Source: a virus
Lineage: Duplodnaviria > Caudoviricetes
IMG/VR virus record: IMGVR_UViG_3300022178_000674
Coordinates: 1 to 33,924 of that record
DNA length: 33,924 nucleotides
Strand: one strand, 5' to 3'
Shown: positions 1 through 33,924 of the stretch, piece by piece
Position numbering within the stretch: the first letter of the stretch is position 1
Layout of the letters: each line of letters begins with the position of its first letter
The notes under the pieces: model-generated
What the model saw: only the letters and a program-made list of their open reading frames with translations
Databases searched by the model: none
What the model was told of the DNA's origin: nothing
Program-made: the position numbers and the translations under genes

Positions 1-1
1 A

Positions 2-24
2 TCCCATATAATAGAGAGTGTCAA
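2..24 (-). promoter_or_regulatory. Partial sigma70-type promoter pointing out of the window (-35 TTGACA at 24-19; -10 would lie beyond base 1)
   Basis: Perfect TTGACA on the minus strand with an A-tract upstream. The 17-nt spacer contains the TCCCATA motif (2-8) also seen in other promoters here. Confidence 0.5.
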
Positions 25-51
25 CCCCTAAGATAAATTTTTTTATCCAGG

Positions 52-450
52 CGGGATGCCGGGCTGAACACCGGGCGGAAGCCACCGGGCTGCCGGGGGT
101 TTTACGAACAATTGTTCGGGTTAGCTCACCGGGCACAGTTCCGCCGGGCGGGAGGAGATGCTGCCGGGGAAGATCCGGGGAGCAGGTAATGAATTACCGG
201 GGGTGTCCCGATCCCAGCGCCCCGATCCCGAACAATTGTTCCCGATCCCCGATCCCGAAGACCCCGATCTTCAAAAGGAGGAGCTGCTGCTCCGAGTTCG
301 AGTTGCACACCCAGCAGCCCGATGGTATAATATCCCGAACAATTTTTCGGCTTAACCCCGATCCCGATGCTGGTGATGACAAAGCCCGATCCCGACCCCC
401 GACACATCCCGAACATTTTCCCGCTGGGGAACGCCCGACCGCCCCCTCTA
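52..450. repeat. GC-rich non-coding repeat region (CCGGG repeats, then CCCGAT repeats, with CCGAACA motifs)
   Basis: About 9 CCGGG copies at 59-201, about 9 CCCGAT copies at 207-391, and a perfect palindrome CGAACAATTGTTCG at 105-118. GC content is far above the rest of the window. Confidence 0.8.
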
Positions 451-460
451 GGCAATCCAG

Positions 461-991
461 CTATTCCGCTGGGTTCTCGCTATCTGCTGCTACTGGGATT
501 TGTTCGGCTTCTATGGGATTTTCTGCTGGTGTAACGTCAATCATACGATTTTTAGCACGATCCATAAATTCTTCCAGTTGTTCTACGATTTGGTCACGGG
601 TTAGGCTATCTATGTTTTCGTGTGTTACATGGCTACGAGCGACCATTAATCCCGTTACCTTGAGCCTGAGTTCTTCTGCTTTAATTGCTGCTGAAAAGTT
701 TCCTGCCTGCCATGCTTCATCTCTGAGCAGTTGCATATCCCGAACAGATTTAGTCACAGAGACACCGTACTTGCTTTCTAGCTCCTGTCTCATTTCTTCG
801 AGGCGTTCTTTTACCGTGGGATTATTAAGAAGCTGCACAGCTCTGACGTTGGCGTTCGAATACCCTGCTTCTCGTGCTGCTGCGGTTTGTGTCATATCTC
901 CGTGAAGATAGTTTTTGAGAAACTGTTGCTGTTTTGGATTGAGCCTTCTGTTCCCGTGTATCTTATCTTCTTTTATTCCTACCTTCGGCAT
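461..991 (-). CDS. terS: Terminase small subunit (N-terminal HTH), 176 aa
   Basis: LNPKQQQFLKNYL..TQTAAAREAGYS..AVQLLNNPTVKERLEE..AAIKAEELRLKVTGL is the typical TerS pattern. ATG at 991 has GGAG upstream. Confidence 0.8.
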   Translation of the reverse strand: MPKVGIKEDKIHGNRRLNPKQQQFLKNYLHGDMTQTAAAREAGYSNANVRAVQLLNNPTVKERLEEMRQELESKYGVSVTKSVRDMQLLRDEAWQAGNFSAAIKAEELRLKVTGLMVARSHVTHENIDSLTRDQIVEQLEEFMDRAKNRMIDVTPAENPIEAEQIPVAADSENPAE

Positions 992-1105
992 ACCAGCTCC
1001 TACCCGAACAATTTTACGACTTATGACCCGCAGCCATTCTACTAAAAACGCTACGATGGTCAAGTGCTATAGTTGTCATAATTTCCCAGAACATCAGGAA
1101 GCGGC

Positions 1106-1318
1106 TGACGCTCCATTACGTCAAGGGGGGATGATGTATATCCCCCCCTATAAGGGGGGTGACGCAGTTGACGTAAATTAACCCATTGATTTTATTGATT
1201 TATTTACGTCAACTCGACTTTCTGACGTAGTTGACGCGATTGGTCTAAGTCATTGATTTTATTGAATAAGTTACGGCAACGTCAACCGCGTCAACTTTGA
1301 CGTAGAAAATGTTGACGT
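1106..1318. promoter_or_regulatory. Iteron-like element with two IHF consensus sites (putative replication origin or packaging-initiation site)
   Basis: 11 TGACG/CGTCA copies; WATCAANNNNTTR matches on the minus strand at 1179-1191 and 1246-1258; 15-bp direct repeat CATTGATTTTATTGA; G6/C7/G6 hairpin tracts at 1125-1159. Confidence 0.6.
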
Positions 1319-1349
1319 AAAATAAAGATAAAATAATTTATTTTTTCTC

Positions 1350-1378
1350 TTGACATATGGAAAAACTTCATATACTAT
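1350..1378 (+). promoter_or_regulatory. Early sigma70-type promoter P1
   Basis: TTGACA-N17-TACTAT with an AT-rich upstream region, followed by SD GAGGAG and ATG at 1407. Confidence 0.85.
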
Positions 1379-1406
1379 AGTGATAGTATTTTAGAGGAGT
1401 AAACAA

Positions 1407-1694
1407 ATGCAAGTAAAGTTAGAAAAAAGCACAGCGCATACAGTTTATTATACAGCTAGGAATGGTAAAACATTATTTCATTTAATGGCGTATGATGCAG
1501 AAGGCAGAGAGTATTCTCATTATTATAATTTTCATGATCGTGATCGTGCAGACGTTTTAGCTAAGAAAGTTAATGATCTTGGTTATATTAATCATGATCA
1601 TTGGGGTTGTAGAGTTCCTTATGGATCTAATGCTTGGCTTTCTGACGGTATGGAAGATCGTTTAATTGAAGATGAAAAAAATGGTTATTTATAG
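1407..1694 (+). CDS. Hypothetical early protein, 95 aa
   Basis: ORF with a strong SD (GAGGAG) directly after the promoter. Confidence 0.8.
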   Translation: MQVKLEKSTAHTVYYTARNGKTLFHLMAYDAEGREYSHYYNFHDRDRADVLAKKVNDLGYINHDHWGCRVPYGSNAWLSDGMEDRLIEDEKNGYL

Positions 1695-1703
1695 GAGGTA
1701 ATA

Positions 1704-1970
1704 ATGGTTATTAAATTAAATTCTTTCAGCAACAAAGATTGCACTTTAGAGGACGCTCAGACTTGCGTTAATCAACTTGCCGATGTGGTAAATGTTATTC
1801 TGGAAGCGGCTAAAAAAATGTCTGACGCAGAACAAAATGATGCGGTTTGCAAAGAAGTTTTCGAGAACACATATTGGAAGCTATACAATAGATTAAGTTA
1901 TCTAGAAACTGACAAGCACAGGCATCCGCACAACGAACAACTAGAATATGTAATGAATAGGAATGGGTAA
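1704..1970 (+). CDS. Hypothetical early protein, 88 aa
   Basis: SD AGGAGGT and operon spacing. Confidence 0.8.
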   Translation: MVIKLNSFSNKDCTLEDAQTCVNQLADVVNVILEAAKKMSDAEQNDAVCKEVFENTYWKLYNRLSYLETDKHRHPHNEQLEYVMNRNG

Positions 1971-1975
1971 TAAAA

Positions 1976-2386
1976 ATGAAAAACGATACTGATATGTTTG
2001 GCACTTGGATTTTAAACTTTTACTTTAAGGAGTTCATGAAGCACATGAAGAGTGATCCTAAGTATACTGAGGAGTTGAAAGCTGTGGCTGATGCTCACAC
2101 GATTTACGCAGAGGGTGATCTTGCTTTAGAGGAGTACGTCAAGAAAGAGTATTTAAAATACATGACCAATACTCTTGATGTTACTGAGGAGAAGGTTTTG
2201 GACATCATTAAGAAATGTCTTAAAGATATGCCGCAACCAGATTGGAACCCAAAGTACGATTATTTTCTTGATTACTTTTCTACTATTACAAACGAAGTTT
2301 GTTCTGAGTTGATTGACATTCATTTAAATGAAAACCTAAAAAAGTGGGTTGCTAGTTTAGAGGCTAAACACGCGACTATTAATTAA
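1976..2386 (+). CDS. Hypothetical helical protein, 136 aa
   Basis: ORF tightly packed after 1970 on the same strand. Confidence 0.75.
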   Translation: MKNDTDMFGTWILNFYFKEFMKHMKSDPKYTEELKAVADAHTIYAEGDLALEEYVKKEYLKYMTNTLDVTEEKVLDIIKKCLKDMPQPDWNPKYDYFLDYFSTITNEVCSELIDIHLNENLKKWVASLEAKHATIN

Positions 2387-2389
2387 TAA

Positions 2390-2500
2390 GCATAGTAAGC
2401 CATGAGTGCTGAGATCGCCAAAAGTGTTATCATTAAGAGTCTCAAACCGTGGCAGTGCAAGCGGTTTTAATATTGGCGTAATTCCTTGGCTGTGATTGCA
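2390..2500 (+). ncRNA. Candidate structured (pseudoknotted) RNA in a 3' UTR
   Basis: Nested helices AGCCA/TGGCT, CGCCAA/TTGGCG and AACCGT/GCGGTT, plus a crossing helix TGAGAT/GTCTCA. No credible ORF. Lies just before a terminator. Confidence 0.45.
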
Positions 2501-2504
2501 TATT

Positions 2505-2538
2505 GAGGGGGATTTGTTTCCCCCTCTTTTATTTTTTA
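2505..2538 (+). terminator. Intrinsic terminator
   Basis: GAGGGGGA-tttgtt-TCCCCCTC followed by a T-tract. Confidence 0.85.
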
Positions 2539-2539
2539 C

Positions 2540-2568
2540 TTGACAAACTTTCCCATAAATGATAAGAT
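2540..2568 (+). promoter_or_regulatory. Early sigma70-type promoter P2
   Basis: TTGACA-N17-TAAGAT with TGn extension; spacer contains TCCCATA (2551-2557). Confidence 0.8.
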
Positions 2569-2597
2569 AATTTATCTAGTAAAAAAGGAAACAATAA

Positions 2598-3020
2598 ATG
2601 TATTATTTAGCATATGGAATGAACACTAACAGGGAGGCGATGTCGCATCGTTGCCCCAAGGCCAAACCAATGGGTGGGTTTTACTTACCTAATTACCGTT
2701 TGATCTTTCGTGGCGTGGCTGACTTTCGTGCTGATGCTGATGCTATCTTGCCAGTTGTATTGTGGGAAATCACAGAGGACTGTCTTGGTGCGTTGGATAT
2801 GTTGGAAGGCTATCCAGATTTTTATGATCGCAGGAAGATCAATAAAGAGTGGATCATTTACGACATGAATGGCAACAAGAACTATTTGCATGTACCGTCT
2901 GGTGGTTACTACAACATGATCGAAGAGGGTTATAAATACTTCGGCCTTGATGATTATTACCTACGTTCTGCAAAGCGTGACGCTGATCTTGTTGATGTAG
3001 GAGTTACGGCAAATGGATGA
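2598..3020 (+). CDS. Gamma-glutamylcyclotransferase (GGCT/AIG2-like) family protein
   Basis: YYLAYGMNTN...RCP.A...L.NYRLIF.GVAD...VLWEIT...ALDMLEGYP..Y.R is the GGCT-like pattern. Confidence 0.85.
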   Translation: MYYLAYGMNTNREAMSHRCPKAKPMGGFYLPNYRLIFRGVADFRADADAILPVVLWEITEDCLGALDMLEGYPDFYDRRKINKEWIIYDMNGNKNYLHVPSGGYYNMIEEGYKYFGLDDYYLRSAKRDADLVDVGVTANG

Positions 3021-3147
3021 AGATGAATTTATTGATTTGTTAAAGGAGTTCGTAAAGGACAAGCCTGTTGAGTTTTATCAACACGCTGACTTAATGGATG
3101 ATGGTCAAATTTGGATTAGCTTTGAATTGGAGAGTAAAGATGGATAA
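3013..3147 (+). CDS. Small acidic hypothetical protein, 44 aa (MDEDEFIDLLKEFVKDKP...), not in the ORF track
   Basis: SD AGGAG upstream; overlaps both neighbours as in a coupled operon. Confidence 0.65.
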   Translation: MDEDEFIDLLKEFVKDKPVEFYQHADLMDDGQIWISFELESKDG

Positions 3148-3307
3148 ACTTATTGATGAGGTTTTGGATCAAATTAAAAAAGATGTTAAAAGTGGAGATA
3201 TGACCGCAATTAAGGAATTAATTAAAAAACTTATTATCAATTCCCCTACACCGAGGTCTAGAAAATTTTCACAAGAACAAATGAAATCATTTTTATCGGA
3301 GGTATAA
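3140..3307 (+). CDS. Hypothetical protein, 55 aa (MDKLIDEVLDQIKKD...)
   Basis: SD GGAG before ATG at 3140. Confidence 0.7.
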   Translation: MDKLIDEVLDQIKKDVKSGDMTAIKELIKKLIINSPTPRSRKFSQEQMKSFLSEV

Positions 3308-3308
3308 A

Positions 3309-3431
3309 ATGAATAAACTTATTCGGCTTTTGGAGCAGATGGATGCTGACTTTGAAGATCGTTGGATTGCTGTAATTGCTATCTTAATGGTTATTGTTTG
3401 GATTTTAGGAGTTCACTTCGAATGGTTTTAG
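3309..3431 (+). CDS. Small single-TM membrane protein, 40 aa, not in the ORF track
   Basis: SD GGAGGT; MNKLIRLLEQMDADFEDRWIAVIAILMVIVWILGVHFEWF contains one hydrophobic segment. Confidence 0.7.
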   Translation: MNKLIRLLEQMDADFEDRWIAVIAILMVIVWILGVHFEWF

Positions 3432-3456
3432 ATCCTGACATAACCCGAATAACTTG

Positions 3457-3487
3457 ACCCTCGCATTCGTGCGGGGGTTTTTTATTT
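3457..3487 (+). terminator. Intrinsic terminator (UUCG loop)
   Basis: ACCCTCGCA-TTCG-TGCGGGGGT followed by a T-tract. Confidence 0.85.
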
Positions 3488-3619
3488 CCTACTGCTGTGT
3501 TGTAAGTTTCAGTTGTATTTTATAAGCCGAACAATTCATCGGGTTATTACTTACTGCTGTGTTATGTTTACCAGTGGTATAACCTACAGCAATATTTTGT
3601 GTGCTAGTGGTTTTTTTAC

Positions 3620-3649
3620 TTGACATCCCATATGTTCCCATGTTATAAT
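3620..3649 (+). promoter_or_regulatory. Sigma70-type promoter P3 driving a non-coding transcript
   Basis: TTGACA-N18-TATAAT with TGn extension; spacer carries TCCCATA and TCCCATG in tandem. Confidence 0.8.
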
Positions 3650-3655
3650 TTAAAT

Positions 3656-3747
3656 ATAGTAAGTTAATCGCTTGTTACTTACTACCTCAAAATACTAGAC
3701 TATACCCTCGATGCTTTTATTTCTGTTTTTGCATCGGGGGTTTTTTT
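3656..3747 (+). ncRNA. Candidate ~90-nt small regulatory RNA
   Basis: Bounded by a near-consensus promoter and a terminator with no credible ORF. It has a 5' hairpin (TAGTAAGT/ACTTACTA) and an exposed linker starting with anti-SD CCTC. Confidence 0.7.
3704..3747 (+). terminator. Intrinsic terminator of the sRNA
   Basis: CCCTCGATGC/GCATCGGGGG stem followed by T7. Confidence 0.85.
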
Positions 3748-3769
3748 ATAAAAAAATTTATATTTCCTC

Positions 3770-3798
3770 TTGACCTTTTAGATAAAATACTTTATACT
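3770..3798 (+). promoter_or_regulatory. Early sigma70-type promoter P4
   Basis: TTGACC-N17-TATACT (a second TATAAT at 3800-3805), then SD AAGGAGG before ATG at 3830. Confidence 0.8.
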
Positions 3799-3829
3799 TT
3801 ATAATATATCTAGTATAAGGAGGATTATC

Positions 3830-4267
3830 ATGGGATTAGATATGTATCTACGCGGTGAAAAGTTCGTTAGTAAATACGATCATTCGCAGCAAGCACCAGA
3901 AGGTGGTTCATTAGAGGTAAAGCGACCTGTTATTGATGGCTTTGAGGTTTCTGAGTACATTCTTGACATGGGTTACTGGTGCAAGTTTGCACCGTTGCAC
4001 AAGTATATTGTGAAGGTGTTCGCAGGTGATGTTGATGATTGTCAACCTATTCATTTAACTAATTTGGATTGTAATCGTATTGCTCAAGCTTTGCGTGATG
4101 GTGGCTTACCTGACAATGAAGATTGTAACGGCTGTTTCTTCGGACATCCTGAGTGGTGGGATGAAGACCGATTGAATGGTGAAGAACACGCAAAGGTTTT
4201 TGACAAAGCCGCTGAGTGGGTGGAATCCAATTCTTGGAACACTGTAACCTATCAGGCGAGTTGGTAA
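3830..4267 (+). CDS. Conserved phage hypothetical protein ('MGLDMYL...YQASW' type), 145 aa
   Basis: Strong SD; the N- and C-terminal motifs match a widespread phage family of unknown function. Confidence 0.85.
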   Translation: MGLDMYLRGEKFVSKYDHSQQAPEGGSLEVKRPVIDGFEVSEYILDMGYWCKFAPLHKYIVKVFAGDVDDCQPIHLTNLDCNRIAQALRDGGLPDNEDCNGCFFGHPEWWDEDRLNGEEHAKVFDKAAEWVESNSWNTVTYQASW

Positions 4268-4268
4268 T

Positions 4269-4433
4269 ATGAGATATGAAGTGCGAGTAGTGCTATCTGA
4301 AACGGTTGATGCTGACAGCCCAAAAGAAGCGCAACAGAAGTTTATGGATAACTTCGAGTATGCTGACGTTAAACATGGAACGTGGCACGTTGAGCCTGAC
4401 GATGTTGAATCAATGGAGGAACCATATGCCTAA
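4269..4433 (+). CDS. Small protein, 54 aa (MRYEVRVVLSETVDADSPKEAQQKF...), not in the ORF track
   Basis: Fills the gap between neighbours; shares the V-x-A-D-S-x-x-E-A motif with the next gene. Confidence 0.7.
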   Translation: MRYEVRVVLSETVDADSPKEAQQKFMDNFEYADVKHGTWHVEPDDVESMEEPYA

Positions 4434-4611
4434 GTTTAAAGTAACTGCCACAATGGATGTGGGATATACCGCTATTATTGAAGCCGATAGCCAAGATGAA
4501 GCGTGGGAGATTGCAAAGGGTGACTGTGAAGCAGATTGGGAGCAAACTGATAACGGTCACGATTGGACATTGGAAAACATTAGGGAGTTTAAAGATGTGG
4601 ATTTGCAATAA
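4426..4611 (+). CDS. Small protein, 61 aa (MPKFKVTATM...IEADSQDEAWEIA), DpnD/PcfM-like pattern
   Basis: SD GGAGG before ATG at 4426. Confidence 0.75.
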   Translation: MPKFKVTATMDVGYTAIIEADSQDEAWEIAKGDCEADWEQTDNGHDWTLENIREFKDVDLQ

Positions 4612-4759
4612 GTGTAACAAAGAGTGGGGGGTGGATGATTTTGCCCCCGACCTTTGCGAGTGTGGTGGAGAGGTCAAGTTCATTGAGCCTCAAGCCATGA
4701 TTGAGATCAACCAAGTTCTGGACGAAGCGTTTCAGAAAGTATTTGGGGAGAAATGGTAA
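4595..4759 (+). CDS. Small zinc-ribbon protein, 54 aa
   Basis: MWICNKC...CECGG Cys pairs; SD GGGAG. Confidence 0.7.
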   Translation: MWICNKCNKEWGVDDFAPDLCECGGEVKFIEPQAMIEINQVLDEAFQKVFGEKW

Positions 4760-5037
4760 TGAAAGTTGCACCTAAAACCTTAAATAAATTCGCTTGGAGT
4801 ATCTCTGGTCTTACTGAAGTAATTGGTCAATCTTTTGAAACGTCCAGTGATGAAGGTAGAATTTTAAGTTGGGCAGATGAAGATGGCTATTGGCTTACTT
4901 TAATTTGCGATGATGACGGTAAAGTTCACGCGATGTTTTACGATAGTATGTGTGAAAAAATGTATGTGGCTATTGGTTACTGCCGTTATCACAACATTAA
5001 CTTTGAATTAAATTGGGAGGGTAACAATGAGCAATAA
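4759..5037 (+). CDS. Hypothetical protein, about 92 aa
   Basis: TAATG overlap with the upstream gene. Confidence 0.75.
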   Translation: MKVAPKTLNKFAWSISGLTEVIGQSFETSSDEGRILSWADEDGYWLTLICDDDGKVHAMFYDSMCEKMYVAIGYCRYHNINFELNWEGNNEQ

Positions 5038-5914
5038 ATTCGTTGAGATCGTTACTGATGTAATGGACAATTTCAGAAGTACAATAGAGAGTCCCGAAGA
5101 TTTAAACTTCGGGGTTCTTCAAAACTACCGTTATGCCTTAGAGGACATGAAGGAAGCGGATATGTACTTTATTTCCGAAGACTTCAAAGAAGCTTTGGCA
5201 GCTTATCATAATGAGTTGGTTGAGGAAGAAGAGAATAGCAGGGAGGTTGTATTCTCTGAAGATTGCAGGCTACCGTCAAAGCTTTGCTTTATCTCTTTAG
5301 ACACATTCGACACAAAGGATTTGGACACTGGAGAAGTTGTCAGGGCATTTGGCAGCGGTCATATTGATGGCTTTCTTTGCCGACAGTCTGAGGATGGTTC
5401 AGTTGCTATTCGTTTGGTAGCCCGAAATTCAACTCCTACTCATATTGGCAGCTACGAATTAAAGCGTGGTGGGATTAGGTTCCCGACAGAGCTGCACGAA
5501 AGATTAGAGAACGATGAAAGCTTTCATGCGATGTATCTTGAAATGATTACTACAATTTCTGGTGCGTTTTCTTTGATCAATCAGCCCCGATTTGTGGACG
5601 TTTTGAAGTCGGGTAGTAGGCAGCAGCGCAAAAGAGCGCAGAAGCAACATGGCGTTGACGTAGAGCAATGGCATGAAATCAGTTGGAACATCAATGAGCC
5701 TATTGAGGGTGAAGTTGATGAACGTGGCAGATCTTTCCATATGCCACTGCACTACACCAGAGGCCACTGGCGCAAGGCAAAGCCCCATTGGGATGACGTT
5801 GTGTACCGAGAGGATGGCTTACCATACATCTGGATTGATGGTTTCTGGTCTGGGCATCCTGCGTATGGAATTAAAAAGGGCTATCATGCCCCAAAGCTAG
5901 GAAAGGCAGCATAA
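5027..5914 (+). CDS. Phage protein with C-terminal H-x-x-R-G-H-W-R motif, 295 aa
   Basis: SD GGGAGG; motif PLHYTRGHWR...WIDGFWSGHP. Confidence 0.85.
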   Translation: MSNKFVEIVTDVMDNFRSTIESPEDLNFGVLQNYRYALEDMKEADMYFISEDFKEALAAYHNELVEEEENSREVVFSEDCRLPSKLCFISLDTFDTKDLDTGEVVRAFGSGHIDGFLCRQSEDGSVAIRLVARNSTPTHIGSYELKRGGIRFPTELHERLENDESFHAMYLEMITTISGAFSLINQPRFVDVLKSGSRQQRKRAQKQHGVDVEQWHEISWNINEPIEGEVDERGRSFHMPLHYTRGHWRKAKPHWDDVVYREDGLPYIWIDGFWSGHPAYGIKKGYHAPKLGKAA

Positions 5915-6262
5915 ATGGCTATTGAAGACGATACTATGTGTATGCACTACACACTCGAAAGGCTTAGTGACATCAAGACTGAGACTGATTTGAATAAGTT
6001 TAAGGACGAGATTAAGCACAATCTTGGTGTCAATGAGCAATGGCGCAGGGATAACCCTGCGTACCTTGATCTATTAGCTCAAGATGACTTTGATGTTCTG
6101 AGGGCTGTTAGAACGACTAAGGACAAATACATTCGTAGAGCCTTAGAGAAGTCAAAGAACGTGAGTTCTGCTTCTAAATTATTAGGGTTGAAAAATTATC
6201 AAACCCTGCAAAACTGGATGAGAGAGTTAGGTATTGAAGATGATAATAACATTCGAAAATAA
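5915..6262 (+). CDS. Fis-type HTH DNA-binding protein
   Basis: YIRRALEKSKNVSSASKLLGLKNYQTLQNWMRELGI resembles the Fis/HTH_8 helix-turn-helix. Confidence 0.75.
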   Translation: MAIEDDTMCMHYTLERLSDIKTETDLNKFKDEIKHNLGVNEQWRRDNPAYLDLLAQDDFDVLRAVRTTKDKYIRRALEKSKNVSSASKLLGLKNYQTLQNWMRELGIEDDNNIRK

Positions 6263-6473
6263 GAAAGACAGGCCGAGCTTAAAAAAAGCTCAAGAGCTTG
6301 TCGGTGGTTTAGTCGAAATGGTTCACTTGCCACATAGACCAGAATTGCAAGTTCTTGTTAACGAAGAGGGGCTTTTAAAAGATTTGCCCCTTAATGTGGC
6401 GGCATCAAAGCTATGTATGCAGCCTATCGTTGGGGACGTTGTGGTTTTAAAAGGAGAAGCCCAATGGGACTAA
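6240..6473 (+). CDS. DUF3846-like protein
   Basis: L..AQELVGGLVEMV...VNEEGLLKDLPLN..AS...IVGDVVV. Confidence 0.75.
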   Translation: MIITFENKKDRPSLKKAQELVGGLVEMVHLPHRPELQVLVNEEGLLKDLPLNVAASKLCMQPIVGDVVVLKGEAQWD

Positions 6474-6697
6474 CAGATGATGAAGATTTTCACACGGTTC
6501 ATGTGTACCCAAAGCCTGATCACTATCCTGAGAAGCGAGAGTTCTTTGTTGAGATAGAGGGCGTTGTTAGAAAGACTTATCCGATTAAAGCTGAGAGTTC
6601 TGCTAAAGCCAGTCAAATGGCTAAGAGCGAGTTTATTATTGAGTTCGGTGGAGATAAGGACAAGATTTTGATTAACGATGTTTGGAAAAATAAATGA
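6464..6697 (+). CDS. Hypothetical protein, 77 aa
   Basis: SD AAGGAG before ATG at 6464; IKAESSAKA motif. Confidence 0.75.
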   Translation: MGLTDDEDFHTVHVYPKPDHYPEKREFFVEIEGVVRKTYPIKAESSAKASQMAKSEFIIEFGGDKDKILINDVWKNK

Positions 6698-6924
6698 TTG
6701 AATACTTTACAGCGTTGGTTCTTTCTTACACATTGCATAACCATGAGATCGACACGATTGTTTGGTTCGAGAGTGAACAGCATTGCATGAAGGCCATGAG
6801 CAGCCGAACGTTTGATCATATGTATGATCATATGTACGAATTATATGGCAACGATATTTCTATGTGGTGCTTGCCTTCAGATGTTCAATCAAAATTAGTT
6901 AGGCCGCGAGTTCGGCCTAATTAA
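6694..6924 (+). CDS. Small protein with hydrophobic N-terminus and F-x-S-x-x-x-C...C motif
   Basis: ATGA overlap with the upstream gene. Confidence 0.7.
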   Translation: MIEYFTALVLSYTLHNHEIDTIVWFESEQHCMKAMSSRTFDHMYDHMYELYGNDISMWCLPSDVQSKLVRPRVRPN

Positions 6925-6926
6925 TT
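6893..6926. terminator. Hairpin at the convergence of the early and replication operons (putative bidirectional terminator)
   Basis: 14-bp stem AATTAGTTAGGCCG/CGGCCTAATTAATT spanning the abutting stop codons. Confidence 0.55.
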
Positions 6927-7233
6927 ATTTTGGCAGGTTGTATTTTTTTATAATATTCCGAACAAAAGTTTCGGTTGAAAACATTACTTCTGCAATTTTT
7001 GGTATTTTCATATTTCTGTTTAGAAAACTATTAACCATCTTTGCATTTTTAGATAGATTTTTAATCTCATCTTGTTTTTCGGCAAAAGTTTTTATTTTTA
7101 CTTGCCCCCGAAGATTTGGTCTTTCTGATACGTCCAATCTATTTTGAACGCACCAGTTTTTGCTGTAGAGATCTTCATATCTTATTCTAGCCGCTTCGCT
7201 TTGGTATATCTTACCTTTTACTTGAGCCTTCAT
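6925..7233 (-). CDS. Basic protein with possible C-terminal HTH, 102 aa
   Basis: TAATG coupling to the primase gene and SD GGAGG; MKIPKIAEVMFSTETFVRNIIKKY. Confidence 0.7.
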   Translation of the reverse strand: MKAQVKGKIYQSEAARIRYEDLYSKNWCVQNRLDVSERPNLRGQVKIKTFAEKQDEIKNLSKNAKMVNSFLNRNMKIPKIAEVMFSTETFVRNIIKKYNLPK

Positions 7234-9425
7234 TACTCACCTCCATTTATGATTGCTTGTTCTGCTTGATATAGATCACCGCCCACAACACCGAGAAACC
7301 TTCTCGATCCTTGATTTGTTCTTTTATATTTACCAATTCTACCTGCTTGCAACAAAGCTGTAACAGCTTTTTTAATTGTAGTTCTGCCATCATCCCTCAA
7401 GTTTGCAGCGTTTATATTTGTATCTGGAGTTGAGGAAATAGTGTCAAAGATACTATCTTGTCCATCATGCGTCATATAAATACCCGCCTGCTCTTGCAGA
7501 TCTATAAAATTAAACACATATTCTAATCTATTCCGAACAATTTCAGAACCAATGATGCTTCTAATATCCTCACTTCGATCTTCTAGCAGTCCATTGTTCG
7601 GGTTACGAATAAAATGTCTGATGTCCCGATTAGCAACACCGTTTGATTTTACGACTGCGCCATCAAAGACAGTGTTTCTTGTGTAACTAATTCCAAGATT
7701 TGTGCATCTTGTTCTAGCTACGCCCTCATCCACTTGCCAAACAGCAAATGCTGATCTAACCCCATCGACAATAGCTGACGTACCCCGAATAAGATTACGA
7801 GCCTGTTCTGGCGTTGTAACAGGATCTTTATCCCTGATTTTAGCCATGTGGTGATTAACCATAACTGTAGCGCCTGTTTCTGTAGCCATTTGAGCTAACA
7901 ATCCCATAAAAGCAGCGCCTGCTGCAGGATCTGCATTTACATCTGCGTGTACAAATGATGCCATAGGATCAATAACAATCAATGCCAGATCCTCGATCTC
8001 CAACATTTCCTCGTAAATCTTTTCAAACTCTGGAGATGTGACGTAGGTATTGTCGGCCTTCATCATAATTGGAAACACTCCGCCTTCGTTTGGAAGGGGC
8101 ACAACCAGCAAATCATGTCTATAACCCGAACGAGTGTTCATCTTATCCAGTCTGCTGACCCTGCGATGAAGCTCATCTCTGTCATCTTCTGCTGATAATA
8201 TAATGGCTGACCCGTGATGAGAGACTAAACCCCCGAAAGAATTTTGCATAGCTTCGCCCGATGCCACCTTCATAGCCAGATCTAATGTCATCATACCTTT
8301 ACCGCTATCTCCAGCAGCCGCGAAAACACATGGAACTCCCAGCGGTATGGTATCTCCAATTAGAAATTTTTGTTCGGGTGCAGCGCCAACGAATTGATTT
8401 TCAATAAGAAGGTTTCTATTTTTGAGAGATAATGTTCTCTTTACTTTATGATTTGGTGCGTTGAGAAACTTCGATATATCAAAAGCTTCTTCAATCGCAT
8501 CAGCAGCGTCCCACTTTTTTGGCTTACCCTGTGGTGGCGTAAGCATCGTAACGGCTTTTGCCCCTGCGTTAACACCAAGCTCTTGCACTATTTTGGCTAA
8601 TTTCTGACCCGCTTCATCGTTATCAGGCCATATAATAAGCTCTTTGCCGTGCAATGGAGAGAAATCAAACTTATCTTTTGTGCGCTGAGATAGCATCCCT
8701 GCGCCCCCGATAGTACAAGTTGCTGTATGCCCAAGCTTAATTAGTTCATCAGCACACTTTTCGCCCTCTACCCATATGACCCGATCTGCTTCTTTGATCT
8801 GCGGTAGGTTATATAACGGCCTAGTTTCTGGTAAACGTGGGAACTGACGAAACTCTTTTTTTGCGCTGCCGTCATTATCCCGAACAATTTCACCAGTTTG
8901 ATCTCGTTCGATGTATTTCCTGACCGCAACGATAATTTCACCGTCTTCTGACAGGTATAAATACTCTCCATCGTATGGCGTTGAGTAGTCGATAACCCGC
9001 TTTTGTTTAACTTGTTCGGGTTGTTGTTCCTGCTGCGGCTGGGCAAGTGCAGGATTTATTGGATTCATGGGTGGTTCTGTCTTTTGTTTTTCCAACCATG
9101 TGCCAAAATGTTCGGCTACATCTTTAATTTTCCAACCATATGCCGCCATCAGGATTTTAGTTATGCCCCCGATGCCATCACCTGTGTTAAAGTCCATGCC
9201 TCGCATGAACTCTGAGCTAGATGGATCTATATTTATCTTGAGAGATTGACCCGCTTCGCCATTCAAAGACCCCAGATAAAACTCATTCCGAACAACTCTT
9301 CCGTTTGGATAAGCATTTTTTAAAGCCTCTATTTGCACATAAGACGGAACTTTATCCGTTATCTCTGCGACTAAATCTCTCGGTTCACTACCATATCTTG
9401 TGTTGCCAATTACCCTTAATGACAT
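7233..9425 (-). CDS. TOPRIM primase fused to an AAA_25/RepA-like helicase, 730 aa
   Basis: TOPRIM motifs IWVEGEKCAD and WPDNDEAG; P-loop AAGDSGKG; Walker B IVIDP; VNHHMAK and IRGTSAIVDGVR motifs. Confidence 0.9.
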   Translation of the reverse strand: MSLRVIGNTRYGSEPRDLVAEITDKVPSYVQIEALKNAYPNGRVVRNEFYLGSLNGEAGQSLKINIDPSSSEFMRGMDFNTGDGIGGITKILMAAYGWKIKDVAEHFGTWLEKQKTEPPMNPINPALAQPQQEQQPEQVKQKRVIDYSTPYDGEYLYLSEDGEIIVAVRKYIERDQTGEIVRDNDGSAKKEFRQFPRLPETRPLYNLPQIKEADRVIWVEGEKCADELIKLGHTATCTIGGAGMLSQRTKDKFDFSPLHGKELIIWPDNDEAGQKLAKIVQELGVNAGAKAVTMLTPPQGKPKKWDAADAIEEAFDISKFLNAPNHKVKRTLSLKNRNLLIENQFVGAAPEQKFLIGDTIPLGVPCVFAAAGDSGKGMMTLDLAMKVASGEAMQNSFGGLVSHHGSAIILSAEDDRDELHRRVSRLDKMNTRSGYRHDLLVVPLPNEGGVFPIMMKADNTYVTSPEFEKIYEEMLEIEDLALIVIDPMASFVHADVNADPAAGAAFMGLLAQMATETGATVMVNHHMAKIRDKDPVTTPEQARNLIRGTSAIVDGVRSAFAVWQVDEGVARTRCTNLGISYTRNTVFDGAVVKSNGVANRDIRHFIRNPNNGLLEDRSEDIRSIIGSEIVRNRLEYVFNFIDLQEQAGIYMTHDGQDSIFDTISSTPDTNINAANLRDDGRTTIKKAVTALLQAGRIGKYKRTNQGSRRFLGVVGGDLYQAEQAIINGGE

Positions 9426-9431
9426 TATATT
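9403..9431 (+). promoter_or_regulatory. Antisense promoter overlapping the primase start codon
   Basis: TTGCCA-N17-TATATT. Confidence 0.55.
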
Positions 9432-9445
9432 GTCCTTATATACAT
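9425..9445 (-). CDS. Putative 6-aa leader peptide MYIRTI coupled to the primase gene
   Basis: SD GAGGT 4 nt upstream of ATG at 9445; its TAA overlaps the primase ATG (TAATG). Confidence 0.45.
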   Translation of the reverse strand: MYIRTI

Positions 9446-9500
9446 ATTTACCTCTTCGGGGGGTAGATCATAGTCCTTTTGCCTATCCCCCGCTTTTTTT
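9438..9500 (+). ncRNA. Candidate ~60-nt antisense (counter-transcribed) RNA
   Basis: Lies between a plus-strand promoter and a plus-strand terminator (CGGGGGGTAG/CTATCCCCCG plus T-tract) inside a minus-strand operon. Confidence 0.55.
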
Positions 9501-10281
9501 AATTATTCCAACAAGTCTCCCTAAACTCGCAAAACTTACAAAGAAAAAAATCTTTTGTTTGAGCTATGCGAGGTAGAATGTCACCTGCTTTAGCCGCAGT
9601 CAAGATATTTACAGCCTTGTCACTTGACGTCTGTGCTAACTCCCGATTGAACGGCACTAATTCGTAGTAAATCTCAGATGTGTTCTTATTTACCACTGTA
9701 AAGAGCGCAGGGTGTTCTGTAAGATCCATGTAGGCTTGATATAAAGCGATCTGAGTAGCGTAAACAGGATTTGCCTTGGCTACCCCCATGCGCTGAAAGC
9801 CTTTCCACTTTTGATCGTTCGCTGACTTGTTTTCCCACAGACATGGATAGCCCATATCCACGTCACCGTCACAGACCACACCATCAATGTGCCCTTTAAT
9901 TTCATCATCGGCTATAGAAAAGCCAAACTGTTTTCCCATCTTATCCTCTGTTCTCAGATCGAACCCTGCATCGCGTAGCCACATTGCAGCGTAGTCTTCG
10001 ATGTAATGACCGAACTCGAATATCCTGAGTGTTCTTGCACTGAAGCCCGAACCCTCGTCTTGTGGATAGTTTAAGTACCGATACTGTATCTTTCGACTGC
10101 ATTCGTCACCTATGCTTGAAGCTCCCAAATATTTTCTTCGTTCGCGTTTGCTATTCTTTTCTACGATAGCTTTGTCTACTGCTTGCGATATTGCCTCTGC
10201 TTGTGGATCAGAAGGGGATACTTGTAGTAGGCCAAGCGCCTGTTGACTTATAGTATTTGTCTTCGAGTTTCCCAATTTCAA
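9499..10281 (-). CDS. Cas4-like / PD-(D/E)xK exonuclease with a four-Cys Fe-S cluster (start codon uncertain, TTG at 10281 or 10275)
   Basis: LGASSIGDECSRK, GHYIE, GHIDG, WENKS, QIALY and CKFCEFRETC motifs. Confidence 0.85.
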   Translation of the reverse strand: MKLGNSKTNTISQQALGLLQVSPSDPQAEAISQAVDKAIVEKNSKRERRKYLGASSIGDECSRKIQYRYLNYPQDEGSGFSARTLRIFEFGHYIEDYAAMWLRDAGFDLRTEDKMGKQFGFSIADDEIKGHIDGVVCDGDVDMGYPCLWENKSANDQKWKGFQRMGVAKANPVYATQIALYQAYMDLTEHPALFTVVNKNTSEIYYELVPFNRELAQTSSDKAVNILTAAKAGDILPRIAQTKDFFLCKFCEFRETCWNN

Positions 10282-10426
10282 CTTCCTCTGTTAGTTTTGC
10301 TGCTTCCTGTAAAGCAAATATTAATACATGAACCTGATCTTCTGAAAGATCAGAGAATTTGGTGTCCCAACCAAATGTTCCTAATATAAATGCCAACTCT
10401 TTTATTGGCTTTGGTTCGTTACTCAT
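10208..10426 (-). CDS. Hypothetical protein, 72 aa
   Basis: SD GAGGAGGG before ATG at 10426. Confidence 0.75.
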   Translation of the reverse strand: MSNEPKPIKELAFILGTFGWDTKFSDLSEDQVHVLIFALQEAAKLTEEVEIGKLEDKYYKSTGAWPTTSIPF

Positions 10427-10435
10427 ACGCCCTCC

Positions 10436-10747
10436 TCAGTGCATTATTTCTTCTTTGTCTTCTAAAATTAAATCTAATAGATGATCTATCTCTTCAGGAT
10501 CACAATCTTTGTTCTTAAAGCTGATTGCAGATACAACTTTATCTCTGATAATAATATTGGCTGAACCAAACAAAACCTCATCCTCTGAATCATCTATCTC
10601 GCCTTGAATGACATTACTTGTTTTTTTACTCATGGCATCTTGATTGTAAGACCCTTCACAGAAACAAACATATTCTAAATTATCTGTGTAAATCTCATCA
10701 TCATCTTTTCTTTTCGCAAGAATTAAAAAAATTTCAAACCTAGCCAT
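10436..10747 (-). CDS. Acidic hypothetical protein, 103 aa
   Basis: ATG at 10747 overlaps the upstream gene; operon context. Confidence 0.7.
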   Translation of the reverse strand: MARFEIFLILAKRKDDDEIYTDNLEYVCFCEGSYNQDAMSKKTSNVIQGEIDDSEDEVLFGSANIIIRDKVVSAISFKNKDCDPEEIDHLLDLILEDKEEIMH

Positions 10748-10904
10748 CAACCTTATCCTCTGCATCATTGTGCTTTAACCATAACGCAAGATCTGAAACC
10801 ATGTGCTTAAATTCACTTGTATCAATTTTGGCAACCAATTCACCATTGAACCAAATTTTAAGCCCATCATCATATACTGCCCATCGCGTTTTTACGTCTT
10901 TCAT
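10740..10904 (-). CDS. Hypothetical protein, 54 aa
   Basis: ATGA overlap with the helicase stop codon; SD GGAGAGGT. Confidence 0.7.
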   Translation of the reverse strand: MKDVKTRWAVYDDGLKIWFNGELVAKIDTSEFKHMVSDLALWLKHNDAEDKVDG

Positions 10905-12559
10905 AGATACCTCTCCACTGTTGCCTCGATTACATCCTTGTTCCACAAGAAACTAAGCATACAAGCCGCTTTGTACTTCGTCCAAGAGAAGTCAAATAGC
11001 CCAACATCTACCCCTTGATCAGCAAGGTGTACTCTCTGTTTATCCGTTAATCGTTGATCTAGCCATCTTTTTGTTTTTACAGCCGCATTGCCATCTTCGA
11101 TCTCTCGTAAGAAATCATCTGCTGCTGCTGTGGCTTGCACAGCATCGCCAACCGAAAGAACTTTTAATTTTCCTCTAGATTTTTTACCAAATGCAATTGA
11201 TAGATTTGAGGTATTTGCGACTCCAACAAAACCCTCAAATCCCATAGCCATACGCAGGCTTTGATCCCCAAACATATTAATCCATCTAAATGGAGACATC
11301 TTCATAAGATCGAACTCTGTCATTTCAAATACGTCAAGTTCTTCTTTTTCTTCTTTCTCGCCATCAAATACATGACCACAGACAGGACATATTTTAGCGT
11401 TCAAAGGAATAACAGCTTCGCACTCTGGGCATTGCTTGAGCGGTTGCTCACCTTTTTCTTTATCGTCTAGATTTACTTGATCTTCTAAAGATCCATGCGT
11501 TAGTACGCTTGTCCCGAAGTCCAGAACAATGCAGTCTCTTTTGACTAAATCAGGAAACTCTTCTGGATTTATTGTGCGTAAGCCACGCCCAATCATTTGA
11601 ACCATTGTGGCTTTTTGAGAACATGGTCTGGTTAGAATGATGCACGACACTGGTGGCGCATCAAAGCCCTCTGTAAGCACAGCCACATTAACCACAACCT
11701 GAAGATCGTTATGAACTAAATCGTGTAGCGTTTGCGCCCTCTCTGCCTTTGGCGTTTCTCCTGTGACTATATCTGCATTAACGCCTTGGTCTAAAAACTC
11801 TTCTAACAGATCCTCTGCGTGTCTAATTGTGCTACAGAACACAACGGTTTTTCTGCCCTCTGCATGATTAAGATACTCTTCAACTACTTTTTGATTAATA
11901 ACCTTGCGGTTCATAATGGACTCGACTTGCTCCATGTTGAAGTCGTTACCGCTAATAGCCACATCATTCAGTTTGTCTTTTACACCGCAATCAATCACAT
12001 ATGACTTTGGCGGTACGAGAAATCCTTCTCTGATAAGTGTTGTAATATCTATCTGGTGCGAACAGTTATTGAATACTTTTCGCAAACCTTTTCCATCGCC
12101 TCTGTTAGGTGTAGCAGTAAAGCCTACAATCTCTGCATCTGGATTGTCTTGTTTTACTGCTTTAATGACTTTTAAATATGTATCGGCTGCTGCATGGTGG
12201 CTTTCGTCAATAACAATCATATCAAAAGCAGGGCGATCCATAAGATTTCTGTTTCTGGAAATTGTTTGCACCATAGAGAATACAGTGTCGCCTTTCCAAT
12301 TTTTGACAGTTCCGTTTACAATACTTGTTGTGATGTATGGATTTATTCTTTCAAACTTGGATTTGTTTTGATCAACAAGTTCATCTCTATGCTGCATTAC
12401 AAGGATTTTTTTACCGTCCTCGTATCTTTTGCCTACAAGCGCAGACAGCATAATTGTTTTACCCGCCCCTGTGGGCGCAACAACGATTGTGTTTTTGTGC
12501 TTATCTAATGCTTTACAAGCATCATTGATAGCGGCCTCTTGGTAAGGGCGCAGTAACAT
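10901..12559 (-). CDS. Superfamily 2 DExH helicase with C-terminal zinc ribbon
   Basis: LRPYQ, APTGAGKT, DESHH, TATP, TEGFD and QMIGRGLR motifs; CPEC..CPVC. Confidence 0.95.
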   Translation of the reverse strand: MLLRPYQEAAINDACKALDKHKNTIVVAPTGAGKTIMLSALVGKRYEDGKKILVMQHRDELVDQNKSKFERINPYITTSIVNGTVKNWKGDTVFSMVQTISRNRNLMDRPAFDMIVIDESHHAAADTYLKVIKAVKQDNPDAEIVGFTATPNRGDGKGLRKVFNNCSHQIDITTLIREGFLVPPKSYVIDCGVKDKLNDVAISGNDFNMEQVESIMNRKVINQKVVEEYLNHAEGRKTVVFCSTIRHAEDLLEEFLDQGVNADIVTGETPKAERAQTLHDLVHNDLQVVVNVAVLTEGFDAPPVSCIILTRPCSQKATMVQMIGRGLRTINPEEFPDLVKRDCIVLDFGTSVLTHGSLEDQVNLDDKEKGEQPLKQCPECEAVIPLNAKICPVCGHVFDGEKEEKEELDVFEMTEFDLMKMSPFRWINMFGDQSLRMAMGFEGFVGVANTSNLSIAFGKKSRGKLKVLSVGDAVQATAAADDFLREIEDGNAAVKTKRWLDQRLTDKQRVHLADQGVDVGLFDFSWTKYKAACMLSFLWNKDVIEATVERYL

Positions 12560-12587
12560 ATCCGAATCCACTTCTTAGTCTAGATGG

Positions 12588-12657
12588 AGGGGGGTTTTGG
12601 ACCCTCGCCCCCCCTGTGCGAGGTCTAGCAGGTGTGGAAAAAACCTGTGCCGCTAGA
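12588..12657 (-). promoter_or_regulatory. Structured intergenic leader (hairpin plus H-type pseudoknot) between the SSB-like and helicase genes
   Basis: TCTAGC/GCTAGA-closed hairpin; stem CCTCGC/GCGAGG whose loop AGGGGGG pairs with downstream CCCCCCT. Confidence 0.5.
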
Positions 12658-13263
12658 TTACTTATTAGCCCAACTAGGAACTGCACCAGATGTTGGCTGC
12701 GCTGCCTGTTGCGGTTGAACCGCAGGGGCTTGCGCCATCGGTGCTTGTCCAGAAGGGATAAAATCTTTCTGGTTCGGTGTCACTGCTGCCATGAGTTTAT
12801 TCTTGTCCTCATAACCGTTTGTGCCTTTTTCAATTCCGACTTTAGCGCAAATTTCCATTCCACTCAAGTCATTAACGCCACCAATGTTTCGCCTTTGAAC
12901 CGCAGTCTCTGACATATCAGATGGATTAATGTTATTAGCGCTTTCAATAATTTGCCGTAATGTAGACAAACCAATCTCTTTGGCTACTGGAATACCGCTA
13001 GAACCTTTTTTGTCTCCATCGACAAAAAGACGATGCCAGAACTTACGTTTATCATGCTCACCGCCAACAACTGTAAACTCTAGTTCCATCCATTTAGCAC
13101 TTGAGGTGGCTGACTTTTTAAACCACATACCGTTGCCAAACTCTGGGATCTCTGTGTCACCCATTTTGACCACAATAATTGCACGACACAGCGTACCGTT
13201 TGGAATAAGTGTGCGTGTTTGTGTTGGTGCTTCTGACACCGCTGCGTTATTTAGATTCAACAT
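12658..13263 (-). CDS. Putative single-stranded DNA-binding protein (DUF669-like)
   Basis: Follows the AAA ATPase; LEFTVVGGEHDKRKFW and KVGIEKGTNGYEDKNK; low-complexity Q/A/P tail ending in PSW. Confidence 0.65.
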   Translation of the reverse strand: MLNLNNAAVSEAPTQTRTLIPNGTLCRAIIVVKMGDTEIPEFGNGMWFKKSATSSAKWMELEFTVVGGEHDKRKFWHRLFVDGDKKGSSGIPVAKEIGLSTLRQIIESANNINPSDMSETAVQRRNIGGVNDLSGMEICAKVGIEKGTNGYEDKNKLMAAVTPNQKDFIPSGQAPMAQAPAVQPQQAAQPTSGAVPSWANK

Positions 13264-14122
13264 TTTCTGTCCCTTCTGTTAAAATCTGTTCATTAGGGTT
13301 CACAAAGTTTAACTTTCTCTCTGTGTTTCCCCCACTACCCATTTTTTCAATAAGTTTACCAAGATGTGGCTCTTCAAGTGTATCGAGCCTACCAGAACGA
13401 TCCTTTGCAGGATAGCCCCACTCATTTAGAGCATCGCAAACGAAGGCACGAAAAGAGCCGTTCTCGCCTCCCAAGACTGCCATCGTAAGAACTTCGTCTA
13501 CGATGCCCGGTAATTCTTTGCCAGTTTTTGAACCTTCGATCTGAAGCGCATATTGTTTGCGCCCATAATCATCAGTATATTCGTCTAGAATACCAACAAA
13601 GATTACGTTCTTATCACGAATGTGTTGAAGATGTGTAAGCCACGACATCATTTCGCGTCCATGCATACCATAAGCTGCACGAGTATCTAACTTGCCAGTT
13701 CTGTCTGATCTAGACTCTGGCTGTTGCTGACACCATTGAAAACACAAACGCCCTGCGACTGTGATTGAGTCGATAAATAGCGTTTGATAGTTTTTTAAGT
13801 TAACTTCTGGATCACCATATGTCTGGCAAACACCTTCATAGTGCGCCTGACTATAGCACTGATCCTCGTGCAAAGATGGATTGCCGCCACCAAGATAACA
13901 AGCAAAGTCACGACATTCTGCCCACGTTTGTGGACGAATGACATCAATTGGATGTCCCTCGATAGCGGCATCCCCTGCCTCAAGATCCATAAACAGTGTT
14001 GTCTTTGGATCTAATGTTTTTGCTAATGTTGTTTTACCAACACCACTAGCACCACAGACTACGATCTTATGACCGCGCTTTTCTGCAAGCCGTTGTTCGG
14101 CTGTTATAATTTGTAAACCCAT
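13247..14122 (-). CDS. AAA_24 family ATPase (Sak4-like recombinase position)
   Basis: GASGVGKT, MDLEAG and FIDSIT motifs; PAKDRSGRL C-terminus. Confidence 0.85.
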   Translation of the reverse strand: MGLQIITAEQRLAEKRGHKIVVCGASGVGKTTLAKTLDPKTTLFMDLEAGDAAIEGHPIDVIRPQTWAECRDFACYLGGGNPSLHEDQCYSQAHYEGVCQTYGDPEVNLKNYQTLFIDSITVAGRLCFQWCQQQPESRSDRTGKLDTRAAYGMHGREMMSWLTHLQHIRDKNVIFVGILDEYTDDYGRKQYALQIEGSKTGKELPGIVDEVLTMAVLGGENGSFRAFVCDALNEWGYPAKDRSGRLDTLEEPHLGKLIEKMGSGGNTERKLNFVNPNEQILTEGTENVESK

Positions 14123-14518
14123 TTATTTATCCTCTTCGAATGAGAAAGCACCAAGATCTACCGTTCTGCAGTCTTCAAGCTGCTGTTTGATTTCTGGTGG
14201 TGCGGCTGTGTATTTGCGTTCCTCTACAGAAAAAACAATCTTTCCATAGTGTTGCGCATTTTCTGGTGACATATTATTTAAGCGATCACGAAGCATATCC
14301 TGATCCCAAGTCACCTTCTTACGAACCGTAGCCTTAAACTTTTTATTATCAGCTATGATTGTAGTTGTACCAAAATCCTTACCATCGGCTCGTAAAGCAT
14401 CACGAACCTGTTGTAGCCAAGTATCTTGGATTTGTTCATTTAGATCAGAAAGCTCTTCTTTAAGCCCTGCGATCACAACGCGCAGCTCTTCCCTGCGCTC
14501 AAGTAATTGATTGCTCAT
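14123..14518 (-). CDS. Conserved phage protein with N-terminal coiled coil, 131 aa
   Basis: SD GGAGG before ATG at 14518; first gene after promoter P5. Confidence 0.8.
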   Translation of the reverse strand: MSNQLLERREELRVVIAGLKEELSDLNEQIQDTWLQQVRDALRADGKDFGTTTIIADNKKFKATVRKKVTWDQDMLRDRLNNMSPENAQHYGKIVFSVEERKYTAAPPEIKQQLEDCRTVDLGAFSFEEDK

Positions 14519-14551
14519 GGCAACCTCCACGTTTAATTTTCTAGAAACTTA

Positions 14552-14580
14552 ATTATGACAAAGTATGGGATGAAAGTCAA
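14552..14580 (-). promoter_or_regulatory. Sigma70-type promoter P5 of the replication operon
   Basis: TTGACT-N17-CATAAT with TGn extension; spacer contains TCCCATA. Confidence 0.75.
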
Positions 14581-14951
14581 GGAATTTTTTTAGATAAATA
14601 TATATCTATATCAAAAACAGCTTTCATCAGCTTCTTTTTTAGTTTAAATTCAGGGGTTTCTACACCTTTGGCATCTTCGACAATATGCTCCCATATGCCA
14701 TCTGCGTTCTCTTTATTATATTTAAAGTCGGCTATATATGCACAGATCTTTTGATCGTTTACCATGATATTGTAACGAGGCTGTAGCTCTAAATCTTTGA
14801 TTCGTTCTGCCTTTTCAAGAGACTTCAAATAGAGGTAACGTTCTGATTCCCATTTAGAGTCAAATGTAATTCCATGTACGGTGGTTTTCTTATTACCATA
14901 CTTTGGTCTTGACCTTTTTAACTTGGGATTATATCTTGGTTTCAAGTACAT
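14577..14951 (-). CDS. DUF1064 family PD-(D/E)xK nuclease (putative junction resolvase)
   Basis: KYGNKKT..GITFDSKWESERY, LELQPRY, YIADFKY and VEDAKG motifs. Confidence 0.85.
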   Translation of the reverse strand: MYLKPRYNPKLKRSRPKYGNKKTTVHGITFDSKWESERYLYLKSLEKAERIKDLELQPRYNIMVNDQKICAYIADFKYNKENADGIWEHIVEDAKGVETPEFKLKKKLMKAVFDIDIYLSKKIP

Positions 14952-14990
14952 TATGGGAGTTATGCTAGTGCCTGCAACTACTAAATACAA
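14909..14990. promoter_or_regulatory. Face-to-face promoter pair for the RHH and DUF1064 genes
   Basis: Plus strand TTGACC-N17-TATCTT (14909-14937); minus strand TTGTAT-N17-TAGCAT (14990-14962); TATGGGA between them (14952-14958). Confidence 0.5.
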
Positions 14991-15174
14991 GTCTATAAGC
15001 GTTTCTGTGGAAACTTATAAGAAAATAGTTCAGATGTCGCAAAAAAAACGTAGGAATATTTCGCAACAACTTTCTTTGATTGTTGACGATGCTTACGACA
15101 AACAGGGCTTTATACCGCCTCACGAACCGATACGATCTGTTTCTGGCGGACTAAGCGCCGTCATAGAAGACTAA
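14968..15174 (+). CDS. Ribbon-helix-helix (CopG/Arc-like) transcriptional regulator (start GTG at 14968 or ATG at 14962)
   Basis: YKSISVSVETYKKIVQMSQKKRRNISQQLSLIV fits a strand-helix-helix pattern; SD GGGAG. Confidence 0.7.
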   Translation: MPATTKYKSISVSVETYKKIVQMSQKKRRNISQQLSLIVDDAYDKQGFIPPHEPIRSVSGGLSAVIED

Positions 15175-18038
15175 AGCAACCCTGCACTTCCTAGACCACC
15201 AAGCAATGTGGCGGCTACTGCAGGGTTTTCTTTTGCCCTTTGTCTAACAGTTGGTAGCCTGCTTTCTGCTGGTTTTGGTTGTGAAGTAACCACTGGCGGT
15301 AAAACTTGAGGGACTGGTGTTGCTTTTGGTTTTGGCTTTAATTCTGATTGTATCAGTGATCTTGCTTGATCTGATGCGCTGCTTAAAGCCTCGTTTGTTG
15401 ATTGAGCAGTAGTTTGTGCCATAGTAGACTTTATAGCGTCTGATATAATTTCTCCTGCAATTTGTCCTCTTGTTTTAGCATCTGCACCTCTAGCTGAAGT
15501 TTTGTATTTTTTTAAAAACATTTTGTAAAAAGGTCCGCTAGAAAACAATGAACCAACAACACTAAGCCGAGCAATTACACCTAAATTTTCTAACGGACTT
15601 GCTGCAATGTTTGCTGCAACAAGATCACCGCCGGGAGCAGACTCACCAAGGAGCTTCATAATACGACCAAATTCAAGCATATCCTTGCCCATTTCATCGC
15701 CAAATATTTCTTTTATTTTAGCTTCATCTTTTGCAAACTTACTACCAAGTTTTGTAAATTGAGTTTTATCAGTTAAAAATGTTTTTTCAAAATCACCCAC
15801 TAAACTATCCATGTAATAGCTTTGAATAGTACTCATATCTTCTGCACTGTTAGCAAAGTATGATTTTAAAGCTTTTACATCTTCAGCACGAACTGAACCA
15901 CTTGCTAAATATTCTGCAGCTTCAGTAGGCGTTAATGTGCCTTTATTTAATTTTCTCATAACTTGATTTTGTGTAAAGACTGACAGCTCGTCTAATTCTT
16001 TAGACAATTTTCTAAGCAAACCAACTGCAGCATCATCAGCACCAGTTTCTATAAAGTTTTTTATTAAATCCTCATCAACGTTTCTTAAACTTAAAACGTT
16101 CATTTGTTCGGCTAATTTTTTTATTTCTGCTGCATTTTGCCCAAAAAGCTCATTTGCAGTAGAGCCAAGCCCATCAATCTTATCTTTAAATTTAGCTCCA
16201 GACCATTTGCCATTTTTAACATCTAAAGACTTGCTCATGGCATTGCGTAGCCACTCAGACGCTATTCTTTCTTTTATAGGACTAAAAGCACCCTCTCCTT
16301 TAAACTTATTAACAGCTTTTTCTGCATCAGATAAAAGTTTGGGATTATTAGCTTTAATTAAATTTTTTGCTAAATTAGATTCATTTATTGGAGCATTATT
16401 TTTTATTTTATTTATAAGATCTCTTTTGCTTATAGCTTCACTTACTGCTTCAAACTTTTGATTGCCCTCTTTATACATTTTACGAGCATCATTTAAATCT
16501 TTTGAAGCTTGTCTAAGTGTCGTTCTTTGTTCTTTTGTAAATTGTCTGCCTGCTCTTGTAACCCCTCTTTTACCAAGTATGGCATCAATGCTTTTTGAGC
16601 CTAACAAATTATCAACTTGCGGCATAAATTTATCAGAAACACTTTCAACTGTATCTGAAGTCATACGCCTAAATTCTGCATCCCTAAGACTTTTACGAGC
16701 TATATATAATTGTGAAAATGATGCCTCATCACCAAGATCAATAATTTTTTGCAAAGCATCTTTAGCTGCTGCTGAATTAGTTCCCGGCTGTGCCGCCACA
16801 TACTTTTCTATTTCTAGTTTTGCATCATCCGCCATGCCTTTTGTATTGAAAATTTTAGCATTTCCTATGGTATCGTCCATAGCTCTGCTTATATTCTCAA
16901 AAGCATCATCAACTTGACCATCAAAAGCTCTGTAAGAATCTTCAAATATTTTAAACAAATCTTCGTCAATAGCTAAGTCTTGATCAGACGCTTTTCCTAA
17001 CTGAACTGCTATATCGTCCATATGTTTTATTAAAGCTTTTTCAGTTTTTCTAACTTCACCTTTGAGTTTTGTAGTTCCTGTTTTAGCAGCTTTTCCTAAT
17101 ACAGATGCGGTTCCTTCAACGCTAGGTTCTGTCAATCCTTCACGATAACGAGCCAAATCACTCATTATATTTTCATGATTATCTCTTAACCTTTTAGATG
17201 TACCTATAGCTTTTTCTGACAATGCTTGTTGACGAGATACTAATGAGGGAACACCTAAAGCACTAGCTGATGGCTTATAGCCCCTCTTATCAGCCGCTAA
17301 AATATCCGCTACTCTTTCTTCTGGAACGCCTTTCCCTACGCGGTCTGTTCCTCGAATAATTCTGTAAGTCTTACCAAGTAAACCAAATATACCTTCACCC
17401 GCGCCAGCTATTGCAGCCTCTTTTAGAATATCTTTTCCTACTTCAGATCCTTCTTGAGCTTGAACTCCCTGAAAGCTTTCAATACCCTCTTCTATGGCTT
17501 TACCGCCACCACCACCGAGTGCTGCACCAATTGTAGCTCCAACGATAGGAATAGGTATTGCTGCCTGACCAGCAATAGCGCCTGTAACAGCGCCACCAAT
17601 AGTTGTTCCTAGACCAGAAAGATCAGAGAGATCTCTCATGGTTAATCCACTTTCGTCAATCATTACTGGAACGCTTGATTCTATTCCGAACTTTTGTGCG
17701 GCTTCTGGCATTAAGGCAAGATTACCTAGTTTATCACGAGTAAATTGGTCTCGTGTTAAGCCGAATCCATCCATAAGAACTTTTTCTTGATCTTCTTGTG
17801 TATCCGCTCGACCCAACATACGGCGCAGTTTTTTGTCTTGAATACCTGTTTTGTAATCAAATCCTGCATTTTTACCTTTTTTTGTTTTATTGTAAGCGTT
17901 TATTGTTTCTTTTGAAAAGTAAGATTCTTTATCAGTTAAAACATCTTGTATTCTTAGCTGTTCTGCTGCAGATGGCTTTTCTCCTTTTATAGAAAAATTA
18001 AGAGGTCCATATTTTGTTTCTACAGAAATTACACCCAT
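15171..18038 (-). CDS. Large internal virion / DNA ejection protein, 955 aa
   Basis: Helical, with a Gly/Ala-rich membrane-like hairpin near residues 145-180; last gene of the late operon. Confidence 0.65.
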   Translation of the reverse strand: MGVISVETKYGPLNFSIKGEKPSAAEQLRIQDVLTDKESYFSKETINAYNKTKKGKNAGFDYKTGIQDKKLRRMLGRADTQEDQEKVLMDGFGLTRDQFTRDKLGNLALMPEAAQKFGIESSVPVMIDESGLTMRDLSDLSGLGTTIGGAVTGAIAGQAAIPIPIVGATIGAALGGGGGKAIEEGIESFQGVQAQEGSEVGKDILKEAAIAGAGEGIFGLLGKTYRIIRGTDRVGKGVPEERVADILAADKRGYKPSASALGVPSLVSRQQALSEKAIGTSKRLRDNHENIMSDLARYREGLTEPSVEGTASVLGKAAKTGTTKLKGEVRKTEKALIKHMDDIAVQLGKASDQDLAIDEDLFKIFEDSYRAFDGQVDDAFENISRAMDDTIGNAKIFNTKGMADDAKLEIEKYVAAQPGTNSAAAKDALQKIIDLGDEASFSQLYIARKSLRDAEFRRMTSDTVESVSDKFMPQVDNLLGSKSIDAILGKRGVTRAGRQFTKEQRTTLRQASKDLNDARKMYKEGNQKFEAVSEAISKRDLINKIKNNAPINESNLAKNLIKANNPKLLSDAEKAVNKFKGEGAFSPIKERIASEWLRNAMSKSLDVKNGKWSGAKFKDKIDGLGSTANELFGQNAAEIKKLAEQMNVLSLRNVDEDLIKNFIETGADDAAVGLLRKLSKELDELSVFTQNQVMRKLNKGTLTPTEAAEYLASGSVRAEDVKALKSYFANSAEDMSTIQSYYMDSLVGDFEKTFLTDKTQFTKLGSKFAKDEAKIKEIFGDEMGKDMLEFGRIMKLLGESAPGGDLVAANIAASPLENLGVIARLSVVGSLFSSGPFYKMFLKKYKTSARGADAKTRGQIAGEIISDAIKSTMAQTTAQSTNEALSSASDQARSLIQSELKPKPKATPVPQVLPPVVTSQPKPAESRLPTVRQRAKENPAVAATLLGGLGSAGLL

Positions 18039-18039
18039 T

Positions 18040-19767
18040 TTATTTGTCTTTCACATCAATTAAAGATGCGCCCTTATTGTCAAGAACAGAATATTCTAAA
18101 CTATTTTCTACCAAAGATGGGAAAAGCTCCATATTTTTTTCATATTCGCCAGTTGTAGGATAAGAGTCAGGATCTTGAAGCTCATCAAGAACACCTCTTA
18201 CAGCTTTTCTTTTTCCTTTAAATAAAGTTGCAATTTCATTTAATCTCATAATAGATTCTTGAGGGTTTCCTAACAAATCAACTTTTCCTAATAATTTTTC
18301 TACTCTCAAAACATCATCTTTAGAAATTCCATTTCCAGTTTCTTGAGTTAACATTCTTTTAAATTGAGTAATTATAGAATCTTGAAGAACTTTTACTTGT
18401 TCTCTTTTACCCATTTTGGAATCACCAAATACAACTTCAGCGTCTACAAGTCCTGCACCTACTAATGCAGAATTAACGGTGTCCGATATTAATGTAAAAG
18501 TTGGACTTTCTTCGCTGTCTATTTGTTCAAGCAACTCGTTCATTTGGTTAACTGTTGTTAAGGCTCCATTTATAGATCTCAAAGCCCCTGCAGAATCTCT
18601 TAGAGCATCTTGAGGAAAAGCAAAAATAGCGCCAGTCACTCCTCTTCCTCTTTGAACTTCTAGACCGTTTATGACTTTATCAACTTTTACATTTTTTATT
18701 TCACCGACTTTTGCACCAGCTTTAATTTCTTCTTTTTTAAGATCAGCATCTATATCAAGTAATTTAAAATATCTTTCTCTTTGAAATGCTTTTTCTTCTG
18801 CTGCAATAGCTGCTGAAGCATCTTCATCAGATTTTATTTGTTGTAAAGCGTACTTTCCTGCAGCTATTCTAGCCTGTTTTGCCTCACTTTTAGCTTTTTC
18901 TAATGCAGGCAACGCTTTTTCTCCAGCCTCTCCTACTGAACTAAGCAAACGCCCTACATTAAAACCTTTGCCTGCTCTGTTTTGCATGAGAGATAAACCC
19001 ATAGCCATTAAAGCTGAACTTTTGTCTACTTTACCGCTAATATCTATACCCGTAGCATTAGCAAATTCTTGTTTATATTTTTCAAGAGCTTCTTCTTTGC
19101 TCATGTTCGGTGTGGTGGGTATGTTAATTCCTGCATCGTTCGCATACTGCTGAACGCCACCAGCAAAAGCATCTTCCGCGGCTTCTGCTGCTTTTTGTAA
19201 AGCTTCGCCTCCTAATTCTGGCTTGCCTTGTGCAGCCGCTATCTCAGCTTCCTTTTCTCTGAACTCTTCAGTTCTTTGAGTTGCATCTTTTCTTTCTTCT
19301 TCATCCATAGCTAGGCGATCAAGCTTTGGACCACTTGGAGTTAAATCTCTTATTTGTTCGGTTAAATCTACAGGGTCAAAACGCATACCTTGATCTTCAG
19401 CTATTTTTTGTTCTTTATCTCTAAAGCTATCTGAAGAATAAAATAATTCATCTAAGGGAAGGCTTTTAGTTGTAGAATTATTTTTTTCTTGAGCTTTTTG
19501 TTTGGCAATTTCAGATGGACTCATTAGATATTCATAAGCTGGAACAACTACATTATCTGTTATTTTTTTGGGAAGGCCAACTTTTGGACTTGTAAGAAAT
19601 TCAGTAAAATTACCGATTTTTTCTATACCACTTAAAATACCTTGCCCTATCTCACCTATTTTTCTTTTAGGAGGTGTAGTTATTCCATATGGACCTATGT
19701 AATCAGCGTCACCTAAACCTCTTCTTATCAGCTCTGACGTATAAAGTTTGTTTAATTCATCACTCAT
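18040..19767 (-). CDS. Putative internal virion protein, 575 aa
   Basis: Coiled-coil, Ala/Glu/Lys-rich; located among the ejection proteins. Confidence 0.55.
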   Translation of the reverse strand: MSDELNKLYTSELIRRGLGDADYIGPYGITTPPKRKIGEIGQGILSGIEKIGNFTEFLTSPKVGLPKKITDNVVVPAYEYLMSPSEIAKQKAQEKNNSTTKSLPLDELFYSSDSFRDKEQKIAEDQGMRFDPVDLTEQIRDLTPSGPKLDRLAMDEEERKDATQRTEEFREKEAEIAAAQGKPELGGEALQKAAEAAEDAFAGGVQQYANDAGINIPTTPNMSKEEALEKYKQEFANATGIDISGKVDKSSALMAMGLSLMQNRAGKGFNVGRLLSSVGEAGEKALPALEKAKSEAKQARIAAGKYALQQIKSDEDASAAIAAEEKAFQRERYFKLLDIDADLKKEEIKAGAKVGEIKNVKVDKVINGLEVQRGRGVTGAIFAFPQDALRDSAGALRSINGALTTVNQMNELLEQIDSEESPTFTLISDTVNSALVGAGLVDAEVVFGDSKMGKREQVKVLQDSIITQFKRMLTQETGNGISKDDVLRVEKLLGKVDLLGNPQESIMRLNEIATLFKGKRKAVRGVLDELQDPDSYPTTGEYEKNMELFPSLVENSLEYSVLDNKGASLIDVKDK

Positions 19768-19778
19768 AATTGTTCGCC

Positions 19779-20753
19779 TTACTGCTGCTGTCCAATACCT
19801 TGAAGGGCGGTATATGCTCCTATTCCAGCCAACATTGGGTTTGTGCCATACATTGGTTGTTGTGTTTGGCTATAGAGACCCGCAGAAGGTGTTCCAGATA
19901 TTGCACCATATGCGTAATTATAAGGCAATAAAGCCTGTTCAGTTGGTCTTTGATACTCTTGTCTAGCTGTATCAATTGTTTGCTGACGGTAGGCTCTTTC
20001 AGCCTCTCCTGTGCCTTGCATAAAGGCTAGATCCGCAGGTGCCATAGCACCGTACACACGACCAGTATCAGCAGCCTGAGTGCCCAAAGTTCCAAAAGAT
20101 TGCCCTATACCACCAACAAGTCTACCTGATTCTTGTGCAGCTTTTTGAGCCTGTGCATAGTTTTTCATTCTAAGATCTGTTGTGGCTTTGCGCTTCGCAT
20201 CCATGATGTTGCGCTCGACCTCTGCGGCCTGTATGCCCTGCCTCGATCCACCAAATGCCCCTGCTTTAATAGCTTGGTCTGAAGCTCTATTCAAAGCAAC
20301 CTGACCTTGACGATCAATGTCTCTCTCTGTTTCTTCTATAACAGCTTGTTGAAATGGATTCATATAGTTTTGAACAGACATTGGGTCTGAAATAATATCT
20401 CTAGCTTGTCCTAACGCACCTAATCCCTGACCCAAACCTGATTGCGCTTGATTGAAGTATGGATCTGTACGCTGCATAAAATCAGGTGTTCCATCTCCAT
20501 CTTGATCTTGAGATAATCTTTGAGATGCAAATGTCTCAAGTCCAAAGTCTGTAATTTCGCCTGTGGAGGGATCTCTACCCATTTGTTGTGCTAGTCTAAA
20601 TGGTGCAATCTTAAACATATTAGGGTCTTGCATAAGACCCCCGCTAAAACCTGTGGCTTCATCATATTCGCCAAATATCGCATCTAAGAGTGCTTTCTCT
20701 CGTAACTCAAGATACTCTGGGCGGCGATTTACTGTTACATATGGATCAGCCAT
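19779..20753 (-). CDS. Putative DNA transfer / ejection protein, 324 aa
   Basis: Gln/Ala/Gly-rich; YMNPFQQAVI and AGAFGGSRQGI motifs typical of podoviral ejection proteins. Confidence 0.65.
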   Translation of the reverse strand: MADPYVTVNRRPEYLELREKALLDAIFGEYDEATGFSGGLMQDPNMFKIAPFRLAQQMGRDPSTGEITDFGLETFASQRLSQDQDGDGTPDFMQRTDPYFNQAQSGLGQGLGALGQARDIISDPMSVQNYMNPFQQAVIEETERDIDRQGQVALNRASDQAIKAGAFGGSRQGIQAAEVERNIMDAKRKATTDLRMKNYAQAQKAAQESGRLVGGIGQSFGTLGTQAADTGRVYGAMAPADLAFMQGTGEAERAYRQQTIDTARQEYQRPTEQALLPYNYAYGAISGTPSAGLYSQTQQPMYGTNPMLAGIGAYTALQGIGQQQ

Positions 20754-20755
20754 TC

Positions 20756-21514
20756 TTACGCTCCTTGTGATGCAAGTCGGTTCTGCATGGCATAAGCTCT
20801 CTCAATACCCTTATTGAGATCACCATTGCCTAAACCCTTGACAGCATTTTTATTCAATACAAATTCACCTGCCATAAGCATAGCAGGCACATCATCCTTT
20901 TGACCAGAACCTTCAGATGGCATAATGCCACCGTTTCTTCTAGGAAAGTATTCTCCCTCAATATATCCACCTGCAGCGGCCTGCCTAATTCTTGGCACAT
21001 TTAATTTTGTAAAACCTTCAACACCACCAAAGGGAGTTTCTTTGTAATCACCATCATCAGAACCTAAAAGCCTGTCTAATAACGCTGAACCGCCACCAAA
21101 CAATAACATTTCTCCAATAGGTGAATTTAAAAGATCGGCGGTTTTGCCTTCAGCATCAAGTATTCCTGACTTAACAAGAAAAGGGGAAACACCTAATGTA
21201 CCTTTTGCAGGTTCTATACTTGCTATGCCTTGTTTAGCTATATCTGATGTTGCTTTACTTATTGGTACGTTTTTATTTTTTATTGCCGGGGCTATGCCTT
21301 TTATATCAGACATTTGTTCGGTTTGTCCGCCAAAAAGACCGGGTGTTCCCAGTCCGCCTGAAAGAAGACTACCTAATCCAGCGTATTTTATAGCATCTTT
21401 TGTATCGGCTCCAAGAGCCTTACTAAGAAGAAAATTAGTGGCTAAACTTGTAATTGGATTGCCGCCACCACCTAAGATTGAAGCGCCAATTTTAATTATA
21501 TCTGATAAAGCCAT
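20756..21514 (-). CDS. Putative virion/ejection protein, 252 aa
   Basis: Gly-rich N-terminus; C-terminal GSGQKDDVPAMLMAGEFVL motif common in phage virion proteins. Confidence 0.6.
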   Translation of the reverse strand: MALSDIIKIGASILGGGGNPITSLATNFLLSKALGADTKDAIKYAGLGSLLSGGLGTPGLFGGQTEQMSDIKGIAPAIKNKNVPISKATSDIAKQGIASIEPAKGTLGVSPFLVKSGILDAEGKTADLLNSPIGEMLLFGGGSALLDRLLGSDDGDYKETPFGGVEGFTKLNVPRIRQAAAGGYIEGEYFPRRNGGIMPSEGSGQKDDVPAMLMAGEFVLNKNAVKGLGNGDLNKGIERAYAMQNRLASQGA

Positions 21515-21556
21515 TTATCTCTCCAACAAAATATATCTTATTTTAGCACCAATGTA

Positions 21557-22174
21557 CTAAGATATCCACTCGTAAATCTTTTTTGTTTCTTTTACACGAT
21601 GATCTAACCCAGTGTAACCACCGTTTATCCGTTTAGTTAGCCTTTTAATAGTGTCATCATTAACACCTTCGTCACATATTTTCCATAGATTGTTCTTTTT
21701 AAAAAACCACAAAGCCGTGTCCATTGCATAGTCTTCTTCTAACAAATGAGGGTTTTCTAAAACCTCTGGTACACGCATATCTGATGCAAAAGATCTGACG
21801 TTGTTATATCCGGTCAATTGCAAAAATCCTCGGCCTATGTAGGCGCTAGATTTTTCTTTCGTATCGTTCCCCATCCTGCCAAAGTACACGTTTTCAGCCA
21901 GTGCTTTTGGGTTTCTAGCAAACGGCTCGGCGCTTTCTTCTGTGGGAAAACGGCTAGGCCAAACTTTCATCATAGCATCTACAGAATAGTTTAAATTCTC
22001 TCTTGTGTATTTAAATGTTCCACTTTCATGTACTACTTGGCCTAGCAAGTGTGCCCCTCTTTCTGGAGACAACTCATGGTGAGCCACTATAGCCTTTGCG
22101 GTATTGGGGCCAAACGCCCCGTCTGGAGTTACACCGCACTTTTCCTGTAACATTTTTAATGCTTCAAACGCCAT
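21557..22174 (-). CDS. Endolysin, glycoside hydrolase family 19, with a short N-terminal peptidoglycan-binding-like motif
   Basis: DGAFGPNT; LGQVVHESG, ENLNYS, YIGRGFLQLTGYNN and TKRINGGYTGLDHR motifs. Confidence 0.9.
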   Translation of the reverse strand: MAFEALKMLQEKCGVTPDGAFGPNTAKAIVAHHELSPERGAHLLGQVVHESGTFKYTRENLNYSVDAMMKVWPSRFPTEESAEPFARNPKALAENVYFGRMGNDTKEKSSAYIGRGFLQLTGYNNVRSFASDMRVPEVLENPHLLEEDYAMDTALWFFKKNNLWKICDEGVNDDTIKRLTKRINGGYTGLDHRVKETKKIYEWIS

Positions 22175-22571
22175 CAGATTCATTCCTTTTTGCCATAAGA
22201 TCTTCAAGGTTCTTTTCTTTAGTGCCACCGTCATATGACCAAGCGTAACCTTTATCTATCATAATTTGGTTAATAGACTTTGTGTCTTCGTCTGATTTGT
22301 ACAACCAACCAAGCATACGACCAAATTTACCGTCTTTTTCAGTCTTTACAGTAAGCTTTGTTGCTTCCAAAAGATGCATTTCTAAAAACTCTGTGGCTTG
22401 ATAGCCCATCTTTTTTTCTGCTAGATCTTTAGTTCTTTTTTCTGGGGTATCTATACCAGCAAGCCTAACACGTTCTTTCTTGGTAAGATCGAAACCAAGA
22501 TCTATGCTGATGTCTATTGTGTCACCATCAACAACTCTGTCTACAGACTTAACAAAATAAGTATACATCAT
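22164..22571 (-). CDS. Thermonuclease (SNase-like) family nuclease
   Basis: RVVDGDTI, VRLAGIDTPE, GKFGRMLG and INQIMIDKGYA motifs. Confidence 0.9.
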   Translation of the reverse strand: MMYTYFVKSVDRVVDGDTIDISIDLGFDLTKKERVRLAGIDTPEKRTKDLAEKKMGYQATEFLEMHLLEATKLTVKTEKDGKFGRMLGWLYKSDEDTKSINQIMIDKGYAWSYDGGTKEKNLEDLMAKRNESDGV

Positions 22572-22948
22572 TTTTTCCTAACGAATTGTTTGTAGCCCTT
22601 CACACCAAAAGAAGCTGAAATTGCAATGCCCAAGCTGTAAAAATACCAGTCCGGTGCCTTATGAAGCTGTTCAAAGCCTCTATCTACAATGCCTTCTGCA
22701 CCCGGAACGAAGGCTAAAATTAATGGAATACTTAGGACAATTACAAAAAATTCGTCCTTCCATGACGATCCGCTGTTCTCTGCCATGACCCGCTCCCAAT
22801 CGGCAACGCTTGTCTTTTCAGACAGTAGTATCTTTGCTTTCGCTTCGGCTTCTGTAAGTTTTAACTTGGCTTCAGCAGCTTGCTTTGTAGTCTTGGCATC
22901 AATCCATGACCCTGCCAGACTTGCTAGTGGTGTTAAAAACTGTAACAT
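22568..22948 (-). CDS. Putative holin-like membrane protein
   Basis: Two C-terminal hydrophobic segments, SWKDE motif, basic C-terminus; upstream of the endolysin. Confidence 0.6.
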   Translation of the reverse strand: MLQFLTPLASLAGSWIDAKTTKQAAEAKLKLTEAEAKAKILLSEKTSVADWERVMAENSGSSWKDEFFVIVLSIPLILAFVPGAEGIVDRGFEQLHKAPDWYFYSLGIAISASFGVKGYKQFVRKK

Positions 22949-23259
22949 TATTTGTTACTCCCCATATTTGTAAAACCAAAATAGGCTGCGGTTACACCTG
23001 ACACGGCAACAACATACACAGCAGCTATATCTGCCAGTAGTTTAGACGCTTGTTCTAAGCCTAGCCAAGAGGAAACAACGATAGCGAAAGGATATAAAAC
23101 CATTCCACTTAGAGCAAACCAAGTCATTCGTAACTGTGCATCGCGCTTGGCATCAGCGTCCTCCATCATTCTGCGCCTATCTTCAAGCATTATCTGACGC
23201 TCATCTGGATCAATCTTGCCGTTATCATTTAGATCGTACTTTGCTTTGGGCATCTGCAT
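22948..23259 (-). CDS. Two-TM membrane protein with an N-terminal EF-hand-like loop
   Basis: DLNDNGKIDPDE followed by two hydrophobic helices. Confidence 0.7.
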   Translation of the reverse strand: MQMPKAKYDLNDNGKIDPDERQIMLEDRRRMMEDADAKRDAQLRMTWFALSGMVLYPFAIVVSSWLGLEQASKLLADIAAVYVVAVSGVTAAYFGFTNMGSNK

Positions 23260-23431
23260 ACTCCTGTACTATTCTTTTTTCGTATCCCAATATAATTAAC
23301 TTACCATTTTTATCATATGCTGCAAACTTCTTTCCATGTTCTATTATTGTTGGGCGTTCACCTCTAGGCAAGTCACCTTCATCGAGTTGTGCGTTACTAG
23401 TATTTTTGCTTTTTCTGCTTGCTCTAGACAT
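23225..23431 (-). CDS. Small hypothetical protein (start uncertain)
   Basis: Its 3' half fills the gap at 23260-23343; the 5' half overlaps the upstream gene. Confidence 0.35.
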   Translation of the reverse strand: MSRASRKSKNTSNAQLDEGDLPRGERPTIIEHGKKFAAYDKNGKLIILGYEKRIVQEYADAQSKVRSK

Positions 23432-23517
23432 TGCTGTTTGTCCGAATATGTTCCTATTTGGTAATATTGTAAGCGATCTGTACTAATAAAATGTAAAAAA
23501 ACTAAAACATAAATCAT
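23344..23517 (-). CDS. Small protein, 57 aa, with Y-S-x-x-x-x-C...C motif
   Basis: ATGA overlap with the upstream gene; hydrophobic N-terminus. Confidence 0.7.
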   Translation of the reverse strand: MIYVLVFLHFISTDRLQYYQIGTYSDKQQCLEQAEKAKILVTHNSMKVTCLEVNAQQ

Positions 23518-23969
23518 GGAAAGTAATCCCTTACATCTAACCACCCCATATAATGAAGATAACCAGTGGCTCCTATAAATGTCATAACGAGAAGTACAAA
23601 TATTCCTACTAAAGTAACCATTAACTCTTGTCTCTCTATGGCGTCACGCCGCGCTTGAGCCTCCGCTTCTCTTTTCTCTAATAAAACTTCCTTGCGTATT
23701 TTTAATAGCTCTAACCATTTTGATCTTCCGTAAGTTTGCGTGATCCATTCTTGGAGTTCGCTTTCAGCCTCTGCTGCTGCTCTAACCTTCGCCCAGCGAT
23801 CCAGCGCCGTAGCATTGGCGCTTTTGCTTGATATACCCTTTTTTTGTAATTGTTTCTTAGCTTGGTCAGTCGCGTCAAAAAATTGCCCAATCTGCTTGCT
23901 TAATCCAGCAATAGTTTTGCCAGCGGCTAGACCAGTTTTTAATCCAGCTAAAATTGTAACAGGGTCCAT
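23514..23969 (-). CDS. Coiled-coil protein with C-terminal TM ('MDPVT' type)
   Basis: ORF in the late operon with a C-terminal hydrophobic segment. Confidence 0.8.
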   Translation of the reverse strand: MDPVTILAGLKTGLAAGKTIAGLSKQIGQFFDATDQAKKQLQKKGISSKSANATALDRWAKVRAAAEAESELQEWITQTYGRSKWLELLKIRKEVLLEKREAEAQARRDAIERQELMVTLVGIFVLLVMTFIGATGYLHYMGWLDVRDYFP

Positions 23970-23971
23970 AT

Positions 23972-24367
23972 TTACATTCCATCGCTGCGCGTAAACTCAA
24001 CGGTTTTCTCCAAAATCGCTACCCTAGATTGTAACTTAATAATCTCCATCATATGACTAGCCATGCCACCCATATCATCGTTAATCATGTCAATATCTTC
24101 CCAGATTTCATTGTCACCATCTTCAATTTCTTCATAAACCTCAGACAGTATATCAATGATTTCTTGCAGGTGATTAGTATTACGCTGCACATCCCTAATT
24201 AGATTTGTTTTATCCGTAGCGTTATTCTCAACCGTCAAGATATTTACCGTCTCTTCAAGATTAGATATTGTACTCGCTTGCTGTGCCGTCCACCAAATAA
24301 AGCCACCGATCTGAGCTATAACAACTCCAACTACAGCAATGCTTACCTTTGGTAATTTGTCCGACAT
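23972..24367 (-). CDS. N-terminal TM plus coiled-coil protein
   Basis: Hydrophobic residues 8-26 followed by an acidic coiled coil. Confidence 0.75.
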   Translation of the reverse strand: MSDKLPKVSIAVVGVVIAQIGGFIWWTAQQASTISNLEETVNILTVENNATDKTNLIRDVQRNTNHLQEIIDILSEVYEEIEDGDNEIWEDIDMINDDMGGMASHMMEIIKLQSRVAILEKTVEFTRSDGM

Positions 24368-24594
24368 TATCCTGAACCACCGGATATTTGTTCGGGCATA
24401 GTTACTGTTATAGTTGTGCTGCGTTTTTCGCTACCCGTCCATGATTCTCCGCAATCTGGGCAGTTGCCATCTGGATAAGAAGCAATTTCTTCTGGTGTGT
24501 CCACTGCATTATCACAGTTTGCGCACTCTACCAAATCTGTACTGGTTGAAGGCTTCCATTTGCTGCCATCTGGCATAATAAGTATGTCTGTCAT
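24367..24594 (-). CDS. Zinc-ribbon protein, 75 aa
   Basis: CANC...CPDC; coupled by ATGA and TAATG overlaps. Confidence 0.75.
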   Translation of the reverse strand: MTDILIMPDGSKWKPSTSTDLVECANCDNAVDTPEEIASYPDGNCPDCGESWTGSEKRSTTITVTMPEQISGGSG

Positions 24595-24875
24595 GATATC
24601 ACCACTGTTACTGTTCCTAATGCTGTTGTTCCAACATTTGTTGCTACAAGAGATGCACTTGCACGTTTGATTTTTACAAAACCATTGTCCTCAAAAAGAT
24701 CACCCTCTTCTAAAATACTGGCTACACTCACGTTTGGCATGTCTGGTATATTTAAAAGTGGGTTTCTTTGATCTTCTATAACATTATCTAATGCTCTAGC
24801 CAATTGATTTACATATGATGACTCATACTGTTGAGGCGCAATTGGAATAATAGATCTGATAATTTTTGTACTCAT
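24591..24875 (-). CDS. Small tail-associated protein, 94 aa
   Basis: Coupled to the tail tubular gene; TALGTVTV C-terminus. Confidence 0.65.
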   Translation of the reverse strand: MSTKIIRSIIPIAPQQYESSYVNQLARALDNVIEDQRNPLLNIPDMPNVSVASILEEGDLFEDNGFVKIKRASASLVATNVGTTALGTVTVVIS

Positions 24876-26740
24876 CTTCTACCATCCGGTCTTACATCTA
24901 ATCTAGGATTGCCTAACCGCCACTTTACACCCGTTGTGTTGCTTTCAACTTTTAAACTCATTTGACGGCCTCGTAAGCGCATCTGAACCTGATCGGTATA
25001 ATTATCTGTACCAGAAACAATAGAAGATCTTACAACATTGCCATTTTCTGTGCTTTGCGTTGCGTTGCCATTATAGTTCCTAGCACCCATAGTAAATGTA
25101 ACTTGTGGCTCTGAAGCTACTGAGTCAGAAAAGTTAAGATCTGGTATAACTCTATTCATAAGCATAAATTGCTGACCATCCCCAATATCAAAATCAGCAG
25201 ACTGAACAAAAGAATTAACAGCGACTGGTGGGTTTACGCTACCATCGTCTAAGCCATTTTCATGGTTATACAAAGCGCCATCTGTACCGGGAGCTTGTGG
25301 AAATAATCTATTACCAGCACCTCTATCATTCCAAGCTGTTCGGGTTAGCGTACCATAATACCAAACTTTCTCTAAGTAGTTATAGATAACGTAACGATCT
25401 ATTTCATCACTACTTTCTGAACAATAATACCACCAAACCTCTGAGTTGCTCGATAGGCTCCCTGCAAAGAACTTAAATGATTGGTTTCTATTTATGTCAT
25501 TAAAAACATATTCTCTGACTGAACATGGAATGGTTTGTATACGTCCATCATATAGATAAAAGTTTTCTTGACCCATCCAAAGAACAATATCGTTAACAGA
25601 AATTGCTGTGTTTGGACCTGCAATCCGAACATTTGTACCAATTAGTGCAGTTCCAAAAGTAAATGGAGCGCCTACAAACTGTACGCTGTGTAAGCTATTT
25701 TCTGTAAAAACAAGAAACTGTCTGGTAGTTCTAATAGCTGTAACTATTTCTGAACCCTGTGATAATCTTATATCGCCTGCTGTATTGGTTGCTGTGGGCG
25801 TCCAATCTAAAACGCTTTCTTGACTCGACCATCTAATTAATAATGGGTCAAATGTGGCACTCCCTAAAGGGTTAGAACCAAAACACAAAACATGTCTATC
25901 AACATCAGAAACCATAACTTTACGAACTGTAGTAGGAACGTTTGAGGCACCTCCAACACCAGAAAGCTCTGCCATTCTAGTTGTTTTTCCGTTTGTCGCA
26001 TCCCAATAATAAAGGCTTCCGTCTACTAAATTAGCAACAAGATCCTCGCCCCAAGAATCAGACATCCACAATCTAAGGTTTTGTCCAGCTAATGACCCTG
26101 CGCCAGAACTCCAAGTAAAACGTCCCCAAGTTCCTGCACCCCAACCATTACCAAGAATAGTCGTGTTAATACCAACATCTATTTCCATAGCGGCGGTAAT
26201 AGAACCACCGCCACCAGCAGTCGAACCAGATGATGCGGCTCCACCTGTATTTACAGTAAAAGAATTACCGTCCGCAGCTACTGTTAGTATTTCAAAGTTT
26301 TGATTTATTTGATCAGCAGTTATACCGTCTACAGTCGTAGCTCCTGCAAGAGTAACATAACCCCCTGCTTTAGAGCCATGTGAGGTAGCTGTTACAGTGA
26401 CTATACCAGATCCTGCTGTGCCTGTTGTGATGGGATTAGAGCCAAGGCTTAATGTTGTGCGAAGAGGCGTAATATCATAATAAGTGCCACCGTCTTCAAG
26501 ATACGCTTTTTCGTGTGTACCCATAAACAAAAAGTTTTCTGAAGCAAGCGTAACGAAGTTAAGCATGTTACGACAAGTACCATCAAAAGTAGTTGTGGCT
26601 ACCTTTTGCCAACCACCAATGCGCTCCACATAGCCAGACTTAAAACGGATTTTATCTCCGTCAAACCAACCCCCTTCGTTAGAGTAGTTGGTGCCCTCTC
26701 GGTTGATTCCCGGTTTGAACTGGAGCTTGCTTAGTGGCAT
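24872..26740 (-). CDS. Tail tubular protein B / head-tail stabilisation protein (P22 gp10-like), 622 aa
   Basis: Beta-propeller-like composition; FKPGINRE..GGWFDGDKIRF start, LIRWSSQE motif, WRLGNPRLDVRPDGRR end. Confidence 0.7.
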   Translation of the reverse strand: MPLSKLQFKPGINREGTNYSNEGGWFDGDKIRFKSGYVERIGGWQKVATTTFDGTCRNMLNFVTLASENFLFMGTHEKAYLEDGGTYYDITPLRTTLSLGSNPITTGTAGSGIVTVTATSHGSKAGGYVTLAGATTVDGITADQINQNFEILTVAADGNSFTVNTGGAASSGSTAGGGGSITAAMEIDVGINTTILGNGWGAGTWGRFTWSSGAGSLAGQNLRLWMSDSWGEDLVANLVDGSLYYWDATNGKTTRMAELSGVGGASNVPTTVRKVMVSDVDRHVLCFGSNPLGSATFDPLLIRWSSQESVLDWTPTATNTAGDIRLSQGSEIVTAIRTTRQFLVFTENSLHSVQFVGAPFTFGTALIGTNVRIAGPNTAISVNDIVLWMGQENFYLYDGRIQTIPCSVREYVFNDINRNQSFKFFAGSLSSNSEVWWYYCSESSDEIDRYVIYNYLEKVWYYGTLTRTAWNDRGAGNRLFPQAPGTDGALYNHENGLDDGSVNPPVAVNSFVQSADFDIGDGQQFMLMNRVIPDLNFSDSVASEPQVTFTMGARNYNGNATQSTENGNVVRSSIVSGTDNYTDQVQMRLRGRQMSLKVESNTTGVKWRLGNPRLDVRPDGRR

Positions 26741-26746
26741 GTAACA

Positions 26747-26932
26747 TTACTCCGCTGCTTGGATCTCGTTGCCGTCTTCTTTTGCCCACTCAAGGATGGC
26801 TTGGTAATGCGCGTTATCAGGCTCAATAGGCACAGACCAAGTTTGCTCACCAATAACTGCTTTGATAGAGTCGTTTTGTTTTGTTCCATCATATAATGTA
26901 ACAGAAATATATTGTGCTGATTTAATGTCCAT
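26747..26932 (-). CDS. Small fibre-associated protein, 61 aa (paralog of 30262-30429)
   Basis: VP..P.N..Y.AILEW...GN.I..A motif. Confidence 0.75.
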   Translation of the reverse strand: MDIKSAQYISVTLYDGTKQNDSIKAVIGEQTWSVPIEPDNAHYQAILEWAKEDGNEIQAAE

Positions 26933-26933
26933 T

Positions 26934-28058
26934 TTATAACTCCGCACTAAAATTAAGCCTAGCCGTGGCATCATTATTAGCTTCGATTCGGTAAGCTCTA
27001 AACTGCGTCATGCCTGAAGCACCTCCCGCAGAAATAATTGCACGTTTTGCACCAGATTGATTGCTAGATATTGTTAACGATGTAATGGTGTAACCAACCA
27101 CTCCGTTACCAATATGAACATTTCCTACTTGAGCTACAGCAGGTATGGTTCTCATAATAACTGGAAATTCTAACAAAGCTTCAAGGGCACCAGTTGTTGT
27201 TGCAGTACCATAGGCGAAAGCTTCATAAACATGAGTGCTACCATCGCCACATGAATAAAAGTACCTTAAACACCTCTGCAACTCATCCCCAAAGGTTCGA
27301 TGCTCAAAGTCCGTGGCGGTGTCGCCTACTTCTAGCTGGACGCCTGTTAAAAGAAAAGTAGCATTCGTAGTCGTTATAACAGCATCCGTTGTACTAGGTT
27401 CACACCAATTTGTAGTGCTATAGTTTGCCCAACCAGACGATGTTGAAGAACCAGAATCAAAATTACTTCCAGCGGCTAAATGCCAAGTAACATAAAGGCC
27501 AACGCCAGAGTCGTCAGTTATACCTCCACCACTTAAAGTATTAGCTTCGAAGGTTATAGTTTTATGCTCCCACGTTGAAGCAGAACTAATTGTGTATGTT
27601 TTATTATGAACTTGTGATGTTAAAGACCCAGCCGAATCATCTTTATACAATCCAATACAAAAAGTGCCTGTTACACTAGACTTTACCCAAAAAGATAAAG
27701 TTACTTTTTTTGCACTACTTGTTCCATAGGCAAGGTGCTGTAAGTTTTGTGCTTCAATTCTTTGACTTATGAAAGCATATTCGTTTGATGCAATAGCACT
27801 TTCAGGAGTTGTTGTCTGAAAGCTAAGACTATTAGCAAACCCATAACCAGATGGCACATCAGTATTTTGTGCAAGATTATAAACTAATTCATCTCTACCA
27901 GTTAAAGTAAAATTAAATCTATCTGTTCCATAAGCATTAGCAGTTAAACCAGTTTGATTCCCTCTTTGATGGACATTCTGTGCCCCATTTATTATAAGGT
28001 TCCTGTTCCCATACTGGTTAACGTTGAGGCCAGCTTCGTTGATTCTTGATACAGCCAT
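26934..28058 (-). CDS. Tail fibre / receptor-binding protein with a carbohydrate-binding-like domain, 374 aa
   Basis: NRNLIING..V.QRG, TLSFWVK and GVQLEVG..AT.FEHR.FG.EL.RC.RY motifs. Confidence 0.7.
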   Translation of the reverse strand: MAVSRINEAGLNVNQYGNRNLIINGAQNVHQRGNQTGLTANAYGTDRFNFTLTGRDELVYNLAQNTDVPSGYGFANSLSFQTTTPESAIASNEYAFISQRIEAQNLQHLAYGTSSAKKVTLSFWVKSSVTGTFCIGLYKDDSAGSLTSQVHNKTYTISSASTWEHKTITFEANTLSGGGITDDSGVGLYVTWHLAAGSNFDSGSSTSSGWANYSTTNWCEPSTTDAVITTTNATFLLTGVQLEVGDTATDFEHRTFGDELQRCLRYFYSCGDGSTHVYEAFAYGTATTTGALEALLEFPVIMRTIPAVAQVGNVHIGNGVVGYTITSLTISSNQSGAKRAIISAGGASGMTQFRAYRIEANNDATARLNFSAEL

Positions 28059-28068
28059 AGCTTAATCC

Positions 28069-28293
28069 TTACTTGTTATCTGCAATCGCTTTGTTAACCG
28101 CAGTCATATCTTCGTCAGTCCAATAATCTTTAGCTACCATCAGTTCTAAATGCTCTACATTTCGTGACTTCATGTCATTCCACACATCATCAGACATCCA
28201 CGACAATTTACTACCATTAAGTATAGTAACAGAATGTAACATTGCCTCATAATTTTTTGCAATCTGTTCTTCTGTTATAGTTTCTTCAGCCAT
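28069..28293 (-). CDS. Small fibre-associated protein, 74 aa
   Basis: SD AAGGA; follows the chaperone-containing fibre gene. Confidence 0.7.
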   Translation of the reverse strand: MAEETITEEQIAKNYEAMLHSVTILNGSKLSWMSDDVWNDMKSRNVEHLELMVAKDYWTDEDMTAVNKAIADNK

Positions 28294-28297
28294 TTGT

Positions 28298-30262
28298 TTA
28301 TCCTTCCAATGTAACTATTCTAGCTTCTAACGCATCATTCTTTGCTGATAGTTCTTGAACTGCTTTAACTAAGTGCCAAGTAATGTTATCAGAATTTACC
28401 CCAAGTACCCCTGTGCTTTCTTCATTAACACACTTAGGTAATACCTCTTGTAGCTCTTGGGCTATGACACTTACTTGTACACCTGATTTGTCAATAATAT
28501 CTGTTTCTTTTAAACCATCAGATTCTATTTCAGAAAGGTCATCTTTAGTTTTGTACTCAAAGTTTCTAACTTTTATTTGGTTAATTTCAGCAAGGCCAAC
28601 AGAACTATCTGTAATGTTTTTCTTTAGTCTACGGTCGGATGTAGTATTCCAAGTAGAAGCGTTGTGCGCTCCATACATACCACTACTTCCCATGATATAA
28701 GCAGTGTTTGTACCTTTACCTACTAACGAACCGATTGTCAGCGAACCAGTGTTGCCTGATGCTGCAACATCAGCGTATGAACCAATAAGAACGTTGCTTG
28801 AACCAGTAGAAAGCTGATTAGCTTGACCACTTGCATAACCAGCAGCGTGACCGATACAAGTGTTGTGACCTCCTGTTGCACCAAACCCAGCATAATGACC
28901 TACAAACGTTCCTGCCGTACCAGTAGTCATTGCTTGTCCTGTGTAAGAACCCACACCAACATTAGATGCTCCTGTGGTTACACTATCAAGTGACCTCCAA
29001 CCGAAAGCATGATTGTTATGACCAGTAGTCTGATTTTCTAACGCTGCATAACCCATAGCAGTTGAATAGCCGCCTGTAGTGCTACTTTGCAGAGCATTGT
29101 AACCGACAGCAGCATTGTTTGAACTTGTCGTATTAAGTTGCAGAGCATTGTGTCCAATAGCAACATTAGTGCCGCCAGTCGTATTAGTGTAAAGAGCAGC
29201 AACACCCATTGCCGTATTTGACCCACCAGTCGTATTACCTTTCATAGCAACAATACCTACAGCAGTATTAGAAGCCCCTGTCGTGTTAGTCTCCAATGTC
29301 TTCCAACCTACGGCTGTAAGGTTCACACCTGTCGTATTGCTGTATGCTGCTTGATAACCAACTGCGGTAAGTTCATTTGCATTATTTGTAAATGCTGCGG
29401 CATGACCGACTGCTGTGTTTTGATAACCCGTTGTATTAGTTTGTAATGCACTCACACCCAAAGCATTATTGGAATGACCAGTAGTAGTATTATACATTGA
29501 ATTTAGCCCTACAGAAGTATTGTTATCGGCTGTAGTAGCTAAGTTAAGGGCTTGGTATCCAATAGCGGTGTTGTAATCTCCAGTAGTGTTAGTTGACAAA
29601 GCCTGATTACCAACAGCAACATTATAGCCACCTGTTGTGTTACTATGTAGTACAGATCTACCGTCTTGACCTTCACTGCCTATTGCTGTGTTGTGAGTAC
29701 CCGTAGTATTAGCTCCTAGGCTATTGTACCCAAGGCCTGTATTGAAGCTTGCAGTTGTATTTACATCTAAAGCCCCAACACCTACTGCGGTATTTTTATC
29801 ACCAGTAGTTATCGCATTTCCTGCTTGGTATCCAATAGTAACATTGTTATTACCACCAGAAGCAATTGAGGCTCCTGCGTCTTCGCCAAGTCTTAGGTTA
29901 TTTGTACCTTTTGACGCTGTAATAATATCTGCACCGTCTGCAAAGGTTACGTCACCAGTAAACGTGCCGCCACTTTTTGCAATGGAGTCATCCATTGACG
30001 CTATGTCATACGCAATCACTTCTAAAGTATCGCTTAACGAAGCAGCTTGTGTTAATACGATGCTCGTCTTTGTACTCGCGGTGTAATCGGTTCCCGGCAC
30101 AAGGCACACGCCATTTAAAAATACGTCAACGTATGCAGAATCTGCGTACTTCAGCGTTTTGCTGTTGTCATCGGCCCCTGAGAACGTGGTCTGGGAGGCA
30201 GTCGCTGTATAGATGAAACGGCTTCTTACACCCGTTCCCGGTTGATTACCTATATATGGCAT
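28298..30262 (-). CDS. Tail fibre with 14-residue beta-roll repeats and C-terminal intramolecular chaperone (peptidase S74), 654 aa
   Basis: About 25 repeats of N-T-T-G-x-x-N-T-A-V-G-x-x-A/L; SDRRLKKNI cleavage motif; LVKAVQELSAKNDALEARI coiled coil. Confidence 0.9.
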   Translation of the reverse strand: MPYIGNQPGTGVRSRFIYTATASQTTFSGADDNSKTLKYADSAYVDVFLNGVCLVPGTDYTASTKTSIVLTQAASLSDTLEVIAYDIASMDDSIAKSGGTFTGDVTFADGADIITASKGTNNLRLGEDAGASIASGGNNNVTIGYQAGNAITTGDKNTAVGVGALDVNTTASFNTGLGYNSLGANTTGTHNTAIGSEGQDGRSVLHSNTTGGYNVAVGNQALSTNTTGDYNTAIGYQALNLATTADNNTSVGLNSMYNTTTGHSNNALGVSALQTNTTGYQNTAVGHAAAFTNNANELTAVGYQAAYSNTTGVNLTAVGWKTLETNTTGASNTAVGIVAMKGNTTGGSNTAMGVAALYTNTTGGTNVAIGHNALQLNTTSSNNAAVGYNALQSSTTGGYSTAMGYAALENQTTGHNNHAFGWRSLDSVTTGASNVGVGSYTGQAMTTGTAGTFVGHYAGFGATGGHNTCIGHAAGYASGQANQLSTGSSNVLIGSYADVAASGNTGSLTIGSLVGKGTNTAYIMGSSGMYGAHNASTWNTTSDRRLKKNITDSSVGLAEINQIKVRNFEYKTKDDLSEIESDGLKETDIIDKSGVQVSVIAQELQEVLPKCVNEESTGVLGVNSDNITWHLVKAVQELSAKNDALEARIVTLEG

Positions 30263-30429
30263 TAATCAGCCTCCTCAATTGTGTTACCTTCAGCTACCCA
30301 TTCGAGGATAGCGGCATAATCAGTATTATTTGGGTCAAGAGGTACAATTAATTCCTTGTCATCTATTGTAACCGTAATACTCTTATTAACTCCATCGCTT
30401 TGAAAGTATTTTGCTGATGTAATATTCAT
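30262..30429 (-). CDS. Small fibre-associated protein, 55 aa (MNITSAKYFQSDG...AILEWVAEGNTIEEAD), not in the ORF track
   Basis: Translated by hand; TAATG coupling; clear paralog of 26747-26932. Confidence 0.8.
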   Translation of the reverse strand: MNITSAKYFQSDGVNKSITVTIDDKELIVPLDPNNTDYAAILEWVAEGNTIEEAD

Positions 30430-30432
30430 ATC

Positions 30433-31539
30433 TTATAACTCCGAACTAAAGTTCATAAATGCAGTATTTGGGTTAGTACCAGAAAAAGGCTCTAGCCAAA
30501 ACGCATCTCCTGCACTTACACTTGTAGCAGTTCCAGAAATTAAAACCGACCTTGGACTTGCCCTTTGCAATCCACCAAATCCACTAGGTAACTCTTCATT
30601 GTTATTGTTTCTTGTTGCCCAAGAACCTCCTGCTGACATTGTTGGCGTAGCTCTCATAGTAACAGGAAAGTAAACAGTTCCAAAAAATGCGTTAGCGCCA
30701 TAAGAACAGCAAGTAATACCTGTTTCATTTCCACCGGTTGCTAATCCCGCTTCTTGAAGTAAATAGTAATACCTCTGACACCGTGCAAGCTCCTCACCAA
30801 ATGACCGATGCTCAAAGGGCGTGGCTTCTGAGCCTACTTCTAGCTGGACTCCTGTGATTTCCCAATCATTACTTGTGCTATCTGCAAAATTTACTTGACC
30901 AGTTGTACTACCTGCATCAGCAGCAGCTTGCCAAGCAGTATATAAAGTTCCAGTGTTTGTGTCTGCTCCAGCGTATAAATTAAAAAATATTTCTAAAGAC
31001 TTGTTATTATCATCATCTAATTTACCAGATGCATCTGCTGGAAAAGTTATACTGTACCTATTCCAATTTGTATTCGCAACTGTATAAGAACCGTTAACTT
31101 TTCTGGTATTATCTCTATCAAGAACTGTTACAGTATACAGACCTGTTTTGTTTGTTTTAACATAAAAAGATAAAGTTGTCGGTACAGCATCAGAACCATG
31201 TCCTTTTTTAAGTCTTTGGCAATCTTGACCCTCCGCAAAATAAGAAACATATCCTTGTTCGTTAGAAGCAAGAGAAGTATCTGCTGTTGTGCAATCTACT
31301 TTTAAAGCGTTAGCAAAACCCTCTAAATCTGTTACACTTGATTGTGTAATGGTAAAAGCTGCACCAGTATTTTGTTTATACATTTGAAATCTATCTAAAG
31401 TATAAACATTGCCAACACTAGCAAACGAGGTTCCTCTTTGCGCCACTTGCATAGCACCGTTGATTATGATGTTCCTGTTCGACAAGGCAGCGTCATTGTA
31501 AGCACCACCTAGTTCAGCTAGTTCTCGTGCCTTGCTCAT
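30433..31539 (-). CDS. Tail fibre / receptor-binding protein, 368 aa (paralog of 26934-28058)
   Basis: Same NRNIIING, TLSFYVK, GVQLEVG..FEHR and NFS.EL motifs. Confidence 0.7.
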   Translation of the reverse strand: MSKARELAELGGAYNDAALSNRNIIINGAMQVAQRGTSFASVGNVYTLDRFQMYKQNTGAAFTITQSSVTDLEGFANALKVDCTTADTSLASNEQGYVSYFAEGQDCQRLKKGHGSDAVPTTLSFYVKTNKTGLYTVTVLDRDNTRKVNGSYTVANTNWNRYSITFPADASGKLDDDNNKSLEIFFNLYAGADTNTGTLYTAWQAAADAGSTTGQVNFADSTSNDWEITGVQLEVGSEATPFEHRSFGEELARCQRYYYLLQEAGLATGGNETGITCCSYGANAFFGTVYFPVTMRATPTMSAGGSWATRNNNNEELPSGFGGLQRASPRSVLISGTATSVSAGDAFWLEPFSGTNPNTAFMNFSSEL

Positions 31540-31542
31540 ACT

Positions 31543-31890
31543 CTACTCTCCTAGTAGCGTGGCTAAATCCAACGCTTTTAATGCGTCTGGGGTCGATGCG
31601 TCTGCAATCTTGCTGTCAGCCGTTACGTCACGAAGCGTTTTCTTCTTAGCAGCTATAGCATCTGCACCAGAGCCAGCTTCTAACGCTTTCATGTAGTCAA
31701 CGTCCAAAGCTTCTAACCTTGGCGCACGTTCTGATCTAAGATTATCTTTGTGGATGTCTCTAGCCTTAGACATATCCACTTCAACAGCGTCACCGTTGAA
31801 TTGCCAAGCACCTCTGAACGTTCTGTCAGAAGGTACTGTTAGAGAAGATGCCTCACGAACATCTCCGTTTATATTGATGTAAGTTGTCAT
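31543..31890 (-). CDS. Putative tail fibre assembly protein, 115 aa
   Basis: PSDRTFRGAW, VDMSKAR..HKDNLR..R.P.LEALDV and KKTLRDVT; ATGA coupling. Confidence 0.6.
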   Translation of the reverse strand: MTTYININGDVREASSLTVPSDRTFRGAWQFNGDAVEVDMSKARDIHKDNLRSERAPRLEALDVDYMKALEAGSGADAIAAKKKTLRDVTADSKIADASTPDALKALDLATLLGE

Positions 31891-32300
31891 TGCATAATTC
31901 TCCATGCGTTTCTAAATGACCGATCACTAGGGATCATTTCAACAGGCACAATCTTTAGGATCGTTCTGTTACCTTTATAGTCTCGCCATACTGACGGGTC
32001 TATATCCTTTTGAACTAAGTATTCTATTGCTTCTTCTTCTGTCATAGCACCGATAGGTTCAGCGTATGGATGCTCTTTAGGCTCTCCATCAGGCACACCT
32101 CTGTCACGCTGGTAAGTCTCTATAGGTGGAAGTATGTCACCCTCTAAAGCAGCAGCCATGAAGTTAGGGTCTGGCACTAATACCTTGGCTGGTTCGTCAG
32201 GTGTGGCTGGGTCTTCGAACAACACACGATACTTCGACTGCACTGGGTCTAGCCTAGTCTTAGCTTCTGCTAACCTATCCCATAGATGTCCGTGGGTCAT
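31887..32300 (-). CDS. Conserved tail-region protein, 137 aa
   Basis: Ends in PSDRSFRNAW, a motif shared with the downstream gene. Confidence 0.7.
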   Translation of the reverse strand: MTHGHLWDRLAEAKTRLDPVQSKYRVLFEDPATPDEPAKVLVPDPNFMAAALEGDILPPIETYQRDRGVPDGEPKEHPYAEPIGAMTEEEAIEYLVQKDIDPSVWRDYKGNRTILKIVPVEMIPSDRSFRNAWRIMQ

Positions 32301-32650
32301 GCTAGGTCTCCTAGAACCATAGTATTGTTTCTCCCAGCATCTGTTGAAGAACCGCTTGAATCAAATGTTGCTATTCTGCAAGAGCCTACAGCATGACCAT
32401 TTTCAGCTAGTTCGCCTAAATTACACGTTGCAAGAATTGCAAAATTTGCATTTCCCATGTTATTGGTAAAATTACAAGAATAACCACCTGTGCCGTGGTC
32501 AGTTAAACTTGCAGTATTAAAGCTATCATTAATAGATATAGTTCCAGTACCTACAAAAAAACACCAATGTTTAGCAGAGCCATTTGTTAGGTTCGTAGTT
32601 GCTACAGTTGTTGTGCCATCGTTGAGGTTGGATACTTCTAGTGTACTCAT
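32297..32650 (-). CDS. Small beta-rich fibre-tip-like protein, paralog 3
   Basis: AKHW..F.GTGT.SI.DS.N..S.TD.GTG.Y..NFTN...GDLA. Confidence 0.75.
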   Translation of the reverse strand: MSTLEVSNLNDGTTTVATTNLTNGSAKHWCFFVGTGTISINDSFNTASLTDHGTGGYSCNFTNNMGNANFAILATCNLGELAENGHAVGSCRIATFDSSGSSTDAGRNNTMVLGDLA

Positions 32651-33003
32651 GCTAAGTCTCCATGTACTGCTGTTCCAGATTGACGGTCTGCTAAAGCTTC
32701 ACTGAGATTATAAGAGTTTATCTTTAAAGACGAAGTTGTTATATCACCGTCTGGTGAACTATATATACGAACAGCTATGTGCCTTGAACCTGTTGCAGAT
32801 TGATATGTGTTATTAGCAAAATTGTTAGTAAAAGTATAAGTTGCTATACCTGTTCCTACATCTGCCATACTAGAAACGTTTACACTATCTTCGATAGATG
32901 TTCCGTCTAAATTTTTTGTAACCCAAGCACCAGCAACTCCTGACACTGCACGACTAGCTGTTTCACCTGTTGCTTTTATGTTTGTGACCGTTATCGTACT
33001 CAT
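32647..33003 (-). CDS. Small beta-rich fibre-tip-like protein, paralog 2
   Basis: Same motif set, ending GDLA. Confidence 0.75.
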   Translation of the reverse strand: MSTITVTNIKATGETASRAVSGVAGAWVTKNLDGTSIEDSVNVSSMADVGTGIATYTFTNNFANNTYQSATGSRHIAVRIYSSPDGDITTSSLKINSYNLSEALADRQSGTAVHGDLA

Positions 33004-33380
33004 GCTAGGTCTCCGTGGGATGATGTCATAACTCTAGAACTGTCTTCATTAGCTAGATTATCATGTCTAACAAATAATATATTTAATAAAGATGCAGTAT
33101 ATGTGCTATCTATATGTTGTGATGTGCTGTTATTTGTAGACGTTGACCTATTATTAGATATTTGAGATGCGTAAAAAGCATTACCCATAGCGCTTGTATG
33201 GGTTTGTGTATATTGTCCAGCGGCAACATCTGTAACACTACTTACATTTAAACTATCTTGGACTGCTATAGTACCTGTACCATTAAGGTGCATCCAAGCC
33301 TTTGCAGCGTGTTGCTTAGTCAGCGTAACAGGGCCAGTACCAGCCGTATCACTTATCGTTGTAACTCGTATCTCAGACAA
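33000..33380 (-). CDS. Small beta-rich fibre-tip-like protein, paralog 1 (likely TTG start at 33380)
   Basis: (M)SEIRVTTI start aligns with the paralogs; GGGGGA SD upstream; ends GDLA. Confidence 0.7.
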   Translation of the reverse strand: MSEIRVTTISDTAGTGPVTLTKQHAAKAWMHLNGTGTIAVQDSLNVSSVTDVAAGQYTQTHTSAMGNAFYASQISNNRSTSTNNSTSQHIDSTYTASLLNILFVRHDNLANEDSSRVMTSSHGDLA

Positions 33381-33852
33381 TGGACAAGTTCCCCCCTGTT
33401 GTGATGGTGATCGTTTTACCACTGGCAACTGCAAGCGGTCCTGTGCAGGAGGCATTTTCTGTTGCGTCTATTGTAACATCACTATTCAGAGTCTGCTCGT
33501 TAATTCTAAAAATATCACCGCCAGCGTTGGTCTGACCAATCTCGCCGCGCTCACCCTTAAACAATCCACCAACTGTGTTTGCCGCTGGAACAATACTAGC
33601 GGCTGGTGGACCTAGATGCACAACGTAAATGTTGCTCGTTCCTGTAGGAGGTGCCGAAGTAAAAGCCAGTGTAGTGCCCACACATGTGTACGCGACTCCG
33701 GGATCTTGGACAACATTCTCCACAACCACACGAAGTGCGTTGTTGTTACCTGCTTTAGACAATGTAAAATCTGTTGTAGAGCCGTCACCACTAAAAGTAT
33801 CTTTCGTGGTGCTTGTGTATGCTACGGCTGGTTCGTTACCTAAATATGGCAT
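33373..33852 (-). CDS. Tail fibre N-terminal/adaptor-like protein, 159 aa
   Basis: MPYLGNEP start resembles MPYIGNQP of the 654-aa fibre; FSGDGSTTDFTL and LAFTSAPPTG motifs. Confidence 0.65.
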   Translation of the reverse strand: MPYLGNEPAVAYTSTTKDTFSGDGSTTDFTLSKAGNNNALRVVVENVVQDPGVAYTCVGTTLAFTSAPPTGTSNIYVVHLGPPAASIVPAANTVGGLFKGERGEIGQTNAGGDIFRINEQTLNSDVTIDATENASCTGPLAVASGKTITITTGGNLSIV

Positions 33853-33861
33853 CTATAGCTC

Positions 33862-33924
33862 CTACGTTGATGTGTCTATCTCAAGTATATCCAAAATCGC
33901 ATCAATTGACGATGCTGTATCAGA
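33862..33924 (-). CDS. 3' end of an upstream structural gene (…SDTASSIDAILDILEIDTST*)
   Basis: Open frame running off the window edge, with a TAG stop at 33862-33864. Confidence 0.6.
   Translation of the reverse strand, partial: SDTASSIDAILDILEIDTST

Follow-up and report, generated by a model that had tools for sequence, protein, structure and literature searches.

In the window, by which we mean the whole stretch of 33,924 nucleotides of tailed-virus DNA analysed here, a short unit at 3620-3747 carries a promoter and a terminator around no credible open reading frame, and the question that it raises is what its RNA might do for the phage. The original prediction held that an exposed linker in this RNA is complementary to the leaders of the phage's own early transcripts, that it silences the first genes of three early operons together and that it may also act on host mRNAs. 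Our own reading of the sequence evidence, which we consider rather probable, is that the unit encodes a conserved phage sRNA, likely derived from a host RNA, which is predicted to pair with early messages of the phage itself and in this way would damp early translation.

Anatomy and conservation of the RNA unit

The sole 12/12 promoter match within positions 1-10000 is TTGACA-18-TATAAT at 3620..3649 (plus strand), a predicted promoter that reads TTG(C/A)..CCCATG(C/T)TA in relatives and that we take to be a sigma-70 promoter of Alphaproteobacteria. The sRNA gene, of about 92 nt (3656..3747, plus strand), is the top match of the covariance model in the window (70.3 bits). On the same strand it comprises an 8-bp covarying 5' hairpin (3657..3684), an open linker (3685..3703) made up of an anti-SD CCUCA, a variable spacer and an ACUAGAC arm, and an 11-bp intrinsic terminator with a U tail (3704..3747), the sequence and loop length of which differ across relatives. 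A further plus-strand terminator at 3456..3487 ends the P2 operon upstream and isolates the sRNA gene. The fold of 3656-3747 is more stable than that of any of 200 shuffles (z = -4.0), no ORF of at least 40 aa lies inside the sRNA, and a 50-aa minus-strand ORF (3489-3641) touches the promoter only. Promoter scan, fold and ORF list thus confirm the non-coding unit that had been proposed, folding reproduces its 8-bp hairpin, and the linker is open as claimed, over 3685-3703 rather than 3685-3699. A minus-strand promoter within the linker was ruled out, with a terminator upstream on that strand and no start codon after it.

No Rfam family matched anywhere in the window at its gathering score, and the sub-threshold matches in 1000-5000 were all of terminator type (E up to 5); a DNA search of 1200-4800 against 50,697 GenBank phage records returned no match. 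Three sequencing runs were listed, one of them of RNA; it holds 0.05 of the words and gave four contigs, which leave 3538-4242 uncovered and carry neither strand nor ends.

Relatives were gathered by their GGCT protein and not by the seed, and among the best 80 of 138 such loci, many of them close kin, the sRNA was found in 74; the contigs of the other six end within 630 bases downstream of the GGCT gene. A sequence pattern detected 62 loci (one of them spurious), and the covariance model supplied the remainder of the 74. Across 49 distinct hairpins the mean stem is 6.7 bp, compared with 3.4 in slid controls. For the phage-only covariance model, copies with long inserts and near-duplicates were set aside, so that 36 of the 52 distinct copies were used, and in this alignment four of six hairpin pairs show two-sided changes, with 92.8% of cells paired as against 60.3% in the best slid control. 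CCUCA is invariant in all 36 copies and the preceding CUG nearly so; the CUA of the arm is likewise invariant, whereas the terminators differ freely. Judged by its sequence, 3620-3747 is a member of a real, uncatalogued family of phage sRNAs.

Two kinds of insertion were observed around the unit. Inserts of 60-80 bases, sharing GGACTGTT and GATTAGT, lie 5' of the linker in L013, L024 and L070 and 3' of the arm in L095; they are possibly a mobile structured RNA. In L002, L003, L005, L006 and L007, an insert of 500 bases separates the upstream terminator from the sRNA promoter; besides a short ORF it contains several repeats of (GC)(A/C)CTATA.

Predicted pairing with the early leaders

When the RNA was compared with all 51 start regions of the window, opening energies included, the three genes that had been predicted to rank at the top did so: gene 1407-1694 (95 aa, no family; P1 and leader at 1350..1409) came first at -15.9 kcal/mol, gene 3830-4267 (145 aa, no family; P4 and leader at 3770..3832) second at -10.7, and gene 2598-3020 (gamma-glutamyl cyclotransferase-like; P2 and leader at 2540..2600) third at -8.4, all on the plus strand and against a median of -3.6. 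The leader motifs are present as proposed at 1384, 3809 and 2575, and with the anti-SD part kept and the rest of the linker shuffled, 2000 times for each gene, the pairing surpassed the controls (p = 0.0015, 0.003 and 0.0035 for genes 1407, 3830 and 2598). The claimed P1 duplex of about 18 bp with two bulges is rejected because it needs bases upstream of the likely start; from the predicted +1 at 1385, 12 bp with one bulge are left. The P4 leader has two overlapping -10 boxes, the downstream one of which would leave 9 bp at -6.0.

The list of three targets was also too short. A leftward early promoter begins at the edge of the window (1..46, minus strand; an A/T tract and a -35 box from 24 to 19), with its -10 box and leader outside it. 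The IMG/VR contig L001, 99.9% identical to the window over 1001-5100, extends further left, and two leftward early leaders beyond the window start gave -17.4 and -14.8 there and were scored as stronger sites than those of P1, P2 and P4; the leader of the 1..46 promoter is the strongest predicted target.

Across the loci of relatives, T(C/T)TAG occurs in 99 of 122 distinct promoter-led leaders, in 98 of the 99 at 7-12 bases past the -10 box, that is, at or just after the predicted start, and 2-9 bases from the SD. Five leaders were modelled from +1, and in each of them the duplex spans GAGG. When the arm was shuffled, 23 of 25 linker types had z values between -2 and -8. CUAG is self-complementary, so that four of the six core pairs come free. 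In two near-complete relatives (G003 and G004) a promoter-led early gene ranks first, of 68 and 51 start regions respectively; the ranking of the class is weaker, its genes standing at 1, 3, 6, 22, 41, 43, 45, 48 and 64 of 68 in one and at 1, 11, 22, 37 and 40 of 51 in the other. By sequence prediction the unit shows the general features of a trans-acting sRNA, namely its own promoter and terminator, no ORF, a conserved single-stranded seed and complementary sites in unlinked mRNAs.

Two observations concern these start regions themselves. In both near-complete relatives CTAGC precedes the SD of the major capsid gene (G003:C1:45951 and G004:C1:40936, ranks 2 of 68 and 5 of 51), perhaps as the tail of the coding frame before it. 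Many early promoters, in the window and in relatives, have TCCCA/TGGGA boxes 10-11 bases apart flanking the -10 box; in the window these are seen at 3626-3640, in the spacer of the sRNA promoter, at 2551 and at 1-6. These boxes suggest a phage DNA-binding regulator.

If the phage RNA acts on its own messages, linkers should fit the leaders of their own lineage. Over seven clades of the GGCT tree, after 2 of 32 linker types without a GGCT gene in the locus had been dropped, own-clade pairing was favoured by -0.73 kcal/mol (exact p = 0.0004), a signal derived mostly from two of the seven clades. With leaders shuffled outside the core and the SD the own-clade advantage was -0.23 +/- 0.08, and none of 150 shuffles did as well; over 25 linker types with kinship ignored, the own-lineage advantage was -1.1 kcal/mol. 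Tuning is clearest in the clade of the window, in which an AAAAU spacer accompanies U-rich leaders such as that of P1. Against this, no strict compensatory (two-sided) change was found in the core arm among the relatives, lineages with ACUUGA, ACUCGA or ACUAUA arms mostly retain TCTAG leaders, which counts against our reading, and two ACUAUA linkers pair no better than shuffles. Thus the covariation that had been predicted between seed and leaders is found at the level of clades and is missing from the core arm. The idea of self-silencing as a whole draws support from ranking, shuffles and clade tuning and is weakened by the unchanging core arm and by a sister clade, described below, without this linker.

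In the mechanism that we propose, host sigma-70 polymerase would transcribe the sRNA and the early operons together on entry, and the linker would mask the ribosome-binding sites of several early messages by pairing with their initial 12-19 bases. Most early transcripts begin with UCUAGU, on which the ACUAGAC arm would nucleate before CCUC closes over GAGG. As the sRNA accumulates, 30S loading would be blocked, giving a delayed negative feedback by which the early phase ends. Hfq would probably aid the pairing; its use, like the sign and the timing of the effect, is modelled on known sRNAs.

A core Rhodobacteraceae RNA and its copies in phages

A GTDB scan with the phage pattern gave seven matches, five of which are one chromosomal RNA of Pseudooceanicola and Roseovarius. 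This host RNA was matched in 247 of 251 genomes of the family (six of them weakly) and is nearly invariant over its first 45 bases. Conversely, with the phage-only model the host RNA was the best match in 37 of 40 Rhodobacteraceae genomes (every genome that gave a match), two of the 40 having been chosen with the phage pattern, at 22-36 bits, compared with 18-23.6 bits for the unrelated best matches in 141 class-wide genomes, which were scanned under stricter filters. As the 37 matches are nearly identical, they count as about one event, with a rough E of 0.0001-0.16 per genome. The two RNAs share their fold and the register of the stem before CCUCA, and the loop GCUUGU of the window copy resembles the GCCUGU of the host RNA; of the 31 phage loops, 8 contain the motif GCYTGT, which lies outside the search pattern, against an average of 0.35 and a maximum of 3 in shuffles. 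Direct alignment to the host RNA is weak for the window copy (z = 1.7), with z = 7.4 for L012 and 5.9 for L058. We regard common descent of the phage and host RNAs, or deliberate mimicry, as very probable.

The host RNA corresponds to the uncharacterised 'sRNA 46' of Paracoccus denitrificans PD1222; a supplementary table of PMC5107571 lists it as expressed, detected by sequencing in P. denitrificans with peaks of 2088, 915 and 487, and as intergenic, and the main-text passages searched do not mention it. It shares with the phage RNA the layout of hairpin, linker and terminator, a similar loop and a linker that reads CCUCAAU(A/G)ACU. It differs in having an invariant 5' segment that phage copies lack, in its near-invariant first 45 bases, in varying at positions that are fixed in the phage arm, and in its locus, which in L148 is flanked by a yejA-like gene and bdhA, whereas the phage RNA lies in the early region. 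The phage RNA, lacking the yejA-like/bdhA site, is therefore likely a derivative of 'sRNA 46' and not a member of it. The phage would have kept the hairpin register and CCUCA of the host, dropped the 5' single-stranded segment and fixed two host-variable positions to match a leader motif that is perhaps older than the pairing.

Other identities for the host RNA were rejected. StsR of R. sphaeroides, a lead suggested by its length, was ruled out by primers and a Fig. S1 legend that differ (PMC8266604 supplement), and DenR/sRNA-29 of P. denitrificans (84 nt, antisense to Pden_0526) because the host RNA is the intergenic sRNA 46. SorX, MmgR/suhB and SorY remained below their Rfam gathering scores (26.6 vs 46.6, 24.6 vs 41 and 20.1 vs 111). 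None of the motifs searched is present in the R. pomeroyi sRNA supplements. In the literature searched, mostly outside subscription journals and bioRxiv supplements and including sections of PMC8266604, PMC8307010, PMC4615379, PMC6686037, PMC4809877, PMC5107571 and PMC12197685, neither the phage RNA nor any phage-borne version of 'sRNA 46' is described, and the microvirus element presented below is likewise absent.

Capture from Rhodobacteraceae has to be set against the capsid: that of G003 is 73% identical to the capsid of Pelagibacter phage HTVC023P and 58% to that of Roseobacter phage CRP-901 (PMC10149686), so that the closest capsid relative infects Pelagibacter. Three cultured structural relatives (CRP-901, HTVC023P and DSL-LC04) gave no match to the model and no such leaders beyond control level. 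A host could not be assigned via prophages; a capsid search of 401 genomes gave two matches, which at 45-46% identity are too distant.

Because the phage RNA resembles a core host sRNA, the suggestion that it might target host mRNAs becomes a serious rival. Its main job could be to act on the targets of the host RNA or on a partner such as Hfq, leader pairing being secondary, and this less probable but still substantial alternative is compatible with our own reading. The invariance of CCUCA in all 36 copies exceeds what most leaders, which offer GAGG or AAGG, would need; some phage copies equal host linkers over at least 14 bases, and the arm variants ACUUGA and ACUCGA sit at host-variable positions. 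On the other hand, phage copies lack the invariant 5' segment of the host, the spacer of the window copy departs from that of the host and fits its own P1 leader over 8 bases, and clade tuning to phage leaders would be unexpected if host targets ruled. Phage linkers also beat the best of three host linkers on these leaders by 1.5-6 kcal/mol. A linker-complementary pattern before a start codon matched in 28 of 81 genomes, often apparently in coding DNA, and we claim no host target.

The same alternative gains from three unrelated tailed-phage contigs in which the host RNA is present almost intact and in sense orientation: directly behind tRNA-Met and just before the large terminase gene (L230:2463-2545, minus strand), before the major head gene (L261) and under a promoter-like site (L296). 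Antisense copies were found in 13 microvirus-like genomes, GenBank MH572320 and 12 of 51 IMG/VR matches (L229:1501-1560, which is MH572320.1; L265-L269, L278, L294, L300, L301, L303, L306 and L307). Homology of the capsid or pilot protein marks five of these carriers as microviruses, a rolling-circle Rep another five, and size and layout only the other three. The antisense elements are conserved and near full-length, follow a stop codon on the coding strand, have different genes as neighbours, and pair with the host RNA in blocks that leave part of the CCU seed open; the 11 tested gave about -51 to -59 kcal/mol with the host RNA and -9 to -17 with the window RNA. They are candidate sponges of the host RNA, and the element is also a possible host marker. 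Among viral matches to the host linker 18-mer, 27 of 28 are not RNA genes by the model, and 36 of 51 matches to the host 5' 16-mer show no further likeness.

Remaining explanations and closest known systems

A leader-based search returned 59 loci, 21 of them with strong model matches and many of the others short. Among these, a sister clade of eight loci (GGCT 63-69%; L433, L440, L446, L455, L459, L466, L473 and L480) keeps the TCTAG leaders and has, after the GGCT gene, a stand-alone unit of promoter, hairpin and terminator in which a different linker replaces CCUCA..ACUAGA and pairing with the leaders is mostly weak. As the leader motif persists there without the arm, it may predate the arm. 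The terminator of the sister-clade units has a conserved 19-base loop with CUAG (8/8 units) and UAGG(U/A)UUC, the latter also occurring in the host RNA, and L446 holds three host-like pieces in order.

These loci bear on a second alternative, in which TCTAG itself serves the promoter or binds a protein, as a DNA operator at the start site or as the RNA site of a repressor, the sRNA is a decoy carrying CUAG, and the complementarity arises from a palindrome plus an ordinary anti-SD. The sister clade, with its leaders, its CUAG loops and its mostly weak pairing, speaks for this, conservation is stronger in the leader motif than in the arm, and the TGGGA/TCCCA boxes suggest a DNA-binding regulator. 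We nevertheless hold it to be improbable: the flanks of CUAG complement the leaders rather than copy them, the own-clade advantage survives the control in which core and SD are fixed, the distance from motif to -10 box varies over six positions, and variants without CUAG retain the rest of the RNA.

Pairing might also be real and differ in sign or source, the RNA shielding the 5' end from decay, or the leaders sensing the host RNA, which the phage copy would top up. Pairing takes place right at the 5' terminus of the message, and the host RNA of two Rhodobacteraceae genomes of low GC contains ACUAG, with linker-leader pairing of -6 to -10 kcal/mol; yet the duplex over GAGG in every modelled leader has the repressor geometry of c4 and sar (PMC12197685), which makes either version quite unlikely. 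That the unit is a terminator with an orphan promoter and no functional RNA is very unlikely, since promoter, hairpin covariation and linker are conserved while terminators and flanks differ.

Pairing of the phage RNA with its own early messages thus remains our preferred reading, and its closest parallels are other phage RNAs. Phages P1 and P7 encode c4, an antisense RNA with two-segment pairing. Like the phage RNA as predicted here, c4 is phage-encoded, trans-acting and directed at the ribosome-binding site of an own message (PMC12197685). It controls an antirepressor in temperate phages, whereas the phage RNA would act on several early operons, and integrase or resolvase (PF00589, PF00239) was found in none of five records, four of them at least 90% complete, which is still compatible with plasmid-type lysogeny; no antirepressor label was found among the 73 ORFs of G003 at 1e-5. 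The c4 Rfam model does not match the phage RNA, and c4 is not known to descend from a host sRNA. P22 sar (PMC12197685) is likewise small and phage-encoded and prevents initiation on a phage message; it has one target (ant), in contrast to partial pairing with a motif common to many unlinked leaders. The Hfq-type RNAs VpdS (VP882) and PreS (lambda) resemble the phage RNA as stand-alone phage RNAs of 50-90 nt that act in trans in lytic growth; the targets described for them there are mainly host RNAs, and no descent from a core host sRNA is reported (PMC12197685, in part). The prophage anti-sRNAs AsxR and AgvB (same source and scope) are the closest precedent for the microvirus antisense copies and not for the window RNA; they belong to E. 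coli prophages, whereas the microvirus elements are near full-length three-block antisense copies in small circular phages of ssDNA type.

The phage RNA would be an undescribed form of antisense control in phages, and it seems to be a host sRNA that was domesticated. The phage RNAs known to repress phage genes are chiefly those of temperate phages of enterobacteria, as a rule with a single target each; the prediction here is that one RNA acts on the leader common to an entire class of early genes, in phages without an integrase match. If true, an abundant marine podovirus group would possess an 'auxiliary regulatory RNA', which would be to RNA what auxiliary metabolic genes are to proteins. 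More tentatively, the core Rhodobacterales sRNA could be a battleground of infection, with sponges in microviruses, spare copies in tailed phages and capture by podoviruses as a master off-switch of early genes. Very different phages copying or complementing it would give a first handle on a near-universal Rhodobacterales RNA of no known function.

The setting of the unit is that of an uncultured tailed phage whose near-complete relatives measure 55-60 kb, and the window carries genes for a small terminase, the GGCT-like protein, primase/helicase, a Cas4-type exonuclease, Sak4, endolysin and tail. Three further features of the early region were noted. ORF 3309-3431 (plus strand), conserved, of 40 aa and hydrophobic in its C-terminal half, matches neither Pfam nor PHROG and is, from its sequence, a candidate small membrane protein or toxin-like peptide; a type I toxin-antitoxin pair with it as the main role of the sRNA was ruled out, its start region ranking 19 of 51. 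The P1 operon carries at its 3' end (2391-2530, plus strand) a second candidate structured RNA (z = -3.25) with no promoter seen and no Rfam match, conserved in six of nine aligned loci, two of which have hairpin insertions. Finally, CCGAA(C/T)AA occurs at 119, 228, 335, 507, 1004, 3445, 3527 and 13 more places in the window, both in the early region and close to the gene for the small terminase, and often forms part of a short palindrome; it is retained in relatives and is a possible operator or packaging signal.

Follow-up and report, generated by a model that had tools for sequence, protein, structure and literature searches.

Plasmids, of course, set their copy number by a textbook device, in which an antisense RNA controls a replication protein. 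An antisense RNA lies upstream of the replication gene in the Inc/repY/repZ system of ColIb-P9, and R1162/RSF1010 has a counter-transcript on repA, for which our literature search gave no confirmation. Among phages, the best-known RNA made at such a position is the OOP RNA of lambda, which targets the lysogeny regulator cII.

RNAII of pMV158 has the same tail-and-terminator build as the RNA predicted here, and blocks translation (PMC4485353, PMC5703833). The OOP RNA overlaps 52-55 nt of its target cII (PMC3985674, PMC3349717, PMC5869508), while pO acts on replication through polymerase interference, with OOP leaving the O-P mRNA unchanged (PMC3985674). In repABC plasmids, a counter-transcript of 55-59 nt comes from the gap that precedes repC (PMC3155836, PMC10194956). 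A literature search for phage antisense RNAs associated with a primase or helicase found no such case, and the word "primase" is absent from the accessible part of a 2025 review of phage small RNAs (PMC12197685). The available part of another report describes DNAVirus_4129, a 66-nt candidate structured RNA that precedes Toprim/AAA_25/repA-like genes and is represented by 30 sequences from marine phages, marked there as having no terminator and given no function in that part (PMC10690425). The genes so described carry Toprim_3 and Prim_Zn_Ribbon, neither of which is matched by the primase analyzed here; by that partial description, DNAVirus_4129 is set apart and is probably another family.

An antisense unit at the primase-helicase start

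The window is the whole 33,924-nt stretch of virus record IMGVR_UViG_3300022178_000674. Its primase-helicase resembles T7 gp4 and RSF1010 RepA, its carrier is a tailed phage, and 73 bases separate the gene from that of a Cas4-type exonuclease (Table 1). The original prediction placed a TTGCCA-N17-TATATT promoter at 9403-9431, on the strand opposite the primase gene, together with a terminator in the gap. The promoter is indeed there, with its 17-nt spacer, and is retained in relatives.

Table 1. Features of the primase-helicase locus and the replication-operon promoter, in window positions.
Feature	Position	Strand	Remarks
Primase-helicase gene, 730 aa	7233-9425	-	Toprim plus RSF1010 RepA-like AAA_25 helicase; putative target
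Antisense -35 box TTGCCA	9403-9408	+	Sequence; inside primase codons 6-8
Antisense -10 box TATATT	9426-9431	+	The six bases before the primase ATG, opposite strand
Mini-ORF MYIRTI	9445-9425	-	ATG TAT ATA AGG ACA ATA TAA; not conserved, judged incidental
Primase SD AAGGA(C)	9437-9432	-	Sequence; adjoins first base of predicted RNA
Antisense RNA, ~62 nt	9438-9499	+	Start and end predicted
5' tail of the RNA	9438-9456	+	Single-stranded, G-poor; complementary to mRNA -13 to -31
Intrinsic terminator	9457-9500	+	Stem 9457-9492, C, then T7 at 9494-9500
Cas4-type exonuclease gene	9499-10281	-	phrog_1990; stop codon abuts terminator
Sense promoter-like site TTGACT-17-CATTCT	9575-9603	-	Inside Cas4 3' end; faces antisense promoter
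Replication-operon promoter TTGACT-17-CATAAT	14552-14580	-	TCCCATA motif in spacer
Small ribbon-helix-helix (CopG/Arc-like) gene	14968-15174	+	Candidate repressor; 80/80 loci; promoter-like site 14909-14937

The family comprises 136 distinct loci whose primases are 48-100% identical; these loci are related, so the counts overstate their independence. The antisense promoter (TTG-N3-N17-TAnnnT, at an unchanged position opposite the gene) is found in 119 of them; all of these have a hairpin with a folding energy of at most -12 kcal/mol, lying wholly inside the gap in 106. The 17 loci without the unit have a gap that is shrunken or absent (27-32 nt, or an ATGA overlap). A tree of 89 loci shows two independent losses, nested among carriers. 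In this same set, from which L076 (N bases), L052 (a long A run) and loci with incomplete upstream DNA were left out, the promoter accompanies the hairpin in 81 of 81 loci and is found in none of the eight loci without one. Scanning with the promoter pattern alone gave 56 distinct loci; 55 were primases of this family, all with the hairpin, while the sole chance match had none. Searched genome-wide, the unit occurs once, at the primase, in four of five genomes; the fifth, G002, failed the strict scan. By conservation, then, the antisense unit of promoter and terminator is real.

The phages of this family are uncultured and marine, and three of its matches lie inside MAG bins (Rhodobacteraceae, Alphaproteobacteria and Marinomonas). 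Beyond the family, the unit was found in none of 21 outgroup loci at 35-39% identity (six had a promoter-like site at another offset, and one a hairpin), in none of 10 Wolbachia WO-type loci examined among 22 fetched, and in none of three GenBank phages examined.

Within the unit, the promoter is held most tightly. The TTG of the -35 box is present in all 81 hairpin loci although primase codon 7 varies among GGC, AGC and GAC, with GGC making up only 33% of other Gly codons; primase residues 1-13, which take in these codons, are disordered in a structure model. The -10 pattern TAnnnT is likewise present in 81 of 81, as seven different hexamers, and in none of the eight loci lacking the hairpin. 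It stands at 14 of 308 other gene starts, never together with TTG. Promoter-like sites as such show no enrichment: between 6000 and 13000, 13 were found against 16.5 expected, the antisense promoter scoring highest among them (10 of 12).

One might, of course, suppose that no RNA is made, that the boxes are a by-product of SD spacing and protein constraints, and that the hairpin serves the sense strand, in processing or stability or as a stop to read-through. Hairpins of -12 or better do arise by chance; a wider scan met them inside Cas4 in nine of ten near-identical loci of a loss clade. We nevertheless consider this very unlikely. TTG stays constant while the amino acids change in a disordered N-terminus, the only invariant promoter bases are T-12, A-11, T-7 and that TTG, and the G-U pairs and U-tails described below work one way. 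Reading the primase ATG region as a -10 box (TATAAT) of the sense strand fits only 47 of 81 loci and was rejected.

A second promoter-like site, facing the first, would give the primase a leader of ~143 nt. In the main clade, its TTGAC is kept in 100 of 100 loci and its [CT]AnnnT in 99 of 100, with TTG accounting for 20% of other Leu codons. A conserved sense promoter that lies within the Cas4 gene and faces the antisense one is new here. It is found in none of the 23 loci of the clade at 48-52% identity, which keeps the antisense unit.

The antisense promoter, facing both this site and the operon promoter, might act by interference in cis, damping transcription into the primase as lambda pO does with pR, the RNA being a by-product and the terminator serving only to protect upstream genes. 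Conservation of the unit is highest in its promoter while the RNA letters drift (in distant pairs, the boxes remain ~0.9 identical and the RNA letters drop near the shuffle level), and lambda pO, whose position is shifted by 3 nt, works this way (PMC3985674). We regard this as rather unlikely here. The clade at 48-52% identity has the unit without the sense promoter, and the tail-plus-hairpin shape, with its start one base from the SD, is kept across clades.

The predicted RNA and its proposed action

Antisense promoter and terminator together likely make a small RNA, 51-113 nt long across loci (median 63) and predicted to start with A in 21 of 27 representatives. The expectation that a ~60-nt RNA would cover the SD and ATG of the mini-ORF is borne out with a predicted +1 at 9438, and the 5' end of that RNA falls one base short of the primase SD. 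Its 5' tail has a predicted mean unpaired probability of 0.87 and 8% G over the 27 representatives. A G-poor tail could merely mirror the purine-rich ribosome-binding region.

The terminator is also as first described, its stem and T-tract present and its G-U pairs and U-tail functional in the antisense direction only. The stem in the window contains one G-U pair. Across the 81 loci, the hairpin is more stable in the antisense direction in 75, and a tail of at least five U is found in 54 on the antisense side versus none on the sense side; tails are weak in some clades (at least five U in 77 of 119 promoter loci). The plus-strand RNA folds with z -2.7 (1 of 200 shuffles as good), the minus strand with z -1.8.

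An alignment of 27 RNAs from the whole family gave no consensus structure and no pairs. Because the stems are unalignable at this distance, covariation was assessed in a single clade of 25 sequences, to which the window does not belong, and on a structure taken from the same alignment. There, 92% of cells are paired and five of 11 pairs changed on both sides, a value reached by none of 500 shuffles; RNAalifold agrees. The RNA letters change too fast for sequence models, and a covariance model of this sister clade finds neither the window copy nor that of G001. Rfam has no matches in the window, and one chance match (E 9.3) in 9330-9600. Such divergence beside constant promoter boxes is what one expects of an antisense RNA acting in cis. 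Diversifying selection on the RNA was rejected: at middle distances, tail and hairpin change less than four-fold sites do. Unstranded contigs from four RNA runs cover the locus sparsely, none across 9458-9551.

The original prediction went further, proposing that this RNA controls a leader peptide translationally coupled to the primase, as in R1 tap or ColIb-P9 repY. The pieces are there to be seen: an ORF, its SD (GAGGT at 9454-9450, minus strand) and a stop that overlaps the primase ATG at 9425 as TAATG. The TAA overlap recurs in 80 of 81 loci, an ATG stands in the frame in 19 of 22 rows of one subclade, and start codons (ATG, GTG or TTG) are somewhat commoner in this frame (62 of 81 loci) than in the other two (45 and 32 of 81). 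Yet AGG replaces the ATG in 18 of 21 relatives at 84% identity or more, only three of 81 loci combine an ATG with an SD-like motif, 36 of 119 promoter-bearing loci have an ATG-started ORF in the frame, and some loci (e.g., L142, L225) have stops within it. The overlap is simply the -10 box read backwards, which forces the TAA, and the ATG at -14 follows from the AU start of the RNA and the GAGG of the SD. Thus, in relatives, the -35 and -10 boxes and the stem covariation held up, while the SD-ATG...TAATG arrangement did not. Because the peptide is not conserved, coupling of the R1/ColIb type was rejected; the peptide is likely an accident, and the model that requires it is highly improbable, given also that the primase has its own SD, predicted to be open.

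This SD, which varies across loci, has a predicted mean unpaired probability of 0.55, with the mRNA target region also only ~0.55 unpaired, a point against the pairing proposed below. In predictions, none of 27 loci showed excess folding at mRNA positions -12 to +70 (z < -2), which leaves unsupported an SD locked in a stable structure and needing a leader ribosome. A conformational switch, by SD sequestration or an induced terminator, was not predicted either; simulated RNA binding lowered SD accessibility in 0 of 26 cases and gave no downstream structure. An anti-SD in the hairpin loop is present in the window and not across clades, and the YUNR motif occurs in six of 27 antisense loops and five of 27 sense loops, which does not point to a kissing loop.

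The reading that we favor, and hold to be somewhat better supported than not, is that the predicted ~62-nt RNA pairs just upstream of the primase SD and would block ribosome loading. Host sigma-70 polymerase would start at 9438, from a promoter without the TCCCA operator discussed below. The 5' tail would seed a duplex with the mRNA covering -13 to about -74. The 30S footprint spans roughly -20 to +15, so the end of the duplex, touching the SD, would fall inside it; the predicted duplex covers neither the SD nor the start codon itself. RNase III may then cut the duplex. More copies of the phage DNA would mean more of the RNA, giving negative feedback on the primase-helicase. The idea that the phage meters its replication enzyme with an antisense RNA thus survives in part: conservation supports a ~60-nt RNA gene tied to the primase, and does not support the leader logic of R1 and ColIb-P9.

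RNase III might itself be the point, its cut separating the Cas4 and primase parts of the operon mRNA and altering the stability of one side. A perfect duplex of ~62 bp is possible, and OOP acts on cII through RNase III (PMC3985674). We judge this improbable, as the RNA lies clear of the coding sequence upstream in 106 of 119 loci, there is no cII-like gene, and a change of upstream gene leaves the unit beside the primase. The Cas4 stop lies -4 to +10 nt from the stem in 96 of 102 loci, and in L122, where a 100-codon gene stands between Cas4 and the unit, the unit still adjoins the primase. By these positions, the unit is linked to the primase rather than to the gene upstream.

A role of the RNA, or of its transcription, in priming or activating a replication origin here, as was once proposed for OOP (PMC3985674), is extremely improbable; no iterons were found near the site, and the target itself codes for a primase. 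A non-coding region rich in repeats is found elsewhere, at 1110-1330.

The replication-operon promoter and the question of a plasmid-like state

The motif in the spacer of the replication-operon promoter is present in 19 of 26 distinct relatives. Its core, TCCCA, a candidate operator, is found at four phage promoters and is missing from the antisense promoter. The product of the small gene nearby gives fold matches that are all weak (E 0.07-2), mostly to ribbon-helix-helix proteins; that to CopG is 1.3 A over 41 residues, also with a weak E. From these matches and a motif of five to seven bases, TCCCATA is likely the operator of a CopG-like protein at the replication promoter, and this pairing, too, would be new here. 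The protein likely represses that promoter, which would give two layers, as with CopG and RNAII in pMV158.

Together, these layers might form a plasmid-type copy controller, keeping phage copy low in slow-growing hosts and, like plasmid incompatibility groups, excluding close relatives only, since RNA letters differ between lineages. We hold this to be unlikely. The carrier or plasmid-like state once suggested for this phage found no independent support: a tyrosine integrase, resolvase, ParA and HTH_3 (CI-type) repressor are absent from all four near-complete relatives, and the family looks lytic by gene content.

Comparison with known systems

An antisense device appears to be kept throughout this phage family, with two natural knock-out lineages serving as controls. 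Phages of this kind would then hold back their own replication, a suggestion relevant to the persistence of marine phages in starved hosts. The shortness of the unit and its use of host sigma-70 signals put it within reach of reporter assays that need no phage culture.

R1 CopA/tap/repA (PMC4393325) and ColIb-P9 Inc/repY/repZ resemble this locus in placing an antisense RNA upstream of a replication gene; they differ in that the phage lacks both a conserved leader peptide and a conserved kissing-loop motif, and its ribosome-binding site is not predicted to be locked. The repABC plasmids offer a counter-transcript of similar size in a similar gap, but the phage has neither RepA, RepB nor RepC (no ParA-type ATPase in four near-complete genomes; no RepC among the annotated ORFs of G001 and G003) and no predicted RNA-induced leader terminator.

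Lambda pO/OOP/tO (NC_001416) shares with the phage an antisense promoter straddling the start codon of a replication gene and a short, self-terminating RNA. The lambda -10 box lies at -3 to +3 and its -35 box at +21 to +26, versus -6 to -1 and +18 to +23 in the phage. The RNAs have no sequence similarity; that of the phage is mostly intergenic, the place of cII is taken by a Cas4 exonuclease gene or an insertion, and relatives have no lysogeny genes.

With pMV158 RNAII, the phage has in common a counter-transcript promoter set in the first codons of the replication gene (here codons 6-8), a single-stranded 5' tail (17 nt in pMV158, a predicted ~19 nt here), one terminator hairpin (G-C-rich in pMV158) with a U-tail, and pairing, predicted here, just upstream of the translation signals. 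Each also has a ribbon-helix-helix protein, that of the phage putative and encoded 5.5 kb away, on the opposite strand and in a separate operon. The replication proteins differ, being a rolling-circle Rep in pMV158 and a Toprim/RepA-like primase-helicase here. By analogy of layout, pMV158 RNAII and lambda pO/OOP are closer to the phage unit than R1 or ColIb-P9.

Conservation of the antisense promoter and its hairpin

Every sequence element listed in the original prediction is present in the window. The RNA is predicted to start at 9438, seven bases past the -10 box; from this start, its pairing with the mRNA stops one base upstream of the primase Shine-Dalgarno (SD) sequence.

Here, the starting point was 272 loci, which gave 91 distinct upstream regions; two were left out (N bases; a long A run), leaving 89. 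A hairpin is found in 81 of these, and in all 81 the hexamer that precedes the primase ATG reads TAnnnT on the opposite strand, with TTG 17 bases further. The two boxes occur together in none of the 8 loci that lack the hairpin. The -10 box takes seven forms, which share only T-12, A-11 and T-7. Primase codon 7 encodes Gly, Ser or Asp, always with C as its third base (among the remaining Gly codons, 33% are GGC); the structure model shows residues 1-13 as disordered. At 308 other gene starts in the same loci, TAnnnT appears in 14 and both boxes in none. To judge from these sequences, the antisense promoter is under selection at the DNA level.

The promoter as first proposed also held up in the larger set finally assembled, 136 distinct loci with 48-100% identity, of which 119 keep its boxes. 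Each of these 119 has a hairpin at least as stable as -12 kcal/mol, lying wholly within the gap between Cas4 and primase in 106 and flagged as extending into the Cas4 end in 13. In the other 17, the gap measures 27-32 nt or gives way to an ATGA overlap of primase and Cas4; on the tree of 89 loci, absence represents two separate losses, nested among carriers. These counts come from related sequences and overstate independence; what is independent is the pair of losses and the amino-acid substitutions.

Scanning for nothing but the promoter pattern yielded 119 loci, which reduce to 56 distinct ones. The hairpin accompanies all 55 that are the family primase and is missing from the remaining one, a chance match. 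When whole genomes were searched for the combination of promoter, free tail, hairpin and U-tract, a single site, at the primase, came up in the window and in each of three relatives (G001, G003, G004); none came up in a fourth, G002, where the U-tail is weak. None of 21 primases at 35-39% identity has the unit.

Predicted stability favours the antisense version of the hairpin in 75 of 81 loci and the sense version in 4. A G-U pair occurs in 77 of 81, and five or more U follow in 54 of 81 on the antisense strand and in 0 of 81 on the sense strand. By these sequence signatures, the terminator is one-way. Stems could not be aligned across clades. Covariation, suggested as a check on the stem, was found within one 25-sequence clade: 92% of cells are paired (0/500 shuffles as high), and 5 of 11 pairs changed on both sides (37/500 shuffles as high for number of pairs). 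RNAalifold returned for this clade a helix identical to that tested.

The Cas4 stop codon and the start of the stem are -4 to +10 nt apart in 96 of 102 loci, an anchor kept even where the tail reaches about 70 nt; the gap is therefore RNA gene and little else. Three loci (L482, L478, L480) have such tails and an RNA of about 110 nt, with promoter and terminator anchors unchanged. The predicted build is a G-poor free 5' tail (unpaired 0.87) and a single hairpin, with no conserved YUNR loop motif among the hairpins. Conservation makes it very probable that the phage primase-helicase has a genuine antisense RNA gene, shared across the family.

The window has no Rfam match, and a search covering mostly non-subscription papers found no description of a phage antisense RNA with a primase or helicase. 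Related RNAs are treated in PMC10194956 (repABC) and PMC3349717 (lambda OOP); the promoter motifs are absent from four supplements of PMC10690425.

Leader peptide, target and mechanism

The original prediction coupled primase translation to a leader peptide, MYIRTI. This part did not survive comparison. Among 21 relatives with 84% identity or more, 18 carry AGG in place of the ATG at 9445. Of 119 loci, 36 have an ATG ORF in the mini-ORF frame, of varying length; an in-frame ATG is combined with an SD-like sequence in 3 of 81. The TAA overlap with the primase start (80/81 loci) is forced, because the -10 box fixes T-12 and A-11. Thus, the leader peptide is apparently incidental, and coupling is absent. 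Occasional local use is possible, since one subclade has the ATG in 19 of 22 rows and alternative start codons number 62 in this frame versus 45 and 32 in the others.

In one locus (L122), a 100-codon gene is inserted between Cas4 and the unit, which remains beside the primase; the primase is therefore the likely target. With simulated RNA binding in 26 full leaders, SD accessibility never falls by more than 0.2 and no terminator is induced, which argues against attenuation of the repABC type (as outlined in part of PMC3155836). With SD sequestration and attenuation both argued against, direct block is the reading left: the RNA would directly block ribosome loading on the primase mRNA, like RNAII of plasmid pMV158. 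We regard a translation brake on the primase-helicase, with modest confidence, as the most likely reading.

The main rival, polymerase interference from the antisense promoter, has its precedent in lambda. Lambda pO straddles the O start codon (in the account within PMC5869508), three bases off the position of the antisense promoter in the window, and sections of PMC3985674 ascribe its effect on replication to interference rather than to the OOP transcript. In the phage family, such interference is possible because a sense promoter-like site facing the antisense one is conserved. This site, TTGAC-18-[CT]AnnnT, falls in the 3' end of the Cas4 gene. It is present in 99 of 100 carriers of the main clade and in 12 of 15 non-carriers, against 0 of 23 loci at 48-52% identity and 1 of 23 in the outgroup; among the other Leu codons, 20% are TTG. 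CATTCT makes a weak -10 box, and the site ranks as no more than a candidate promoter.

The phage and its other regulatory features

Features of the window
Feature	Position	Strand	Remark
Candidate sense promoter	9603-9575	-	Conserved site inside Cas4 codons; absent in 48-52% clade
Replication operon promoter	14580-14552	-	Start of minus-strand replication operon
Ribbon-helix-helix (RHH)-like gene, 68 codons	14968-15174	+	In 80/80 loci examined together with its neighbour

The window is a 33.9-kb marine phage fragment, 59% complete (CheckV). Its replication operon encodes Sak4, a phrog_2300 protein, a helicase, a Cas4-type exonuclease and then the 730-aa primase-helicase, whose predicted fold resembles T7 gp4, with an RSF1010 RepA-like helicase domain. 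Among the 72 ORFs of the complete relative G003 (54.6 kb, terminal repeats), neither a DNA polymerase nor an integrase is seen; the capsid protein of this genome shares 73% identity with that of pelagiphage HTVC023P and 58% with those of roseophages CRP-901 and CRP-902. No cultured phage has the window primase at >60% identity. Models for tyrosine integrase, resolvase, ParA-type and HTH_3 proteins match 12-14 of 14 control genomes but none of the four relatives that are 98% complete or more. The plasmid-like or carrier state raised in the original prediction is no more than a possibility.

The RHH-like protein has an invariant C-terminal GLSAVIED-type tail. Its structure model (pLDDT 70) gives mainly ribbon-helix-helix matches, all weak (best E 0.07), CopG among them (1.3 A over 41 residues); Pfam RHH_5 falls below threshold. 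A TCCCA/TGGGA motif lies in four window promoters (2540, 3620, 14580, 14909), among them the replication promoter and, at 14909, the one in front of the RHH-like gene itself; these are 4 of 16 promoter-like sites, with 0.05 expected each. At the replication promoter the motif is kept in 19 of 26 relatives, and it is absent from the antisense promoter. Protein and motif are likely a phage-wide repressor and operator.

Several side observations concern genome architecture. After the Holliday-junction resolvase, eight loci (L630, L633-L635, L640, L643, L645, L666) have a hairpin and other genes inserted, replacing the replication promoter; this is a variable insertion site. Five primases (L247, L030, L007, L011, L254) are 84-86% identical to the window's overall, yet near it in their first 330 residues (nearly identical in L011 and L254) and nearly identical in the RNA region; these are mosaic genes. 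A MAG contig (L083, 3992-6217) has its primase frame split into two ORFs. Next to the family's own head module, G001 (L289-L292) carries two capsid genes plus a portal of SU10 type; its record may combine two phages as a chimera. The hairpin at 6899-6920, where two convergent gene blocks meet, is likely a terminator. Non-coding 1110-1330 clusters 7 of 12 window copies of TTGACGT/ACGTCAA palindromes, with two ATTGATTTTATT copies; G001 (about 31250-31380) and G003 (about 6180-6380) have comparable clusters close to their small terminase gene. This region is a candidate origin or packaging site.

Comparison with known systems

Plasmid R1 needs Tap because its repA ribosome-binding site is locked (a point made in part of PMC4393325), whereas that of the phage primase is predicted to be unlocked; this and the non-conserved leader argue strongly against Tap-type coupling. 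The phage unit is like lambda OOP in promoter position and differs in target, the primase being the likely one here. It is like pMV158 RNAII in its probable way of working; it is a member of neither. RNAII, as portions of PMC4485353 and PMC5703833 describe it, is 48 nt long, with a 17-nt tail, a terminator hairpin and a promoter within repB, and pairs just upstream of the translation signals, blocking ribosome loading. In phage P22, sar is an antisense RNA (so described in a section of PMC12197685).

The RHH-like gene together with the antisense RNA suggests CopG-plus-RNAII logic. A repressor and an antisense RNA also occur together in P22, where Arc is the repressor beside sar.
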